NCBI GenBank assembly: GCA_963664405.1
Contig: OY761158.1
Span: 2,560,001 to 2,624,000 of the forward strand
Length of the DNA: 64,000 nucleotides
Origin: Thermoanaerobaculia bacterium
Lineage (GTDB): Bacteria; Acidobacteriota; Thermoanaerobaculia; Multivoradales; Multivoraceae
Direction of reading: 5' to 3'
The position numbers were made by a program, and so were the translations under genes. A model generated the notes under the pieces. That model saw nothing but the letters and a program-made list of their open reading frames with translations. It did not search any database and had not been told where the DNA came from. Below are positions 1 through 64,000 of the stretch, one piece after another (position 1 is the stretch's first letter; the number at the start of each line of letters is the position of its first letter).

Positions 1-281
1 ACCAGAGGTTTTCCAAGCGAATAGAGTCGCACCGCCGCGCGGGCACCGGCTGCTCTGAGGCGACTGCGTGCTTCGGGGTCGTCACCGGTCATCACCGCGA
101 GGTCAAAGCCGGCGCTGAAGGAACCGGGCCGACCGGCAAGGACGATTGCCCCCGACTTCGCCTCCGCCTCGTCCAGGTGCTCGTTCACACTGCCGATCGC
201 ATCAACGGTCAAAGCGTTTCTCTTGCCATCGTCCATCACGATCAGCGCGACCTTCTCGTGGAACTCGAGTGAAATGGTCAA
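1..281 (-). CDS. Crotonase/enoyl-CoA hydratase family protein (5' part; runs off window)
   Basis: Manual translation from TTG at 281: MTISLEFHEKVALIVMDDGKRNALT...GAIVLAGRPGSFSAGFDL; crotonase motifs NAL and FSAGFDL. Confidence 0.85.
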   Translation of the reverse strand, partial: MTISLEFHEKVALIVMDDGKRNALTVDAIGSVNEHLDEAEAKSGAIVLAGRPGSFSAGFDLAVMTGDDPEARSRLRAAGARAAVRLYSLGKPL

Positions 282-422
282 CTCTTGTCTCCCTCAGCAC
301 AGTAATGTGAGCCCACACTATCAACCAAGGAACTGGACAGTACTTCGTGACAGGAAGCGATAGGGTATCGGGAGAGCCAGTCACTCTGGAACCCGAATCG
401 AATCTGACTGGAGGGAAGCTAT

Positions 423-2300
423 ATGCGTAACATCTTGCTCATCTCGCTCGCCGTCTTCACTCTACTAGCCTGTGGCTCGCCTGACAGTGACCCCAGCTCC
501 CCTGCGCCAGCCAACAGCTCTCGTGAGCCGGATTCGGGCGCAAGCGAAGTCGCGACTGGGCTCCCAAGCCAAGCCTACTTTGGCGATCTGCATGTTCATA
601 CCAGTTGGTCGACCGACGCATATGCCGGTGGCAACCGCGTCGGTCCGGCTGACGCTTACCGCTTCGCGCAGGGGGAAGCGGTCGAACTGCCCAACGGTAT
701 GGTCACGCAACTCCACGCGCCGTTGGACTTCGTCGCCCTCACCGATCACGCCGAGGGCTTTGACTCCATGGGCGCCTGCATGGTTGAAGAGCATCCTCTC
801 TATGACTCCGAGGCATGCCGGAACATGCGCTCACCGGGCGGCAACCGACAAGAAGATTACTTGCGCCTCGTCTTTGCCCGCAGCACCAGCCGACCGGCCC
901 AGCGCGACCCGGAACTATGTGCAGATAACGACGTGTGCCTCGCCGCCGCCCGCGACACCTGGCAGCGGGTACAGGCAGTTGCCAACGAGTTCGATCAGCC
1001 AGGCGAGTTCACAGCTCTGATCGGTTACGAGTTCTCTTCACTGCTGCCGCACTTCGGGATGCTGCACCGCAACGTGATCTTTCGAGGCGCAGAGGTCATT
1101 CCTCACGCCTTCTCTTCCCTCGACGTTGCCGGCCAAGCCGACTTTTTCAAGCTACTGGACCAGGCATGCCAGGCACCCTGCGAAGTGCTTACGATTCCAC
1201 ACAACACCAACTACTCCTGGGGGCTGACCTTCTCGCGAACCGATGAGGACGGCACGGAATACACCCAGGAGGATCGGCAAAGACGCGTTCGACTCGACCG
1301 TCTGGTGGAGGTCACCCAACAGAAGGGCAATTCCGAATGCCAGGTGGGTGTCGGCTTCGCCGATGAGGATTGTGATTTCGGCAACATCTTTCCCCTGTGC
1401 ACCGAGGGCGAAACCGGCCGCTGTGCCACTGAAAGCTCATTCGTACGCAACGCACTGCTCGACGGCATTCAGATGCGAAGCGAAGGCAGCGAGAACATAT
1501 TCAAGCTCGGCATGATCGGGTCGACGGATACTCACAACTCCGACCCAGGCAATACCAATCCTAAGCAGCCCACCCGATCCGCCGCGATCATGGGTGATGC
1601 CGAGGCGATCAGACAATCTTTCGTCGCAGAACACGTCGTCGTAGGCCCGTTGCGGAAAACGAGTCCTGGCGGTTTGGCCGGTGTGTGGGCCGCGGAAAAC
1701 ACGCGGACCGCCATCTTTGACGCACTGCAACGGCGTGAGGCCTTCGCTACCAGTGGTTCTCGCCTGCGTATTCGTTTCTTCGCCGGCGATCTGCCCGACG
1801 ACATTGAATCGCGTCCAGACCAGATCGAGGTGGCCTATCGGGACGGCGTACCCATGGGAGGCGATCTCGACGCCGCGCGACCCACATTCTGGGCATGGGT
1901 CATGCAGGATCCGAACAGTGCCAGCCTCGACCGAATCCAGATCATCAAAGGCTGGATCGACGAGACAGGCGCAGAGCGACAGAAGGTTTGGGACGTGGCT
2001 TGCGCTGACGGGCGTGAGCCCAATAGTGAGGGGCAGTGCCCGCCCACCAGCGCGACGGTAGATACTTCAGATTGCAGCCGCTCCGACGGGCTCGGAGCCC
2101 AAGAGCTCCAAGCCACATTCACCGACCCCGACTATTCGACTGTCCAACACGCTTTCTACTACGTACGCGCACTCGAGAACCCCACTTGCCGCTGGTCGAC
2201 ATGGGTTGCCAACAGCGCCGGGCTCGAGCCTCCAAGCGATGTACCGACCACCGAGCAACAGCGAGGCTGGTCATCACCGATTTGGGTCAGTCCAAATTAG
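423..2300 (+). CDS. DUF3604 domain (PHP-like metallohydrolase) lipoprotein
   Basis: LLAC lipobox; YFGDLHVHT, LDFVALTDH, IPHNTN, GSTDTH, GLAGVWA, YYVRALENPTCRWS motifs. Confidence 0.85.
   Translation: MRNILLISLAVFTLLACGSPDSDPSSPAPANSSREPDSGASEVATGLPSQAYFGDLHVHTSWSTDAYAGGNRVGPADAYRFAQGEAVELPNGMVTQLHAPLDFVALTDHAEGFDSMGACMVEEHPLYDSEACRNMRSPGGNRQEDYLRLVFARSTSRPAQRDPELCADNDVCLAAARDTWQRVQAVANEFDQPGEFTALIGYEFSSLLPHFGMLHRNVIFRGAEVIPHAFSSLDVAGQADFFKLLDQACQAPCEVLTIPHNTNYSWGLTFSRTDEDGTEYTQEDRQRRVRLDRLVEVTQQKGNSECQVGVGFADEDCDFGNIFPLCTEGETGRCATESSFVRNALLDGIQMRSEGSENIFKLGMIGSTDTHNSDPGNTNPKQPTRSAAIMGDAEAIRQSFVAEHVVVGPLRKTSPGGLAGVWAAENTRTAIFDALQRREAFATSGSRLRIRFFAGDLPDDIESRPDQIEVAYRDGVPMGGDLDAARPTFWAWVMQDPNSASLDRIQIIKGWIDETGAERQKVWDVACADGREPNSEGQCPPTSATVDTSDCSRSDGLGAQELQATFTDPDYSTVQHAFYYVRALENPTCRWSTWVANSAGLEPPSDVPTTEQQRGWSSPIWVSPN
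2271..2300 (+). repeat. 30-bp direct repeat copy 1 (3' end of DUF3604 gene)
   Basis: tcatcaccgatttgggtcagtccaaattag; 29/30 identical to 5726-5755. Confidence 0.9.
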
Positions 2301-2544
2301 AGAACTGCTAGCCCGAAGCGGGACGGGGACGGCACCCCAACAGCAGCGCGGATGGAGTTTCTGGTGGGACAGGAGTATATGATCGGTGAAACGTATCTTG
2401 GGCCATGGGGTCAGTGGCGAAGCCTTCGAGACTGCCTCGCCCATCTTCAGGCGGCGGTGGCTGGCAACCAGAGCCAAGGACTGAGACGGATTCGCCACAG
2501 CTCCCTCAGGCCGCGCACGCAGAGCTGACCGGAAGGAGTACTCC

Positions 2545-3084
2545 ATGCTGATTCGTCCCTCCACGAAGAGCCGACGCCAGGTCCTCATCTTCGCCTTCGC
2601 CACCATCCTGACGTTCAACGTCTGGGCCGAACAACCGCGCGGGGAGCCAAGCGAGGCGGGCCCGCCCACGCAGGGTCCGGGAGCGGCCCCGCAGGAGGTT
2701 GAGGAGAGTGCGGCGCCAGCCGAGACTCAGGACACCAGGCCCGCGCCCCTGGCCGCCGGGCTCAAAGCCTATCTCGACCCGGAGACCGGTCGACTCATCT
2801 CGTCGCCGCACCCGGACGACCCCTACACCTTGGTGCTCTCGCCGCGCGAGCTCGATCGCATGAGAACCTCCCACGAAGGCCTCGTCGAGGAGATCCGCCC
2901 CGACGGCTCGGTGCTCCTCCACACCCACCATCGCTTCATGTCCGCGAGCTTCGCGACTGTCGGCAGCGACGGACAGATCCAGGTCACTCACTCGAGCACC
3001 CTGTCGCGCGGCACCGTACCCTCCAGCGTCACGTCCGCCCCGGAAGACTCGCCGCAGCACGAGGAGAGCAGCGATGACCAGTAG
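2545..3084 (+). CDS. Secreted protein, post-PEP-CTERM-1-like/propeptide-like partner of downstream peptidase
   Basis: Signal peptide; GLKAYLDPETGRL...GLVEEIRPDGSVLL motif; overlaps next gene start. Confidence 0.6.
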   Translation: MLIRPSTKSRRQVLIFAFATILTFNVWAEQPRGEPSEAGPPTQGPGAAPQEVEESAAPAETQDTRPAPLAAGLKAYLDPETGRLISSPHPDDPYTLVLSPRELDRMRTSHEGLVEEIRPDGSVLLHTHHRFMSASFATVGSDGQIQVTHSSTLSRGTVPSSVTSAPEDSPQHEESSDDQ

Positions 3085-5637
3085 ACACCCGCTCCACCTC
3101 GCGGTCATCGCCGGTGCCCTGACAGCCCTGGCTTCGATCTCTCCGGCAGCTTGGGCCGCCCAGGTGATGATCATCAACATGGACGGGCCGGGCGAGGGCC
3201 TCAACGACCCGACCCCCGTCGCAGCGGTGCCGGGAAACCCCGCCACCACCCTCGGGCAGCAGAGGATCAACGTGGTTCATGGCCGTTGCCGACGCGATTG
3301 GCAGTGTGCTCGATTCCTCGGTGCCAATCCTGGTGGAGGTACAGTGGAGTCCCCTCAGTTGCACTCCTACCTCGGGCCTCCTGGGGCAGGCGGGCCCCAA
3401 CGACTACGACCTCGACTTTCCCAACGCCCCGCGCTCGAATACGTGGTATCCGGTGGCGCTGGCAAGCTCCCTCGCCGGCGAGGACAGAAGTCCCGGCGAG
3501 GCAGACATCTTTTCCCAGTTCAATAGCGCGGTCGACGACGATCCTGGGTGCCTGGGAGGCGACGGCTTCTGGTACGGCATCGACTCCCCCGCCCCACCAG
3601 GGCAATCCCCTCTTGCAAACACCGTGTTGCACGAGTTCATCCACGGCTTGGGCTTCATCACCCTGGTCGACCGTGAGACCGGCGAGAAGGCCCTGGGCCG
3701 CGACGACATCTTCTCGATCTCTCTCGAAGATCACAGCCTGGGGATGAACTGGCCACAGATGACCGACCAGCAGCGAGCCGCCTCGGCTCTCGATACTGGC
3801 GATCTCCATTGGGTTGGGCAGAACGTGGTCAACTCGTCGACCGCGCTCAGTAACGGAGCACACCCTTCCGGGCACGTCGAGATGCATGCGCCGGGGGAGC
3901 TAGAGCTCGGCTCCTCGGTCTCGCACTGGGCCGAGGATGTCACGCCGGACGAAATCATGGAAGCTGCGGCGACGCCCAATCCCCAGAACCTGGTGACCAA
4001 TCCCCTGCTGGAGGACTTGGGCTGGGGAGTCACGGTCGGCGAGATCGAGCCGTGCGTCGGCAGCGAGGAGGTTCTCTGTCTGAACGGCGGCCGTTTCAAG
4101 GTCGAGGTGACTTGGCGTGACTTCAAAGACCAGGTCGGAACGGGCAAAGCGGTGCCCTTCACCAACGACTCCGGCCTGTACTGGTTCTTCAGCCCCGACA
4201 ACTTCGAGATGCTGATCAAGGTGCTCACCGGCTGTGGCTTCAACAACCGTTTCTGGGTCTTCTTCGCCGCAACGACCAACGTCGAGTTCCAGGTAAAGGT
4301 GACCGACTCGGAGACCGGGGTCGTCAAGCGCTACACCAACCCCCTGTCGCAACCGGCCAACGCGGTCACCGACACCAGCGCCTTCGCGACCTGCCCGGCC
4401 TCGATCACGACCGCGACCGACGCCTACACGAACCTGGGGATCACGTCGATCGACAAAGAGGTGGCGGCGCGAGTGCAAAGGGAGCTCGCCGAAGCGCAGG
4501 CCCTGGCGATCCGGCCCACCCTGACGGCCTTGCCGGCAGGGAGGCGGCTCGCGACTCCCGGGCTGGCCGTTCTTTCTGCATCGGATGCACTCGACGTGCG
4601 TCCGGTCGATACGACCAGCCCTCGCCTCGTCCCTCGACAGGGCCCCTCCGGCTCCCGCTACGAGGTGACACCTTTTCTGACCGACGGCAGCACCATCTAT
4701 ACCATTCAGGGCAGCGGCAACGGCAACGTGGTCACCTTCGACAACAAGCGAGAAAATCTGAAGTCCTACGAACCCCTCAGCCTGAACACGATACCCCGAA
4801 TGGAAGAAACGGTGGCGAGCCTCGGGGCGAACCTGGCCCGGGGGGCTCCCTTCGAAACGCTGCGCCTGGAACTGACCATGGACACCAAGAACGGAGACGA
4901 GCTCTTCCCCGGCGGGTTCATTGGCGAGGACGAAGTAGCACTGGATAGCGGCGGTTTCGCTCTCGGCTTCCTCCAGGGCACGAACCCGCTCGATTTCGAC
5001 AACGAAGGCGTCACCGCGGCCACATTCACGCTGCATCGGCCGCAGGGATCCACACTCAACTTCGTGATACCAGAGCCGGATCTCCCTACGTTCTTCGGCC
5101 AAGGTAGCTGGTCCGGCGACCTCGCCGTTGTCTTCCCCGACATCGTCAACCGGGGCTCAGGCAGGGGTATATCCGGTGGTTTCAACCGAATGGTCGCCAC
5201 CATCGACGTCCTTGTTGAGGGCGAGGAGCCGCCGCCGGACCCAGATCCGCCGGACCCCGACCCGCCGGGCGACCCCTTCGAGTGCGTGCCCAACGCGACC
5301 ACAATGTGTCTGAACAACGATCGATTCGAAGTGACGGTCGTCTGGGAGGACTTCAGGGGGAACGTTGGCCCCGGCATGAAAACGGACATCCCCGGGATCG
5401 GGGACGTCGGGCCTGTTCTACTTCTTTCAGCCCTCCAATCTCGAGATGCTGATCAAGGTGCTCACCGGCTGTGGCTTCAACAATCACTACTGGGTATTCT
5501 TCGCGGCGACGACCAACGTGCAGTTCGATTTGACGGTTCGCGATTCCTTGACCGGTTTCTCGAAGACCTACCACAACCCGCTGCGGCAAACCGCGAATGC
5601 CATCACGGACACCGCAGCCTTCGCCACTTGTCCATAG
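3074..5637 (+). CDS. Secreted zinc metallopeptidase with two C-terminal 'CLNxxRFxVxVxW' repeat domains (frameshifts near 3279 and 5410)
   Basis: Signal peptide; HEFIHGLG (HExxH) motif; repeat domains at ~4050-4400 and ~5280-5637; ORFs 3074, 3279 and 5446 join into one protein. Confidence 0.75.
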
Positions 5638-5725
5638 ACGAGGCCCCGGAGATAGGCGCGAGCCCTTTCCCTTTCGGCTTCAGCCGGGTTGCCACTCGGA
5701 GGGAGTGCTCACCGGGAAGGGTCGC

Positions 5726-5755
5726 TCATCACCGATTCGGGTCAGTCCAAATTAG
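5726..5755 (+). repeat. 30-bp direct repeat copy 2
   Basis: tcatcaccgattcgggtcagtccaaattag. Confidence 0.9.
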
Positions 5756-5778
5756 CAAGCTTTGAAATGAGGATTGAC

Positions 5779-6462
5779 ATGACAAAGCACAGAAAGTCGG
5801 GGACTGTAATCCTGGCTCTTGCCGGGTTGTTGGGAATTGGCCTGGAAAGCGCTTTCGCTCAACTGGTCCAACTGCCGGCACAGGACTACATCGATCGGAT
5901 GGAGAGGCCCGGGCGGGTGGTGAAATTGCGGGTCGATGCAGTCATTGAAAAGCTGGGACTCGAGCCGGGAGATGTTGTGGCCGACATCGGTTCCGGCGGC
6001 GGGGCGTTTTCACTTCCGATGGCTCGCGCGATCAGTCCCGGCGGGACGCTGTACGCGGTTGACATCGACCAGGAAATGCTCGACTTCGTCAGCGAGAGAG
6101 CCGAAAAGGAAGGGGTCGGAAATATCACCACCGTCCTGGGTGAATACGACGATCCGAAGCTGCCGGTGAAGAATGTCGACGTCGCTTTTTTCCATCGCGT
6201 GCTGCACATGATCGAGCACAGGCAAGCCTACATAAACGCGGTTGCGAAGTACCTGAAACCGGACGGACGTATCGTGATCATCGACCGGAATCGCGAGGAC
6301 TCCGAAAGTTGGATGTGGCTGAACCAGTCGGATGTCGACACCTGGATGGCAGCCATCAGCTTCTATCCGGCCCAAGAATTCGAGCTCTACGACGATAGGT
6401 ATTTCGTCGTCTACCAAAGGCCCTACGGCGACAGTTTGATCCTCGAGGACGACTGGCACTGA
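5779..6462 (+). CDS. Class I SAM-dependent methyltransferase with signal peptide
   Basis: VVADIGSGGG SAM motif I; LYAVDID; LKPDGRIVIID. Confidence 0.85.
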   Translation: MTKHRKSGTVILALAGLLGIGLESAFAQLVQLPAQDYIDRMERPGRVVKLRVDAVIEKLGLEPGDVVADIGSGGGAFSLPMARAISPGGTLYAVDIDQEMLDFVSERAEKEGVGNITTVLGEYDDPKLPVKNVDVAFFHRVLHMIEHRQAYINAVAKYLKPDGRIVIIDRNREDSESWMWLNQSDVDTWMAAISFYPAQEFELYDDRYFVVYQRPYGDSLILEDDWH

Positions 6463-6568
6463 AGCGTGGCTCTCGCTTACGCCTGCGGAAATTTCTGGCG
6501 TAGTTCCCTTTCCGGATGCGCATGTCTATGTACAGCGCATCCAAACGACCTCTTGAAAGGGAGAGCTT

Positions 6569-7489
6569 ATGAACGCGACAGCATCGAAGCGTGAGGAAAG
6601 ACCGATCCGTAGGCCCGCGAGGCTTCTGGTCGCTATCGGGGCCTTGGCCATGCTCGGGAGCCTGGGTCCGGCCGGCGCCCAGGACCTGGTGAGAGCGGAG
6701 TTCCAGCAAGGAAGCGAGGTATTCCTTCACGGCACCGCCGGCGTCTACGACGACGGTTTGTCCGTCGATTGTGGCGACACCAACGGAATTCGGTTCAGCT
6801 ACGCCGATGAAACCGACACCGCCTGCGACCCCCCCGAGCTCACCAAGGGCCTCATCAGCATCCTCTCGAAGGGAGGCGCCTGGCGGCTGAGTGGAATGAA
6901 TTCCAACCCCGACGGCCGGACGCTACATCTCAACTTCCTCAAAGAGTTTGCGAGCGACGGGGCGTGCGTGGAACTCGCTAAGGTCAGCAAAGACGAGGGA
7001 GATTGCGGGTGCGACACACCGGAACCGTGCTCCGTCCACGTCTGGGTCGGCCCCGATCGGCTCTTCAAGAAGAGGGCGACCCGCCAGTCACTGGGTGGCC
7101 GATTCGACATCTTCGAAAATGGGGGGGGGCCCGAATGGCGAATCAACTGGATCGATCCTCTGTACCTCTGTGAAGATCCAGATCCGAATCACAAGGACGA
7201 CAGCAGCTGGCGAGTCATGCAGTCCGTCAGCTGTGTCGGCGACACCCCTCCCGTCGACGTCTCCCTAGCGGAGGTCGTGAGAACGAGCGACAACATCAGT
7301 ATCGGCGAGTTCTATTTGCCGATCCAGATCCGGGTGCAGCGGGTGTCGCCACCGCCGCCTGACGATCCTGGTGACCCGCCGCCTGACGATAGCTGTCCTC
7401 TCCTCCCGAAGGATGCAGACTGCGATTCGGACTCAGAGTGCTGCTCGGACAACTGCAAGGGGAAGCGGGACAACAAGACGTGCAAGTAG
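6569..7489 (+). CDS. Hypothetical secreted protein with Pro-rich linker and C-terminal 5-Cys module
   Basis: Signal peptide; PPPPDDPGDPPP linker; CPLLPKDADCDSDSECCSDNCKGKRDNKTCK tail. Confidence 0.7.
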   Translation: MNATASKREERPIRRPARLLVAIGALAMLGSLGPAGAQDLVRAEFQQGSEVFLHGTAGVYDDGLSVDCGDTNGIRFSYADETDTACDPPELTKGLISILSKGGAWRLSGMNSNPDGRTLHLNFLKEFASDGACVELAKVSKDEGDCGCDTPEPCSVHVWVGPDRLFKKRATRQSLGGRFDIFENGGGPEWRINWIDPLYLCEDPDPNHKDDSSWRVMQSVSCVGDTPPVDVSLAEVVRTSDNISIGEFYLPIQIRVQRVSPPPPDDPGDPPPDDSCPLLPKDADCDSDSECCSDNCKGKRDNKTCK

Positions 7490-7538
7490 GCACTCCAGCC
7501 CGACGAAGAGCACCCCTCAGGCTGAGATAGTGCGCAGA

Positions 7539-7575
7539 TAGCCAGAGAATGTGCAAGCAGCACATTCTCTGGCTA
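7539..7575. terminator. Perfect 16-bp hairpin between convergent genes (probable bidirectional terminator)
   Basis: tagccagagaatgtgc-aagca-gcacattctctggcta; no U-tract. Confidence 0.6.
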
Positions 7576-8541
7576 GATGTCTTTGGCGCTCGGGCTTCGG
7601 GATTCCGATGTCGAGTGTTCTCGTTCCCCCCTCAGCGGTGTATGACGGCCGCAGACAATCCCGTTACTGATCGCTTCCTGACCTTGTTCATTGAGTGCTC
7701 TGAACAAGATCCGTTTCTCACCCTCGACGATCTCTTCGGCGAGTCCTTCGACCGTGACCACAGAATCCATCAACACCATGCCGCGAAGCCGACCGCAGAG
7801 CCGGGTTATTCGGGTCGCATCACCATTGAAGGACTGATTGACGACAGCTGTCAGTGCCATCGCCTTGGTGGCGCTGCCGTGAAGGATGATGCCGGGCAGG
7901 CCGGCTGCTTTGGCGACACTGGGCTCGGTATGGATCGGATTGTAGATCTGGGCACACTCGGTGTACTGCTGGCCAGCATGCAATCCAATTGAAACTTCAG
8001 TTCGCCACCAGGGGTCTGCGGCCATTGGGGCAAATTCCGGCTTGGCCGGTTCTTCAGCGACGGCGACATCGGGACCATCCAGGGTTGCACCCCGGGTAAT
8101 ACCGTTGTAGTCGAGCTCGGCCACCAGCTCCCCGTCGCTGGCGGTCATTCGATATCTGTCGACGTTGTAGACACCGGGGCGAACCTGGCTCTTTTGAACC
8201 ATCTGACCCTGCGTCGTTATCGCCTCACCCGCTCTGAACGGTCGGTAGATACGCAGATCCGTTGAAGCATGGACACCGAAGGGAGCCGCGCGCAGATTGG
8301 CCTTCTGGTCAGGCCTGAAACGACTGGCCCATTGCAAGGAGAAACAGATGCCCGGATGGATGTTCAATCCACCGGGTCTCAGATCATCGAAATAGGCTGG
8401 ATTGGTGTCGTTGATAGCGGCCGCGTACGCCATCGTAAATCGACTATCGAGCAGCGTCGTCTTGGCAACCGTGAATGAACCAACATCCTCAGTCGTGATT
8501 AGGCCAGGGCCCGAGCCATCACTCTCCACCCTACTCACCAC
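7573..8541 (-). CDS. MaoC/double hot-dog dehydratase
   Basis: YNPIHTEPSVAKAAGLPGIILHG hydratase-2-like motif. Confidence 0.85.
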   Translation of the reverse strand: MVSRVESDGSGPGLITTEDVGSFTVAKTTLLDSRFTMAYAAAINDTNPAYFDDLRPGGLNIHPGICFSLQWASRFRPDQKANLRAAPFGVHASTDLRIYRPFRAGEAITTQGQMVQKSQVRPGVYNVDRYRMTASDGELVAELDYNGITRGATLDGPDVAVAEEPAKPEFAPMAADPWWRTEVSIGLHAGQQYTECAQIYNPIHTEPSVAKAAGLPGIILHGSATKAMALTAVVNQSFNGDATRITRLCGRLRGMVLMDSVVTVEGLAEEIVEGEKRILFRALNEQGQEAISNGIVCGRHTPLRGEREHSTSESRSPSAKDI

Positions 8542-8550
8542 CCCTCTTCA

Positions 8551-9594
8551 CTACATCTGGCGCGCGATCTCGACCACCCTTCCGAGGGTATCGAGCCTGG
8601 CGCCGGCATCGTCGCCGATCGGGTGGAGGGTCAACTGGGTGATGCCGGCGTCGCGATACTTTTGGAGCCTCTCGCGCACATGGGCTTCGTCGCCGAGGAT
8701 TGCGGTGCCTTGCACCATGTGATCCGGTACCGCTCGCACCGCCTCCTCACGTTTGCCGGAGAGCCAGAGCTCACGCACCTCCCGGCAGGGCTTCTCGAAC
8801 CCGGAGCGCGCGTGCGCGTCGTTGTAGAAGTTCATCGTCGGCGAGCCCATCGCAGAGAGCTGAAATGCCAGCTGCTTCTTCACAGCGGGAAAGTGCTTCT
8901 CGGGGTCGCTGGTGATGGCGACGGAGGTATTGACGCCGAGCGCGAGATCGTCGAGCTTCCTTCCTGCACTCTCGGCCCCCCGTCGGAGGTGCTCCATATG
9001 GGCCTCGGGTTGGTCGGGAGTGAAACATGTACCGAGCCAGCCGTCGGCGATGGCGCCGGTCATCTCGAGGGCGCGCGGCGTCAGGGTCGCGAGATAGATC
9101 GGGATGTCGGCGGGTGGCTGGGCGAGGCGCAACGCCTTTCCCAATCCACCCGGCCGGGGAAGTGGAAACGCCCATCCGTCGTACTCGAGCTTCTCTCCTC
9201 GGCAGGCCATGCGAACGATCTCCACCATTTCGCGCATTCGGGTCAGCGGCCGATCGAAGGGTTGTCCATGTAGACCCTCGACGACCTGGGGACCCGAATT
9301 GCCGAAACCGAGCAGGAAACGGCCGTTCGTGATGGTGACCATGGCGAGGGCCGTCATGGCGGTGGATGCGGGCGTGCGGGCACAGACCTGCATGATTCCG
9401 GTGCCGAGCTTGATTCGCTCGGTTACGGCGGCCAGATAGGCGAGGGGCGAAACTGCATCCATTCCCCAGGCCTCGGCGCTCCATGCCTGATCGACGCCGA
9501 GCTTGTCGGCTTCGATCGTGAAGGCGAGCATCTCCTCGAACTGCTCGCGACCTCCAGTCGTCGGTCCTCCAACGCGGATACCTATCTTCATCAT
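8551..9594 (-). CDS. LLM class (F420/flavin-dependent) oxidoreductase
   Basis: WSAEAWGMDA, IKLGTGIMQ, GRFLLGFGNSGPQVVEGLHG. Confidence 0.9.
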   Translation of the reverse strand: MMKIGIRVGGPTTGGREQFEEMLAFTIEADKLGVDQAWSAEAWGMDAVSPLAYLAAVTERIKLGTGIMQVCARTPASTAMTALAMVTITNGRFLLGFGNSGPQVVEGLHGQPFDRPLTRMREMVEIVRMACRGEKLEYDGWAFPLPRPGGLGKALRLAQPPADIPIYLATLTPRALEMTGAIADGWLGTCFTPDQPEAHMEHLRRGAESAGRKLDDLALGVNTSVAITSDPEKHFPAVKKQLAFQLSAMGSPTMNFYNDAHARSGFEKPCREVRELWLSGKREEAVRAVPDHMVQGTAILGDEAHVRERLQKYRDAGITQLTLHPIGDDAGARLDTLGRVVEIARQM

Positions 9595-9640
9595 CGCTCC
9601 TTCTCATGGCTCCAGAAGAGGAGGGCCATCGTATCGCGCT

Positions 9641-9730
9641 GGTCCCACCCGAATATTCTGCCATCCCGACGGAGGGATCTGCGGACAGGCGTTCAGCACA
9701 CAGGAGTGAGCGCGAACGCCCAGAATCCAG
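9641..9730 (+). repeat. REP-like repeat, copy A (degenerate)
   Basis: ggtcccacccgaatattctgcc...ggagggat...cgcgaacgccca aligns with 38341-38423 and 42858-42933. Confidence 0.65.
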
Positions 9731-9809
9731 CTGCTGCCCTCTTGGCAGAACACGCACTCACCTGAGACGATAGGGTAAACCCCAGCGGCGCCTTGCAAGA
9801 AGGGAGCAG

Positions 9810-10310
9810 ATGATGAGTTACGAGATTCGTGTCAACGGCCAGACGGCGAGGGTCGATGTAGCCTCGGACACGCCACTCCTGTGGGTGCTACGAGACGAGC
9901 TGGGGCTCAAAGGAACGAAGTACGGATGCGGCATCGCCGAGTGTGGCGCATGCACGGTGCTCGTGGACGGCAAGCCCACGCGGTCGTGTCGGCTCCAGAT
10001 CCGCCGGGCCGAGGGTGCCGAGATCGAAACGATCGAGAGCCTCTCGCCCGACGGCACCCACCCGCTACAGCTCGCCTGGGTGGCGGAACAGGTTCCGCAG
10101 TGCGGCTATTGCCAGTCGGGAATGCTGATGACCTCGGCGGCCCTACTGCGAGCCAACCCGAGCCCGAGCGACGCGGACATCGATACAGCGGTCACCAACA
10201 TCTGCCGCTGCGGGACCTACCCACGGGTTCGAGCCGCCATTCATCGCGCGGTGGGCGAGATGACGCCGACCCCGACAGGGTCGGACGACCAAGGGACGAC
10301 AGGATCATGA
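9810..10310 (+). CDS. iorA: (2Fe-2S)-binding small subunit, isoquinoline 1-oxidoreductase alpha-like
   Basis: [16 protein letters not shown]; QCGYCQSG; NICRCGTY. Confidence 0.85.
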
Positions 10311-12499
10311 AGATCACACGACGCCAGGTCCTGGTCTCGGGCGCCGCCGTCGGCGGCGGTCTCGTTCTCGGCGCCTTCATGGTCGACGGCGACGTGCGCA
10401 AGCAGGCGCGAAAGATTCACGGCGAGGACGGCGAGTTCTTCCTCCACACCTGGATCCGCGTTGCCAACGACGGCACCGTTACGGTTCTCGTTCCTCACTC
10501 CGAGATGGGCCAGGGCGTGCACACCTCGCTGCCGATGATGCTGGCCGAGGAGATGGACGCCGACTGGGAGAAGGTCAGAATGGAGCAGGCGCCCGCGCAC
10601 CCGACCTTCGCCAATCCCTCCCTGCCCCGCGGCTTCATCTTGCCGGGAGACGTGCCGGGGCTGTTCAACGACATGGTCGATTACGCCACCCTCAAGACGG
10701 CCCAGCTGATGAATCTCCAGCTCACGGGCGGCTCGACGAGCCTGCGCTACACGGGTCGCTACGGCATGCGCCAGGCGGGCGCCGCAGCGCGCTGGATGCT
10801 GGCCAAGGCGGCCTCGAAACGCTGGCAGGTTCCGCAGGCGGAGATCGAGGTAGCGCAGTCGATCCTGAGCCACCCGGCTACGGGCAAGGAGCTCGGCTTC
10901 GGCGATCTCGCCGCAGAGGCTTCGACCCTCGACCCCCCCAACAAGCTCGAGTTGAAGTCGCCCGCGGACTACTCGATCGTCGGCCAATCCAAGCCGCGCT
11001 TCGACATCCCTGACAAGGTGGTGGGCAAACCCGTCTACGGAATCGACGTCGAGCCCGAGGGCCTGCGCTACGCGGCCGTCGCCCACATCCCGGTCTTCGG
11101 CGGCGCGGTTCGTAGCTACGACGCCTCGAAGGCGCTCGCCGAGCCGGGCGTCGAGACGGTGGTGGAGGTCGAGGGCGGCCTCGCCGTCATCGCCGACAAG
11201 TACTGGACCGCTCAAAAGGCGTTGCGTGCTCTCGAGATCGATTGGGACGACGCCGGCAACGGCGAGGTGTCTTCAGAGGACATTCTGCGCCGACAGGTCG
11301 CCGACATCGAAGGCGGAGAGCTCGACGTCGATCGGGAGGAGGGTGACGCCGAAGGCGCCCTCGCGGCCGCTGCGAACCGCGTCGAGGCCACCTACAGCGT
11401 TCCCTATCTCGCCCACGCTGCCATGGAGCCCCTCAACTGCACGGCGTGGGTACGACCCGACGGCTGCGACGTCTGGGCGGGCGTTCAGAATCTCCTCGCC
11501 GCCAGGGCACAGGCGGCGGACGTCACCGGCCTCGATCCCGACACCATCAACGTCCATCCGGTGATGCTCGGCGGTGGCTTCGGACGTCGCGGCATGTTCT
11601 CGCTCGACTACATCCGGCAAGGAGTCGACATCGCACGGCAGGTGCCCTACCCGGTAAAGATGATCTGGTCGCGCGAGGACGACATGCGCCACGACGCCTA
11701 CCGCCCGGCCATCACCGCGCGCCTGACCGCGGCGCTCGACGACAGCGGCTCACCCAGCGCCTGGCTCAACGACCACATCGGCAAGAACGAGCCTTCCGAG
11801 GCGGCGCACATCCCCTACGCGATCGCCAACACCCGCATTCGCTACGGCGAAGACCAGACCCACGTTCCCTTCGGCACCTGGCGCAGCGTCGCCCACTCAC
11901 AGCACGCTTTCTTCACCGAATCTTTCTTCGACGAGGTGGCAACCGCCGGCGGCAGGGATCCCTACGAGCTGCGCCGCGAGCTTCTCGCCGACCGCCCCGA
12001 CATGGTCGCCGTCCTCGACGCCGCCGCCAACAGCGCCGGCTGGGGATCGCCCCTGCCCGAGGGTCGAGGCCGGGGGATCGCTATCGTAGAGAGCTTCGGC
12101 TCGATCGTCGCCGAGGTCGCGGAGGTCACCGTCGACCCCGAGAGCGGTGTGAAGGTAGACCGCATCGTCTGCGCCGCCGACACCGGCGAGGTCATCCACC
12201 CCGACGGCCTCGCGGCCCAGCTCGAGAGCGGCATCATCTTCGCCCTGTCCGCCACACTCTACGGCGAGATCACGATCAAGAACGGTCGTGTCGTCGAGCG
12301 CAACTTCCCCGACTATCCGATGATGAAGATGGCCGACACTCCGGTGATCGAGACGGTCCTGGTGCCGAGCGGGCGACCGATCGGTGGCGCCGGCGAAGTG
12401 GCAACGCCGCCCGTGGCGCCGGCCGTGGCCAACGCCCTCTTCGCCGCGACGGGCCGGCGTGTGCGGGAGCTGCCGCTGCGAAAAGCCGGGCTGGCGTGA
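10307..12499 (+). CDS. iorB: Molybdopterin-binding large subunit, isoquinoline 1-oxidoreductase beta-like (Tat)
   Basis: ATGA overlap; MKITRRQVL Tat signal; [19 protein letters not shown] motifs. Confidence 0.85.
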
Positions 12500-12517
12500 C
12501 CCCTGGGTCGGCGCGCC

Positions 12518-14325
12518 TTATCGCGGTATCAGCCAGATCGGAGACGAGAAGGCGCGCTCCTGAATGGTTGCTGCAAGACCTGGTCGAAGGGGCGTACCCG
12601 CACGCATTGCATCCCACGTGGACCAGCGGCAGGTTGGATTCTCCAACGCACGAAGGTAGTAGAAGGCACGTTGATCGCGGTCGAATTCGGGATCGGTCCA
12701 AAGTGTCTGGAGGTGCGCCGCGCCCTTGGCGCTCACGCTGCAGTCGCTGAGATCCACGCGAGCTCCGTTGTCGGGACAACGGTGGTCTCGCGGTCGACCT
12801 CGAGATCGTCCGAGCAGGCGACATCGTAGACACGCTCCTGCGGCTCTCCGTCCTCGATCCAGCCCTTGATCACCTGCACACGCTGGAGCCTGGCGGACTC
12901 AGGGTCCTGGGTCGCCCAGACGAGAAATCGTGGCGCGCCGCTGCGCCGCCCAGCGAGGTCGCCGCCCATCGGCACGCCGTGCTCGTAGGCATTTGCGATG
13001 AGATCGTCGTCCTCGAGCGCATCGTCGTCGAAGTCGTAGCTGCCGAAAAAGCGGACGCGCATTCGCGGCCCAGTGGTGGCGAAGGTCTCTTTGCGGCGGA
13101 ACGCATCGTAGATCGATTCGCGCGTGTTCTCCTCGGCCCACACCCCCGCCAAGCCCGAAGCGCCCCAGGTCGGCATCCTGATACTCATTCCTGTGCGTTC
13201 CGGAGCGTCCTCCCAGGTCGCGGCACCCTCCGGGAGCACCGACCCGCGCCGCTCCGGCGTCCCATCTATGACCCCGCCCTTGCTGAAGAAGGACGACTCT
13301 TGGTACGAGGCGCCCGCATTATGGGTGTCACTGGAGCCGATCAGCCCGAACCGGTAGGGGTTGAAGCCCTCGCTCTCCTCGAGCTCGAGACCGGTGAGGT
13401 AGGCGTCGCGTACATAGCTGCCACGGATCTTCTCGAGCTTCGACGCGGCCGGGCGGAGGAGCTCGATCTCGAAGTCAGCCCACTCGTCGTTGGGGGAGAG
13501 CAGCGGGTGTGTCTCTGAGGTGCCCTTTACCTGCGTGACCTCGACCAGTGGCTCATTGCGCATCCGCAGCTGGGCGTACGCGGCGTCGAAGGGAGCGCCC
13601 GACCGCTGCTGGCGCGCGAACCTGCGGCCGAGGCTCTCGTTCGAGTTGTGGGGGATCGCCAGCGCTTCGATGCCATCTTCGCGTAAGCCATCGAGCCAAT
13701 CCCAGAGATCCTCGGGGTTCGGCGAGTCCACTCGAGAGAAGGGCAGCTCGGGCGCATTCGCGCCCCGGAAGATGACGTTGCGGTGTTGATTTCCCCCGCC
13801 GGGGGACGACGTCGTGTACTCATAGCCGACGAAGGTCGTGAACTTGCCTGGCTCGTAGTGGCGCTGCGCCGAGGCGATGGTCTCCCGCCAGGCAGAACGT
13901 GAGGCCGCTGGGTCGGGGGGATGGTCGCGGAGAAAGCGGCCGCCGGTCGTGAAGGCCACCATTCTCTCGCCGACGGTTTTTGCATCGAGAAAGCGACGGG
14001 CTTCGGGATCTTTCGCCAGAGGATGATCAGGGTCCGACATCGAAGCCCACCCGGCCAGATAGGCGCCGTGGTCGGTGACGGCGTAGAAATCGAGCGGGCG
14101 ATCGAGCTGGATGTCGAAGCCGACTGGATGTTTGATCACCTCGCCGCGGGCATAGCGGTAGGCGTCGTCGGGTGACGCGCGGGTGCCCAAGCTGTACGCG
14201 TCATTCGAAAAGCGCGTATGGATGTGCAGATCGCCGAAGTAGGCGTTTCGCTCCGCACGCGCGTGGCCATAGATGGCACACAATCCACAGACCGTCAGCG
14301 CGACGGTGCGATGGACTTTTCTCAT
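12518..14325 (-). CDS. DUF3604 domain protein (frameshift near 12780)
   Basis: YFGDLHIHT, TDHG, IPHNSN, GSSDTHN; C-terminus YYLRALENPTCRWS in ORF 12518..12757; TGATG overlap with upstream gene. Confidence 0.85.
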
Positions 14326-14975
14326 CAAGGCGTGAGCTCCTCGAGAGCCTCTTCGAGACGCTTGTCCCCATCTGGGCCTGTGAAGCGCCAAACTACGTTG
14401 CCGTCGCGGTCGACCAGCATCATGGTGGGCACCGCGTGTACTTTGAGCGCCGACCAGGCTGACGACTCCTGGTCGTCGAGGAAGATCGGGTAGCGAATGT
14501 CTCGAGTCGTGACAACCTTGCGCACTCTGTCGAGCGCGCCCTCGCCTTCATCGATCGAGAGACCGACGATGCGTAGCCCCTCGCCGCCCTCCTCATAGCG
14601 CTTTTGTAGCTGACGCATGGTCTTCTTGCAGGGCTGGCACCAGGTTGCCCAGAAGTCGAGGATCGTGAGCTCCCCGCCTCCGATGGGAAGAGGCACCACA
14701 TCACCCTCCAAGCTGCGCAGCGCAAGGGCGGGGGTTGCGAAGGGCAGCTCCATCGGCACCCACCAGTCAGGGCTGGCGTCGAACTCGCTCTTGCACTCGT
14801 CCGAACAGAAGTAGTAGTGCTTGCCTTCGTGGGTGCTCATGCCGGCTACTTCTTCGGCTTCAGGCTCGGTGCCGTGGGCGGACTGAGCCGCACACACCCT
14901 GCACACGGCCCTCTCGGGATGCTCAATCGCGTCCTGGCCCGAAGCGACGGCGGCCACGAGAAGACCCGCGATCAG
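14325..14975 (-). CDS. Exported YHS(TRASH)-domain/TlpA-family redoxin fusion; start uncertain (CTG overlapping upstream stop)
   Basis: Hydrophobic N-terminus; CRVC and YYFCSDECK (YHS); LDFWATWCQPC and AVPTMMLVDRDG (TlpA). Confidence 0.8.
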   Translation of the reverse strand: MIAGLLVAAVASGQDAIEHPERAVCRVCAAQSAHGTEPEAEEVAGMSTHEGKHYYFCSDECKSEFDASPDWWVPMELPFATPALALRSLEGDVVPLPIGGGELTILDFWATWCQPCKKTMRQLQKRYEEGGEGLRIVGLSIDEGEGALDRVRKVVTTRDIRYPIFLDDQESSAWSALKVHAVPTMMLVDRDGNVVWRFTGPDGDKRLEEALEELTP

Positions 14976-15625
14976 AACCCCACTGCGAACGAGATGCCCG
15001 GATACTCCAGGTCGACGGCGAGCAGGCTCACACTCCAACGCTCGTGAAAGTAGTTGAGCATCAAGTGGGGCCTGGACCCGTCGGACATCGGACGCACCGA
15101 GAATCGACCCCCCAGCCCGACCTCCATCCCGAACGGCACGTTGAGCCCGCGATCCCATTCGGAGTAGTTGAGGCTGGCGTAACCAGAGAAACGTGAGGTG
15201 CCGAAGCGTTTCGACACCGTTGCGAAATAGGACTGAGTCCCCTCTGGTGAGCCGATGCGATCTGAGCTGGTTCCAAGAAAGACGGCTGGCCGCCCGTCCG
15301 TTTCGGTGAGGAGAAAGAGGCTGAGGAGAGGGTTGACCTCCTCGACATCCGGATTGAACTCGACCCCGGCCTGCAGACGGCGATGAAAGCGATAAGTCGC
15401 CGTTGTACGCCAGCGGGCCCGGTCGACGTCGATGTCCACCCAGCGCCCAGAGACAGTCCACTTGGTGTGAAGTCCGCTCCCCCGGAGCGGCGCGCCCTCG
15501 CCAGGTCAGCCGCTTCACGATGGCGCTGACGAAGGCCGTGGTGGCTTCGTGGGGGTCGGTTGTGGAGCCTCGGCACCCGGCTCGCTGGCTAGTAGAAAAG
15601 CAGTGAGAACCTGGACTCCGATCAT
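14972..15625 (-). CDS. Putative selenoprotein (U37-S-G-U40), exported, beta-barrel-like C-terminus
   Basis: ATG 15625 is in frame with ORF 14972..15439 through TGA codons at 15515-15517 and 15506-15508 with no other stop; SECIS-like hairpin follows; amphipathic strands ending in Phe. Confidence 0.7.
15474..15490 (-). promoter_or_regulatory. Candidate bacterial SECIS hairpin
   Basis: CCGCTCC-GGG-GGAGCGG on the minus strand; loop 22 nt after second UGA and 31 nt after first; G-rich loop. Confidence 0.55.
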
Positions 15626-16243
15626 GGTTCGGATCCTATCGCTCGAGCCTTGATCCCACCAGAGCGGACAGCTCGCTCGGGTCTCACTCCGGTTTTCGGG
15701 CCAGGAAGGCGTAGCCATTGACCTCGACCGTCTAGCCCTCTCCTCGCCCCCGGCTCCTCCGAAGGTGTCTACCGAGGGGCCGATCTCGATGTCGACAAAT
15801 CCCCTCTCCTCGCGCCAACGAGGACTGGAGGCGAGGTGCAGGGCTACTCGGCAATTCCCCAACGCGAGGTACCACCTGAACGGGTATCGGGAGGTCGAGC
15901 CGGTCTCGCTCATTGCCTTAGGCTGCAAGACTGCCGCAGGACTGCCGATTAGCCCTGCACCTGTGTGTGTGTGCGCCGCTCGAGAGTTTCGATCGGTGGG
16001 TCCAGCGCTCGGGCGCCCCCGGCGAGGGTGTGATGCTCGCGGGAAAGCCCTGGGATGGCTTTCTCGCTAGACTTGCAGCGACTCTCTATCAGCCACAGTG
16101 TGCACTTATCCTAAAACGTGACTTTCTTCTTGCCTGGCAAGAGATGTCGCCCTCCGGTGAGGTGACGGCTCCGCGTACCTAGCCTCGTAGCATTCCCTGT
16201 CTTTAAGTGAGGCACATATGACGGTAAATGGAAGTACCAAATT

Positions 16244-17377
16244 ATGAGAGCACCACTGAATAGGGCCTTGATAGGCCAACCAGGCTCAGCCCTGGCACTG
16301 CAGACGCCAGCCCTGGTGCTGGACCTAGAAGTATTCGAGGCCAACATCAAGACAATGGCAGAACATTGCAGCGACCAAGGGATAACATTGCGCCCCCATG
16401 CCAAAACCCATAAGTGCATTGAAATAGCACAACGGCAGATTGCCGCAGGCGCAGTCGGAATCTGCTGCGCAAAATTGGGTGAGGCTGAAGTTATGGGCCA
16501 TGGTGGTATTGAAAACATTCTGATCACATCGCCAGTGGTTGTTCCCGCCAGTATAGACAGATTGATGGCGCTGAACCTCGCCATTTCAGATCTGATGGTC
16601 GTTGTGGATAATGCTGACAATATTGCTGCGCTCTCGGCAGCAGCACAAGAAGCTGAAAAACCCCTGAAAGTTTTTCTGGATCTCGACCCGGGTCTTCACA
16701 GAACGGGTATCAGACCCGGAGAGTCAGCCGTGAATCTGGCAAAGCTGCTACACCAGGATGCCGGCTTCGAATTCATGGGATTGCAGGACTATGCCGGTCA
16801 GCTGATGCACATCGAGGACTTTGATGAACGTCGTAAGGGTTCGCACGTAGTCATGGAAGAGCTTGATGCCATGCGCAACGCCCTTGACGAAATCGGTATC
16901 GAATGTGGCGCGCTGACAGGTGGTGGTACAGGTACTTTCGATATCGATGCTGAAAAGAGCGTGCTGACAGAGTTACAGGGTGGGTCCTACATATTCATGG
17001 ACCGCGAATATAACGAAGTAGGCCGTGAAGGTGGTTTTCCTTTCAAAACCTCTCTTTTTGTGCAGATGACTGTAATTTCAAACAACACACCTAAGCAGGT
17101 CACGACGGATGCTGGTTTCAAGTGTTTTGCCACAGATGCAGATACGCCATTGCTGACATGGGGCGCACCGGCGGGTGCAAGCTATTTCTTCTATGGTGAC
17201 GAGCAGGGCGGCATCACTTTCGAGAACGAAGAAGATCAGCTTGCATTAGGCAGCTGTGTCAGGGCCGAAACGCCGCATTGTGATCCGACCATTAACCTGT
17301 ATGACTATATTCATGTTACCCAGGGTGACACCCTTGTGGATATCTGGCGAATCGATACCAGGGGCCTGTCCGGGTAA
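16244..17377 (+). CDS. DSD1 family PLP enzyme (D-threonine/3-hydroxy-D-aspartate aldolase-like)
   Basis: TPALVLDL, LRPHAKTHKC, GGGTGT, ELQGGSYIFMD, PHCDPTINLYD. Confidence 0.9.
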   Translation: MRAPLNRALIGQPGSALALQTPALVLDLEVFEANIKTMAEHCSDQGITLRPHAKTHKCIEIAQRQIAAGAVGICCAKLGEAEVMGHGGIENILITSPVVVPASIDRLMALNLAISDLMVVVDNADNIAALSAAAQEAEKPLKVFLDLDPGLHRTGIRPGESAVNLAKLLHQDAGFEFMGLQDYAGQLMHIEDFDERRKGSHVVMEELDAMRNALDEIGIECGALTGGGTGTFDIDAEKSVLTELQGGSYIFMDREYNEVGREGGFPFKTSLFVQMTVISNNTPKQVTTDAGFKCFATDADTPLLTWGAPAGASYFFYGDEQGGITFENEEDQLALGSCVRAETPHCDPTINLYDYIHVTQGDTLVDIWRIDTRGLSG

Positions 17378-17408
17378 CTCAATGGCTCCTGCTTGCTGTT
17401 GATGAAAT

Positions 17409-17510
17409 CTACTCCACCCGCAATGCCTCCGAAGGCTCGATTCGTAGCAAACGACGAGACGGTCCGACACAGGACAGCAGAGCGACTGCCGACATGACGG
17501 TCGGCTGCAG
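17409..17510 (-). pseudogene. C-terminal remnant of a MacB/FtsX-type ABC permease
   Basis: VALLSCVGPSRRLLRIEPSEALRVE* resembles the PARRAxRVDPxxALRxE terminus. Confidence 0.5.
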
Positions 17511-17591
17511 CCCCAACCGGTGCAGAGAGGCGGAGTCACGGTCTCCTACGAGGCCAGCCCCCCTGATAGGGTGCGTCTTAACGAAAGCACG

Positions 17592-18944
17592 ATGTCCGCA
17601 GTTCACAATGACTCCGGCGGAGCAGCGAGCCCGATGTCACGGCGACAGCTGCTGGTATACGGTGCGGCGGTCGCTGGATCGGGATTCGGGTGCGCGTCTG
17701 ACCGGAGCGGTGCGACCGAAGATGCGACGCTCAGCTTCCTGCAGTTTTACTCGCCCGGCGGCGAGGTACCGGCACAAGCCCAATGGTTCGCCGACATGGT
17801 CGACGAATGGAATGCATCGAAGCGCCGCCAGATCGAGCTCGAATACGTGCCGGTCTCGGAGTACGTGAACGGCGTCAAGCTGGCGGTTTCGTTTGCGTCG
17901 GGGCAGGCGCCGGACCTGTTCATCCTTTCACCGGGCGATTTTCTTCGCTACTACAACGGCGGAGCGCTTGCCGATCTCACGCCTTATATCTCGACCGAAG
18001 CGAAAGCGGATTTCCCGGCAAGCGTCGTAGCAAGCCGCATGGTCGACGGGCGGATCTTCGCGGTTCCCATGGAAGTCGAGCCCATGGCCATTTTCTATTC
18101 GATCGAAGCCTTCGAAGAGGCCGGCCTCGATGAACGGGACATTCCAGAGACCTGGGACGAGTTGCTCGAGATTGCCGGAAAGCTGACGAATTCAAAGCGC
18201 TTCGGTGTCTTGTTCGAGACCACACCAGGGTACTACCAGAATTTCACCTGGTATCCGTTCATGTGGCAGGGCGGCGGCGAGATTCAATCTCCGGACGGCA
18301 AAAGTGCATTCGAATCGGAGGCTACGATTCAAGCGCTTCGATTTTGGCAGGATGCTGTCGCGATGGGCGTGGCGCCGAGGCAACCGCTCGGGCGCGGCGG
18401 CGGCGACGTCGTCGCGAATCTGGCAAGCGGCTATTGCGCTATGCAGAATACCGGCGTCTGGGCGGTCGCACAGATGGCAGATGGTGCGCCGGAGTTTCCC
18501 TATGGTGTCTTCAGACTGCCGGTTCCTGAAGGTGGAAGCTATGTCACCGTTGGGGGCGGCTGGGCATTCGTCGCCAACGCTCGGAGCGAAAATCTCGACG
18601 AGGCGGCGAGCTTCATTGCATGGGCCCTGGCGTCGATGACCGACGACTCGGTCGGGCGGATCGCGCAGTGGTGCACTGTCGCCAAGTCGAACATGCCGCC
18701 ACGCCAAAGCGTGGTCGAGGCCGCTCACCGAGCGTATGACGAAGGCAAGTTGGGTGTGTTCTCCCGGGATATCTACCCCGGAACTCGGGGCGAACCGCGC
18801 CTCCCCCCTGCCGCGTACAAGATCGTCTCCGATGCGATTCAGGCCACCCAGCTCGGCGGTGCCGATCCCACCACCGCGGCGGCGGCGGCGGCGCGACAAC
18901 TCGATGCATTCCTCGCCGGTTACTCCGGCGCCCCTATTCTGTGA
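17592..18944 (+). CDS. Sugar ABC transporter substrate-binding protein
   Basis: SRRQLL Tat-like/lipoprotein signal; APDLF, DGRIFAVP, IPETWDELL; start approximate. Confidence 0.9.
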   Translation: MSAVHNDSGGAASPMSRRQLLVYGAAVAGSGFGCASDRSGATEDATLSFLQFYSPGGEVPAQAQWFADMVDEWNASKRRQIELEYVPVSEYVNGVKLAVSFASGQAPDLFILSPGDFLRYYNGGALADLTPYISTEAKADFPASVVASRMVDGRIFAVPMEVEPMAIFYSIEAFEEAGLDERDIPETWDELLEIAGKLTNSKRFGVLFETTPGYYQNFTWYPFMWQGGGEIQSPDGKSAFESEATIQALRFWQDAVAMGVAPRQPLGRGGGDVVANLASGYCAMQNTGVWAVAQMADGAPEFPYGVFRLPVPEGGSYVTVGGGWAFVANARSENLDEAASFIAWALASMTDDSVGRIAQWCTVAKSNMPPRQSVVEAAHRAYDEGKLGVFSRDIYPGTRGEPRLPPAAYKIVSDAIQATQLGGADPTTAAAAAARQLDAFLAGYSGAPIL

Positions 18945-19837
18945 CTCGCCTATCGGGCAAGCACCGCGAGTGGTTGGCGGGCTATCTGTTCGTGCTTCCC
19001 GACGCGCTGGGGCTTGCACTCTTTATCGCGCTGCCGGCGGCCATGGCCCTGTTCGTCAGCGTCTATTCGTTCGACGCGTTCGGAAGCTTCACCTTTGTCG
19101 GCGCGACTCACTATCGAAGAATGCTCGTCGACCCACTGTTTTGGACCTCGCTCAGGGTGACGGTCACCTTCGCCGTCACGCTCGTCCCGCTTCTCTATGT
19201 GACCGGCCTGGGACTAGCCCTCCTCGTGCAGCGGACCAACCTCTACAACGCCATCATGCGGTCCATGCTGTTCGCGCCACAGATGGTCAGCCTCGTCGTT
19301 ATCGGTCTCGTATGGCAGCTTCTCGTGGTCGACAAGATAGGAATCTTGCCGCAGATGTTGGTCGCGGTCGGTATCGAACCGGTTTCCTTCCTCGGTGATC
19401 CCAGGTTCGCTCTACTGACTGTGACGCTGGTGTGCATCTGGTTTCTCATGGGCTTCTACATGCTCGTATTTCTCGGAGGATTGCACGATATTCCGCAGGA
19501 GTACTACGAGGCCGCGCAACTGGATGGCGCGGGACGGATCGCGAGATTCTGGTACATCACGCTCCCCCTCCTTCGTCCTACGAGCTTCTTCGTGTTGCTG
19601 GTTTCCACGGTCTCGGCCGTTGCCGGTGCCCACGCATTCGACCTGGTATACGTGATGACGAAGGGCGGCCCCGCCAACGCAACGTCGCTCTTGATGATGT
19701 ACATCTATCAGCAGGCATTTCAGTTTGGCGACTTCGGCTATGCCTCTGCGATGTCTGCCGTTCTGGTCGCGATGCTTGCGGTATTGAGCGGATTGTTCTT
19801 TCTTCTCACCCGCGGCGGCAGGTTTCAATATGCGTAG
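18941..19837 (+). CDS. Sugar ABC transporter permease
   Basis: EAAQLDGA EAA loop; TM helices. Confidence 0.9.
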   Translation: MTRLSGKHREWLAGYLFVLPDALGLALFIALPAAMALFVSVYSFDAFGSFTFVGATHYRRMLVDPLFWTSLRVTVTFAVTLVPLLYVTGLGLALLVQRTNLYNAIMRSMLFAPQMVSLVVIGLVWQLLVVDKIGILPQMLVAVGIEPVSFLGDPRFALLTVTLVCIWFLMGFYMLVFLGGLHDIPQEYYEAAQLDGAGRIARFWYITLPLLRPTSFFVLLVSTVSAVAGAHAFDLVYVMTKGGPANATSLLMMYIYQQAFQFGDFGYASAMSAVLVAMLAVLSGLFFLLTRGGRFQYA

Positions 19838-20654
19838 ACGTGGAGCCGTGAACCCCGTCCAGATCATCTGGATGCTGGTGACGTTGATCCTCGCTCTGAT
19901 GGCGATCTGGCCGCTGCTCTATATGCTCGGGACCGCCTTCAAGCCCGGATCGGAGGTCTTCGAGCCGACCCTGCTCCCCAGCCATGCGACCCTCGAAAAC
20001 TTCGCGTACGTCCTCACCGAGGCTCCGTTCTGGCGGTATCTCCTCAATACTCTGTTCGTCGCTTCAGTGGTCACCGTCGTAGCGCTCTTCTTCCACACCA
20101 TGGCCGGTTATGCCCTTGCCCGACTGCGCTTCCCCGGGCGTGAGGGGATCTTCCTGGCTATGTTCTCGACCTTTCTCATCTCGACGCCCGTCATCATCGT
20201 TCCTCTGTTTATTCTGGTCCGTACCCTGGGAATGTTGAACTCGTATACCGGACTGATCGTGCCCGCCATCTTCCATGCCTTCGGTATTTTTCTTTTGCGG
20301 CAGTACTATCTATCGCTGCCACGGGAGTTGGAGGAAGCGGCGCTGGTCGACGGGGCGGGCTATTGGCGAATCTATTGGAGCGTGGTGTTGCCAATGAGCC
20401 GCCCCATCATTGCGGCCCTGGCGATTCTCTTCTTCCTCGCCAATTGGAACTCGTTTCTCTGGCCGATGACCATCACCGCGGACTCCGATCTGCAGGTGGT
20501 TCAGGTCGCCATCGCGAGCTTTCAATCGCAGTACTCGGCGTCGTGGAACTACATCATGGCGGCGTCGACCATCGTTGCCGCGCCGATGTTGGTGCTCTTC
20601 CTCGTCTTCCAGCGACAGATCATGGCATCGATCAAGACAAGCGGGCTCAAGTAG
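19830..20654 (+). CDS. Sugar ABC transporter permease
   Basis: ELEEAALVDGA EAA loop. Confidence 0.9.
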   Translation: MRRRGAVNPVQIIWMLVTLILALMAIWPLLYMLGTAFKPGSEVFEPTLLPSHATLENFAYVLTEAPFWRYLLNTLFVASVVTVVALFFHTMAGYALARLRFPGREGIFLAMFSTFLISTPVIIVPLFILVRTLGMLNSYTGLIVPAIFHAFGIFLLRQYYLSLPRELEEAALVDGAGYWRIYWSVVLPMSRPIIAALAILFFLANWNSFLWPMTITADSDLQVVQVAIASFQSQYSASWNYIMAASTIVAAPMLVLFLVFQRQIMASIKTSGLK

Positions 20655-20674
20655 TTTCGAACGGGAGACTGAAT

Positions 20675-21736
20675 TTGGCGTCGCTAACGATCCAGAACGT
20701 CAGCAAGAACTACGGTTCCGTGGCGGCGCTACGAGACATCTCGATCGACATCGACGATGGTGAATTCCTGGCTCTGGTCGGGCCGTCCGGCTGCGGCAAG
20801 TCGACGCTGCTGCGCATCATCGCCGGACTGGAGCCAATGACCAGCGGCGCTGTCAGCATTGGTGGCGACGTCGTCAACGACTTACCCCCGAAAGCGCGAG
20901 ATGTCGCCATGGTGTTCCAGAACTATGCGCTGTACCCGCACATGACCGTGGCCGAGAACATGGCTTTCGCGCTCAAGTTGCGCCGCCTGCCGCGCGACCA
21001 GATCGAGAAGAAGGTTCGAACGACGTCGCAGCTATTGGATCTGGATGGCATGTTGAAGCGTTATCCGGCTCAGCTATCGGGCGGAGAGCGACAGCGAGTC
21101 GCCATGGGTCGCGCTATTGTTCGCGATCCCAGTGTCTTCTTGTTCGATGAGCCGCTATCCAATCTCGATGCCAAGCTCCGGGTGCAACTACGGGCGGAGA
21201 TCAAAGAGCTTCACCAGCGCCTCCGGACCACGACCGTCTACGTCACTCACGACCAAGTCGAAGCGATGACGATGGCGGATCGTATCGTGGTCATGCGCGA
21301 CGGCAACATCGAGCAGACAGGCGCGCCCATCGACCTCTATGACGATCCGCGCAATCTCTTCGTCGCCGGATTCATCGGCAGCCCGGCGATGAATATCGTT
21401 CCTGGTGAGATCGACGACGGCACCTTTGTCGCGCGTGGAGGATTCCGGATCGCGGCCTTCAGACCGGAGACGCCACGGGATCCGGGTCAAGTGGTGTGCT
21501 GCGTTCGTCCGCACAAAGTCACCCTCGGGGAGACAGGCACGCCGGCGAGCGTGGTCGTCGTCGAGCCGCTCGGTGGAGAAACCCAGGTCATCGTACGTCT
21601 AGGAGAAACATCGGTCGTGTGCCTGCTGCGGGACAGAACCACCTTGCGGCCGGGCGACGCCGTACGTCTGATGATCGATGCCGCCGACCTTTACTTTTTC
21701 GACCGCGATTCCGGTCAGCGAATCGACTGTAATTGA
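20675..21736 (+). CDS. Sugar ABC transporter ATP-binding protein (MalK/UgpC type)
   Basis: GPSGCGKS, LSGGERQR, FLFDEPLSNLDAKLR. Confidence 0.92.
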   Translation: MASLTIQNVSKNYGSVAALRDISIDIDDGEFLALVGPSGCGKSTLLRIIAGLEPMTSGAVSIGGDVVNDLPPKARDVAMVFQNYALYPHMTVAENMAFALKLRRLPRDQIEKKVRTTSQLLDLDGMLKRYPAQLSGGERQRVAMGRAIVRDPSVFLFDEPLSNLDAKLRVQLRAEIKELHQRLRTTTVYVTHDQVEAMTMADRIVVMRDGNIEQTGAPIDLYDDPRNLFVAGFIGSPAMNIVPGEIDDGTFVARGGFRIAAFRPETPRDPGQVVCCVRPHKVTLGETGTPASVVVVEPLGGETQVIVRLGETSVVCLLRDRTTLRPGDAVRLMIDAADLYFFDRDSGQRIDCN

Positions 21737-21758
21737 CGGTTTTGGACGAGGAGTAGCA

Positions 21759-22871
21759 ATGAGTCATCCATACAACGGATTAGGGAGCAATCTCGGCAAT
21801 CTCTGGCGCTTGTCGAACGCCGAGTCGCGATCGATATCACCCGAGAATTTCACCGGTGAGAAGGGGCGCGGCGGAATGGCGACCGAGGGGACCGGCGCCG
21901 CATGCGCGCGCGATCTCGGTCAGGGGTGGAAGGTCTCCCCTTCGGTCCGCATCGGGCCCGGCGAGACCCTCGTTCTTGCCGACATCGACGGGCCCGGCTC
22001 CATTCAACAGGTGTGGATGACCACGGCGAGGCTTCGCTGGCGGGACATGATTCTCCGCATCTACTGGGACGGTCAGACCGAAGCGTCGGTCGAGAGTCCG
22101 ATCGGCGATTTCTTTTGTAGCGGCTGGAACAAGTTTGCGCAGGTTTCGTCGCTGGCTGTCTGTGTCAATCCTGGGAGAGCATTCAACTGCTATTGGGAGA
22201 TGCCCTTCCGCAAATCTGCGCGGATCGAGATCGAGAATCGCGATCCCGACAACGACGGCATCATCTACTATCAAATCAACTACACCTTGACCGAAGTACC
22301 CGACGACGCTGCCTATTTTCACGCCCAGTTTCGCCGCACCAACCCACTTCCATACAAGACGGACTACGTCATTCTCGATGGTGTAGACGGGCACGGGCAC
22401 TATGTGGGCACCTACATGGCGTGGGGTGTCAACAACGCCGGCTGGTGGGGTGAGGGCGAGATCAAATTCTTCCTCGACGGCGACGACGACTTTCCGACGA
22501 TCTGCGGCACCGGCACCGAGGATTACTTCTGCGGCGCCTACAACTTCGACCCGGGGGTGCAGGACAAAGAACAAGAACCCGGCTACCGAGAGTTCACGAC
22601 ACCGTATTCGGGTCTTCCACAGGTACTTAGGCCTGACGGGAACTACAGCTCTCAACAACGCTTCGGCATGTACCGATGGCACCTCAGCGACCCCATCCGA
22701 TTCGAGAAAGACCTGAGAGTCACCATCCAGGCGATCGGCTGGCGAAGTGATCCGCCCCGCCGCTACCTCCCGCTGCAAGACGACATCGCGTCCGTCGCCT
22801 TCTGGTACCAGACACTGCCCGCCGCCAAGTTCCCGGAGCTAGCGGACCGAGACTACCTGGAGATCATCTAG
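21759..22871 (+). CDS. GH172 (DUF2961) glycoside hydrolase
   Basis: SRSISPENFTGEKGRGG, WWGEGEIKF, CGTGTEDYF. Confidence 0.88.
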   Translation: MSHPYNGLGSNLGNLWRLSNAESRSISPENFTGEKGRGGMATEGTGAACARDLGQGWKVSPSVRIGPGETLVLADIDGPGSIQQVWMTTARLRWRDMILRIYWDGQTEASVESPIGDFFCSGWNKFAQVSSLAVCVNPGRAFNCYWEMPFRKSARIEIENRDPDNDGIIYYQINYTLTEVPDDAAYFHAQFRRTNPLPYKTDYVILDGVDGHGHYVGTYMAWGVNNAGWWGEGEIKFFLDGDDDFPTICGTGTEDYFCGAYNFDPGVQDKEQEPGYREFTTPYSGLPQVLRPDGNYSSQQRFGMYRWHLSDPIRFEKDLRVTIQAIGWRSDPPRRYLPLQDDIASVAFWYQTLPAAKFPELADRDYLEII

Positions 22872-22911
22872 ACGCTCATTGGAGCTCGTGCCCGGCGCGG
22901 CTTTCGCCGAG

Positions 22912-24666
22912 TCAGCCGGTGCCTAGAAAGTCCTCGATCGCCGACACGTAGGTTTCCATGCCTGGGTCCCTCATGAAGAGCCAGTGGTTGTCGCCCTCCA
23001 TGGGAAGGAAGCGGGAGCCCTGGATGTTCTGGGCAAGGTGTACTCCGGCGCTGAACGGTACAACCAGGTCGCCCCTACGGTGGATCACCAGGGTCGGCAC
23101 CCGAATTGGGGCCAACTGCTCGCGAACATCGAGCTCCATTACGGTCTTTTGATAGACGGCCGCCGTTTCCGGCGAGGCGGAGGCACGCTGCATCTCTTCG
23201 AAGTACCGGATCTGATCGTCGTCGGCGTTGGCGCCAAGGAACATTTGGGTGAAGAGCCGACGGTAGATCGGAGTATCTGCGCCCCAGCCAGTGCGCATGA
23301 GCTCGATCAGACTGTCCCACCGGTCACGGTCTGCCTTCCTCGACGACCGACCCGCGGCGAAGGTGCCGTACAGAATGAGATGACTGACACGATCGGGGTG
23401 TCGATTGGCGAAAGCGATCGCGGTGACGCCACCCTCCGACATGCCCATCAGCGCCACGCGCTCGAGCCCGGCGGCGTCGATCACCGCCTCGAGGTCGAGG
23501 AGTCGCGTCTCGAGGTCGAATTCATCGATACCACGCTGAGAGAGTCCGATGCCGCGTCCGTCGTAGCGGACTAAGAGATGATTGCGTGCGAGTCGCTGCT
23601 GGAAGTGGCGCCCGGCCTCCCACTGCCACTCCATCTCGAGGTGGGTGAACCAGCCGAGGCAGCGAACCAGTGGCGGGCCTTGGCCCAACGTGGCGTAGGC
23701 GATGCTGACGCCATCTGAAGTTTTGCAGTAGCGCAGCTCAGGTACCGCGGTCACCTCGTCCCTTTCGGCCGCCACGGTGGAGAGCGCCGGCGCGTGCGCG
23801 GAAACAGCCCGAAGCTCATCGCGCAGCCCCTCGAGGTCGCAGAGGAGGTCGACCGCAGACTGATAACGCCGACTGAGCTCCTTTTCGAGACAGCGCTGGA
23901 CGATGCGGCTCAGCTGGTGCGGTAGATCGGGGCGCCCGGCGATGAGGGACGGCGCCTCATCGCGCAGGATCGCTGCCACTTGGTCAGCCGACGAAGCACC
24001 AGCGAAGGGCAGCTTGCCGGTGGCCATCTCGTAGATGACGACTCCGAGTGAGAAGAGGTCGGAGCGATGGTCCACCTCGCGGCCCTGGACCTGCTCCGGA
24101 GACATGTAGGGGATGGTTCCGAGCACGACGCCGGCCCGTGTCAGCGCCTGGGTCGCATCCTCGTCGCCGATCGCGGGAGAGTCATCGCGCCGCCGCAGCT
24201 TGGCCAGCCCGAAGTCGAGGATCTTTCCTCGGCCGTCTTCGTTGACCATGATGTTCGCGGGCTTCAGGTCACGGTGGATGACGCCTCTGCGGTGGGCCGC
24301 GACGAGCGCGTCGGCTAACGACGTGGCAAGCCCGAGAAGCTCTTCCACGGCCATCCCACTATCCGGAATCACCTCGGCGAGGGTTTGTCCCTCGACGAGC
24401 TCCATGACGAGGAAGCGCTGCAGGCCGAAGTCTTCGATCGCGTAGATGGTGACGATGTGGGGGTGGTTGAGCGCCGCAACCGCCTTCGCCTCGCGCTCAA
24501 AGCGCTCCAAAATGTCAGGCGTGGTATCGAATTCTGGCAGGATCTTGATCGCAACGTCGCGGCCCAGCTGTGAATCGCGAGCCCGATAGACCTCGCCCAT
24601 GCCTCCCGCACCTATCTGCGAAAGGATCTCATAGCCACCCAAGACTGTGCCGGGCTTCAAAGTCAT
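22912..24666 (-). CDS. Hanks Ser/Thr kinase fused to alpha/beta hydrolase domain
   Basis: IGAGGMGEVY, HRDLKPAN, DFG, YMSPEQ; C-terminal YDGRGIGLS, GMSEGG. Confidence 0.9.
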   Translation of the reverse strand: MTLKPGTVLGGYEILSQIGAGGMGEVYRARDSQLGRDVAIKILPEFDTTPDILERFEREAKAVAALNHPHIVTIYAIEDFGLQRFLVMELVEGQTLAEVIPDSGMAVEELLGLATSLADALVAAHRRGVIHRDLKPANIMVNEDGRGKILDFGLAKLRRRDDSPAIGDEDATQALTRAGVVLGTIPYMSPEQVQGREVDHRSDLFSLGVVIYEMATGKLPFAGASSADQVAAILRDEAPSLIAGRPDLPHQLSRIVQRCLEKELSRRYQSAVDLLCDLEGLRDELRAVSAHAPALSTVAAERDEVTAVPELRYCKTSDGVSIAYATLGQGPPLVRCLGWFTHLEMEWQWEAGRHFQQRLARNHLLVRYDGRGIGLSQRGIDEFDLETRLLDLEAVIDAAGLERVALMGMSEGGVTAIAFANRHPDRVSHLILYGTFAAGRSSRKADRDRWDSLIELMRTGWGADTPIYRRLFTQMFLGANADDDQIRYFEEMQRASASPETAAVYQKTVMELDVREQLAPIRVPTLVIHRRGDLVVPFSAGVHLAQNIQGSRFLPMEGDNHWLFMRDPGMETYVSAIEDFLGTG

Positions 24667-24762
24667 AGTTGGGACGACGATCCTACCTGTTTAGTCCACG
24701 CTGACCAGGCGGGCCCCCATCGACGCCGGGACGCCAGGAAGTGACACCCATAACTCGCTCTA

Positions 24763-24862
24763 TGGACCTGCCCGGGTCTGATGGACACCTGGTTTAGCCA
24801 CCCATGGTGGCAGAAAAGTAGAGGAGGGACCAGCGTAGTGAGCCGGCGATAGCCGGCGAGGG
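24763..24862 (+). mobile_element. IS3-family left-end remnant truncated by IS6
   Basis: TGGACCTGCCC...TGGACACC terminus, RBS and degenerate orfA start. Confidence 0.45.
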
Positions 24863-25668
24863 GGCATTGTCAAGTTGAGGCGGTCGCAGTCAGACTGGAC
24901 CGATGAAGAGCGACAAACCCAGCTACTGCGGATACCGGTTCCCGCCCGAGATCATCAGCCATGCCGTCTGGCTATACCACAGGTTTTGCCTAAGCTTTCG
25001 CGACGTCGAGGATCTCCTGGCAGAGCGCGGGGTGACCGTCTCCTACGAGAAGATCCGCCAGTGGTGCCGGAAGTTCGGCTCCGAGTACGCCCGAAAGCTG
25101 AAGCGGCGAGAAGGGCGACTGGGTGACACTCGGTTCCTGGACGAGCTCTTCATCACGATCCAGGGCAAGAGGCATTATCTCTGGCGTGCCGTGGACCAGG
25201 ACGGAGACGTGATTGACATCCTCGTTCAGCCGCGCCGCGATCGTCGTGCAGCAGAACGCTTCTTCCGGAAGCTATTGAAGGGTCAAGGAACCGAGCCACT
25301 GCGGCTAGTGACCGACAAGCTGAGGGAGCTATGGTTCAGCGCACCGGGCCATCATGCCCTCGGTCAGGCACGACACGAAGCGATACGCGAACAATCGAGC
25401 GGAGGTCTCCCACCAGCCGACTCGGCAGCGGGAGCGTCAGATGCGAAGGTACAAATCGCCAGGCCAGGCCCAGCGCTTCCTGTCCGTTCACGGAGTCATC
25501 CAGAACCTGTTCCGGGTTGGGCGGCACTTCGTCAGCTCAGCCAACCACCGGACGCTGCGAGATCGTTCCTTCGGCGTCTGGCGTCGGGTGACGTGTGCCT
25601 GCTGAATCCGAGCTGGCACCTTCGACAGCGCCACATCTCACTTCGAACGAAGACAACTTGACAGTACC
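24863..25668 (+). mobile_element. IS6 family element copy 1 (transposase 24903-25605, frameshift ~25330)
   Basis: IRs ggcattgtcaagtt / aacttgacagtacc; YRFPPEII, YLWRAVDQDG, NNRAEVSHQ. Confidence 0.92.
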
Positions 25669-25800
25669 GACACGCGGGTTACGAACAAACCTCGGCACGG
25701 TAACCAGCAAACTGTCGGTCGGCCAGATGGCTATGCCCGATGGGTACTACCATCGGTATGTCACATTACAGGCCGGGGAACGCCAGGAGGGATTACGGTG

Positions 25801-27577
25801 ATGAGTGGCGGCGCGGGTACGCCTTCGGGGGCGAGGACCGAGGACGAGGTGTTGGCGGCTTTGCAGGCCTACGACAGGGCTTCGAAGGCCGGGGATGTGG
25901 ACGGGCTGGTGGCCTTCTTTTCGGAAGAGTGGCAGAGCAGTTCCGGCACGACCAAGGCCGACTTGAGGGAGCACTATCAGGATCAGATCGACGGAGGCGG
26001 CTATGAGGCCAAGGGCTTTGCTCTCGATGCTGCCGAGGTGCTTGTCGACGGAGAGAGGGCCACGGTCGACCCCGTGGCGCTTCGTTCGTCGACCGGGGGC
26101 GGCTTCTTCGAGCTCATGATGAAGAGGGAGCCGGATGGCGTCTGGCGATGTGTATCCATCAGCGGATCAAAACGGAGCGATGTGCCCGCGGAGAACGCCC
26201 GCAGCCTCAGGGAGCGCATTCTGAGTGACCCGGCGCGGCCGGGCTACCACTTCGTGATCCCTGAAGGCGTCGCGATGCCTTTCGATCCGAATGGCGCCAT
26301 TTACTGGAAAGGCCGGTATCACCTGTTCTACATCTTCCAGGACACCCGGTTGGACAAGAGGTCCGACCACTGGGGCCACATGTCGAGCACCGATTTGTTT
26401 CATTGGCACCAACATCCCACCGGCCTTCTCGAGGGCATGTATAGCGGAAACTGCTTCATCAACAAGGACGGTGCTCCGACGATCTGCTACCACCAGTTCG
26501 GCCAGGGAAACGCCATGGCTGTGGCCCTCGACGATGACTTGAACGAGTGGAAGAAGCTCGACTCGAACCCGATCACGCCCAAGACCGGGAGGGGCGACGA
26601 GCACCACGGAAAGTACCGTTCATGGGATCCATTCGGGTGGCTGGAAGGCGATACCTACTACGCCATCTTCGGCGGCCAGCGTCCGGGCGTGGCCAAGTCC
26701 CCAACCCTCGGCGGCGAATGGAAGTATGTGGGAGACCTGTTTGCCCACGGTGTCGAGGGCGTATCGCTCGACGAGGACGTATCTTGCGCCGACCTCTTCA
26801 AGCTGGGCGACAAGGATGTGCTGCTGTGCATCAGCCACCGTCTTGGCTGCCGCTACTACGTGGGTGAATGGAGAGATGAGCACTTCTATCCCGAGTCTCA
26901 TGCCCAGATGAGCTGGGTCGACAACTCGTTCTTTGCGCCGGAGAGCCTGGTGGACGACAAGGGCCGCCGAATCATGTGGGCCTGGATACTCGACGAGCCT
27001 CAGTTCGGCGCGCGTTGGGAGTACGGCTGGTCAGGCACCCTGAGTCTGCCACGGGTGTTGTCGCTCGGAGACGACGGGCGCCTCCGCATCGACGTGCCCG
27101 AGGAAATCGAAACGCTACGCTATGGCGCTGTTCGGAAGGAGCCGTTCACGACTCCATCCGACACCGACCTGGCCGTCGATGGCGTCGCCGGCAACAGCCT
27201 CGAGCTGCTCGTCGAAATGGAGAGCGCCGGGGCCTCACAGTATGGGGTCAAAGTGTGCGCGTCGCCGGACGGAGAGGAGGAGACGTCGATCTTCTATAAC
27301 GCCGAAGAGAAGCTGCTGAAAGTCGATACGCGCAGCTCGGGCCCCGAAGACACGCCCAAGTCCGTCGAGGCGGCTCCCTTCGAGCTGCAAGACGGCGAGC
27401 GGTTGAAGTTGAGGGTGTTCGTCGACAAATCCGTGGTCGAAGTCTTCGCCAATGGCCGCCAGGCCATCGCCCGGCGTATCTATCCTTCGCGACCCGAGAG
27501 CGTCTTCTCAACCGTACGGCGACACCAGAGTGCAAGTCCTCGATGCCTGGACGATCGGCGCCTCGAACCCCTACTGA
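25801..27577 (+). CDS. GH32 glycoside hydrolase with N-terminal NTF2/SnoaL-like domain (frameshift near 27500)
   Basis: FDPNG, WGH, SWDP, SCADLF, VFVDKSVVEVFANG; true C-terminus ...ASNPY* in shifted frame. Confidence 0.85.
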
Positions 27578-27620
27578 CAACCAAAGTCATCTTTAGATCG
27601 ATTGAGCTTGCCGGACGTGG

Positions 27621-27926
27621 TCATGGTGTGGTTGTGAGCACCTCGACCTGCTGCTCGAAATCTGGTCCGAGACGATCGCGCTCGACCTCGAGGTCGTATC
27701 GCGACTGCAGGTTGAGCCAGAGGCTCTCGGAGGTCCCGAAGAACCGGGCCAGTCGCAGCGCTGTGTCCGCCGTGATCCGACGTTTGCCGTGTACGATCTC
27801 GTTGATGCGGCGCGGCGGCACGCTCAGGCCCTTGGCGAGCCGATACTGGCTCAGCCCCAGCGGCTCGAGGAACTCCTCGAGGAGGATCTCACCGGGATGT
27901 ATGGGCTCCAGGATCTTCTTGGTCAT
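27621..27926 (-). CDS. higA: HigA antitoxin
   Basis: IHPGEILLEEFL, RRINEIVHGKRRITADTALRL, WLNLQ. Confidence 0.92.
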   Translation of the reverse strand: MTKKILEPIHPGEILLEEFLEPLGLSQYRLAKGLSVPPRRINEIVHGKRRITADTALRLARFFGTSESLWLNLQSRYDLEVERDRLGPDFEQQVEVLTTTP

Positions 27927-27935
27927 GTCGGGCTC

Positions 27936-28217
27936 TCAGTGGTAGTCGACGATTTCGACATCGCTCGCACCTCCGTCGAGCCAAGTGAAACAGATTCGAT
28001 ACTGCTGATTGATGCGAATGCTGTGTTGGCCCTGTCGGTCACCTTTGAGCTTCTCGAGTCGGTTCCCAGGCGGCACTCGTAGGTCGTCAAGCGAGCTCGC
28101 CGCATCGAGTAAAAGCAGCTTGCGGAGCGAGGCCTTCCGGAGGTTGGCTGGTACCGCGCGGTTCCGCTCCCGTTTGAAGAGCTTCTCCGTCTCGCGATCC
28201 CGGAAGCTCCGTATCAC
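27936..28217 (-). CDS. higB: HigB (RelE-family) toxin
   Basis: MIRSFRD, PPGNRLEKLKGDR, SIRINQQYRICF, EIVDYH. Confidence 0.92.
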   Translation of the reverse strand: MIRSFRDRETEKLFKRERNRAVPANLRKASLRKLLLLDAASSLDDLRVPPGNRLEKLKGDRQGQHSIRINQQYRICFTWLDGGASDVEIVDYH

Positions 28218-28227
28218 CGCGGAATGA

Positions 28228-28258
28228 TAACGCGAGACGTTATTAACGTCAAACGTTA
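28228..28258. promoter_or_regulatory. Tandem palindromic operators upstream of higBA
   Basis: TAACG-N5-CGTTA twice (28228-28242, 28244-28258). Confidence 0.65.
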
Positions 28259-28475
28259 GCGATCTCGCATGGAACCACTCGTGTTCAATGAGCCGCCGTG
28301 GGCGTACTGGGAGTCTCGGGCAGTGCGAACGCCAATAGCTCCGCCTTCTCCGAACTCTGCCTTCCCTTCGCGTCGCCGCCCGCGATCACGATGTACTGGC
28401 GACCCTAGTGGTCCGGTTTCCTATGCATTCGCGCTACGATGGCGCCCCTTCAATTCATCTCCCAAGGACCAGACC

Positions 28476-29894
28476 ATGACAGACAATCCACTCGCTGACC
28501 TCGAGCTGAGCCTCCGCGGAGAGTTGATCACCCGCGACGACCAAGAAGCGTTCACCGCCGCGCGCTTCCGCGGATGGAACCGCGACCTAAACACGCGCTC
28601 GAATCCGCTGGGCTTCGTCATCGCTTCGGGTGTGCGGGACATCGCGACGACGGTGACCTACTGTCGGTCGAACAACATTCCGATCACCGTGCGAGGAAAG
28701 GGCTCCCATTCGCCGTACGGAATGGCGAACGACGCCGTCGTGATCGACCTCTCCAAGATGACCGCGGTCCGGGTCGACCGTGAGAGGAAGCTGGTTGCTA
28801 TCCAAGCGGGTGCCGATGGAGGCGACGTCGATCACGAGACGGCCCTCCACAACCTCATTTGCCTCACCGGCACGGTCTCGCACACCGGATTTGCAGGTGT
28901 CGCACTTGGAGGTGGCATCGGCCATCTGAGCCGTTGGCTGGGTGCCGTCGTCGACAGCATCGTCAGCTACGAGATGGTCACGGCAACCGGAGACGTCGTT
29001 CGCGTGGACGAAGCCAAGGACCCGGAGCTCTTCTGGGGCATGCGCGGGAACGGGGCCAGCTTTGGAATCGTCACCGAGTTCGTCCTCGAGCTCCGAGACA
29101 TGCCCAACAACGGGATTATCCGAAGCGCCCCGATCCTGTGGGGCGCGGACAAGGCAAAGGAAGTGATGACGTCCTGGATAGGTCGCGTCACCCGTCCCGA
29201 GCGCAAGGAGACCGAAACCCTTCAGTTTGCGTTCATGCACTCGCCGGATGGTCACCCAGTCTGCGGTGTGATCCCCCTGATCGTCGGTGAAACGGAGCCC
29301 GCGGCCACGGCCACATGTGACGAGCTGGCGGCGTACGCGGGCGGGGCATTGGTCCGGCAGGACACCCAGCTGCCGTACACGGCCCTCCAGGCGGCTCTGG
29401 ACGACAACTTCCCTTACAACACGAACAACTGGGACAAGGGAGTGTTCATCAACTGGGACCCCAGCGACACGAACGCGGCGAACAGCATCGTCGACATCGC
29501 CGTGAAGCATTGGAGCGAGAAGCCGGACTTCGCCTCGAAGCTATCCACGTTCATGCTCTTCTTGGAGGTCAACGGAGCGGTGGGTAGGGCAGATCCCGCT
29601 TCCACCTCGTTCGCCGCTCGTACCGGACGCCTCTGGTGCTCGGCCCTCATCGGTTGGCCGAACGAAGACGACTCACAACGCGCGGCTAGCAAGAAGTGGT
29701 GCGGCGATTTCGTCGAGAAACTGCGCCCATTTCATGTGACCACGTATCTGAACAACGCCATGCCCGAGAGCGATTCGGAAATGCTCGGCGTGTTCCCCCA
29801 GGACACCATGAAGCGCCTGCGGGCTCTCAAGGAAAAGCACGACCCCGGCACCCTGTTCAAGATGGGCGCCTGGCAGTATCAGGCCAACATGTAG
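28476..29894 (+). CDS. FAD-binding oxidoreductase (BBE/6-HDNO-like)
   Basis: VRGKGSH, GVALGGGIG, LFWGMRGNGASFGIVT, YLN...LKEKHDP. Confidence 0.88.
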   Translation: MTDNPLADLELSLRGELITRDDQEAFTAARFRGWNRDLNTRSNPLGFVIASGVRDIATTVTYCRSNNIPITVRGKGSHSPYGMANDAVVIDLSKMTAVRVDRERKLVAIQAGADGGDVDHETALHNLICLTGTVSHTGFAGVALGGGIGHLSRWLGAVVDSIVSYEMVTATGDVVRVDEAKDPELFWGMRGNGASFGIVTEFVLELRDMPNNGIIRSAPILWGADKAKEVMTSWIGRVTRPERKETETLQFAFMHSPDGHPVCGVIPLIVGETEPAATATCDELAAYAGGALVRQDTQLPYTALQAALDDNFPYNTNNWDKGVFINWDPSDTNAANSIVDIAVKHWSEKPDFASKLSTFMLFLEVNGAVGRADPASTSFAARTGRLWCSALIGWPNEDDSQRAASKKWCGDFVEKLRPFHVTTYLNNAMPESDSEMLGVFPQDTMKRLRALKEKHDPGTLFKMGAWQYQANM

Positions 29895-29984
29895 CTGGCA
29901 CTCGAGGCCGTCGGGCTCACGAGGTGGGATTCTGCTCGGTCGCCGGGCGGTCCGCGAGCGATGAAGCGTCGCTCCCCCCCCCGC

Positions 29985-30085
29985 CTTCGGCTGGCGAGGG
30001 TGCCAGCCCCCAGGCGGCAAAAATACTCGGCTGGCACCTCCGGCCGGCAGCACCTCCGGCAGCTGAAGGCTGCCTGGGCACCCGG
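29985..30085 (-). repeat. REP-like repeat, copy B with inverted core pair
   Basis: ggtgccagcc (29999-30008)/ggctggcacc (30029-30038) inverted pair; ggcagctgaaggctgcc hairpin variant. Confidence 0.65.
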
Positions 30086-30105
30086 CCCGTCAAAGTAAGA
30101 TCTAG

Positions 30106-30119
30106 AGTATGATCATACT
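30106..30119. promoter_or_regulatory. Palindromic operator abutting antitoxin start
   Basis: agtatgatcatact perfect palindrome immediately before ATG 30120. Confidence 0.6.
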
Positions 30120-30419
30120 ATGACGACGGCTCGCATCACTGTGACGCTTCCCCCGGAAGTCGTCGACGAGATCGATCGACGGGAAGGCAACCGCAGTCGC
30201 TTCGTGCTCCACGCCGTTGAAGCGGAGTTGGAGCGTCGGAAACGAGAAGAGCTCATGCTCTCCCTTGCCAACCCCCATCCCGAGGCGGAGGAGATCGCGG
30301 AGGAGGGCTTTGACGACTGGGGTGCGGGCCTTCCTTCGGAGGATCATGACGGGCTCGTCGACCCCAGTGGCGGATCGCCGGTCAGCTGGCAACCCGGTCG
30401 TGGCTGGCGGGAGGAGTGA
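30120..30419 (+). CDS. Ribbon-helix-helix antitoxin
   Basis: RITVTLPPEVVDEID...NRSRFV; upstream of MazF-like toxin. Confidence 0.8.
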   Translation: MTTARITVTLPPEVVDEIDRREGNRSRFVLHAVEAELERRKREELMLSLANPHPEAEEIAEEGFDDWGAGLPSEDHDGLVDPSGGSPVSWQPGRGWREE

Positions 30420-30800
30420 GTGCCTGCTGTTCTCGACCGCGGCACCGTGGTTCTCGTCGCCCTGGGCGCAGGCGCGGGCCACGAGCAGCGCGGGACACGC
30501 CCATGCATCGTCGTCAGCGATCCGGAGGTCACCCATGATCAGCGTTTTCCCATGGTCTGCGTCATCCCGCTGACCGCGACTCCTGGTGAGGGGGCCCTCT
30601 ACCCGCAATTCAGCCCCGGAGAGAGCGGACTCCGGAAGCGATCCTACGGGCTCATCGACCAGATTCGGTCGATCGACAAGCGGCGCGTGATTCGGGCCTA
30701 CGGAGCTCTGCCCACGTCCGAGCTCCAGGCTCTCGACGAAGGCCTGCGTCTCTTTCTGGGGATGGCCCTCGGTCACACTTCTTATCCCACGCGACAATAG
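30420..30800 (+). CDS. mazF: PemK/MazF family toxin
   Basis: GHEQRGTRPCIVVS, IPLT, DQIRSIDKRR. Confidence 0.9.
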   Translation: MPAVLDRGTVVLVALGAGAGHEQRGTRPCIVVSDPEVTHDQRFPMVCVIPLTATPGEGALYPQFSPGESGLRKRSYGLIDQIRSIDKRRVIRAYGALPTSELQALDEGLRLFLGMALGHTSYPTRQ

Positions 30801-30868
30801 CTAGACTAGGACAGGTCTGATATGACCAAAAAGATCCTGGGCCGGCGCAAACACCAAAAGTGCTAGTT

Positions 30869-31981
30869 ATGCTGCTGCCAGAAGACATTCCTACCCTACT
30901 CCGACCGACCGCAGCCGCCGCCTTGGTGTGGCTCAATCGCGAGCGCGGCACGAATTACGCGCTCACCGGGCTTGCGAACGTCGAGATGGCAGAGGTCGAC
31001 ACACTGCCGGCTGAGCCCTTTGAGCTCGGTCTGGTGCTCTGCGACGGCGACATCTGTGCGCGAGAGCAAGTTCGCGTGCGATCCGCAGGCGATGCCCACG
31101 AGTTCAGTTTCGTTGAAGCGCCGCCCGCGGACATCCCACCTCTGCTCGACCCACCGGCAGGCGTGCGAAGCCGATGGCTGGATCAGCAACTGGAGAAATT
31201 CGACTTCATTCTGCTGCTCTTCTATCGCGGGCGCTGGTGACCGCCCTGCCGCTTCGAGTTACGAAGCTACAAGAAGAGCGGCGTCCTGGACGCGATCCGC
31301 GAAGCCGGCGGGGAAGTGTTCGGGATTACCAGTGAGCCCCAGAGCCTCGCCACCGAGGCGGAGGAAGACTGGGAGATGGGGTTCCCGGTGATCGGCGATC
31401 CTCATCACGAGATTCGTGAGGTCTGCCAAGCGCGTGGCTGGTTGGACGTTTTCTTCAACGAGGATTGCGGCCACCTCGGCAGGCGTCCATGGGCAAGCCA
31501 TCCCAAGGGCTACTACCAACCCGCCGTGCTCGCGGTCACCCAAGAAGGGCGTGTGCTCTATCGGTGGCGGTGCGTGCCCAAGTACACCAATATAAGCGGC
31601 GCGGGCGCGCGGCCGGAAGCGGTCTATACCTGGAACAAAATGCAGGACACGATGCAGGACAGCACCGATGCAGAGCCGGATCGCGATCCCACACTCGGCG
31701 CAGAAGACCTCTCCTGGTTCCGCTTTCTGCTGATCATGGTGGCGCACGGCTGGTTCTTGCGTCCCAAGGCGTTTCCCCTGGCGCGCCCTGACGATCCGCG
31801 ACGCGTGAGCCCGCGCTTCATGATGCGCAGGGTCTACGGTTTTCTCGCGGTCTGGGCCGTGGCCCTGGTGTCGCTACCAGCGCAGTGGGTTGCAGGGGCG
31901 GCACTCGTGTGGGTGGCGGTGCTGACGCCGGGAATCATCGCCATACATCGCCAGTTTCAGAACGAGCCGGACGCGTACTAG
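30869..31981 (+). CDS. Putative peroxiredoxin-like (AhpC/TSA) selenoprotein, UxxC, with C-terminal membrane helices
   Basis: ORFs 30860..31240 and 31316..31981 are in frame across TGA 31238-31240: LLFYRGRW-U-PPC. Confidence 0.85.
31251..31267 (+). promoter_or_regulatory. Candidate bacterial SECIS hairpin
   Basis: GCTTCG-AGTTA-CGAAGC starting 10 nt after UGA; GU in loop. Confidence 0.65.
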
Positions 31982-32100
31982 ACCAGCGTTTCCGAAGTTC
32001 GAATCGCATAGCTCGAGGTCATTCTGTTCGCTGGCCAGGCGCGCCGACGCAGGCATATTGAGCGACTTCCGCCTGCCCAGGGCAGAATGTTCGGCTGGCA

Positions 32101-32951
32101 GTGCGACACGAAGGAGGAATCTGATGACCTGATCGAAAGACAGAGATAGGAGACCTCTGGGTCTCGAAGGCCGGCGGGTGAAAGTCCCGCCCGGGGAGTT
32201 GTCGGTACACCCCGGTAGCCGCCGGAGCAGTCGATTCGGGTGACCGTCCGGCTGAAGCCTCCGGAACATCTGGATTAAGTCCAGAGGGCAAAGGTGCAGG
32301 CCGCAACGCGAGTGAACCCTGAGAAGGCCCCGAAAGTTACTTGCTGGAGCCGACCCTCCTGCCATAAGGGGAAGGCCGCCGCTCGGCGGAGGAGCAACCG
32401 ATCGTTGAATCCGTCGAATCCAGCCGGGGTAGTGGGGGTGGCATGTACCGAAGGTCTTTGAGGCAACGTGTGAGACCCACGTCGGTGGCGGGTTGCGACC
32501 GCCAACCGGGAAGGCGTAAAAGGCCGTTCTCGGGCCGGGGTGGGAGTCGGAGGGGCTCGAAGTACTGATGAAGCCGGGTAACTCCGGTGGAGGGAAGGAG
32601 CCCTAGTTCTGGTGCGCTTTGGAAGGAGAAGGAGACCGGGATTGACGCAAGTCTAGGAACCCGAATGAGTCAAACGACTCCGGAAGAAGCTCTGTGACAA
32701 GGCCAAGCGAGAGGACGGTACAAGCTCCGATCGCAAGGAGCCGCCCGGCTAGATCGGGTCGAGGGGAACGACTCGCGAATGCCTTGTCGTGAAGCCAGTC
32801 CGGGAGCCGTGTGCGGGAGAACCGCAAGCACGGTTCGATGAGAGGCGGCGGGAAACGGAGCCAAGGACAGGAGAGTGAGGCACTCGCAACCGAAAGGGCG
32901 AGAAAACAGATGGGCCTGACCTACAGCCACCGCGCCCGCCGTCGACTCCAC
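32101..32951 (+). mobile_element. ORF-less (internally deleted) group II intron ribozyme
   Basis: 5' GTGCG; domain V gAGCcgtgtgcgggagaaccgcaagcacggttc (32804-32836); domain VI with branch A (32945) and ...AC end; RT remnant VKRLRKKLCDKAKRE. Confidence 0.9.
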
Positions 32952-32976
32952 CCTTAGCCAGCCAGCAGCAGGGGCC

Positions 32977-33004
32977 GAAGCCTGAAGCCTGTAGCCCGAA
33001 GCCT
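32977..33004 (+). repeat. Short heptamer tandem repeat (GAAGCCT-like x4)
   Basis: gaagcct gaagcct gtagccc gaagcct. Confidence 0.55.
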
Positions 33005-33107
33005 GCGCGGCCGCTCGAAGAGCCCTGAGCTACTTTGGTTGCGGCCCGCGGCCGCGCTAGGATTGAAAGACTTGAGAGGATGACAGTGGTGATGACAGAA
33101 TTGGGAC

Positions 33108-33401
33108 ATGGCCGTTTCAGAGGATGCACCCTTTGTTGATGTGAGAGAGGCAGCGCGAGTGCTGGCGGTGTCGGAGTCTACGGTCTGGCGGCAGATTCGG
33201 CGCGGCAGCCTTCCCAGCGTTCGACGAAGAGGCCGCCGACTGATTCCGCGACACGCCCTCGAGGCCTACTCCTACAGGCGGGATCAAGAGGAGGTTCCTG
33301 CCTTGCGCCGGGACCATCCCATGTTCCGCCTGGTCGGAGCGGGGCGCTCCGGCGGATCGACGCCGGGAGCGCGCGACAAGTACGGCGTCCTGAGCGAATG
33401 A
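33108..33401 (+). CDS. Excisionase-like HTH antitoxin
   Basis: VREAARVLAVSESTVWRQIRRGSLPS; ATGA overlap with PIN gene. Confidence 0.75.
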   Translation: MAVSEDAPFVDVREAARVLAVSESTVWRQIRRGSLPSVRRRGRRLIPRHALEAYSYRRDQEEVPALRRDHPMFRLVGAGRSGGSTPGARDKYGVLSE

Positions 33402-33808
33402 GACGTTGGGTCCTGTGGGACTCGAGCGCCGTTCTGGCCCTGCTCGACGCGGACGACGCCGATCACCAGCCGGCTGTCTCTGTTGCGGAGCGTATCGCTT
33501 CCGAAGAACGCCCGAGCTTCATCACCAACTACATTGAAGCCGAAGCGCACGCTCTCCTGCTGCGTAAACTCGGCAGGTCTCTGGCAAGGGAGTGGCTAAT
33601 GAGCGGTGGCCTCCCCGTGCTCAGAGCTCAAGCCAGCGAAGAGCAGCGCGCCAAAGAGATTCTCTCCCGCTACGCAGACAAGGACTGGAGTCTCTGCGAC
33701 GCCATATCATTCGCCGTAATGAACGGCCGCGAGGTGAGAACCGCTTTCAGCTTCGACCACCACTTTCGACAATACGGCCGGTTCCGAGTCTGGGGTCTTT
33801 CAGAGTGA
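33398..33808 (+). CDS. vapC: VapC/PIN toxin
   Basis: LWDSSAVLA, EAH, SLCDAISFAVM, FSFDHHF. Confidence 0.88.
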   Translation: MRRWVLWDSSAVLALLDADDADHQPAVSVAERIASEERPSFITNYIEAEAHALLLRKLGRSLAREWLMSGGLPVLRAQASEEQRAKEILSRYADKDWSLCDAISFAVMNGREVRTAFSFDHHFRQYGRFRVWGLSE

Positions 33809-33886
33809 CAGACCGAACCGCGTGAGCGCGTTCTATTCGCTCAGGATGGCCTGGTTCACCGTCAGCGAACCACGCATAGCCCAGAC

Positions 33887-35240
33887 CTACTCCGCACAGC
33901 GATAACTTTCGGCGGAACTTGGATCACCCCCTTTAAAATCCGCAAGCTGCGGAAACGGGCAATGCCTGCGCGTAAACGCACCATCCGGTCGGGAGCCAAT
34001 CAACTCGGTTGGGGCCTTTCCTTCTTCGACCCACTCAACCAACGGCGCCAAATAATCGACCACGTGAGCGCCAGGGCCTCCTCTACAGTGCTGCATTCCG
34101 GGTACCATGAAGAGCCTAAAAAACTCGGCCGCGCGCTCTGCCCCGCCGTTGGCCGCAATCACCTGATCAAGATAGTCGATGGCGCGTTGAGGGCGTAGGG
34201 GGTAATCGTTCCAGCCCTGATACATCAGAACCTTGCCACCGCGCGCTCGAAAAGCTGAGAGATCCGCCGTGTGCACATCGACAATCGCCGAAGCTCGGTT
34301 CCAGTGCAAGTCCGCTCGGTCCCTATTGACGTCGAACTCTGAACTATCGTACGTAAGATCGCGGTAAACCCAATATTTCAAGATGTCGTCGGCAGCCATG
34401 CCATTGAGCCTCCCCGCCAAAACCTCTCCGGTAGTGGGAACAGTGGCATTTGGCAAGGCCCACAAGGCCCAGTCGCCATGTCCCTCAGCTCCTGGCATCA
34501 GACCCGGTGAGAGCAGTTCGCCGCTCTCCGCGACGACACCTCGGTAGTGCTGCTGCACCGTGGCCAACTGACCCGCGGATAAGCACGTCGATGGGTTCTG
34601 GCCGGATCTGCAGTGCAACGTCGCGGGGTCGTAGTGTTCGTCAGTACACAAGCGGGGATCATTGATGACGCCGTCCTCGACTCCATCCAGGGTATCGCAA
34701 GCCCGGCGCGAAGCGTCTCCCAATAGTTTCAGCTCCGCCTCCTCCAATGGGTGGGCGTTCTGAGCGCGATCAGCCATGAGCACCCACAGCAGGAACTCAT
34801 CGTAATGAAACACCGGAGCACCAGCGACGATACCGTCGAAATCCTCAGGAAACCGGGTCGCTTCAATCATGCCCTGCCGCCCGCCATTGGAGCAGCCCTG
34901 ATAGTAGGAAAACTGAATCTCTCGGCGATAGAAAGCTGTGATGATTTCCTTGGAGAGCTGGGCGACCAGATGCACGGCGCGGAAGGCAAAGTCCAACGCC
35001 GCATCGGCTTGCAGGACAAAATCAATTGAACTCCCTTCATGTCCTGTATCCGTAGAGGACATGGCATAACCCCGGGCAAGCTCTGTAGTCGTGTCGGCAA
35101 TATAGCCCGAATTGCCGCCGGTGCCGACCATGAGAAAGCGGCCATTCCAATCGCGTAGCGGCATGCGAACTTCAAAACGAATGGCCCGGTTCAGCACGCC
35201 CCGTACGGCGCAATGCTCGGGGACGTAGCGCCCAGCTGGT
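33887..35240 (-). pseudogene. Tannase/feruloyl esterase family, lacking N-terminus
   Basis: GCSNGGRQG, DFDGIVAGAP, MVPGMQHCRGG; homology begins ~PEHCAVRG with no signal peptide. Confidence 0.8.
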
Positions 35241-36389
35241 CCGGACCGTGGACGGCAGAGAACTCTGGTCGGAGCACTACGACCGAGAGCTGGGCGATGT
35301 CTTCGCCGTCCAGGACGAGATCGCCGTTGCGATCGCCGAGGGAGCGACGGCGAAGATCTTGCCGCCACCTGCTCGCCCGGGGGGGGGGAGGGACTCACCG
35401 ACAACCAAGAGGTCAACTATCTCTTCCTGGAAGCCCAGCATCATCGTGTACAGGGGCACCACGGGGACAGGGAACGGGCCATCGAGCTCCTGGAGCGGGC
35501 GCTCGTCTTGGAGCCCAACTTCGCCGCCGGCCACGCTCTTCTTGCCCTGTGCTACAACAATCTGGCCTTCTTTAGTCTCGCGGCGACCGAGCAGGCTCGC
35601 TCCAAGGCGGAGACAGCAGCGGTCCGGGCTCTCGAGCTCGACGACTCGCTGGCCACCGCGCAGGTGGCCTTCGGGGTCGTCCGTTCCTGCTGCCACTGGG
35701 ACTGGGCGGGCGCGCAGCGAGCACTCCGGCGCGCCATCGAGCTCGATCCCGGAGCCCCGGGACCCCACTACTGGTATGCCATGGCCTGGCTCGCTCCCCT
35801 CGGCCGCCTCGAGGAGGCCGAACGAGAGTTGAGGACTTCTATCGAGCTCGACCCTTTGGCACCGCCACGTAGTTGGTCTCTCGCGCACGTCCTCTTCTGG
35901 TCGCGGCGCTACGATGCCGCCCTCCTCGAGCTCCGCCATGCGCTGGAGCTCGATCCGGGATCCCGCACAGCGCGTACTGCGCTCGCAATCGCTTACACGG
36001 CCCTGGAAAGCTGCGAGGACGCGCTGCCAAAGCGCCGGATCCTATTCGAGAGCCTGGGACAGCATGAGGTGGTGCAGGAAGCGGCTCGGATCTACCAGTC
36101 GGCCGGGGAAGAGGGAGTGCTCCGTTGGCTGTTCGAAGGGCGGCTACCACCTGCGAAAGCGAGCGACGATCACGTCTTCCACCAGGCCTGTTTGTTTTCC
36201 CAACTCGGCGAAAAAGAGTCCGCCTTCTCCTGCCTGGAGCAGGCCTTCGCCCGGAAGAGCGGCTGGATGCTCTACACGAAGGTTCTTCCCTGGCTCGACA
36301 ACTTGCGCTCCGATTCTCGCTTCGATGCCCTTCTCGAGCGCATGGGAGTCAACGATCCACGGGTAGCGACAGCGGGGGCGGTCGTCTAG
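35241..36389 (+). pseudogene. TolB-like/TPR C-terminal fragment of a signalling protein (frameshift at G-run ~35380)
   Basis: LWSEHYDRELGDVFAVQDEIA; repeated RALELDP TPRs; LRSDSRFDALL. Confidence 0.75.
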
Positions 36390-36427
36390 CATCTGGAGGC
36401 GTAGATTCAGACCGACAAGAAAGGCGG

Positions 36428-36582
36428 TTGTCAATCCGTCTCCTCCCGTTCCGGCCTCTCGCTACCGCCGTGCTCGCGCTCGCGGTGAGCGCCGCCTTCG
36501 CGTCGCCCAGCGGCCCCACGTCATCATCGTCATGACCGACGACCAGGGCTACCCCGAGCTTTCGGCGCACGGCAATCCGTAG
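36428..36582 (+). pseudogene. Sulfatase N-terminal remnant
   Basis: Signal peptide then PHVIIVMTDDQGYPELSAHGNP*, ending at TA promoter. Confidence 0.65.
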
Positions 36583-36594
36583 TAACGTTGCTAC
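36579..36594. promoter_or_regulatory. Palindromic operator of phd-vapC
   Basis: gtagtaacgttgctac near-perfect palindrome. Confidence 0.55.
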
Positions 36595-36608
36595 AATCAG
36601 GAGGCGAG

Positions 36609-36866
36609 ATGGCCACGAAGAAACTCACAAGCCGGGAATTCAACCAGGACACAGGTGGCGCCAAGAGGGCCGCCGAGTCAGGACCGATCTACATCACCGA
36701 TCGAGGTCGGCCCTCCCATGTGCTGTTGACTTTCGCCGACTACCAACGTCTCGCCGCGAACCAGCCGGGCATCATCGAGCTGCTCTCAGAACCGGAAGGA
36801 GTCGGGGACATCGATCTGGAAGTCGCGATCTCCCGTGAGCTACCTCAGCCTGCACGCTTCGACTGA
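36609..36866 (+). CDS. Phd/YefM family antitoxin
   Basis: LTSREFNQDTGGAKRAA, GPIYITDRGRPSHVLL. Confidence 0.9.
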   Translation: MATKKLTSREFNQDTGGAKRAAESGPIYITDRGRPSHVLLTFADYQRLAANQPGIIELLSEPEGVGDIDLEVAISRELPQPARFD

Positions 36867-37285
36867 TGTTCATCCTCGACACCAACGTCGTCTCGGAGCT
36901 CCGCAAGGCCAAGGCAGGCACAGCCAACCCCGGGGTCACCGAGTGGGCCATTGAAGTCCCGGCATCGTTGATGTTCCTGTCGGTGATCTCGCTTCACGAG
37001 CTCGAACATGGCGTGCTCCTGGCCGAGCGTCGCGATCCTGCCCAGGGCAGCGTTCTACGCCGGTGGCTCGACACCAGCGTCGCCACGGCGTTCGCCGATC
37101 GGTTTCTGCCCGTCGATGAGCCGGTCGCTCGACGAGCGGCCGCATTGCATGTTCCCGACCCGGCACCCTTTCGGGACGCCCTCATCGCCGCGACGGCGCA
37201 TGTGCACGCAATGACCGTCGTTACACGGAATGTGAGGGACTTCGGTCGTTTCGTCGGGCTCCATGTCACGAACCCCTGGACCTGA
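36866..37285 (+). CDS. vapC: VapC/PIN toxin
   Basis: FILDTNVVSELRK, DALIAATA, VVTRNVRDF. Confidence 0.92.
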   Translation: MFILDTNVVSELRKAKAGTANPGVTEWAIEVPASLMFLSVISLHELEHGVLLAERRDPAQGSVLRRWLDTSVATAFADRFLPVDEPVARRAAALHVPDPAPFRDALIAATAHVHAMTVVTRNVRDFGRFVGLHVTNPWT

Positions 37286-37376
37286 AAAACCGACTTGGTA
37301 TCTCCAATAGCTCACATTCGTGCCGTATGAATCAAGTTGCTATCGAAGTGAACTCGTGCTGGGTGGACGCCCGGCC

Positions 37377-38150
37377 CTAGGTAATCGTCGCCTCGACGTA
37401 GCCGAACGCGGACGAGACAACCTCCACGTGAGTCTTCTCACCCAGTGGCAGAGCCGGCCCGAATGCGCCGGTCAGGAGCGTTTCGCCCTTACGGATCCGC
37501 CGACCGTCCGCGGCCAGCTTTCCCACCATCCAGACTACGGCCCGCAAGATATCGCGTGGCCAGGACAGCGAGGGCCACGAATCAACCACCTCACCGTCGA
37601 AAAGCACCACCAGGTCCGTGGATAGTGACGTGGCCGGCGCCGGGCTCCCCACGCCGCGAACGACCCCGGCATGAATCGCATTGTTCGCAATCAGCTCGTG
37701 GCCCCGCGGTGGCTCGCCCCTCATCATCAGATTGTGCAGCTCAATGACCGGGAAGATCCGGTCGATTGATTTCGAGAATGTGTCGATCGTGACGGAGTCC
37801 GGGTTGATGTCGCGGCCGAGGGTAACCGCAAATTCACCTTCGATGGCGATGTTCGCAAAGTCCCTCTTCGAGAGCTTGGCGCCATTGACATGCTGCTCCG
37901 TTGACCAGAGCCGTGCCCAGACCGGATGCGAGAGTCCGGTGGACCGCTGATTCGCCGGGTTGATAGCGCCGATCTTGTATCCGACCAACTGCTCGCCGCG
38001 CTGCTCCCTCAGATCGGCAACCGCAGCCTGTAGCTTCCAGGCGTCATCGACCGACAGCCGCAGCCCTTCGCCAAACACGGTGCCGGGATCTCTGGCATCG
38101 TAGTCGCGCAACATACGTTCGGCCAAGGCGGCAAAATCGGGTTCTGGCAT
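37377..38150 (-). CDS. 2-keto-4-pentenoate hydratase (FAH superfamily)
   Basis: GYKIG, IEGEFA, IANNA, LLTGA. Confidence 0.8.
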   Translation of the reverse strand: MPEPDFAALAERMLRDYDARDPGTVFGEGLRLSVDDAWKLQAAVADLREQRGEQLVGYKIGAINPANQRSTGLSHPVWARLWSTEQHVNGAKLSKRDFANIAIEGEFAVTLGRDINPDSVTIDTFSKSIDRIFPVIELHNLMMRGEPPRGHELIANNAIHAGVVRGVGSPAPATSLSTDLVVLFDGEVVDSWPSLSWPRDILRAVVWMVGKLAADGRRIRKGETLLTGAFGPALPLGEKTHVEVVSSAFGYVEATIT

Positions 38151-38320
38151 CGGATTCCTCGGTTTCGGGAGACGTACAGCGTATTCGAGCAGGGGACCTA
38201 GAGCGAGCGTTCTCGGTGGAAGCCGGCCGGTGAGCGTCTAGGATCCGGAACCTCAGAATGGATCATCGCGATTAGGAGCATAGCGCTATGCGCGTACCAT
38301 CCGGTGTCACCACAACGCCC

Positions 38321-38530
38321 GGCAGCCTTCGGCTGCCAAGGTGCCAGCCGAGTATTCTGCCCTCCACTCGGGGAGGGATTTGCAGCCGAGCGGTCAGCCC
38401 GCAGGGATGATCGCGAACGCCCAAGATCCCGTTGGGGCTACCTGCGCGCTGCGCGCGCTGGTATCCCCAAGTAACCCTATTTTGAACACCCCTAAGTATC
38501 GCTATTTTGAACACCTGGATGGATTGGCTG
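38321..38530 (+). repeat. REP-like repeat, copy D (intact, uninterrupted)
   Basis: ggcagccttcggctgcc hairpin + aaggtgccagccgagtattctg core + ~180 bp near-identical to 42858-43040, including tattttgaacacc x2. Confidence 0.85.
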
Positions 38531-38727
38531 ACTGGGCTTGGCAAGCTGAGACGAGTCCTCCAACAGGGATGATCATCACCACAAGCCGAGGAGAAGATCG
38601 GGGATCTTCCGGGATCTTCTGGTCGGAGAGACCTCCTTCCGACTCGTGTCTGCCGCCTTCTCGTGCACTACGTGATTCGCAACTAGCTCTCGACGCGTGA
38701 GTTAGCGTTCGGCCGATTTATCGCACC

Positions 38728-39312
38728 CTACGCCCGCAACTTGAAGCGGCGAGGCGGCCGACTCGGTGACACGTGGTTCTTGGACGAAGTCTTCGTGAAT
38801 ATCCAGGGCCAGCGGCAGTATCTCTGGCTTGCCATCGATCAGGAGGGAGATGTGATCGACATCCTCGTGCAGCCACGCCGAGATCGAAGAGCAGCGGAAC
38901 GCTTCTTCCGCAAGCTCTTGAAGGGCCAAGGGGCAGAACCGGTGCTCCTGGTGACCGACAAGCTGAGGAGTTATGGCGCAGCGCATCGGACCACCATGCC
39001 CTCCGTCAGGCACGATACGAGCCAGTACGCGAACAATCGGGCTGAGGTCTCCCATCAGCCGACCCGCCAGCGAGAGCGACAGATGCGCCGCTTCAAGTCG
39101 CCCGGCCAGGCGCAGCGATTCCTCTCCGCTCACGGAGTCATCCAGAACCTTTTCCGCGTCGGGCGGCACCTCGTGAGCGCAGGCGACCACCGTACGCTGA
39201 GAGATCGTTCTTTCGGCGTCTGGCGGCAGGTGACGTGCGCCTGCTGAATCCGAGCCGACCAACCCTTGATAACGCCAGATCTCGCCTCGGCCAAGGCCAA
39301 GTTGACAGTGCC
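38728..39312 (+). mobile_element. IS6 family element copy 2 (5'-truncated)
   Basis: Partial transposase 38741..39247; right IR aagttgacagtgcc. Confidence 0.9.
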
Positions 39313-39322
39313 GCGCGGAGAC

Positions 39323-40825
39323 CTAGTCTGCGGCCCGTACGTCTTCGTTGAAGACCTCGCCGGTCACCCCGTAGTGTCGGAATGTCGCGGTGGGGACACC
39401 GTCGAGCCTCGACACCTCGACGGCTAGAAAACCGCCCTTGGGCCGGTAGTAGAGCAGCTGGGAGTGATCGGTGTTCGCCATCGTCGTTGCGTGCACGTCG
39501 GTCGAGGGGCCGGACGAATACTCCAACATCCCCGTCTCGTGGTGTCGCGACACATACTGCCAGTGGCGATCACCGGTTATGAAATACATGTTCTTCTGTG
39601 CGCTGATGAACTCACGCAGCATGTCGCCTTCGTGAGACCACTCGGGATCCGCATGATTGTCCGACAGGTCGGCCTTCCACAGATGATCGGGGCCGACCAT
39701 GGGTGTCGGGCTGATCAATATCCTGAAGGTGGCATCCGAGGCCTCGACCGTTTGCTTGAACCAGGCGACCTGCTCCTTGCCCCACATCGTCTTTTGCGGC
39801 CCGTCCGGATCGTGATTCGGGCTGCGGAAGTCGCGGACCTCGACCAGCCAGATCTGCAGATCCTTGCCCCAGCGAAAAGTCCTGTACCGGCGCTCGCTCA
39901 TCGGCACCTGCTCACCGTAGACCAGGCCGCCCTGTTGGTAGGTGAAGAGGCCCATCCGTGGCGGCATCGTCGGCCAGCAGTCGTTCTGCCATGAATCGTG
40001 GTCGTCTTTCATGAAGTAGGACGGCACCGCGTTGTGAAAATCGCGAGTATTGGGCAGACCGAACAGCCTGTTCCATCGGAACCGTGCCAGATCGATGTGC
40101 GTCGTGTAGGGGTCCAAAAGGTCGTAGTAGACGATGTCTCCAGTGTGGACGAAGAATTCGGGTCGGAGGGCCAGCATGGCTCGAAAGAACTTGTGACCCT
40201 TGTCACCGTCATCCCGTGAGCTGTGGCGTGTGCCGGTGACGACGGTGAAGAGCACTCGGCTCGAGCGATCTTTCGGCGGCGCGGTCTCGAAGGAGCTGCG
40301 CAGGACAGCGCTTATCGGGCTCGCGGCGCTCTTTCTGCCTTCGACCGTCAACGAATACTCTGTGTCGGACTTCAACCCCTCCAACTTGAAGTGCCTGGTG
40401 AAGTCCCTGTCGTCCTCGACCGGCGTCCAGCCCAATACCCTCTTACTGTCCTCGTTCCCTCTCTCTGTGAAGGTGACTCTCACGTCTCCCTTCGTGCCGG
40501 GCACCGCCCCCGCTGCCTCCTCCAGGGACGCTCCCTGTGGTAGCTGAAATGCGTAGCCACCGGACGGTCCCATCTGCTCGTCGAGGATGTTCGCGTTGAC
40601 GAAGAAGTCCTTCTCTCCGAAGTTTCTGAACAGGATGCCTTCGGGGTCCGGTGCCGCTACGCTCGTCAACCGGGTCCAGACGATCACGCTGTCGGAGGTG
40701 AGCTCACCGATCTTGATGCCGTTGCCCATGTACACCCCCGAGTCGTCCTGGGCGCCGCAGAAGCCACTATGCAGTCCGAACAGCACGACCAGGGATAGCG
40801 TGACAAGTTGCTTTCGATCAGGCAT
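39323..40825 (-). CDS. PhoD-like alkaline phosphatase
   Basis: Signal peptide; VWTRL, HTGDIVYYD, KDDHD, TGDRHW. Confidence 0.85.
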   Translation of the reverse strand: MPDRKQLVTLSLVVLFGLHSGFCGAQDDSGVYMGNGIKIGELTSDSVIVWTRLTSVAAPDPEGILFRNFGEKDFFVNANILDEQMGPSGGYAFQLPQGASLEEAAGAVPGTKGDVRVTFTERGNEDSKRVLGWTPVEDDRDFTRHFKLEGLKSDTEYSLTVEGRKSAASPISAVLRSSFETAPPKDRSSRVLFTVVTGTRHSSRDDGDKGHKFFRAMLALRPEFFVHTGDIVYYDLLDPYTTHIDLARFRWNRLFGLPNTRDFHNAVPSYFMKDDHDSWQNDCWPTMPPRMGLFTYQQGGLVYGEQVPMSERRYRTFRWGKDLQIWLVEVRDFRSPNHDPDGPQKTMWGKEQVAWFKQTVEASDATFRILISPTPMVGPDHLWKADLSDNHADPEWSHEGDMLREFISAQKNMYFITGDRHWQYVSRHHETGMLEYSSGPSTDVHATTMANTDHSQLLYYRPKGGFLAVEVSRLDGVPTATFRHYGVTGEVFNEDVRAAD

Positions 40826-40875
40826 CGGTGTGTCTCTCTGTTGTGAGTCGGTTTAGGTGCGGGCGACAGATGGAT

Positions 40876-41269
40876 CTAAGGTTTCACATCGGCCGCGTCC
40901 GGCAGCTCCTCGTCGACGCGGAGCCAACCGATCTTCTCGTGCCGAAAGTCGTGAAAGCCCGCCGGAAAGGCGCCCGGGTCGTCGAAAATGCCAAGCGTAA
41001 TGTAGATGCGCTCGGGGCGCGGCTTGAAGCCGAAGCACAGGCTCGACCCGCAAGTCGGGCAGAAGCCCCGCCAAGCGCGCGCGCTCGAGTCGTATCGTAG
41101 CAGGCTCCGTCGACCATCGAACCTGGTCGCTGGCGAAAGTCGCGAACGTAGCCACCACGGCGCCTACCGCCCTGCGACACATTTCGCAGTGACAGTGGGT
41201 GACTCGACGCGGAGGACCCTCGGCTTCGAAGCGGGTCGCGCCGCAAAGGCAGCCGCCGGTGATGGTCAT
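40876..41269 (-). CDS. GFA family protein (frameshift near 41100)
   Basis: TGGCLCG, HCHCEMCRR, then RGFCPTCGSSL in shifted frame. Confidence 0.8.
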
Positions 41270-41349
41270 TGGCAGTTGAATTGTACTCGGGAGCTGAATC
41301 TTGCGTCGGCTGGCCAGGTCAGGCAGCCTACGGCTGCCAAGGTGCCACA

Positions 41350-41769
41350 CATTAGAAGGCCCGAGTCAAGCGAGCTCATCTCTCCTGGTCCGGCCTCCTG
41401 GGCCGGCGTTTTTTTCGGGACGAGGGCTTTTCTATCCCGTTCACGAGCTCGCTCGATGGCATCCGGGTTCTCTTCGTTGAGGGTGTCGGATCGAGTCCGC
41501 ACCAGCCACACATCAGGATCTAGGCCCGTGGGCTCGTTAGAGCATGGGGCCCCACGCGCCAGGCGCGCTAGAAAACCGTTGGGTTGACCGATCCACATCC
41601 ACGGGGTGAGTGACAGTCGATTGGGCTGCCCGTAAGGGCTCCAGCACCATTTGGCTCATGGATCGGGCGCATCGTCGAGCTCGAGAAGACGGAGGAAGAC
41701 CGGGGCGTTCCATTCACCCGACTGGGCTTGGTTGCCAGCACCTAGTACGGTTCGGCCCCGGCCTTCCGA
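41350..41769 (-). ncRNA. Predicted bridge/seek RNA of the IS110 element
   Basis: Segments AGGTGC (41738-41743) and TCGGGTG (41715-41721) match the two halves of the target; ATGTGTG (41507-41513) matches the element end plus core. Confidence 0.7.
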
Positions 41770-42764
41770 TCATCCAAAGGCTCGTTCGGGTTCAAAGGGC
41801 ACTTGATCTCGCATCACGTAGTAGCAAGCCCTAGCGAGCTTGTTGGCTAGGGCACGGATCGCCACGATCCGGTGGGTCTTGGCGGCCTTGCGCTCGACGT
41901 ATCTCCGCGCGAGGGGCTCGAGGCGGATGGCGAAGTGGGCCGCTTCGGTGAAGGCCCAGGACAAGTAGGGATTGCCATTGCGCTTGGCGTTGCTGATCCG
42001 TGCGGTGCTCACGCACCGACAGTAGGAGGCAAAGTTCCCCACCTTGGCGAAACGCCGGATGTCGCCCACCTCGCACATGATCGTAAGCGCGATCGCCTCA
42101 CCAATCCCTCGCACGGTCTGGAGCAGGCGAAACTCCTCGCGCAGCTTCGCCTCGGTGAGCACGGCCTTCTCGATCCGTCGGATCTGAGCCGACAGCACGG
42201 TTGTGACCCGAAGCTGCGAGCTCATCGACAGCGCCACCCGGGGTCGTCGCAGAGCCTCTCGACCTCCCGCACCTTCCACTGTTTCATCTCGCGAGCCGTC
42301 ACCCGCACTCCGGTGTGCTGCTCGTAGATCGCCCCGATGGACAGCAGCAGCGAGGTGCGCTTGCGCACCAAAAAGGCACGCCGGCGTAGCAGATCCCGCC
42401 ACGGACGCTCCTCTTTCGGGTAGATGTAGCCCTCGGGCAGGATCCCCAGGCACAGCAAACGCGCCAGCCAACGAGCGTCGTCACGGTCGTCCGTGTACTT
42501 GAGGCCCTCGTATTGCTGCACCACCGAGGTATTGGTCAGATGGACCCGGTACCCGGCTTCCATCAGACCATCCACCAGCCAATACCAGTTGCGCGTCGAC
42601 TCAACGGCAACGCCCTCGACATCCTCCCGATACGGCTCGAGCCGACCCAGGATCTCGCCTAGCTCATTGCGTAGACGTCCTTGGCACACCGTCTTGAGCT
42701 CCTCGTCCAGAATCACCAAGTAGTTGTTGCTTGAATGCAGATCGATACCGCCGTACAGTGACAT
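41770..42764 (-). pseudogene. IS110 DEDD transposase (frameshift ~42230, probable short deletion near catalytic Ser region)
   Basis: GIDLH, VEST, KYTDDRDDA; C-terminal GNPYLSWAFTEAA...ALANKLAR. Confidence 0.85.
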
Positions 42765-42857
42765 CGGCTCCTCCTCTTCGTTGCGCTGCTTACACCGGCA
42801 GCTTGGTTTCCGCCGAGGCTAGCGCTACGACGGGGGGAGCCTTCTAGATGAGTTTCA

Positions 42858-43040
42858 TCCGAATATTCTGACACTCGAGCGGTGAGGGATTTGCAGCCGA
42901 GCGGTCAGCCCGCAGGGCTGATCGCGAACGCCCAAGATCCCGTTGGGGCTACCTGCGCGCTCCGCGCGCTGGTATCCCCAAGTAACCCTATTTTGAACAC
43001 CCCAAATAGCTCTATTTTGAACACCTGGGTGGATTGGGCC
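42858..43040 (+). repeat. REP-like repeat, copy E (right part; left part 41322-41347)
   Basis: Near-identical to copy D once the IS110 is removed. Confidence 0.85.
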
Positions 43041-43183
43041 ACTCAACTCGTCAAGCTGAAGCTCATGCTCCAACCCCGCTGATCGCCCCAGAAACAGAGG
43101 AGGAGTTTGGGCATCTTCCTCAGCCCCCGCGTTGTGGGCTGGACCTCCACGAAGCCGTTCTCCCGGGTGCCCAGACGGCGTAG

Positions 43184-43558
43184 CTAGGAGGGCTCACGCA
43201 ACGGCAGCAAACGTGCGCGCGAGCCGTCTGGATCCACAACCACCACAGCCCCTTGCACTAGGTTCTTCTCGTGTTGGCGAAGGACCTGAATGACCGTGGA
43301 AGCGGTTTCACTCGGCAGGAGGCGATGGGAGCGAAGCTGAACGACGCTGGGACCTCGACTTCCTGTCAGCGCGAGGAGGCGACTGAAGTCCAGGTCGTGG
43401 GACAGCAAGACGTAGTCGTGGCGGCGCGCCCACTCGAAGATCTCTCGATCAGGGGCACCTCCTTCGCCCACGGTGCTCCAATGCTGGGCCTCGATGCCAG
43501 CGTCCTCCAGCACCTCTACCCACGAAGGCGACAGGTTCATGTCGAGGAGGACCTTCAA
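43184..43558 (-). CDS. DUF5615 PIN-like toxin
   Basis: MKVLLDMNLSP, APDREIF, LSHDLDF. Confidence 0.85.
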   Translation of the reverse strand: MKVLLDMNLSPSWVEVLEDAGIEAQHWSTVGEGGAPDREIFEWARRHDYVLLSHDLDFSRLLALTGSRGPSVVQLRSHRLLPSETASTVIQVLRQHEKNLVQGAVVVVDPDGSRARLLPLREPS

Positions 43559-43785
43559 CTTGTCGCGACCGGAACCTCTTGCTCCTCGAGACGCCAGGCT
43601 GCATAGGCGAGAGCCTGGCCGATATCGTCAGGCTCTAGGTAGGGGTACGCCTCCAAGACTTCGTCCCGCGTGTGGCCTTCGGCAAGTAGTCCGACAACCG
43701 TCCCGACTGTCACCCGGAGGCCGCGAATGCAGGGTCGTCCCCCCATCACGTCCGGATCGAGAGTTATCCGATCGAGCTTGGTCAT
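43555..43785 (-). CDS. DUF433 antitoxin
   Basis: RITLDPDVMGGRPCIRGLRVTV...YPYLEPDDI. Confidence 0.9.
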   Translation of the reverse strand: MTKLDRITLDPDVMGGRPCIRGLRVTVGTVVGLLAEGHTRDEVLEAYPYLEPDDIGQALAYAAWRLEEQEVPVATS

Positions 43786-43825
43786 GGTTGTATTATAAGC
43801 CTGACCCCTCCCGATCCCCTCGAGA

Positions 43826-44632
43826 GGTACTGTCAGGTTGAGCCTGTTGGTGGCAGAGTGCGCCCATGAAGAGCAGCACACTCAGCTACCGCGGCTATCG
43901 GTTCCCGCCCGAGATCATCGCCCACGCAGTCTGGCTCTACCATCGCTTCTGTCTGAGCCTTCGGGACGTCGAGGATCTCCTGGCGGAGCGCGGAATCACC
44001 GTCTCCCACGAGACCATCCGCCAATGGTGCCGGAAGTTCGGCACCGAGTACGCACGGAAGCTGAAGCGGCGGGGAGGCAGACTGGGCGACACGTGGTTCT
44101 TGGACGAGCTGTTCGTGACCATTCAGGGCAAGAGGCAGTACTTGTGGCGTGCTGTCGATCAGGACGGCGACACAATCGACATCCTCGTGCAGCCGCGCCG
44201 CGATCGGAGGGCAGCAGCGCGCTTCTTCCGCAAGCTGTTGAAGGACCAAGGAGCAGAGCCGCTGCGCCTGGTGACCGACAAGTTGAGGAGCTATGGCGCA
44301 GCGCATCGGACCACTATGCCCTCTGTCAGGCACGATACGAGCCAGTACGCCAACAATCGAGCGGAGGTCTCCCACCAGCCGACTCGGCAACGAGAGCGAC
44401 AGATGCGCCGCTTCAAATCGCCCGGCCAAGCGCAGCGATTCCTGTCCGCTCACGGAGCCATCCAGAACCTGTTCCGTCTTGGCCGTCACCTCGTCAGCGC
44501 ACCCAACCATCGTACGCTGCGAGATCGTTCCTTCGGCGTCTGGCGGCAGGTGACGTGCATCTGCTGAATCCGAGCCGACCAACCCTTGATAACGCCAGAT
44601 CTCGCCTCGACCAAGGCCAAGTTGACAGTGCC
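43826..44632 (+). mobile_element. IS6 family element copy 3 (intact transposase 43866-44567)
   Basis: IRs ggtactgtcaggtt / aagttgacagtgcc; DDE motifs. Confidence 0.95.
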
Positions 44633-44724
44633 CTGCTTGAAGTCACCAGCCTGGATCGTTCTGGTGTCGGTGTCCTTCATATCCGGATGCTCTAGTTCTC
44701 TCCATAGACGATGTCCATGGACAT
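44633..44724 (-). pseudogene. Phd-like antitoxin 5' remnant with operator, truncated by IS6
   Basis: MKDTDTRTIQAGDFKQ then IS6 IR; upstream palindrome atgtccatggacat (44711-44724). Confidence 0.5.
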
Positions 44725-44778
44725 TTTACCTTGAAGGTGCTCGAGCAAAGGTGCCAGCGAGCCCTGCGTCCCTGGTTC

Positions 44779-47220
44779 TCAGCGGGGCGGCTCACCACCG
44801 ACCCACCACGGGCTCGACCAGGCCAAGTGGCCGTCGAGCTGCTCGACACGGACGTAATACCAGTCTCCCGGCTCGCCGCGATGCGAGAAGTGAAACTCGA
44901 CGTCGTCGCGCAGACCCGCATTCCGCTCGACGCTGACCCGGTCGCGATGGCGTCCGGTCTCGAACACTTTCTCATTAGCAGGCTCTCCGGCCACGGGCAC
45001 CGCCAGAGCGAAGTCGGCGGCGGGGAACTGGTGCGGAGTCCGCACCTGGGTTGGCGCGGTGCCGACCTCCCGAACCGCGTCGAGCTCGAAGGTGAGGCGG
45101 GTCGAAGCCGATACATCGTCGACGGTGAGAGCGATGGCGCGTCGCGAGCCGCGAGTCGCCACGTCGAAGCTCACCCGTCCGCCTTCGACTTCGAGGACGT
45201 CGGTACCGGGGTGCGGCGTGCCGAGGAATCGCGCGCTCACCAGCGCACCATTCTCGACCTCGAGGTTGCCACGCCAGGTACGCCGACCGCGCGGATTGTC
45301 GCGGATGCCGACCCACGACTCCGAGGTGAAGCCGACCACGATCTCTTCCTCGCCACCCCCGGAGCCTCCTCCCGGGTCGAAGCTCGCCACCACTTCACCG
45401 TTCTTGATCAGCTCGATGGCGCGGATCGGGCCGGTCCCGATCGCCCGCCCCTCGACCCCTCTCGTCTCAGAAGCCGGGAGCTCCATCCCCATGGCACCTC
45501 CGTTGAGGCGAGCGTCGAGAATGATGCGCTGGGAGCCGGTGACGGCATAAACACGTCGTGCCTTGAGCGCGTCGAAGACCGTGTCGGTGGTCTTGGTCGG
45601 CGCCCAAGCCGCGGCCAGACCTCCGGCTTGGAAGATGCCCGAGCGCTGACCCACGGTGCCGGCATGACCGGGAGAGTACCCAGGGTGACCACGGTGATCG
45701 TCGGAGGCACCGACGAAACCGACGCGGAAGCCGTTCTCCAAATAGCGCTGTCCGAACCACTCGAAGGTGCCGTGACCCGACATGATCTCGATCAGCCGCT
45801 CCATTCCCAGATCGTTAAGCCGCCAATCGCCGTTCTGGTGGGCGTGAGGGATGATGAGAACATCGTCGATGTCGTGCTTCCGGCGCAGGCCGCGGTAGAG
45901 CTGGGTCAGGTTGGGAGCTTCCTGCACCGGTACGCGCTCGAATCCCGGGCGGCGGAAAAAGACGTTGTGATGACCGCCACGCTGCCGGTGCGACGTCCAC
46001 TCGTAGCCGGGGAAGACGATGATCTCCCCTTCGCGATGAAACTCGGCAGCGACCTGGTTGAGCGTCATCCACTCGCCGTCGTCCATCGCGGAGTCGTGCT
46101 CCGTCAGGGTGACGAAGTCGAGGCGAGCATCGTCGCGCGCGAAGCTGAAGTAGCCCCGCGGGGTACCCTGGCCCTCGGCGAAGCCGCAGTGGCCGTGCAT
46201 CTCGCCCCAGTAGATGCGCTCGGCGGGCACATCTCTGACCCACACCGGATTGGCGATGCCGGTGATCTTCCCGTCGGAGCTGTGGAGCGAGACACGATAG
46301 ACGCCAGGCTCGGACAAACGCAAGGGCAGCTGGTGAATCGCCCGGCTGGCCGGCAGCTCGCCGAAGAGCTCCCCGTTCAGGCGCACTTCATAGGCGGGGA
46401 TCTCAGCGCTCGCCCGGTTGGTGAAACGATCCTCGGTGCGCACCGAGATCGCGAACGGCTCGCCGGCGGCAACAATCGACGGTGCGAAACCGTGCACGCC
46501 GGCAGCTTTGCCGACGACGACCCCGAAGGTCGCATGCGGCAGCTCGTAGAAGCGCCCGTCACCGGTGTCGACACGCAGGGGAAGGGCGATGGCGTCATTC
46601 GAATAGACGCCAATGTCGAGCCCCCCGCCCCCGCTGGAGCGATCACCGTAGATGAGGGTAACGGTGTCCCCAGGCCGGAGCGCCGCGCCCCGCACTCGAA
46701 ACATCGGCAAAGGCTGCCCCGCCGTGAAGCCCAAGCCCCCCCGCGACAATGTAGTGCTTGCGAGCTCGAGGCGAACGGCCGGGTTGCTGCTAGTGGCCGA
46801 GACGTAGTTGTTCGCTGCCGGGTCGTCGAACTGGAGAGGACCGTACCCCCCGGCGCGATGACGACCGGGGACGAGGCCACCCCCCTCGGCAACCCCCAAC
46901 GAGCCGACCCGCCACTCGACGCGGATCGTCGCCCGTGAGTCGGCGGTCACCGCGGCCGGACCTTCGACGGAGCTCGCCCCCAGCGCATCGGGATCTCGAT
47001 CGAGAATAGCGAGATGGCGAACGAAGTCGTCCACCGCCGCAACTTCCCCCGCACTGACCGCAAAGCCCGGACGCGGGTAGGGAATGCTCCTCGCGGCCCC
47101 GGTCACCGATGGCGGTACGAAGCCTCCCTGCGCCGCAGCCGCATTGGCCCATTCCCATACCCACGCCATCCGCTCGATGGCGTTGTCCATCGTGGTCGGC
47201 GCGCCTTCGACCTCGGCCAC
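44779..47220 (-). CDS. DUF3604-related PHP metallohydrolase; open frame extends to ~47340 with signal-peptide-like sequence
   Basis: YWGEMHGH, LDFVTLTEHD, GYEWT, IPHAH, GASDDH, YYVRVEQ...AWSSPWW. Confidence 0.8.
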   Translation of the reverse strand: MAEVEGAPTTMDNAIERMAWVWEWANAAAAQGGFVPPSVTGAARSIPYPRPGFAVSAGEVAAVDDFVRHLAILDRDPDALGASSVEGPAAVTADSRATIRVEWRVGSLGVAEGGGLVPGRHRAGGYGPLQFDDPAANNYVSATSSNPAVRLELASTTLSRGGLGFTAGQPLPMFRVRGAALRPGDTVTLIYGDRSSGGGGLDIGVYSNDAIALPLRVDTGDGRFYELPHATFGVVVGKAAGVHGFAPSIVAAGEPFAISVRTEDRFTNRASAEIPAYEVRLNGELFGELPASRAIHQLPLRLSEPGVYRVSLHSSDGKITGIANPVWVRDVPAERIYWGEMHGHCGFAEGQGTPRGYFSFARDDARLDFVTLTEHDSAMDDGEWMTLNQVAAEFHREGEIIVFPGYEWTSHRQRGGHHNVFFRRPGFERVPVQEAPNLTQLYRGLRRKHDIDDVLIIPHAHQNGDWRLNDLGMERLIEIMSGHGTFEWFGQRYLENGFRVGFVGASDDHRGHPGYSPGHAGTVGQRSGIFQAGGLAAAWAPTKTTDTVFDALKARRVYAVTGSQRIILDARLNGGAMGMELPASETRGVEGRAIGTGPIRAIELIKNGEVVASFDPGGGSGGGEEEIVVGFTSESWVGIRDNPRGRRTWRGNLEVENGALVSARFLGTPHPGTDVLEVEGGRVSFDVATRGSRRAIALTVDDVSASTRLTFELDAVREVGTAPTQVRTPHQFPAADFALAVPVAGEPANEKVFETGRHRDRVSVERNAGLRDDVEFHFSHRGEPGDWYYVRVEQLDGHLAWSSPWWVGGEPPR

Positions 47221-47350
47221 TAGCCGATCGACGCGTTGGCGCAGATCTGCCGGCAGCTCGTAGCTGACGGCTGGCGACGCAATGAGAAACAGTCCGAGCC
47301 AGGTTTTCCGAGTCAGAGGTCGCAGTTTACACCAGCGACCTTAACTCAAG

Positions 47351-47563
47351 GGCTTTGTTGCACGATCAACTCCGGTGCGAGTCGGGCCGCTCTCCCAACT
47401 CCTCCCTCACGACACTACGGCGTAGGACTCCGGTCTGCCGAGCTCGACCATCCGGTTGAGGACGTGCCACCCGATGACGTCTCTTGTCTGCGAGTTCCTG
47501 TTTCTCGCCTTCAGGCCGCCTCCCAACAGTGACTTGTATCGCAAGAACCCGTTCTCCACGCGC
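47351..47563 (-). mobile_element. IS5 family (IS903 group) right-end remnant
   Basis: GGCTTTGTTG IR; minus-strand VENGFLRYKSLLGGGLKAR...VLNRMVELGRPESY. Confidence 0.7.
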
Positions 47564-48942
47564 TGTCCCTCCTCAAAACAGATCCGCCTGAGGAATCAAC
47601 AGGTTCGAGCGGGAGGCTCGAGATCGCTGGCGCGAACGGCTGTTGCGTCCACGATCCGCTTCCATCAACCTGTGCGGTCATGCTCAAGTTCTTCCTCATG
47701 CTCATCACTCTCGTTGTGAGGGCGCTTCAAGTGGCTCTTCGGTCGCGGTCCTCGCTCGTTCTCGAGAACATCGCCTTGCGCCAGCAGGTGTGTGTCTTGA
47801 CGAAGAGGCGGCCTCGGCCGCCGCTGAACAACGCGGACCGCGCCTTCTGGGTAGCGATGAGAGGTGCCTGGCGCGACTGGGCGCAACCGCTCATGATCGT
47901 CGAGCCGGACACTGTTGTGAAGTGGCACCGCGAGCTCTTTCGGAGCTACTGGACCAGGCTGTCGCGACGGACCCCGGGGCGGCCGAGAGTGGACAGGAAG
48001 ATCCGCGAGTTGATCCGGAGGATGGCTTTGGAAAACAACTGGGGAGCTCCACGAATTCACGGTGAACTGGAGAAGCTGGGCTTCGCCGTCTCTGAGGCCT
48101 CGGTTTCGCGCTACCTGCCGCCGGCGCCCGGCCAAGACCGATGTCGTCCGACGCTGGCTGGCGTTCCTGAACAATCACAAAGAGGGCATTGCAGCGATGG
48201 ACTTCTTCACGGTGCCGACGGCCTCGCTGCGCATCCTGTACTGCTGGTTCGTGATCCACCACGAGCGCAGGCGGATCCTCCACTTCAATGCGACCTTCAA
48301 CCCGAGCGCCGACTGGGTGATCCAGCAGCTGCGAGAAGCCTTCCCCTTCGATACCGCGCCGACGTACCTGATCTTCGACCGCGACTCGATCTTCAGCAGC
48401 GCCGTGGTGGGATTCGCCAAGTCGATGGCCACTAAGCCGTGCCGCACCTCCTATCGCAGTCCCTGGCAGAATCCTGTGGCTGAGCGGTGGATTGGCGGAT
48501 GCCGCCGAGAGCTCTTCGATCACGTGATCGTGTTCAACGAGCGCCATGCGGTTCGGCTCGCCCGGACCTACCTCGGCTATTTCCACGAGGACCGAACGCA
48601 TCTCGGTCTCGACAAGGACACTCCATCCCGCCGAGCCATGACACCGCCACCGTCACCGACCGCGAAGGTAGTCGCGATGCCTCGTGTCGGAGGACTCCAC
48701 CACCGGTACGAGTGGCGCGAAGCCGCCTGAGCCAACCAGCTCGAGTTGGCTCCGTATCTGCGGGCTGCCTCGGGGAAGCACGGCCCTTCCCTGGCTAGCG
48801 CGAGCGCGGCTGGTACCGCACGAGAGAATCGTCCGCCACCTCCAACTTTGGTGGAAGACTGGCGCCGGAGATGAGGCCGACCTCATTCGAAAACGAGCCT
48901 TCAGCGCTGACCCGATTGGCGGATGAGTATTGAGGAGGCACA
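47564..48942 (+). mobile_element. IS481-like element with integrase-core transposase (47680-48730, frameshift ~48120)
   Basis: TGT...ACA ends with 24-bp imperfect IRs (tgtccctcctcaaaacagatccgc / gcggatgagtattgaggaggcaca); WGAPRIHGEL, DFFTV, DRDSIF, SPWQN. Confidence 0.8.
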
Positions 48943-49094
48943 GGTGTCCCACTTTCTGATGGAAGGTGACGCGGCGGGAGATCGGAACCCCTCGCCGCTG
49001 GGGGAAGGAACCGGCACGCTAGCGGCTAAGGCTTTCTCGCACCAACCATCACGCGGGGATCGGTAGGAAGCAATGGGTGCCCGCCCTGAGAAAA

Positions 49095-49601
49095 CTAGGG
49101 CTCCTCGAACGCGAAGAAGGGCGCAACCCCGTCCTCCGAGCCTGGGTTCGCGAGCACCCCCTCGAGTCTCGCGGTGATGTCGCGCAGCAGTGCTGGCCTG
49201 TCGCTCTCCGCCCTGGTGAGAAAGTCCTCGGGAACCGGCAACTCCGGCTCCCACTTGGCGCTCCAGAGAATCATCTCGACCATGAGAGGTGCCAAGTCAA
49301 TGCCTTTCCGGGTCAGGTAGTAGTACTTCGCGCGCGAGTTTTCACGCGGCCGTGTCGAGGAAATCACCCCCCCGCGACCAAGGCGTTCAAGGCGGTTGGC
49401 CAGGATGTTCGTGGCAACCCCTTCGCCAGCCTCGAGGAACTCGCCGTAGCGACGCCGGCCGAAGAACATGAGGTCGCGAACGACCAACAGCGTCCACCGA
49501 TCGCCGAAGAGGTCGAGCGCAGAAGCGGTAGGGCAGTCTGAGCGTCGCGCAGTCTCTTCTTCTGGGGACACAACAGTACGGTAGCATCTTTTAACTTGCA
49601 T
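49095..49601 (-). CDS. HxlR family winged-helix regulator
   Basis: RSDCPTASALDLFGDRWTLLVVRDL, NILANRL, YYLTRKG; start approximate. Confidence 0.88.
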   Translation of the reverse strand: MQVKRCYRTVVSPEEETARRSDCPTASALDLFGDRWTLLVVRDLMFFGRRRYGEFLEAGEGVATNILANRLERLGRGGVISSTRPRENSRAKYYYLTRKGIDLAPLMVEMILWSAKWEPELPVPEDFLTRAESDRPALLRDITARLEGVLANPGSEDGVAPFFAFEEP

Positions 49602-49679
49602 GTTGCAAGTAGATCAGAGACAATAGATTTAACTTGCAAAAAGCAAGTCAACGGCCACAGATCGGAAAGGAGATCTCAG

Positions 49680-50360
49680 ATGGGAATGACCGTACATGTT
49701 GTAAGCGGCGCCCCGCGAGCGTGGCGCGTCCTTCTAGGGCTCACATTCAAAGGCCTCGACTACGACATCAACTACCTACAGGCCTCCAAGCGCGAGCACA
49801 AGTCGGAGCCGTTCATCAGCCTGAATCCACGCGGCACGGTGCCCGTGCTTGAAGCCGAGGGACTTGTCCTGCGCGACTCGATCGGCATTCTGGCTTGGCT
49901 CGACCGGGCGTATCCGGATCGGCCGCTCTTTGGCGGCAGCGCCAATGAGGCGGCTGCCATTTGGCAGGCGACTCTAGAGAGCTGCGACTATCTGCGCGCG
50001 GCAAGTGACGGGCTGTTGCGCCCTATCTTCTTTGGTGGTGCGACCTCCAAGACGCCTGAGCTCACCGAAGCCGCTGAGTCGATGCAGGCCGAGCTCAGGC
50101 GATTGGAAGACCTCCTCAACTCCGGCGATTTCCTGTCGGGCAATGGGCCAAGCGCGGCAGACGCGGTCTCTTATCCGGAGGCTCGACTGGTTCAACGCGC
50201 GGTCGAGACGACGTCCGAGCTGATGGCGGAGTTGGGCTTCCAGGAACCGCTTACCGGCTACCCCCACGTATCGGCGTGGAAACGGCGCATAGAGGCCCTT
50301 GATGGATTCGAGAGGACCTTGCCGCCGCATTGGCGTGGCCAGAGAGAAGGACATGAGTAA
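49680..50360 (+). CDS. Glutathione S-transferase family protein
   Basis: LNPRGTVPVL, LRDSIGI, SAADA, YPHVSAW. Confidence 0.88.
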   Translation: MGMTVHVVSGAPRAWRVLLGLTFKGLDYDINYLQASKREHKSEPFISLNPRGTVPVLEAEGLVLRDSIGILAWLDRAYPDRPLFGGSANEAAAIWQATLESCDYLRAASDGLLRPIFFGGATSKTPELTEAAESMQAELRRLEDLLNSGDFLSGNGPSAADAVSYPEARLVQRAVETTSELMAELGFQEPLTGYPHVSAWKRRIEALDGFERTLPPHWRGQREGHE

Positions 50361-50883
50361 AGAGACCCCACAGTCAGGCGGTTTCAGCGAGTGGTTCGCC
50401 ATGGCCGTGTATCGATGGCGTTGGCTCACAGCGGCTCTCGCTCTGACAATTGTCGGCGTGCTCTTCGCTCAGGGAACCGGATTCGTCGGCACACAGACCA
50501 GCATGGTCCTACAGCTCGGCGACGTGTCCGATGGCAGCGGATCAATCGGGCCGCAGATATTCGATCCTAGTTTGGATGTCTGGTTCACAGGCGACAGCGA
50601 GGCCATGCGGACGTTCTACGAGATCGAAGATCGCTTCGTTGCCGAGGACTACCTCGTTGTCGCATTCGAAGTCTTGGACAAGCCCAACGGCGTCTTCGAT
50701 CGAGAGACTTTGGGGACGATCGCGCGTCTGACAGATGAGTTTCTGAAGATCCCCGGCGTGCGGCACGTGCGCAGCCTTACGCGCAACCCCTGGATCCGGT
50801 GGGGGACCATTGAAGACGAGTTCGGCGCCGAAGAGGGTCTGATCATCACGGATCTCGTCGAAGAGCACGCCAAGCTTTCCGAG
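50353..50883 (+). pseudogene. MMPL/RND transporter 5' fragment truncated by IS6
   Basis: TM helix, periplasmic ...VRHVRSLT segment, ends at IS6 IR. Confidence 0.65.
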
Positions 50884-51689
50884 GGTACTGTCAGGTTGAG
50901 CCTGTTGGTGGCAGAGTGCGCCCATGAAGAGCAGCACACTCAGCTACCGCGGCTATCGGTTCCCGCCCGAGATCATCGCCCACGCAGTCTGGCTCTACCA
51001 TCGCTTCTGTCTGAGCCTTCGGGACGTCGAGGATCTCCTGGCGGAGCGCGGAATCACCGTCTCCCACGAGACCATCCGCCAATGGTGCCGGAAGTTCGGT
51101 ACCGAGTACGCACGGAAGCTGAAGCGGCGGGGAGGCAGACTGGGCGACACGTGGTTCTTGGACGAGCTGTTCGTGACCATTCAGGGCAAGAGGCAGTACT
51201 TGTGGCGTGCTGTCGATCAGGACGGCGACACAATCGACATCCTCGTGCAGCCGCGCCGCGATCGGAGGGCAGCAGCGCGCTTCTTCCGCAAGCTGTTGAA
51301 GGACCAAGGAGCAGAGCCGCTGCGCCTGGTGACCGACAAACTGAGGAGCTATAGCGCCGCGCACCGGACCACCCTGCCCTCCGTCAGACACGATACGAGC
51401 CAGTACGCGAACAATCGGGCTGAGGTCTCCCATCAGCCGACCCGGCAGCGAGAGCGACAGATGCGCCGCTTCAAGTCGCCCGGCCAGGCGCAGCGATTCC
51501 TCTCCGCTCACGGAGTCATCCAGAACCTTTTCCGCGTCGGGCGGCACCTCGTGAGCGCAGGCGACCACCGTACGCTGAGAGATCGTTCTTTCGGCGTCTG
51601 GCGGCAGGTGACGAGCGCCTGCTGAATCCGAGCCGACCACCCTTGATAACGCCAGATCTCGCCTCGACCAAGGCCAAGTTGACAGTGCC
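50884..51689 (+). mobile_element. IS6 family element copy 4 (intact transposase 50924-51625)
   Basis: Same IRs as copy 3. Confidence 0.95.
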
Positions 51690-52005
51690 CCACAGGTGCT
51701 TCATACGGGCGTAAATGGGCAGGTGAATATGGCGCAGCATCACCTATTACAGCCACTAAACCGAGAATACAAGCTCATGCGCTCGTTCCAGGCTGATCTT
51801 GGCTTGTCGCCAAAAGACGCACAAGTGCTAGATATCTCTGAGCCCGTTGACGAGGATGAGGATATAGGGGCGAGGTATCTGAGGGGCGATGATCCCAGAC
51901 CCGATCGTCCAAACTGACCCGGCGACGGCCTACGCTGAGGCGGTTTGTGCAGGCGAGCTCGTTACCGGGCGGCTAGTGCGTCTGGCTTGTGAGCGCCACC
52001 TCTCC
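51690..52005 (+). pseudogene. Phage terminase small-subunit C-terminus and large-subunit N-terminus remnants
   Basis: MRSFQADLGLSP (P27-type small subunit); DPATAYAEAVCAGELVTGRLVRLACERHL (large subunit start). Confidence 0.65.
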
Positions 52006-52028
52006 CACGGCCCCAAGGTGCCGAAGCC

Positions 52029-52220
52029 TTGGCCGACCTGCCCGGCACGGTCCAGGCGCTCCGCGAAACTCCACCACCAGCGCGGCGGGGCTTCACCCAA
52101 TCCGATCAGGTGCACCAACTTGTCACGGCCAGCGAAGCCGACTCCGATCTAGGTTTCATGGCGCGGATGATGGTGCTGTGCAGTCTGTCCCGCACCAACC
52201 CCGGCAACCGGCATCAGTCG
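52029..52220 (+). pseudogene. Plasmid replication protein RepA fragment
   Basis: FTQSDQVHQLVTASEADSDLGFMARMMVLCSLSRTNPG. Confidence 0.55.
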
Positions 52221-52254
52221 AAGAGCACATCAGGGAACGCCCGACGCTTGATGA

Positions 52255-52880
52255 CTATTTTTTTTCCCAAGGATGAGCCTCCGGCGGGTCAGGCACGTTG
52301 ACGTATGCCCTTCTAGCGGCCTCCTCGGCCTCTTCTCTCGAGAGCCCGGCTTCGTACTCCATGATGGCGGCGCGCTCATCGTAGGCTTCGCGGTGGGCCT
52401 CTTCGTTGCTATGTCCACCGCTGGACATAGCAGGCGAGCTTCCTACCTCGAGCACACCGGCTGCCCATGCCGCGGCGACGTCTTTCTCGCCGCCGTAGGC
52501 GCTGATCGTGAGGGTCTCGACGCGCTTTCCGCGCATCACGGCACCCTTGGCAAGCTTGCGCCATGCGTCGGTGCCGGCCTGGTCGGCATCGAAGGCGAAG
52601 ACGAGCTCGGCCACCTGCCGAAACCATGACCAGCGCCAACCACCGACACCAAACACCGCCACCACTCTCTCTACGCCGGCCTCGAGGAGAGCCAGGGCAT
52701 CAAAAGCACCCTCAACAACCCACACAGGGCCATCCTGGGAGCCTGTGAGGGCCTGAGCGTTGAAGTACCCCTTCACACCCTTCAGATGATCGTGTCGGCG
52801 CTCCTTGTGCGCTGAAGACGCGGTAGATCGCGCATAGAGAGAGACGAGCTCCCCGGCTAGGTTGGTGTGTGGCACCACCA
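52255..52880 (-). pseudogene. Toprim/primase C-terminal fragment
   Basis: VWVVEGAFDALAL, FAFDADQAG, KDVAA; tail EAYDERAAIMEYEAGLSREEAE. Confidence 0.7.
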
Positions 52881-53455
52881 CCAGGCCCTCGTATCGGCTG
52901 CCAAACGCCCTGAACCGTCCGCGCCCGTTACCACAGACCGCCCGCACGACCCGGTTGCCTCGCTCCTCCGGCTGGTCGAAGTAGCCCTCGTTGATCCCCC
53001 AGCAAAAGACGTGTTTGCGGTCCGCGACGCCCCGGCGCTCGAAGGCCGCCTTGATGTCGTCGTGCTCGAGGAGCAGCTTGGTAATGGTTTCATCCTCGCC
53101 GGAAAGCCGCATGTAGTTCTGGCCCGGCGTGTCGCGCCAATCGAGCATCGTGCCCGCTTGCAGATCGAGCACCGCCTCGTACCCTGCTTCGTTCTGCACC
53201 AGGTGCACCAGGACTTCGCGCCCGAAACGTATCGCCTTCCCGCCACGCCAGCACCTCGGATTTCGGCGGCTCGTGCAAACCGACATAGGCGATGACCATC
53301 TCCGAGTCGGTGCGGTCTGACTTCTGCAGGATGTCGTAGGCGGCCCAGTGCTCCGCGGCCGTCAGGTGATCGAGGGGGTGCTGGGGGGCCGCGACCAGAG
53401 AATCGACCGCCGCAATGAGCATGACGCATACCACGACGAGGTAACGTTTAGACAT
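52881..53455 (-). pseudogene. Copper amine oxidase N-terminal fragment
   Basis: Signal peptide, HPLDHLTAAE, LHEPPKSEVLAW, AFERRGV, RVVRA, EGLVVV; frameshift ~53225. Confidence 0.75.
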
Positions 53456-53751
53456 AGGTCCTCCCGGGAGAATCTGAATTATCTTCCAAATGGAGCGGCG
53501 CGCCCCTATTGCCCGAACCCCGGGGTGCGCTGCTACCGACGCCAACGCAGAGCTCGTGTCAAACCCATTTTGTACTCGTTCTGGAGAACCCGCCACCCGC
53601 CTTGACGCGCGCCCCCCGAATTCATTCCTCAACGATCACTTTTCGGCGAATATAGTCTAATTCCGTAAGGAGGAGCTGCTGCGGGGACTCAGCCTCCGGC
53701 GGCTTTTTCGACTCACGCTCCCCTGTAGAGGCTGCACCGGAGGTTTAGGCC

Positions 53752-55500
53752 ATGGACCACGCATCAGAACCGAAACGCTTCGAGATCAACCGAGCAAGAA
53801 GCCCCGTAAGACTGGCGATTCGAAGGTGGGTGCCCCTGCTCCTCCTCGGGGCGCTGAGCCTCGCCTCCCCCGCTCCGGGAGCCGATTGGCCGCAGTGGCG
53901 TGGGCCGAACCGCGACGGAGTCGCAGTCGGAAGCGAGCTGCCGGCGCAGCTTCCCGCCGCTCTCCACCCCCTTTGGGAGGTTCCCGTCGGCGTTGGGCAG
54001 TCCTCTCCGATCGTCGTCGGCGACCGCCTCTTCATCCACGCGCGACAGGGTGAGGAAGAAGTCGTCCTCGCCCTTTCGGCGTCGACCGGCAAAGAGCTGT
54101 GGCGGCATGCGTACACGGTTCCGTACGTGCCGGCGACCGCGGCAATCCAGTACGGCCCCGGCCCCAAGTCGACCATGCTGGCCGAAGGCGATTCGGTTTA
54201 CAGTTTCGGCATTCGCGAGCGTCTCCTCGCTCTGGATGCCAACTCTGGCGCGGTGCGCTGGGAGAAGACCTTCGAGGATGACTACAACCCGCCCTACCCG
54301 ATATGGGGAACGGCGGCGTCACCTCTGGTAGAGGGAAATCTGATCATCGTCCCGGTCGGCAACACCGGCTCAGCGGAGGAAGACGACCACGGAGCTCTGA
54401 TTGCCTTCGACAAGGCGACCGGGAAAGAGGTCTGGCGCGCAGACGGACCGCCCGCCTACGTCTCCCCGATGGCCTTCGACCTCGGAGGGGTCCGCCAGAT
54501 CGTGACGATGAGCAATGTGGCCTTCTTCGGCGTCCGGGCGAGTGACGGTGAGCTGCTGTGGTCGAAGGAGTTTACGACCGCCTTCTCCCAGAACACTCCC
54601 ACCACTATCCTCTACAAGGGCATGTTCATCCTCTCGGGCTACCAGGAGGGCGCCGCGGCGCTCCGGGTCGAGCCCCCGAAAGGGGACGGAGCTTGGAAGC
54701 TGACCGAGGTGTGGAAGACGACGCAGGCGGAGCTCTACATGGACTCGCCGGTGCGAGTCGGCGACTATCTGTACTTCCGCTCCTACAAGCGGGCCGGCAC
54801 CTTCGTCTGTCTCGATCCCATGACCGGCAAGATTGTCTGGCAGAGCCCAGGGCGGTGGGCGGCCTACTCGTCGGTCATCGCCGTCGGCGATCGCCTGCTC
54901 GCGCTGACCGACACCGCCGAGCTCAAGGTGATCGCGGCGGATCCAGAGGACTACCGGGAACTGGCCTCTTGGGAGGTGGCGAGCTCTGCCACATGGGCCC
55001 ACCTGGCGCTCTCCGGATCACGGCTCTACGTGAAAGACGAGGAGAACTTGGCAAGCTTCGACCTGGCTGCTGCTCGCTACACCAAAGCCTCCGACCGCCC
55101 CGCAGCGGGAGTCGTCGCCGAGTCGCGGCGAAGTGGAAGGGCTCGAGACTCACGAGATACCGAAGCTGTAGCTGCCATGATCCGCCAATGGATGGCGGCG
55201 ACAACGGCCGGGGATCTGGATCGGATGATGACCTATGTTGCCGAGGATTTCAGATCCGACACCGGCGCGTCGAGGGAGGTCTGGCGCCAATATCTCGGCC
55301 CCACCGCCGGCACCACGGCCGAGACCGAGTCGATGAAGATCGAATGGCAGGGTGCGACCGCCAGCGTCAGCGGTGTGCGATGGATCAGAGGCACCCTGAG
55401 TTTCGGACTCGCGTTGCTCGCCGACGAGCGCGACGGCGAGTGGCGCCTCACCTACTTCGAGTACCTCGGCAACAAGCCGGTCGAGGCGGGCCCGAACTGA
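53752..55500 (+). CDS. PQQ-binding-like beta-propeller protein with C-terminal SnoaL-like domain
   Basis: DWPQWRGPNRDG, SSPIV, repeated TGKExW. Confidence 0.85.
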   Translation: MDHASEPKRFEINRARSPVRLAIRRWVPLLLLGALSLASPAPGADWPQWRGPNRDGVAVGSELPAQLPAALHPLWEVPVGVGQSSPIVVGDRLFIHARQGEEEVVLALSASTGKELWRHAYTVPYVPATAAIQYGPGPKSTMLAEGDSVYSFGIRERLLALDANSGAVRWEKTFEDDYNPPYPIWGTAASPLVEGNLIIVPVGNTGSAEEDDHGALIAFDKATGKEVWRADGPPAYVSPMAFDLGGVRQIVTMSNVAFFGVRASDGELLWSKEFTTAFSQNTPTTILYKGMFILSGYQEGAAALRVEPPKGDGAWKLTEVWKTTQAELYMDSPVRVGDYLYFRSYKRAGTFVCLDPMTGKIVWQSPGRWAAYSSVIAVGDRLLALTDTAELKVIAADPEDYRELASWEVASSATWAHLALSGSRLYVKDEENLASFDLAAARYTKASDRPAAGVVAESRRSGRARDSRDTEAVAAMIRQWMAATTAGDLDRMMTYVAEDFRSDTGASREVWRQYLGPTAGTTAETESMKIEWQGATASVSGVRWIRGTLSFGLALLADERDGEWRLTYFEYLGNKPVEAGPN

Positions 55501-55546
55501 CAGGCGCTCGGCTTCTACACCCAACAGATCAGGAACGGAGGTCATC

Positions 55547-56320
55547 ATGTCGCTCGTCGATCATTCCATGGACGGCAAGGTAGAGCTGATCACCGGGGGC
55601 TCCAAGGGCATCGGTCGTGCCATCGCCCTGGCGTTTGCCGAGAACGGTGCCGATGTCGCGATCGCGGCCCGAGGTCTCGAGGCACTCGAGGCTACGGGTG
55701 GAGAGCTGCGGGAGCTCGGCCACCGCGCATTAGCGATTCCCGCCGATGTCGGTAGCACCGAAGCACTCGACGACCTCTACGAGCAGGTGGTCGCCGAGCT
55801 CGGTGGCATCGACATCCTGGTCAACAACGCAGCCACCGGCGGTGGCGGCACCCCGATCTCCGAGCTGAAGGAGGACGACTTCCAGCGGGTGATGGCAATC
55901 AACCTGTGGGGACCGATCAGGCTGTCGCAGCTGTGCCGGACCTCGATGAAAGAGCGCGGCGGCGGCATGATCATCAACATCGCGTCGAACGAGGGCGTCC
56001 GGGCGTCGCCAGGACTGGGCATCTACCCGCCCTCCAAGGCGGCGTTGATCAACTTCAGCCAGATGATCGGCAAGGAGTGGGCGAAGGACGGCATCCGCAC
56101 GGCTGCCATCGCTCCCGGTCTGGTCCGGACTGAACTGGCTGCGGGCCTGATCGAGTGGGTGGAGAAAAACAACATCGCCATCAACCCGATGGGCCGCATT
56201 GCGGAGCCGGAGGATATCGCGGCCCTGGTGTTGACCCTGGCGACTCAGGCAGGAAGGTTCACGACCGCTACCACCTACGTTCTGGACGGCGGTGAGCTGA
56301 GTGCAGGACCACTCGGCTAG
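55547..56320 (+). CDS. SDR family oxidoreductase
   Basis: TGGSKGIG, LVNNAA, YPPSK. Confidence 0.92.
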   Translation: MSLVDHSMDGKVELITGGSKGIGRAIALAFAENGADVAIAARGLEALEATGGELRELGHRALAIPADVGSTEALDDLYEQVVAELGGIDILVNNAATGGGGTPISELKEDDFQRVMAINLWGPIRLSQLCRTSMKERGGGMIINIASNEGVRASPGLGIYPPSKAALINFSQMIGKEWAKDGIRTAAIAPGLVRTELAAGLIEWVEKNNIAINPMGRIAEPEDIAALVLTLATQAGRFTTATTYVLDGGELSAGPLG

Positions 56321-56510
56321 ACAATCGGGAGCCTGCGCGCCCATCTCATCGCGGATATCGGTCGCGGCCGTCTACGCCGAGCCTGCAGGGTAGAGGGAAC
56401 TGCTATGTCCGAGAGAGATCGCTTTGATGAGCCACAACACGATGCAATCGATCTCATCAGGGATTTCAACACCGGCCTCTACAACCGAGTCACCAGTCCG
56501 GCGTGATGAT

Positions 56511-57782
56511 TCACCCGAGGTGGTCCGCGATCGCCCGGTTGACCGCGTCGGGAGCTTCCAGAGCGACCGCGTGACCCGCCCGCGGCTCGACGTGCAGCCG
56601 CGCTGCGGGGATGGCCCGGGCGATGGCGTCCGAGCCGGGCGTGAGCAGGTCCTCGCCGGCGGCGACGACGAGCGTCGGCACCGATAGCTTGGCGAGGTCG
56701 TCGACGCGGGTACCGGACCAGCTCGCCATTCCGGCGCTCATGCGGTCGAGTGTGGCGGCGGGAACTCGCGCCACGGTCTGGGACAGGCCTCGCAACATGC
56801 GACTGCGCACCGCGGTGTCAGCCAGGAGCCCCGATGAGAAGAACCAGGGCAGCAGCGCCGCGGCCAAGGTCTCGGGAGTCGTCTCGGCCGCCATGCGGCG
56901 CCAGCCCTCTGCCACCGCCAGCAGGCGCGGCGTGGTCTCGACGAAGGGTGTGATCAGGATGAGGGACTTCACGCGATCGGGCTGGTCCAGCGCGAGCTCC
57001 AGTGCCACAGCGGCACCGAGGCTGGCACCGATCACATGCGCAGCCCCTTCGTATACGGCAGCGGCATCCGACGCCATCTGGGCGACGCTGTAGGTTTCTG
57101 AATCGGGCGCGTCGGAGAGGCCCACGCCGCGCGGGTTGACGCCGCGCACCCGAAATCGCTCGGCCAACAGAGGCGCCTGCCGCGCGAAGGCCGAAACGTC
57201 GGTGCCGAGACCGGGCAGGAGGACGACGTCGTCCCCGCTACCGGCGTCGAGCACCTCCAGCCGCACGCCCTTGGCCACCTCGACCAGCGCTTCGCGTGCC
57301 GCCGCATGGGCTTCGACGTCCTGCTTCGTGACGCGCCCGCCCGGGCCTGTTCCGGCAACGCGTTGAAGATCGATCCCGAGTCTCTTGGCCAAGGCGCGCG
57401 CGGCGGGCACGATCGGCTTGCTGGCCGCCGCGGTCGACCTGGCTACGGAGGCTGGCGCGGTCTTCACCTGGAGCCCCGACGCGCTCTTGGGCTCTGGGCG
57501 ATCCTCGGTGGCTCGAAACGACTCGGCGTCGAACTCCTCTTCGACCGTGTCGGTGATGGCGCCAAGCAAGGTTCCACAGGGGACTGTGTCCCCCGTTTCG
57601 ATGTAGGTGTGCCGGAGGATGCCACTGGTCGCAGCCTCGATTTCGACTTCGGCCTTCTCGGACTCGATGATCAGGACGATCTCGCCCTTCTCGACCGGCT
57701 CGCCGATGGACAGCGGCCACTCGATGACCGTGCCCTCCTCCATGGTCATGCCGAGCTTCGGCATCGAGATCGCGGTGGCCAT
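56511..57782 (-). CDS. acoC: AcoC-like lipoyl/E3-binding/alpha-beta hydrolase protein
   Basis: MPKLGMTM, ESEKA lipoyl Lys, GTGPGGRVTKQDV, GASLG. Confidence 0.75.
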   Translation of the reverse strand: MATAISMPKLGMTMEEGTVIEWPLSIGEPVEKGEIVLIIESEKAEVEIEAATSGILRHTYIETGDTVPCGTLLGAITDTVEEEFDAESFRATEDRPEPKSASGLQVKTAPASVARSTAAASKPIVPAARALAKRLGIDLQRVAGTGPGGRVTKQDVEAHAAAREALVEVAKGVRLEVLDAGSGDDVVLLPGLGTDVSAFARQAPLLAERFRVRGVNPRGVGLSDAPDSETYSVAQMASDAAAVYEGAAHVIGASLGAAVALELALDQPDRVKSLILITPFVETTPRLLAVAEGWRRMAAETTPETLAAALLPWFFSSGLLADTAVRSRMLRGLSQTVARVPAATLDRMSAGMASWSGTRVDDLAKLSVPTLVVAAGEDLLTPGSDAIARAIPAARLHVEPRAGHAVALEAPDAVNRAIADHLG

Positions 57783-57788
57783 GTTCGC

Positions 57789-58796
57789 TCAGCCCATTTC
57801 GCCGACAGCGTCGAGAACGTCCTGGGCCGAGGGGACGAACGCCTGCTCTAGAACAGCGCTGAAAGGTACGGGCGTGTGCGGCGCCGTGACGCACTTCACG
57901 GGTGCCTGCAGGAAGTCGAAGCCGCGGTCGACACACAAGGCCGCCACGTCGCGGGCCACCGAACAGCGCGGTGTCGATTCGTCGATCACGACCAGACGCC
58001 CGGTCTTTTCGAGCGTGCGCAGGATCGCCCCTTCGTCGAGCGGCGAGAGCGAGCGTAGATCGAGGATCTCCGCACTGGTGCCGGCGCCGTCGAGCGCCTC
58101 GGCCGCCTCCACCGCCACCTTCACCATTGCCCCGAAAGCGACCAGGGAGACGTCGCTGCCCTCGCGGATCAAGTTGGCTTCGCCGAGGGGGATTTCGTAA
58201 TCACCCTCGGGAACCTCGCCGACCTCGTTCAAGATGCCCTTGGCTTCACAGAAGATCACGGGGTCGTCGTCGCGGATGGCGGCAAGCAGCAGCCCCTTCG
58301 CGTCCCGCGGCGACGACGGGATCACCGTCTTCAGACCGGGGATTCCTGTGGTGATCCAATACAGCGACTGGGAGTGTTGGGCGGCGGCCTGCATGCCGGC
58401 ACCGCTCACGGTGCGAACGGTGAGCGGCACCTTCACCTTGCCGCCGAACATGTAGCGGAGCTTCGCCGCCTGATTGAGCAGCGGGTCGAGACAGGTGCCG
58501 AGGAAGTCGATGAACATCAGCTCGGCGATCGGACGCAGCCCCGTAACCGCCGCGCCGACGGCCGTTCCGATCAGGCCCATCTCGGCGATCGGCGTATCGC
58601 GCACGCGGTTCATGCCGAACTCACCAACCAGGCCGCGCGTAGTGCCGAGCACGCCGCCCATCTCTTCGGTGCCTTCCGATGATCGATCGCCACCGCCTGC
58701 CACGTCCTCGCCGATCAGGATCACCTTCGGGTCGCTTCGCATCGCGATCGCGATGGCCTCGTTGATGGCACCGCCGGTGTTGAGTTCACGCGTCAT
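57789..58796 (-). CDS. acoB: 2-oxoacid/acetoin dehydrogenase E1 beta
   Basis: GEDV, RVRDTPIAE, QHSQS, DLRSLSPLD. Confidence 0.8.
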   Translation of the reverse strand: MTRELNTGGAINEAIAIAMRSDPKVILIGEDVAGGGDRSSEGTEEMGGVLGTTRGLVGEFGMNRVRDTPIAEMGLIGTAVGAAVTGLRPIAELMFIDFLGTCLDPLLNQAAKLRYMFGGKVKVPLTVRTVSGAGMQAAAQHSQSLYWITTGIPGLKTVIPSSPRDAKGLLLAAIRDDDPVIFCEAKGILNEVGEVPEGDYEIPLGEANLIREGSDVSLVAFGAMVKVAVEAAEALDGAGTSAEILDLRSLSPLDEGAILRTLEKTGRLVVIDESTPRCSVARDVAALCVDRGFDFLQAPVKCVTAPHTPVPFSAVLEQAFVPSAQDVLDAVGEMG

Positions 58797-59767
58797 TCGC
58801 TGTACCTCACGTAGACGTCCGTCAGGACGTCATCGGGAGTGGGCATCGGCCCCTGCTCGGCCTGCTCGAAGGCTTCGCTGAGAAAGGCGGCCACCTCGCC
58901 GTCGACCGTGCGGCAGTCGTCGGATTCGAGCAGGTTCGCTTCGGTAACCCGGGCTTCGAAGAGATCGAGCGGATCGCGGTTCTGGATCCAGTCCTCGGCT
59001 TCTTCCTTGTCGCGATACGGAGTCGTGTCGCCCACGTAGTGGCCGGAGAACCGATAGGTCTTGCATTCGAGGAGTGTCGGCCCCTCTCCCTGACGTGCCA
59101 GCTCGATCGCTTGTCCCGCCTTCTCGTAGACGTCGAAGAAATCCATGCCGTCGGCGATGACGGCCCGCATTCCGTAGGAAGACGCTCTCTCGACGATGTC
59201 CTTCACGGGCACTGCGAAATCGGTCGGCGTGAACTCGCCGAAGCCATTGTTCTCGCACACGTACACCGCGGGCAGCTTCCAGTTCGATGCCATGGTCAGC
59301 GATTCGTGGAACTGCCCCTGATTGGTAGCGCCATCACCGAAGAAGCTGACGGCGACGTTGCTCCGGCCCTGCACCTGCGCGCTGAGGGCGGCACCCGTCA
59401 CCAGCGGAATGCCGCCGCCGACGATTCCGTTCGCGCCGAGCATTCCCCTGTCGACGTCGGCGATATGCATGGAGCCACCCTTGCCCCGATTGGTCCCAGT
59501 GGTCCGGCCGAAGAGCTCGGCCATCATGGCCTTCACATCCACCCCCTTGGCGATGCAGTGGCCATGTCCCCGGTGGGTCGAGCCGACTTGATCGTCGTCA
59601 TCGAGGTGCGCACACACGCCCACCGCGATGGCTTCCTCGCCGGCGTACATGTGCATGAACCCCCCGACCTTGCCGGCAGCGACCAGCTCCTCGAGCTTCT
59701 CTTCGAACGATCGAATCGTTCGCATCAGACGGTAGACGTCGAGCAGTTCCGTTTGCGAGAAATCCAT
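58793..59767 (-). CDS. acoA: 2-oxoacid/acetoin dehydrogenase E1 alpha (TPP)
   Basis: STHRGHGH, GKGGSMH, FFGDGATN...CENN. Confidence 0.8.
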   Translation of the reverse strand: MDFSQTELLDVYRLMRTIRSFEEKLEELVAAGKVGGFMHMYAGEEAIAVGVCAHLDDDDQVGSTHRGHGHCIAKGVDVKAMMAELFGRTTGTNRGKGGSMHIADVDRGMLGANGIVGGGIPLVTGAALSAQVQGRSNVAVSFFGDGATNQGQFHESLTMASNWKLPAVYVCENNGFGEFTPTDFAVPVKDIVERASSYGMRAVIADGMDFFDVYEKAGQAIELARQGEGPTLLECKTYRFSGHYVGDTTPYRDKEEAEDWIQNRDPLDLFEARVTEANLLESDDCRTVDGEVAAFLSEAFEQAEQGPMPTPDDVLTDVYVRYSE

Positions 59768-59778
59768 GGCGCGCTCCT

Positions 59779-61165
59779 TTAGTCGTCGAAGGACCAGCTC
59801 TCGAGTCGATCCAAGCTCTTCGTATAGTGGCGTAGACAGATCGCCAAGCAGACGACGGCGAACGCCTTCGCGATTAACGCAGTCAAAGCCAGCGAGTAGT
59901 GCACCATCATCTCGTCTTTGAAGACGTAGTCGGTGACGATCGCCACGATTTGTGGGCCTAAGGCCGTGCCGAGAAGGCCGCCCACGAAAAGATAGACGGC
60001 CGTCGCCTGCCCGCGCATCTGATTCGGCATCATCTCGTGAATGGCCGCCACTGCAATCCCCCACGGCATCGCCCCGAAGAAGGAGGCAACGGCGTAGAGC
60101 ACGATGGCCAAGGTCGCGTTCGGCACCAGCGGGTAGGCCACGACGAGCGGCAAGGGGGCCAAGGCCGAGAACAGGCCGACGCGGATCGTGGCGTCACGGT
60201 AGCCGCGCTCCCCGAGCCAGTCGGCGAGCCAGCCGGCGGTCAGGATCCCGAGGGGGCCGACGGTGATAAGGACCACACCCAGCACCTTGCCGGTCAGAGC
60301 GGGCTCCCAGCCGTGGATGCGAATAAAGAGCGACGGTACCCAGGCGCCGGAACCGTAGCCGGCGAAGGAGAGCCAGGCGAAGCCGATGTTGTGGGTCAAG
60401 ACGGTCTTGGCGTTGCGACGGGCGTAGCGCAAGAAGGCCGAGAGCGGCAGCTTCGCCGCCCGTGCCGTGCCGTCCTCTCCTACTATTTTGTGCACTCCTC
60501 TGCGAATCGGCTCGCGTATTGTCAGGAGCAAGAGAGTGAGCGGAATGGTCGGCGTGGCGATGATAAAGAAGACCATCTGCCAGGATTTGCGCGGACCGAC
60601 GAAAGGCAGATCGTAAAGCGTGCCGGTTCCGACGAGTTCGAGGACGTAGCCGCCGACCAAATTGGCGAGACCGCCTCCCAGAAAGATCCCGAGGCCGTAG
60701 ACGCTCATAGCCGTGGAAAGGCGACGCCGCGGGAAGAGGTCGGTAATCAGGGAATAGGCCGATGGCCCAAGCGATGCCTCGCCGACTCCGACGCAGATTC
60801 GTGCCGCAAGAAGCTGAGAGTAGGTGCGTCCGAGTCCGAAGCTCACCGAGGCGAGCGACCAGAAGAACTGGCCGAGGGCGATCAACCAGCGCCGACTCAT
60901 CCGATCCGCCAGCCAACCGAGCGGCAGCCCGGCGATGATGTAGGAGATCGCAAACGAGGGGGCCCATGAGAAAACCCATCTGGGTGTCCGAGATCTTCAT
61001 GTCGGCCTTGATCGGGTCGACCAGGAGGCCGAGGATCTGCCGATCGAGAAAAGAGTTCAGATAGATCCCCGTCAGGATGAAGACGCAGTACCAGGCGTAG
61101 GCTGGCGCCGGGTAGGGCGACTCTCGCTCAGCTGCGGGCGAGGCTTGATCGGCCGTCTCTGACAT
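59779..61165 (-). CDS. Spinster-like MFS transporter (frameshift at G-run ~60960)
   Basis: NSFLDRQILGLL; LADRMSRR; GVGEASL. Confidence 0.85.
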
Positions 61166-61187
61166 CCCAATCCCGGGCGCCGTCGGC

Positions 61188-62396
61188 TCAGCCGAGCGCC
61201 TGGAAGGCGCGCGCTGTGCCGGCCAGGGCTTGGTCGATGTCGCGCTCGGTGTGCGCCACGGACAGGAACATGTTGTGCCAGGGGTGTAAGTAAACTCCGT
61301 TGGCGAGCGCATGCCCGCAGAACGCAAGGCCCTTCGATAGCTCGGGGTCGTCCTCGAACATCACGGTCGGCATCTGCGGCGGACCGGTCTGCTGGATCGC
61401 GTGGCCGTAGCGCTGCGCCTGCTCGGCAAGCCCGGCCCTGAACGCCTGGCCCAGCTCGAGGAGCCGGGTCGGCGCGTCGAGCTCCTCTACGACGTCGAGC
61501 GTCGCGAGCGCCGCCGCAAAGGGCGCGGCCTGATACCAGAACGAGCCCGTGACAAAGATCTGCGACGCGGCGTCCCGGTACGCCTCGCTGCCCAGAACTG
61601 CTGCAAGCGGCTCTCCGTTTGCTATCGCCTTGCCCCACGCCGAGAGGTCCGGCTCGACGCCAAGGGTCGCCCAGCTCGCATCCAGCGACAGACGCAACCC
61701 GGCCCGCACCTCGTCAAGGATGAGGGCGGCTCCCTCCGAGTCGCAGATCTGGCGCACCGCGCGGGCGAAGGCCGGGTCGACGAGCTCCTGCGGGTAGCCC
61801 GCGTCGTGCTTGAAGGCCGACACGGCGATTCCCGCGAGGTCGCCGGCGGAAGCCTCGGCGGCCGCGCGCAGGCTTTCTGTGTCGTTGTACGTGAACGTCG
61901 GGTAGTTCGCGTGCTCCTCTGCCGGCGTTCCACGCGACAAGTGGTTTGCCCACGGCTGAGAGCCGTGGTAAGCGCCGGCCGCAACCAGGATCTTGTGCTT
62001 CTCACTCTTGGCTCGCGCGACCATGTTGCAGACCGTCGTCGCATCGTTGCCGTTCTTCGCGAAGATCGCCCAGTCGGCGTGCCCGACTTGAGCTACCAGG
62101 CGCTCGGCCAAGTCCACGATGAGGGCCGGTGGGCCGTTCGCGATGTCGAGCGCGCCGCGCTGCGCATCGGCCGCAGCGCAGATGCGCGGATTGCGGTAGC
62201 CGGCAATCATGGGTCCGTACGAGCACATGAAGTCGATGTACTCGTTGTCGTCCACGTCCCACAGTCGGCAGCCTTCGGCACGCGCGAAGAACTGCGGGTA
62301 GTTCTTCGGCATCCTGTAGGACACCGACTGGTGCCCGTACATGCCTCCGGGAATCACCCGCTCGGCCCGAGCCCGCAACGCCTTATCGTTCTTCAT
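61188..62396 (-). CDS. Class III aminotransferase (GSA-aminomutase-like)
   Basis: GCRLWDVDDNEYIDF, LILDEVRAG, WGKAIANG. Confidence 0.88.
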   Translation of the reverse strand: MKNDKALRARAERVIPGGMYGHQSVSYRMPKNYPQFFARAEGCRLWDVDDNEYIDFMCSYGPMIAGYRNPRICAAADAQRGALDIANGPPALIVDLAERLVAQVGHADWAIFAKNGNDATTVCNMVARAKSEKHKILVAAGAYHGSQPWANHLSRGTPAEEHANYPTFTYNDTESLRAAAEASAGDLAGIAVSAFKHDAGYPQELVDPAFARAVRQICDSEGAALILDEVRAGLRLSLDASWATLGVEPDLSAWGKAIANGEPLAAVLGSEAYRDAASQIFVTGSFWYQAAPFAAALATLDVVEELDAPTRLLELGQAFRAGLAEQAQRYGHAIQQTGPPQMPTVMFEDDPELSKGLAFCGHALANGVYLHPWHNMFLSVAHTERDIDQALAGTARAFQALG

Positions 62397-62426
62397 GCTT
62401 TCTTTCCCGCGCGACCCTACCCGGAC

Positions 62427-62906
62427 TCACTTCTTTCGCTGCCAGACCAGATCGTACTCGGTCTCCCAGGTCTCGCCCCCGTCCGACGAAAGCAGCGATA
62501 GCTCGCGGATCCGGCCGTCGGGCAGGTTGAAGTAGCTGAAGCGGCCCGCCTTGCCCTTTGCCAAGCCTCCGCTTTCCTTGGTGACGAAGCGAAGTTCGTT
62601 GCCAACCATGTTTCCGTCTTCGAATAGCGAGCGCCGTCCGCCTGGCTTCGACTCTCCGGCAAAGAGCGCCCAGTTGTTCTCTTCGCTGCTGTAGGCGAGC
62701 AGGCAGAGAGAATCTGGAACGCCTTCGGCGAGGCCGGTCCACTTCTGGACCAGGTAACAGCCCTCGGGACCCAGCTCCCAGAGGGTTTTGCCAATAGGCG
62801 TACCGTCGCCGACGGTGACCTCCCATTCTCCGAGCAGAAAGTGCGCGGCGGCACCGGCGGGGTCCGCCAGCGCGGAAGATTGTGCGGGGCCTCGTGTCGA
62901 ACCCAT
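62427..62906 (-). CDS. Hypothetical protein, paralog of 63579-64000
   Basis: FLLGEWEV...SSDGGETWETEYDLVWQRKK. Confidence 0.7.
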   Translation of the reverse strand: MGSTRGPAQSSALADPAGAAAHFLLGEWEVTVGDGTPIGKTLWELGPEGCYLVQKWTGLAEGVPDSLCLLAYSSEENNWALFAGESKPGGRRSLFEDGNMVGNELRFVTKESGGLAKGKAGRFSYFNLPDGRIRELSLLSSDGGETWETEYDLVWQRKK

Positions 62907-62966
62907 GTCGTCCTCCTTCTGGAGCTGCGGCGCCCCGGGGGCAGCCCTCTCCGGCTCGCCGATTCG

Positions 62967-63539
62967 CTAGGCGGGGAGCTCCCCGATAAGCTCGAACCAA
63001 ACCTGGATCTTGCCCTGGTGGACGAGGAACATACTGGTGTTTGGCACATCGACCTGAGGGCCCTGGGCGTTGGTCCAGTTATCTCGACGCTGGTGGATGA
63101 CCACGTGTCCGAGCGCCTCTTCGCGCGTGATCATCAGCTTCTGATCCGTGTTGTCAAAGCAGCACGACTCCAGCGTCTCCATGATCGCCGTCCGGCCCTT
63201 CACCTCTTTTCGGGCCCACTCCCCGCTGGTGGCCGCGTCCCCGTGGGTCCAGAATCGGGCGTCCTCGGCGAGGAGGCTGGAGACCCGATCCCAGTCGCCC
63301 GCCTCCATCGCCTTGGTGAAGTCGCGCGTGGTCTGTATATGCGCCTTCTCGTCCGCCGTCGAGGTGGCGCCGGGTTCCGGCGCCGTCAGGGCGGCGCGCG
63401 CCGACCGCGGCAGGAAAGCCGCCGCAGCGATTCCCAAGGAGGTCGATGCCAGCAGACGACGGCGATCGACGAGTTGTCGCGACTCGCGGACGAGGCGTGG
63501 TGCCTCGGGTGTCTCTCTCATGTCCAGTGTCTCCCTCAT
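62967..63539 (-). CDS. Limonene-1,2-epoxide hydrolase/SnoaL-like protein with Tat signal
   Basis: DRRRLL signal; VKGRTAI, VIHQRRDNW, FLVHQGKIQVW. Confidence 0.7.
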   Translation of the reverse strand: MRETLDMRETPEAPRLVRESRQLVDRRRLLASTSLGIAAAAFLPRSARAALTAPEPGATSTADEKAHIQTTRDFTKAMEAGDWDRVSSLLAEDARFWTHGDAATSGEWARKEVKGRTAIMETLESCCFDNTDQKLMITREEALGHVVIHQRRDNWTNAQGPQVDVPNTSMFLVHQGKIQVWFELIGELPA

Positions 63540-63578
63540 GTCTAGATTTATCCGAACTCACATCCTTGACGCCTGCAC

Positions 63579-64000
63579 TCACTTCTTTCGCTGCCAGAAC
63601 AGATCGTACTCGGTCTCCCAGGTCTTGCCCCCGTCGGACGAAAGCAGCGATAGCTCGCGGATCCGACCGTCGGGCAGGTTGAAGTAACTGAAGCGGGCCG
63701 TCGTCCCCTTCGCTAGCGGCTCCTTGGTGACGAAGCGTAATTCGTTGCCAACCATCTTTCCGTCGTCGAAGAGCGCGCGCTGTGTCCGCCACGGGGGATT
63801 CTCAGCCCACCAAGTCTCCGGGCCTGGCCTCGTCGACGCCGCGAAATACCTCCAGTCCTTTTGTTCGCGGCGGTAGGCCATGATGGCCAAGACATCTACA
63901 TTGCCCTCGGCGATACCCTTCCACGTCTCCACCAGGTAACAGCCCTCGGGACCTAGCTCCCAGAGGACTTCGGAAAGAAGCGTGCCGTCGCCTTGGTTGA
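63579..64000 (-). CDS. Hypothetical protein (3' part), paralog of 62427-62906
   Basis: GPEGCYLVETW...SSDGGKTWETEYDLFWQRKK. Confidence 0.7.
   Translation of the reverse strand, partial: NQGDGTLLSEVLWELGPEGCYLVETWKGIAEGNVDVLAIMAYRREQKDWRYFAASTRPGPETWWAENPPWRTQRALFDDGKMVGNELRFVTKEPLAKGTTARFSYFNLPDGRIRELSLLSSDGGKTWETEYDLFWQRKK

Follow-up and report, generated by a model that had tools for sequence, protein, structure and literature searches.

Two UGA codons, three codons apart, interrupt a minus-strand reading frame in the genome of a Thermoanaerobaculia bacterium (Acidobacteriota). Do they end translation, or are they read as selenocysteine (Sec), and, if read, what kind of protein results? We address these questions in the window, by which we mean the whole 64,000-nucleotide stretch analysed (assembly GCA_963664405.1, contig OY761158.1, positions 2,560,001 to 2,624,000), and give all positions in its own numbering. 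Taken as a whole, the locus is likely best explained as encoding a two-Sec exported barrel protein that belongs to an envelope module with a thioredoxin. The features on which the argument turns, all on the minus strand, are as follows.

14972–15625, minus strand: predicted UxxU selenoprotein coding sequence, including its TGA stop (14974–14972); read-through translation, frame kept in relatives
15587–15625, minus strand: hydrophobic stretch resembling a signal peptide, MIGVQVLTAFLLA; a Pro-rich linker then runs to 15518
15515–15517, minus strand: first in-frame UGA (UGA1), codon 37, putatively read as Sec; TGA in 124 of 124 distinct sequences
15506–15508, minus strand: second in-frame UGA (UGA2), codon 40, putatively read as Sec; TGA in 124 of 124 distinct sequences
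15474–15490, minus strand: SECIS-type hairpin with a 7-bp stem and GGG loop; from covariation and the criteria of PMC13188914
14975–15460, minus strand: predicted 12-stranded outer-membrane beta-barrel domain, residues ~56–217, ending in Phe; from AF2, Foldseek and Z scores
14325–15038, minus strand: partner gene, predicted exported YHS-like plus TlpA/ResA-like thioredoxin with WCQPC, start uncertain; from Pfam and NCBIfam

The reading frame and its start

The ATG at 15625–15623 opens the frame with the N-terminus MIGVQVLTAFLLASEPGAEAPQPTPTKPPRPSSAPS, after which the codons TCG TGA AGC GGC TGA CCT follow. Past UGA1 and UGA2 the next stop is the TGA at 14974–14972, which gives a product of 217 residues ending in PGISFAVGF. 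The start, the UGA positions, the open frame and the length given in a preliminary description of this DNA all proved exact, as did its remark that gene callers split this gene: ORF calling with Table 11 yields only a 155-aa piece from GTG 15439 at this locus, and database homologues are mostly called at 151–173 aa, with starts placed after the UGAs.

These calls would agree with a reading in which translation really ends at the TGAs. The gene would then be the 155-aa ORF that begins at GTG 15439, or else a pseudogene, and the frame upstream of it would, like the hairpin, be there by chance. Read in this way, however, the 155-aa product would be an outer-membrane barrel lacking any signal peptide.

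The start codon of the barrel gene is itself uncertain (15625 or 15718). An alternative in-frame ATG at 15718, with GAGG 5 nt upstream, adds 31 residues and places DRIR ahead of the hydrophobic core, whereas the N-terminus from 15625 is uncharged; because of this DRIR, ATG 15718 is the better fit to a signal peptide. Typical signal peptides are found at the corresponding place in the full-length homologues P0021, P0024 and P0108 and in the Cys forms described below.

Conservation of the UGA pair

Relatives were confirmed at 356 places in the genomes of 185,579 species. Within the phylum, 26 of the 301 sampled genomes had a match (25 of 300 when an unpublished genome, G049, is left aside), each at 35–58% identity and with exactly two TGAs within the match, while the C-terminal halves were disrupted or split in three of the 26 loci (L037, L038/L040, L039). 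The TGA/TGA pair was likewise present at every one of another 80 loci from named genomes, and at all 28 Sec-type loci among L121–L155. When pooled, these searches gave 124 distinct 72-nt sequences from Acidobacteriota and Armatimonadota, in which both TGAs are invariant.

Rather than beginning downstream of the UGAs, homologues have a peptide in common around them, VPS-U-P-x-U-PGEG. The Ser codon ahead of the first U switches between codon families, being AGY in 69 sequences and TCN in at least 25, and the PGEG after the second U is invariant as protein even though every third codon position varies. As judged from these substitutions, the peptide flanking the UGAs on both sides is under protein-level selection in one frame. 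A sister subfamily has the form APT-C-AG-C-AGEAR, with Cys in both U columns (P0229, P0176, P0190, P0228, P0198, P0125); TGT or TGC codons occupy both sites in four Cys-type loci (L128–L131, a count that leaves out L132 and L133, Cys-type matches outside the motif pattern), and those four have no hairpin in common at this place. A third form, W-x-x-W at the UxxU site in P0021, P0024 and P0108, is probably TGA translated by code 4 on short contigs.

The TGAs are also reproducible between data sets. Contigs from four sequencing runs, each from a different study, retained the hairpin and both TGAs, with neither TGG nor TGC in their place. Two of the four runs yielded a variant strain sequence that differs in 26 places; of its nine in-gene differences, seven fell at third codon positions.

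A SECIS-type hairpin downstream of UGA2

The hairpin CCGCUCC-GGG-GGAGCGG at 15490–15474 has 7 bp and folds, as an isolated 17-nt element, at -11.5 kcal/mol, and its loop begins 22 nt past UGA2 and 31 nt past UGA1, precisely where the preliminary description had placed a GC hairpin with a G-rich loop. PMC13188914 (Fig. 2 legend) sets out four criteria for a bSECIS: an apical loop of 3–9 nt on an upper stem of 4–16 bp, a G as the first or second nucleotide of the loop, a bounded UGA-to-loop distance, and an MFE of at most -7.5 kcal/mol. At this locus the stem has 7 bp and the loop 3 nt (8-bp stems and loops of 3–5 nt in relatives), the loop is GGG, both UGA-to-loop distances are in range, and the hairpin energy lies below the limit.

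Folded as a single sequence (66 nt), the region is not above chance (z = -1.10, with 31 of 200 shuffles as stable) and the MFE prefers another fold, which on its own would favour true stops; it is the comparison with relatives that sets the hairpin above chance. Across the 124-sequence alignment, 66.9% of cells pair, compared with 51.5% in shuffles and 34–57% in slid controls. Seven of the eight stem pairs show changes on both sides, compensatory cells number 131 as opposed to 50 in shuffles, and the covariation score of 0.359 (0.162 in shuffles) was reached by 0 of 500 shuffles. The stem sequences are unrelated among relatives, and the pairing is retained. About half of the sequences, of the Pyrinomonadaceae type, have an interrupted hairpin in a second register, for which the covariation score was non-significant (reached by 141 of 500 shuffles); with one compensatory pair (CG 55, UA 20), its support comes mostly from conservation. 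A single G, in column 41, is invariant in all 124 sequences; among the register-1 types it is the first or second nucleotide of the loop, and in register 2 it closes the stem, the loop there being CGUGA with G second. An Rfam scan of 14000–17000 at E <= 10 returned only chance-level matches to eukaryotic families, none of them on the hairpin strand.

The invariance of TGA-x-x-TGA across 124 distinct sequences from two phyla, same-frame selection on both flanks, the covariation of the hairpin and the Cys forms that read straight through all argue against termination. The true-stop reading is already contradicted by these comparative sequence data, and we consider it extremely unlikely.

Selenocysteine machinery and the identity of the inserted residue

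The source genome encodes SelA (343.6 bits), SelB (339.8 bits) and SelD (362.1 bits, the selD gene having an in-frame TGA of its own), together with one canonical 8/5 tRNA-Sec(UCA) that scores 72.4 bits against the Rfam tRNA-Sec model, such that selA, selB, selD and selC are all present. SelA was found in 26 of 26 phylum carriers, which lends weak support because 241 of the 301 phylum genomes have it, and in five of five Armatimonadota carriers, all of which have selC as well.

Recoding through SECIS and SelB could be real and yet deliver Cys at one or both UGAs by way of a selC-like tRNA(ReC), giving CxxC or a mixed site. In the available text of PMC13582414, tRNA(ReC)-like genes are enriched with UXXU hydrogenases, including five of five Armatimonadota, and among our own carriers one Armatimonas has an 86-nt tRNA-Cys(GCA) that also matches the tRNA-Sec model (41.9 bits). 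The source genome speaks against this alternative, as aragorn calls a single tRNA-SeC(UCA) there, its one tRNA-Cys is an ordinary one of 75 nt, and the next Rfam tRNA-Sec matches coincide with aragorn tRNA-Ser calls. The weaker tRNA-Sec matches examined in the other four Armatimonadota carriers are also tRNA-Ser, and we regard Cys insertion as very improbable. Long aragorn ‘tRNAs’ (Gln-CUG of 96 nt and Pro-CGG of 97 nt) have poorly paired stems and were set aside as false positives that provide no ReC candidates.

Together, the TGA conservation, the covarying hairpin, the Cys forms and the machinery support the preliminary description in its central claim, a UxxU selenoprotein with an N-terminal arm, and on this comparative basis the gene very probably encodes a genuine one. 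SelB and tRNA-Sec would decode both UGAs as Sec, directed by the one hairpin that starts 15 nt past UGA2. In the literature as available to us in part, we found no experimental demonstration, for any bacterium, of one SECIS serving two UGAs, and PMC13582414 raises it as no more than a possibility. The barrel family would be a natural test case for the decoding of two UGAs with one SECIS.

The predicted C-terminal barrel

In the AF2 model (pLDDT 90.2, pTM 0.84) the C-terminal ~160 residues form 12 long strands, and no long helix lies ahead of strand 1, only H44–47. Foldseek retrieved FapF (E 3e-5), and the best structural matches were all 12-stranded barrels, namely the COG4313 channel 4rl8 (Z 16.3, rmsd 2.8, 166 aligned), FapF 5o65 (Z 16.2) and KdgM 4pr7 (Z 15.6). 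Further matches were to autotransporter beta-domains (Z 13.6–14.1), NanC 2wjr (Z 13.3) and PcoB 7pge (Z 8.7). The last residue is Phe in 79 and Trp in one of 80 loci, and Phe in 20 and Trp in two of the 26 phylum loci. On the strength of the model, the C-terminal domain is predicted to be a 12-stranded outer-membrane barrel, which makes more precise what had been called ‘beta-barrel-like’. No Pfam model matched the barrel protein (P0001) at E <= 1. While the predicted fold and C-terminal aromatic residue are those of the structures just listed, the protein does not belong to their sequence families and is far more compact, with ~160 residues for 12 strands; judged by entry titles alone, none of these structures bears a pair of Sec or Cys residues on an arm at its N-terminus. 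Other Sec-bearing outer-membrane barrels are recorded in the available text of PMC13188914, the GSU2204 family (MtrB/PioB-type, NF041027) and an FCYXU-motif TonB-dependent receptor (NF049945), but these barrels are much larger and contain a single Sec, and neither model matches P0001.

With a signal peptide, an N-terminal domain, a linker and then a 12-stranded barrel at the C-terminus, the order of parts matches that of type Va autotransporters, and the autotransporter beta-domains align with the model from residues 13–16, that is, at the UxxU. The barrel might then export its N-terminal part, a fused thioredoxin or, here, the short arm, to the cell surface, with the UxxU as a linker in the pore. 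We find this quite improbable, since the COG4313, FapF and KdgM barrels match better or equally, no Pfam autotransporter model matches, and the thioredoxin is a separate protein at this locus. Moreover, TlpA-type thioredoxins generally receive their electrons from CcdA/DsbD in the inner membrane, and would therefore have to be periplasmic.

A YHS-like and thioredoxin partner

The barrel gene is one half of a two-part module, the other half being the downstream YHS/thioredoxin gene. If the partner starts at TTG 15038, its n-region is RRR and its core VLIAGLLVAAVA, and the gene begins before the barrel gene has ended. Its Pfam scores are above cut-off for Thioredoxin_8 (54.3 bits), AhpC-TSA (53.6) and Redoxin (50.3), and just under it for YHS (PF04945; 28.7 bits versus 30.3, E 1.3e-6). 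In NCBIfam it scores below the cut-offs for the ResA subfamily (75.2 versus 170 bits) and the TlpA equivalog (47.1 versus 230), and is thus a member of the superfamily and not an equivalog.

The family is widespread and routinely mis-annotated. Of 104 loci, 98 have a thioredoxin-like relative on the same strand, and no other neighbour is common to different lineages. In at least 72 of 105 cases the thioredoxin is fused to the barrel protein; most relatives have it fused upstream of the arm, as opposed to the separate downstream gene seen here. The fused thioredoxin has its own WCxPC and ends ~40–100 residues ahead of the UxxU. YHS/TRASH domains recur in three architectures: in the partner at this locus, fused ahead of the arm in Thermoanaerobaculia, and in two to three copies in the Cys forms, where precomputed matches to PF04945/PF24273 are clear. 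His-rich linkers occur in some fused forms only (the final 60 residues lack His altogether in 47 of 72). A DUF3604 gene downstream (12733–14391) was excluded from the system, as a relative of it was present at 0 of 104 loci within the available flanks. From this gene arrangement, a functional pairing of the barrel protein with thioredoxin is highly likely.

Among known systems, TlpA of Bradyrhizobium with ScoI and CoxB comes close: this thioredoxin acts in the periplasm, where it reduces Cys pairs in proteins that bind copper. The resemblance lies in an exported WCxPC thioredoxin paired with a protein that has two chalcogens at x-x spacing and needs reduction, and in the link to a metal-binding domain. 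The differences are that the client here would be an outer-membrane barrel with Sec for Cys, often fused to its thioredoxin, that the partner falls far below the TlpA equivalog cut-off, and that no cytochrome oxidase context was seen in the neighbourhoods.

Known UxxU proteins

Bacterial proteins with two Sec in a UxxU motif are known from other families. NF041115 is a UxxU selenoprotein family thought to be metal-binding, but it consists of a small metal-binding domain, not a barrel, and a search of P0001 against NCBIfam at E <= 0.01 returned 0 families, hence no NF041115 match. In the Prx-like thiol:disulfide oxidoreductase and SelL, as far as the available text of PMC2398784 and PMC9312934 goes, a diselenide-capable UxxU also replaces CxxC; there, however, it is the active site of a thioredoxin fold (PF00578), whereas here it would sit on an arm outside any such fold, and P0001 has no AhpC-TSA or thioredoxin match in Pfam at E <= 1. 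Finally, the UXXU Group 4 [NiFeSe] hydrogenases, again from the available text of PMC13582414, resemble the barrel gene in that their two UGAs are spaced three codons apart and precede a single SECIS-like hairpin whose first two loop positions are G, and likewise occur in Acidobacteriota and Armatimonadota. They differ in being cytoplasmic Ni-binding catalytic subunits among which, according to that text, close clades contain both Sec and Cys types, while all 124 distinct UGA-bearing sequences of the barrel family are UxxU.

Possible function

The mature protein would consist of a 12-stranded outer-membrane barrel and an N-terminal arm bearing Sec-Ser-Gly-Sec and the invariant PGEG, and would act with the YHS and TlpA-like thioredoxin protein as two halves of an envelope module. 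Its function is probably that of a reductant-maintained diselenol site, acting on a soft metal or a redox substrate, at an outer-membrane channel. We infer that the arm's diselenide/diselenol may be kept reduced by the thioredoxin partner. Whether it lies in the lumen of the barrel or at the mouth facing the periplasm, the arm could bind or reduce a soft, copper-like metal ion, with the YHS/TRASH domain and the His-rich linkers as possible sites of metal hand-over.

We hold metal handling, as opposed to pure redox chemistry, only tentatively, at somewhat less than an even chance. The arm might instead be a purely redox centre (diselenide/diselenol) that reduces a substrate in the periplasm or at the surface, such as peroxide, disulfide or a metalloid oxyanion, with electrons from the thioredoxin, and involves no metal. 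That would suit the catalogue of bacterial selenoproteins, which are mostly redox proteins in the available text of PMC13188914, as well as the partner's best scores, which are to AhpC-TSA, Redoxin and ResA models, and the many fused forms without a His-rich linker. Against it stand the metal-binding YHS/TRASH domains that recur in all three architectures, and a soluble redox reaction needs no outer-membrane barrel; we rate the purely redox alternative as rather unlikely.

A more speculative version of the metal or redox channel, which we think improbable, would place the UxxU arm in the barrel lumen as a selenol-lined filter or gate that is opened, closed or metal-loaded by the redox state that the tethered thioredoxin imposes. 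In fused forms, termination at UGA1 would then free a soluble thioredoxin and read-through would tether it to the channel. The balance between soluble and tethered products would in that case depend on the supply of selenium.

Novelty and current annotation

No Pfam or NCBIfam model covers the barrel family, which is absent from the 119 families in the table of a 2026 review, and we found no description of it in the literature. Bacterial selenoproteins have been catalogued mostly as soluble, one-Sec redox enzymes; if the present reading is true, the family adds an outer-membrane barrel whose UGA-bearing members all have two Sec. It also points to an undescribed envelope module, barrel plus YHS/thioredoxin, in Acidobacteriota and Armatimonadota. 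Current annotation shortens the barrel gene, splits its fused forms and sometimes renders the UGAs as Trp. The Acidobacteriota and Armatimonadota are abundant, poorly studied soil phyla.

A reading frame through two UGA codons

The preliminary description had placed in the window a 217-residue protein whose minus-strand frame runs from ATG 15625 through TCG TGA AGC GGC TGA to PGISFAVGF, with a GC hairpin behind the two UGAs. Translation and coordinates bear out both the frame and the hairpin. The frame reads MIGVQVLTAFLLASEPGAEAPQPTPTKPPRPSSAPS, then TGA AGC GGC TGA, with no later stop before 14974-14972. The features are:

15625 to 14972, minus: UxxU barrel gene (UxxU, two in-frame TGAs three codons apart), ATG 15625 to TGA 14974-14972, 217-residue read-through frame (protein P0001) ending PGISFAVGF
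15517-15515, minus: first UGA, in-frame codon
15508-15506, minus: second UGA, in-frame codon
15490-15474, minus: hairpin of 7 bp with GGG loop, the loop starting 22 and 31 nt past the two UGAs
14325 to ~15038, directly downstream of the barrel gene: partner gene, a YHS-like segment and a thioredoxin-like domain with WCQPC

That gene callers split this gene, as had been suggested, is evident here: ORF calling with table 11 makes visible only a 155-aa ORF from GTG 15439, and most of the 310 matches (E <= 0.001) to a family profile among 1.84 billion representative proteins start past the UGA positions. An alternative in-frame start lies at ATG 15718, with which the n-region of the signal peptide would be charged.

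Conservation of the UGAs

The read-through protein matched 26 of 301 genomes of the same phylum, all 26 with exactly two TGAs inside the match and at identities as low as 35%; one carrier, G049, is unpublished (25/300 without it), and its locus was omitted from all alignments. In three of the 26 copies (L037, L038/L040, L039) the C-terminal half appears damaged or split. A second search, of one genome per species across 185,579 species, matched 405 stretches, 356 of them confirmed as relatives, and the best 80 of these 356 have TGA at both positions without exception (80/80). Their sources are Acidobacteriota (Thermoanaerobaculia, Pyrinomonadaceae, Blastocatellia), Armatimonadota (Fimbriimonadaceae, Chthonomonadales, Capsulimonadales, Armatimonas) and a single MAG labelled Clostridia. 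Of 251 Armatimonadota genomes sampled, 33 gave a match, and all 28 Sec-type loci among L121-L155 are TGA/TGA.

Pooled and de-duplicated, the loci yield 124 distinct 72-nt sequences in a gap-free alignment in which both TGAs are invariant. Ser precedes the first UGA in 97 of the 124, written with both codon families (AGY 69, TCN at least 25), and past the second UGA the peptide PGEG is invariant while all its third codon positions vary. On these codon patterns, selection is acting on a peptide translated in a single frame through both UGAs; this peptide lies upstream of every start codon open to the 155-aa ORF.

Contigs from four sequencing runs, each from a different study, span the locus and all keep both TGAs, with no TGG or TGC. 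Those of two runs match the window exactly and could be its own source; those of the other two hold a variant showing 26 differences, all of them outside the UGAs and hairpin, and seven of its nine in-gene differences, including both upstream of the UGAs, fall at third codon positions of the read-through frame.

A covarying hairpin downstream of the UGAs

By itself the window hairpin is unremarkable (z -1.10; genome 62.6% G+C), and an Rfam scan found nothing at the locus. PMC13188914 gives as bacterial SECIS criteria a loop of 3-9 nt, a stem of 4-16 bp, G within the first two loop positions, a distance to the UGA of 16-37 nt, and MFE <= -7.5 kcal/mol; the window hairpin lies within all of these limits for both UGAs. 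It also covaries. With columns 33-40 paired with 44-51 across all 124 sequences, without subsetting, 66.9% of cells are paired (51.5% in shuffles), seven of eight pairs show changes on both sides, compensatory cells number 131 against 50 expected, and the covariation score is 0.359 against 0.162, reached by none of 500 shuffles. Sliding the partner by 1-3 columns lowers pairing to 34-57%; the same structure in the first 25 loci gives 85.5%. Stems are unrelated between clades (CCGCUCC/GGAGCGG in the window, GGCAAUCC/GGAUUGCC, GUUCCUCG/CGGGGAAC and CGCCGCUC/GAGCGGCG), and at the protein level the paired changes show up as linked residue substitutions, RAVRGTA with RAIRGIA.

Roughly half of the sequences (the Pyrinomonadaceae type, with peptide RAVSGAG) have a different, interrupted hairpin, whose covariation score is not significant and which is backed mainly by conservation, together with a single compensatory pair (CG 55, UA 20). 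For UXXU hydrogenases, PMC13582414 describes one SECIS-like hairpin and raises the same possibility as here, that one element might serve both codons.

Selenocysteine machinery

The window genome, a single contig (C1) of 6.78 Mb, has all of selA, selB, selC and selD: matches to SelA (343.6 bits), SelB (339.8 bits) and SelD (362.1 bits; G000:C1:388007-388930, locus L010), and a single tRNA-Sec (acceptor stem 8 bp, T stem 5 bp, anticodon UCA). With one in-frame TGA in the SelD match, selenophosphate synthetase is a selenoprotein in its own right in this genome; another SelD-like gene (C1:565727-566650, 242.9 bits) has no TGA. SelA is present in 26/26 phylum carriers and 5/5 Armatimonadota carriers tested, yet also in 241 of the 301 phylum genomes (a tally including unpublished G049, G152 and G024).

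Decoding of UGA as Cys, by a selC-like tRNA(ReC), is unlikely in the window genome because no second selC-like gene was found beside its single tRNA-Sec. It is possible for one Armatimonas MAG that bears the UxxU barrel, where an 86-nt tRNA-Cys(GCA) (L171:2158-2243; 41.9 bits with the tRNA-Sec model), within an eight-tRNA cluster, is a candidate tRNA(ReC)-like gene. Two long aragorn calls in the window genome, Gln-CUG (96 nt, C1:235223-235318) and Pro-CGG (97 nt, C1:2783550-2783646), have poorly paired stems and resemble false positives more than allo-tRNAs.

Cysteine forms and motif variants

In a joint alignment, the Cys residues of sister forms with CxxC occupy the two U columns. We found 48 such proteins, with PF04945 and PF24273 in most; those with a named source are from Fimbriimonadaceae or Armatimonadetes. 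Some stand alone with a signal peptide and APT-C-AG-C-AGEAR (P0176, P0190, P0228, P0198, P0229); others, of ~400 aa, have two or three YHS/TRASH modules ahead of the same CxxC (P0177, P0180, P0196, P0199); P0125 is of the thioredoxin-fused type, with VPS-C-AL-C and without PGEG. Cys codons are TGT/TGC in four loci, and in this small control (n=4) the downstream RNA has no common hairpin at the SECIS position.

P0153 reads AVPA-C-VG-W-PGEG, either a Cys-x-x-Sec intermediate with its second TGA rendered as Trp, or a true Trp. Distant barrel homologues (P0181, P0187, P0226, P0227, P0255, P0152, P0193, P0241) have no Sec/Cys arm, their N-terminal regions being Lys-rich or other; the barrel therefore exists without the chalcogen motif too.

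Predicted fold

A beta-barrel-like protein had been proposed, and AF2 agrees. Its input was an alignment of 22 sequences that opens 12 residues ahead of the first U and extends to the C-terminus, U being entered as C; the predicted model has 12 long strands between model residues 32 and 192 (mean pLDDT 90.2, pTM 0.84; 71-88 in the arm, the N-terminal segment bearing UxxU). In structure comparisons, the top hits are without exception 12-stranded outer-membrane barrels.

Structural matches of the AF2 model
COG4313 channel 4rl8: Z 16.3, rmsd 2.8, 166 aligned
FapF: Z 16.2 (Foldseek E 3e-5, in agreement)
KdgM: Z 15.6
Autotransporter beta-domains: Z 13.6-14.1
NanC: Z 13.3
Designed 12-strand barrel: Z 12.9
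PcoB: Z 8.7

Autotransporter-like display is a minor alternative. Several alignments take in the model from residues 4-16 onward, and in the matched proteins this part lies inside the pore, which hints that the arm is modelled within or at the barrel lumen.

Pfam and NCBIfam have no model for arm or barrel. Table 1 of PMC13188914, with 119 families, confines UxxU to Prx-like oxidoreductases, NF041115 and FmdB-family proteins, and lists as outer-membrane selenoproteins only the GSU2204-type and the FCYXU TonB receptor; none of these matches P0001 (NCBIfam release 20). Full-text searches, supplementary candidate lists aside, turned up no description of this UxxU barrel family.

The partner gene and possible function

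In 98 of 104 loci a thioredoxin-like relative shares the strand of the barrel gene, upstream of it in 87 and downstream in 11. By motif pattern, which missed 16 of 105 loci or met short flanks there, at least 72 have the partner fused in frame N-terminally to the arm, some with His-rich linkers; the partner is a separate downstream gene in 10 (the window, L015 and Armatimonadota) and a separate upstream gene in seven, and in these seven the arm instead carries a fused YHS-like domain. Comparison of flanking genes, with relatives sought at 104 loci, gave no further neighbour common to different lineages, and the unit is therefore barrel-with-arm plus YHS/thioredoxin. A DUF3604 protein (PF12228, 599 bits; 12733-14391, minus, signal-like N-terminus) lies directly downstream and overlaps the end of the thioredoxin gene; with a relative at 0 of 104 related loci, it is probably outside the module.

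The data support the recoding signals, the fold and the partnership, the last by gene fusion and adjacency. For the partner's role, the reducing activity of TlpA-type thioredoxins serves as model: by analogy, the partner would reduce a diselenide of the arm, and the resulting diselenol might bind a soft metal or reduce a substrate at the channel's periplasmic face or lumen. The arm or module may handle metal; because YHS/TRASH domains recur, we rank this above a purely redox arm with no metal handling, which seems rather unlikely.

The longest fused forms (L020, L022, L023, L027, L031, L032, L036) have in their N-terminal ~130 residues, preceding the thioredoxin domain, an extra domain with the conserved Cys pattern QVVCC-x-x-CW...KSC/AVDC and no Pfam family match. 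Within the window's thioredoxin gene, many other organisms' contigs stack on a ~35-nt stretch (14624-14660) in all four runs, at depth 86-258 against 3-12 elsewhere; this stretch is evidently near-identical across many organisms.

Follow-up and report, generated by a model that had tools for sequence, protein, structure and literature searches.

Two mobile elements, a group II intron and an IS110-family insertion sequence (IS), interrupt copies of one short repeat in the window (the whole 64,000-nt stretch of DNA analysed here, part of genome G000), which raises the question of what this repeat is and how both elements came to lie in it. The repeat is an 18-nt box, AATATTCGG[C/G]TGGCACCT, and its interrupted copies hold the intron and the IS. 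Most probably, the box is a REP-like repeat of a Y1 transposase family, used as a landing site by the intron and the IS through their own RNAs. The following copies and parts of the box are found in the window:

9641-9657, minus strand: box with one mismatch, reading AATATTCGGGTGGGACC (G000 2569641-2569657)
30022-30038, plus strand: second empty box, reading AATACTCGGCTGGCACC (G000 2590022-2590038)
32086-32100, plus strand: 5' part of the intron-occupied box, which is the intron 5' exon with IBS2 and IBS1, reading AATGTTCGGCTGGCA
32952-32954, plus strand: 3' part of the same box, CCT, the first 3' exon bases, placed by comparing the 3' exons of complete copies
38321-38337, minus strand: GC-rich hairpin after the empty box, GGCAGCC-GAA-GGCTGCC
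38339-38356, minus strand: empty box, reading AATACTCGGCTGGCACCT
41322-41347, minus strand: right part of the IS-occupied box with its hairpin, core TG plus GCACCT, then GGCAGCC-GTA-GGCTGCC
42856-42870, minus strand: left part of the box that holds the IS, CAGAATATTCGGA followed by core TG

The insertion sites were read directly from the element boundaries and from the empty copy at 38339-38356. The intron site runs ...GGGCAGAATGTTCGGCTGGCA / GTGCG...(851 nt)...CCAC / CCTTAGCC, and the IS site, on the minus strand, runs ...CAGAATATTCGGA-TG / AAACTCAT...(1508 nt)...TAATGTG / TG-GCACCTTGGCAGCC; the empty copy reads GGGCAGAATACTCGGCTGGCACCTTGGCAGCC on the minus strand (window 38331-38362). After in silico excision of the elements, the intron site and the IS site were each identical to the empty copy in 29 of 33 columns, and the two emptied sites were identical to each other in 28 of 34. 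The core TG stands on both sides of the IS and once in the empty copy, with no other target duplication, and relatives of the IS likewise end in ...TG and begin with TG-ATAATCAT. Both elements point the same way along the box, and the intron enters 3 nt downstream of the IS core TG, because both recognition sequences fall inside one 18-nt sequence. The first-pass annotation had placed the two elements in one repeat with this spacing and orientation, and had argued that either insertion splits the recognition sequence of the other; both points are borne out, the splitting being seen at both sites.

Through a census of the 6.78-Mb genome, we found 41 exact copies of the 13-mer TTCGG[CG]TGGCACC against 0.96 expected from base composition, an over-representation of about 40-fold, and 70 further copies with one mismatch, giving 111 near-exact copies in total. 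The multi-copy nature proposed in the annotation is thus confirmed, and the box is spread over roughly 80-110 places in the genome. Box-plus-hairpin copies numbered 39 after nhmmer iteration; the hairpins 3' of the boxes vary in stem sequence and share alike GRAG loops, and some box copies have no hairpin. Among the genome's box copies, the information content was limited to the 18 nt of the box, where conservation ends, and no fixed -12 element was found beside it. Six inverted (divergent) doublets with a spacing of 38-41 nt were present, and another genome, G026, carries tandem box arrays. The box occurs in several families of the order, but the 24 same-family genomes that were searched do not have it.

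In known REP/REPIN systems, a Y1 HUH gene (RAYT) is flanked by outward-facing short repeats, which are dispersed singly and as inverted doublets and often lie beside a GC-rich hairpin; classical RAYTs are single-copy. The genome has 13 PF01797 matches, 12 of them above the cut-off. The Y1 proteins are about 300 aa long and contain a HUH motif as well as a conserved RRY (Tyr), and the two that were scanned matched NF047646 (REP-associated tyrosine transposase) best among NCBIfam models, scoring 54.5 and 58.9 bits where the cut-off is 80. An outward-facing box 10-mer was found just upstream of 9 of the 13 genes, against 0.14 expected; at a tenth gene the upstream box is split by the intron copy at 6396014, and an eleventh has a variant with two mismatches. 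The distance from upstream box to gene is 34-166 nt for most Y1 genes. Downstream boxes were found at 2 of 13 genes by the strict 10-mer, plus one variant, and only 3 of 13 genes have boxes on both sides. Homologues of the Y1 genes are present in the two further genomes with boxes that were examined (G025 and G026), so that multi-copy spread of the box goes with gene presence there, and the upstream arrangement is repeated beside a homologous gene in G025. Because the box flanks genes resembling REP-associated tyrosine transposases and has a high copy number, we class it as a REP-like repeat; these associations mark it as the cognate repeat of a RAYT-like Y1 gene family and not an anonymous safe harbour. 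The system is like REP/RAYT in its Y1 HUH genes with outward boxes, its single and inverted-doublet dispersal and its GC-rich hairpins. It differs in having 13 Y1 copies of about 300 aa that score below the NCBIfam cut-off, in a conserved part that is an 18-nt head and not a palindrome, and in a box that spans different families of the order.

The intron has the following features:

32101-32951, plus strand: ORF-less group II intron, 851 nt, GUGCG...CCAC, recognised by RF02003 and RF00029 matches and by identity to a sister copy
32264-32269, plus strand: candidate EBS2, GAACAU, which would pair with AUGUUC at -14 to -9 of the window site
32360-32365, plus strand: EBS1, UGCCAU, located in a domain 1 hairpin loop and pairing with IBS1 (C/G)UGGCA

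The intron begins with GUGCG at 32101 and ends with CCAC at 32951, the same ends as in its relatives (conserved GUGYG and AY ends). RF02003 matched at 32172-32311 with 99.7 bits (gathering score 49); RF00029 (D5/D6) matched at 32802-32951 with 35.6 bits, short of the gathering score of 40, and reached 41.4 and 40.4 bits in two sister copies. A full-length sister copy at G000 6214298-6216332 shares 96.7% identity with the window intron over nt 1-613 and 94.5% over nt 656-854, and, judged from this identity, the window intron is a deletion derivative of that copy. It keeps D1-D3, D5 and D6, about 1.18 kb of the D4 ORF is gone, and no ORF of at least 100 aa remains on the intron strand. The sister copy encodes an intact 454-aa RT/maturase with RVT_1 and GIIM domains, nearest to the solved GsI-IIC RT. 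Group II introns without an ORF can splice or be mobilised with protein supplied in trans. The window copy is like such introns, its retained RNA parts sharing 95-97% identity with the intact sister, and unlike them in that only one ORF-less copy exists in the genome; because that copy is single, there is no sign of movement after the deletion. RNA-library contigs span 32109-32767 and 32114-32920, exons not included, and the contigs from four runs showed neither a ligated-exon joint nor an empty-site allele.

Other copies of the intron in this genome do not lie at unrelated sites: the box is the 5' exon of 6/6 intron copies or fragments, and the 3' exons of the four complete copies start with CCT, CCT, CTT and CCT. 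The sites differ among copies at positions -11 to -15, so they are independent. The segment UGCCAU named in the annotation is present at 32360-32365, and its assignment as EBS1 holds up through covariation. Both a paralogue and relatives found in other genomes have loops that change together with the 5' exon (CAGAAG/CUUCUG; UGCCAG and UGUCAG with CUGGCA; AGUCUGA/UCAGGCU; ACCCUG/CAGGGU), so that at least four different loop/exon pairs covary among homologous introns. The candidate EBS2 pairs at 6 of 6 positions with the window site only and at 4-5 of 6 with the other intron sites; the segment varies among relatives with inconsistent pairing, and it leaves their 5' exons unexplained. Relatives in other genomes lie mostly at CGAAGNNN-CTGGCA and not at the box.

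The IS has the following features, all on the minus strand:

41348-42855: IS1111-type IS110-family element, 1508 nt between two TG cores, with ends that match the consensus of relatives
41690-41765: putative seekRNA or bridge-RNA-like element directly after the stop codon, its architecture kept in relatives
41715-41721: predicted B guide, TCGGGTG, same sequence as the G variant of the box on its top strand, core TG included (actual site TCGGATG)
41738-41744: predicted T guide, TAGGTGC, complementary to top-strand GCACCTA (actual site GCACCTT)
41770-42764: transposase gene, split by one frameshift near 42216-42243 into two frames, 42764-42222 and 42471-41770
42839-42846: left subterminal inverted repeat, TAGAAGGC, with its partner at 41353-41360

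The consensus ends of the relatives, TG-ATAATCATCTAGAAGGC... and ...GCCTTCTAATGGGTG, are matched by the window IS. PF01548 (DEDD, N-terminal part, 38.3 bits) and PF02371 (C-terminal part, 47.3 bits) fall in separate frames, and a tblastn comparison with a 338-aa relative placed the frame change at about residues 150-175. Contigs from a DNA run are identical to the window sequence over 41349-42913. The frameshifted transposase argues against present activity, and the window copy is probably dead; the contigs from four runs contained no circle-junction joint. The 8-nt repeat TAGAAGGC lies 9 and 5 nt from the two tips, and the non-coding regions measure 424 nt downstream and 91 nt upstream of the gene. 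According to PMC11187229, IS1111 elements are recognised by subterminal inverted repeats and by having the longer non-coding region on the downstream side of the transposase gene, and have the T guide 5' of the B guide; the window IS has the same guide order. The full IS is present as a single copy in the genome, and two solo right-end remnants lie elsewhere at TG/GCACCTA and TG/GCACCTT. Thus 3/3 right ends of this IS abut TG/GCACCT[T/A] and none lies at an unrelated site, a preference that is based on one full copy and two remnants.

The putative guide RNA has a seekRNA-like layout of outer stem, T guide, small TGG..CCA hairpin and B guide, and in an alignment of 28 sequences, compensatory changes were found in 10 of 12 predicted consensus pairs. 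The segments named in the annotation are present, TCGGGTG as the reverse complement of 41715-41721 and AGGTGC, within the T guide, as that of 41739-41744. Against its own site (TCGGATG/GCACCTT), the window IS matches at 6 of 7 T positions and 6 of 7 B positions, two mismatches in total, and at least four empty boxes (2310418, 3805256, 4801319 and 5032750) match both guides perfectly. In the single sequence, five matches of at least 6 nt were counted against 4.1 expected in shuffles, which is not significant; such short matches become convincing only through comparison with relatives. We therefore rely on the guide-flank match among relatives, with the window IS left out since it failed the end-finding patterns. 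At the 16 of 64 relative loci that were usable, this match was 3.81 for T and 3.94 for B, against maxima of 3.75 and 3.38 in 2000 permutations, and a looser extraction with 22 loci left the outcome unchanged. The predicted guides TAGGTGC and TCGGGTG thus hold up through covariation among relatives, and, with EBS1, this sustains the proposal that each element is targeted to the repeat by its own RNA.

These results suggest the following course of events. Y1 (HUH) transposases related to RAYTs would have spread the box, often together with a GC-rich hairpin. In the intron, EBS1 UGCCAU would base-pair with (C/G)UGGCA, the AT-rich head of the box would be bound by another segment (probably GAACAU), and reverse splicing would occur between ...GGCA and CCT; the window intron, its RT ORF gone, could move only with protein from the intact sister copy. 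In the IS, one loop segment would read TCGGGTG, covering the left side together with core TG, and the other GCACCTA, covering the side to the right of the core, with recombination at TG. Both elements were presumably once active in this genome, and we infer that they are adapted to the box as opposed to having met there by accident.

In the annotation's reading, a ribozyme and a bridge recombinase have converged on the repeat as a neutral safe harbour and now compete for its sites, which we regard as possible but rather unlikely. It draws on the targeting of the same 18 nt through RNA by both elements, each insertion splitting the other's site. Neutrality is contradicted by the association with the Y1 genes, which makes the box the repeat of another mobile system. 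Competition fits poorly with the low occupancy, six boxes holding the intron and one the full IS, plus two IS remnants, against 41 exact or about 110 near-exact boxes (about 7 occupied among roughly 80-110), and with an IS that is single-copy and frameshifted and a window intron that is ORF-less. Convergence is plausible in part; relatives elsewhere already recognise half of each sequence, CTGGCA for the intron and TG/GCACCTA for the IS, so full convergence is not required. We hold it improbable that the box serves in protein binding or regulation, for example as an operator or promoter, and that the two elements merely exploit its abundance. Its position 34-166 nt upstream of most Y1 genes would suit an operator or promoter, TGGCAC bears what we take to be a resemblance to the sigma-54 -24 element, and a distribution over several of the order's families that leaves out all 24 same-family genomes searched was also counted for this idea. 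Against it stand conservation that ends at 18 nt with no fixed -12 element, the inverted doublets 38-41 nt apart and the tandem arrays in G026, the varying stems of the following hairpins, the boxes downstream of Y1 genes, and a multi-copy spread that goes with gene presence in G025 and G026.

The two remaining explanations have next to no probability in our judgement. Two untargeted insertions in similar short sequences would agree with the 5 observed and 4.1 expected short matches of the IS flanks to its non-coding region, but coincidence does not account for 6/6 intron copies and 3/3 IS right ends at the box, for guides that covary with flanks in relatives, or for the 40-fold over-representation. 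A shared 5' sequence that travels with the intron, through a mis-set boundary or a co-mobilised exon, would explain why about 10-15 nt immediately upstream are common to all intron copies. However, intron-free boxes run ...GGCA-CCT exactly across the insertion point, the intron and its relatives all start with GUGCG, positions -11 to -15 differ between sites, and relatives in other genomes keep CTGGCA opposite UGCCAU despite other upstream sequences. The REP-like landing site thus stands as the preferred reading.

The locus is a clear new example of behaviour known for both element families. As reported in PMC3001079, IS1111 elements and group II introns share the attC sites of integrons. The window is like the IS1111-attC elements (ISPa21, ISPst6, ISKpn4) and group IIC-attC introns in combining the same two element families, and in orientation-specific insertion into one multi-copy, hairpin-associated repeat class owned by another system (PMC3001079; PMC11187229). 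Unlike the attC case, the target here is the REP-like box of Y1 transposase genes, and the two insertions, when mapped onto one 18-nt sequence, fall 3 nt apart. The intron differs from a typical class C intron in its longer RNA, its candidate EBS2 and a hairpin downstream of the insertion point, not upstream. The IS resembles the seekRNA elements ISEc11, ISPa11 and ISKpn4 (PMC11187229) and the IS621 bridge RNA (PMC11208160) in its downstream non-coding region and short subterminal repeats; it differs from them in that its RNA is predicted from sequence, its repeat is only 8 nt and its transposase is frameshifted. No donor-binding part of the seekRNA-like element was identified in the window IS.

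Site-specific insertion into REPs is described for the IS110-family elements IS621, ISPa11, ISPpu9 and ISPpu10 in PMC1525189, which gives REP-associated copies in Pseudomonas putida KT2440 as 7/7 for ISPpu9, 7/7 for ISPpu10 and 2/9 for a group II intron. An IS110-family element and a group II intron at REPs or REP-like repeats are common to KT2440 (PMC1525189) and the present genome. By comparison, the genome studied here has 6/6 intron copies in the repeat and an IS that is a single, probably dead copy, its repeat consists of a conserved non-palindromic 18-nt head and a variable hairpin, and guide segments are identified for both elements.

The results showed that a group II intron and an IS1111-type element of the IS110 family each interrupt one copy of the same 18-nt repeat (the box), and that a third copy in the window (38339-38356, - strand) is empty. 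The sites and their elements read as follows.

32101-32951, +: ORF-less group II intron; left flank ...GGGCAGAATGTTCGGCTGGCA, then GUGCGAC from 32101; end at 32951 ...GACUCCAC, flank beyond CCTTAGCCAGCC
32172-32311: Rfam group-II-D1D4-4, 99.7 bits (gathering score 49)
32802-32951: Rfam D5/D6, 35.6 bits, slightly below the gathering score of 40
38321-38362, -: uninterrupted copy, GGGCAGAATACTCGGCTGGCACCTTGGCAGCCGAAGGCTGCC
42855 downwards, -: start of the IS after ...CAGAATATTCGGA-TG, reading AAACTCATCTAGAAGGC...
41348, -: far end of the IS, ...GGGCCTTCTAATGTG; flank beyond TG-GCACCTTGGCAGCCGTAGGCTGCC
42764-42222, -: IS transposase ORF, PF01548
42471-41770, -: IS transposase ORF, PF02371

After in-silico excision of both elements, the empty copy was identical to the intron site in 29 of 33 columns and to the IS site likewise in 29 of 33, and the two occupied sites agreed with each other in 28 of 34. 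Measured from the IS core TG, the intron insertion point is 3 nt further right, and the two elements share one orientation relative to the repeat. The first-pass annotation had described two co-oriented insertions into one repeat, 3 nt apart, and direct reading of the sites bore this out in all details. Its remark that each insertion would split the recognition sequence of the other also holds, at GCA/CCT for the IS guide and at CUG/GCA for EBS1 (slash, point of splitting).

The conserved stretch of the repeat is only 18 nt long, AATATTCGG[C/G]TGGCACCT, which coincides precisely with the stretch that the two elements read. In the whole genome (G000, one 6.78-Mb contig), its 13-nt core has 41 exact copies (0.96 expected) and 70 further copies with one mismatch; by a rough estimate, about half of the latter may be chance. 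A GC-rich hairpin follows many boxes; its stem varies by subfamily and its loop remains GAAG- or GGAG-like, and six divergent doublets of boxes are spaced 38-41 nt apart. The Y1 transposase family (PF01797) gave 13 matches in G000, 12 of them above the cut-off, all in open frames, about 300-440 aa long, that have the HUH motif and a conserved RRY. For the two Y1 proteins scanned, the best NCBIfam match was REP-associated tyrosine transposase (RAYT), with 54.5 and 58.9 bits, under the cut-off of 80 and well over the IS200 model. An outward-facing 10-mer of the box was found near the start of nine of the 13 Y1 genes (0.14 expected; 850 nt searched); at a tenth gene the intron copy at 6396014 has split the box, an eleventh gene has a variant with two mismatches, and two or three genes also have a downstream box 220-250 nt away. 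Among 40 related genomes, a 17-mer of the box with at most one mismatch was detected in five (six copies in G025, seven in G026 and one each in G027, G034 and G037); it was found in none of the 24 same-family genomes, and a reversed-pattern control gave 0 throughout. G025 and G026 encode Y1 homologues with 39-48% identity, and one of those in G025 is preceded, at about 150-200 nt, by two outward-facing boxes. Because of the association with Y1 genes, the dispersed copies and this distribution, including G025 and G026, we interpret the box as a REP-like repeat that belongs to a RAYT-like transposase family, whose proteins are multi-copy and score below the curated threshold. A sigma-54 promoter reading was dropped, since the conserved -12 element is absent. 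At one G026 locus (L124, G026:C22:42400-42750), a stretch of 200 nt holds four tandem boxes AACATTCGGGTGGCACC, each of which precedes TCCTCCCGCTTGG, and one inverted copy among them; such an array-like arrangement is absent from G000.

The window intron (851 nt) has no ORF of at least 100 aa on its own strand. Besides it, G000 contains three complete copies and two fragments of the same intron, located as follows.

6214298-6216332: complete copy
2890811-2892986: complete copy (L097)
6396014-6401261: complete copy (L098)
1588808-1589105: fragment
2075290-2075364: fragment

The ORF of the copy at 6214298 is intact, encodes 454 aa with the domains RVT_1 and GIIM, and has the GsI-IIC RT as its nearest solved relative. 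The window intron aligns with this copy over intron nt 1-613 and 656-854, and is therefore a deletion derivative in which the first ORF codons are kept. In L097 and L098, other group II intron material is inserted at intron nt 463/464, and L098 contains three D5/D6 matches, a second D1-D4 type (RF01999) and two different RT ORFs, one splitting the other; the introns are thus nested up to three deep. A row of four co-oriented boxes was also observed in G000 (6212126, 6212883, 6213513 and 6214283; spacing 630-770 nt), the last of which holds the full-length copy with the intact RT gene.

All six copies and fragments share a common 5' exon end (...AATGTTCGGCTGGCA, ...AATACTCGGCTGGCA, ...AATATTCGGCTGGCA, ...TTTTTCGGGTGGCA, ...AATAGTCGGCTGGCA and ...ATAATCGGCTGGCA). 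In all four complete copies the 3' exon opens with CCT or CTT, and the remaining flanks are unrelated. The loop UGCCAU (32360-32365) is EBS1, because the same aligned loop covaries with the exon in homologous introns: in a distant paralogue in G000 (about 884.7-887.1 kb) the loop CAGAAG faces CUUCUG of the 5' exon, and in relatives from other genomes of the order CUGGCA is faced by UGCCAG or UGUCAG, with AGUCUGA/UCAGGCU and ACCCUG/CAGGGU as further pairs. A candidate EBS2, GAACAU (32264-32269, in a variable segment), pairs with AUGUUC of the window intron site, and fits the other intron sites and the exons of relatives more poorly.

On the IS side, a 338-aa relative aligns to the two transposase ORFs in two frames with a switch near residues 150-175, and the gene thus has one frameshift. 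Contigs from two DNA-like runs are letter-identical over 41349-42913, which is weak independent support for a real frameshift because one run may be the source sample. The IS gene is flanked by 91 nt of non-coding DNA before and 424 nt after, and an 8-nt inverted repeat, TAGAAGGC, lies a few bases inside both tips. A longer downstream non-coding region and subterminal inverted repeats are among the traits of the IS1111 group in the available text of PMC11187229, and the window IS shares both. It is the only full-length copy in G000; solo right-end remnants at 5044594-5044676 and 4203003-4203052 run into TG-GCACCTAT... and TG-GCACCTTG..., respectively. A scan of one genome per species found relatives at 79 loci, none above 66% amino-acid identity. 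Their ends, where multiple copies in a genome fixed them, were TG-ATAATCATCTAGAAGGC... and ...GCCTTCTAATGGGTG, and the flanks of relatives are short genome-specific repeats.

Immediately after the stop codon, the window IS and its relatives have a common predicted architecture, in which a long outer stem is followed by a variable segment of 7-8 nt, a small hairpin of the form TGG...CCA, another variable segment with a TG end, and ATTGG. In an alignment of 28 sequences, compensatory changes were found in 10 of 12 predicted consensus pairs. An Rfam search of 31000-44500 (E up to 1) gave no match in the IS non-coding region or in a 240-nt unit adjacent to the box. Comparison across relatives indicates that the variable segments of this putative guide RNA track the flanks of their own element, as in the following three loci.

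L011: ATAGGTGC vs right flank GCACCTAT; AGCCTG vs left flank AAGCCTG
L074: ATAGGAC vs G-TCCTAC; AGAAATG vs left flank AGAAATG
L049: GGGGT vs ACCCC; AGGTTTG vs AGGTTTG

In an automated test, ends and guides could be set in 16 of 64 loci, the window IS not being among the 16. The mean number of guide-flank matches in these loci was 3.81 of 7 for the T guide and 3.94 of 6 for the B guide, against permutation means of 2.89 and 2.30; none of 2000 permutations was as high, and a looser extraction (22 loci, 1000 permutations) gave the same outcome. At these positions the window IS reads TAGGTGC and TCGGGTG, which are the guide segments that had been proposed from the sequence alone. Their order is that reported for IS1111 elements, in which the guide matching the top strand comes first (PMC11187229, available text). 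An exact-match search on the window IS alone was uninformative (5 matches, 4.1 expected). The alternative guides CGGATG and TGCCATC (non-coding nt 305-315) fit the actual site equally well, and were dropped after comparison with the relatives. The ideal target of TAGGTGC and TCGGGTG would be TCGGGTG/GCACCTA, which is the G variant of the box; the actual site, TCGGATG/GCACCTT, is two positions off, and at least four empty boxes match both guides perfectly.

In G000 the intron family occupies six boxes and the IS a seventh, with IS remnants at two more, against 41 exact and about 110 near-exact copies. The first-pass annotation had inferred competition for sites; at this occupancy, the splitting of each other's recognition sequence has no visible consequence. 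The window intron relies on a protein whose gene lies elsewhere, and the IS is a single frameshifted copy. A loose search for left half-boxes that continue into foreign DNA gave 260 matches, 35 of them intact boxes and 225 without GCACCT; these were almost all chance, five intron sites were re-found, and no other type of inserted element was seen. The cumulative GC-skew minimum of G000 lies near 2.75 Mb, so that the window (2.56-2.62 Mb) is close to the presumed replication origin, placed from this minimum only. With the origin so placed, co-orientation with the leading strand holds for five of six intron copies, compared with 15 of 41 exact empty boxes (one-sided Fisher p = 0.043). In this small sample, the bias fits an endonuclease-less intron using the lagging-strand template.

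Two metatranscriptome libraries of one study contain contigs over the intron (32109-32767 and 32114-32920), the latter crossing the deletion junction with 8 differences and one gap. Neither intron-exon junction is bridged by them, and the next 5 kb are almost uncovered. The contigs are compatible with abundant free intron RNA; levels cannot be read from contigs, and DNA may occur in an RNA library. An empty-site allele, ligated exons and an IS circle junction were sought in runs X1, X2, X7 and X8 and none was seen, which has little weight because these runs exist as contigs only. A joint 38361>43030 with 12 foreign letters (X1, X2) probably stems from another copy of the 240-nt unit.

REP targeting by IS110-family elements is already well documented: Tobes and Pareja (PMC1525189, available text) reported ISPa11 (6/6), ISPpu9 (7/7) and ISPpu10 (7/7) at REPs, as well as two of nine copies of a group II intron of P. 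putida KT2440. IS1111-attC elements and group IIC-attC introns insert in fixed orientation near the 5' end of attC (Léon and Roy, PMC3001079), and RNA guidance of IS1111 targeting was demonstrated in 2024 (PMC11187229), according to the available text of both. Compared with the attC case as described there, the two element families are the same, whereas the host repeat differs and both guides are identified here. Given these precedents at REPs and attC, the locus is a new, unusually well-resolved case of known behaviour, and nothing seen here requires a new mechanism. It extends the repeat sharing of IS1111 elements and group II introns, so far noted for attC, to a REP-like repeat in a little-studied bacterial lineage. 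The recognition sequences of two different RNA-guided insertion mechanisms can be compared directly on a single 18-nt target, with an empty reference copy within the window and dozens of further targets in the genome. The roughly 80 IS relatives, whose guide positions are predictable from sequence alone, are useful for mining programmable recombinases.

A joint reading, which we consider possible and rather doubtful, is that the head of the box attracts RNA-guided elements whose guides were retargeted to it, that the intron chooses orientation, and that insertion disables the repeat for Y1. The IS would have kept the ancestral right-hand guide GCACCTA, common to its closest relatives, with the left-hand guide alone re-programmed, and an intron lineage that elsewhere reads CGAAG...CTGGCA would have re-tuned its second exon-binding site; through these two changes they would have come to read overlapping parts of one sequence, itself multiplied by a third, protein-guided element. 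The intron would pick boxes by replication orientation, as the leading-strand counts of occupied and empty boxes might reflect, and either insertion would make the repeat unusable to its own Y1 transposase. If true, this would amount to parasitism in three layers and to a natural record of how guides are re-targeted.

The empty box and the IS-occupied box each form the end of the unit of about 240 nt common to 38290-38560 and 42856-43059 (88.8% identical). Inside this unit lie several hairpins and a tandem pair of GGTGTTCAAAATAG, and fragments of it occur at about eight other places in the genome. It has no Rfam match, and no link to IS6-like transposase copies or Y1 genes was found. The region between the intron and the IS also contains a TPR fragment, a PhoD-like phosphatase and a GFA-family gene, together with the following genes, and looks like an island-like patchwork.

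33108-33808: toxin-antitoxin-like pair, HTH_17 + PIN
33887-35416, -: tannase-like gene
36588-37285: toxin-antitoxin-like pair, Phd/YefM + PIN
38741-39247: IS6-family (DDE_Tnp_IS240) gene, 5'-truncated

The two toxin-antitoxin pairs prompted an integron/attC reading, which was rejected: an attC-like core is absent, gene orientations are mixed, and the tannase, PhoD and IS6 fragment lie in between. A G run, cgggggggggagg (35380-35390), marks the meeting point of the tannase-like ORF (-) and the TPR ORF (+), and both genes look truncated there.
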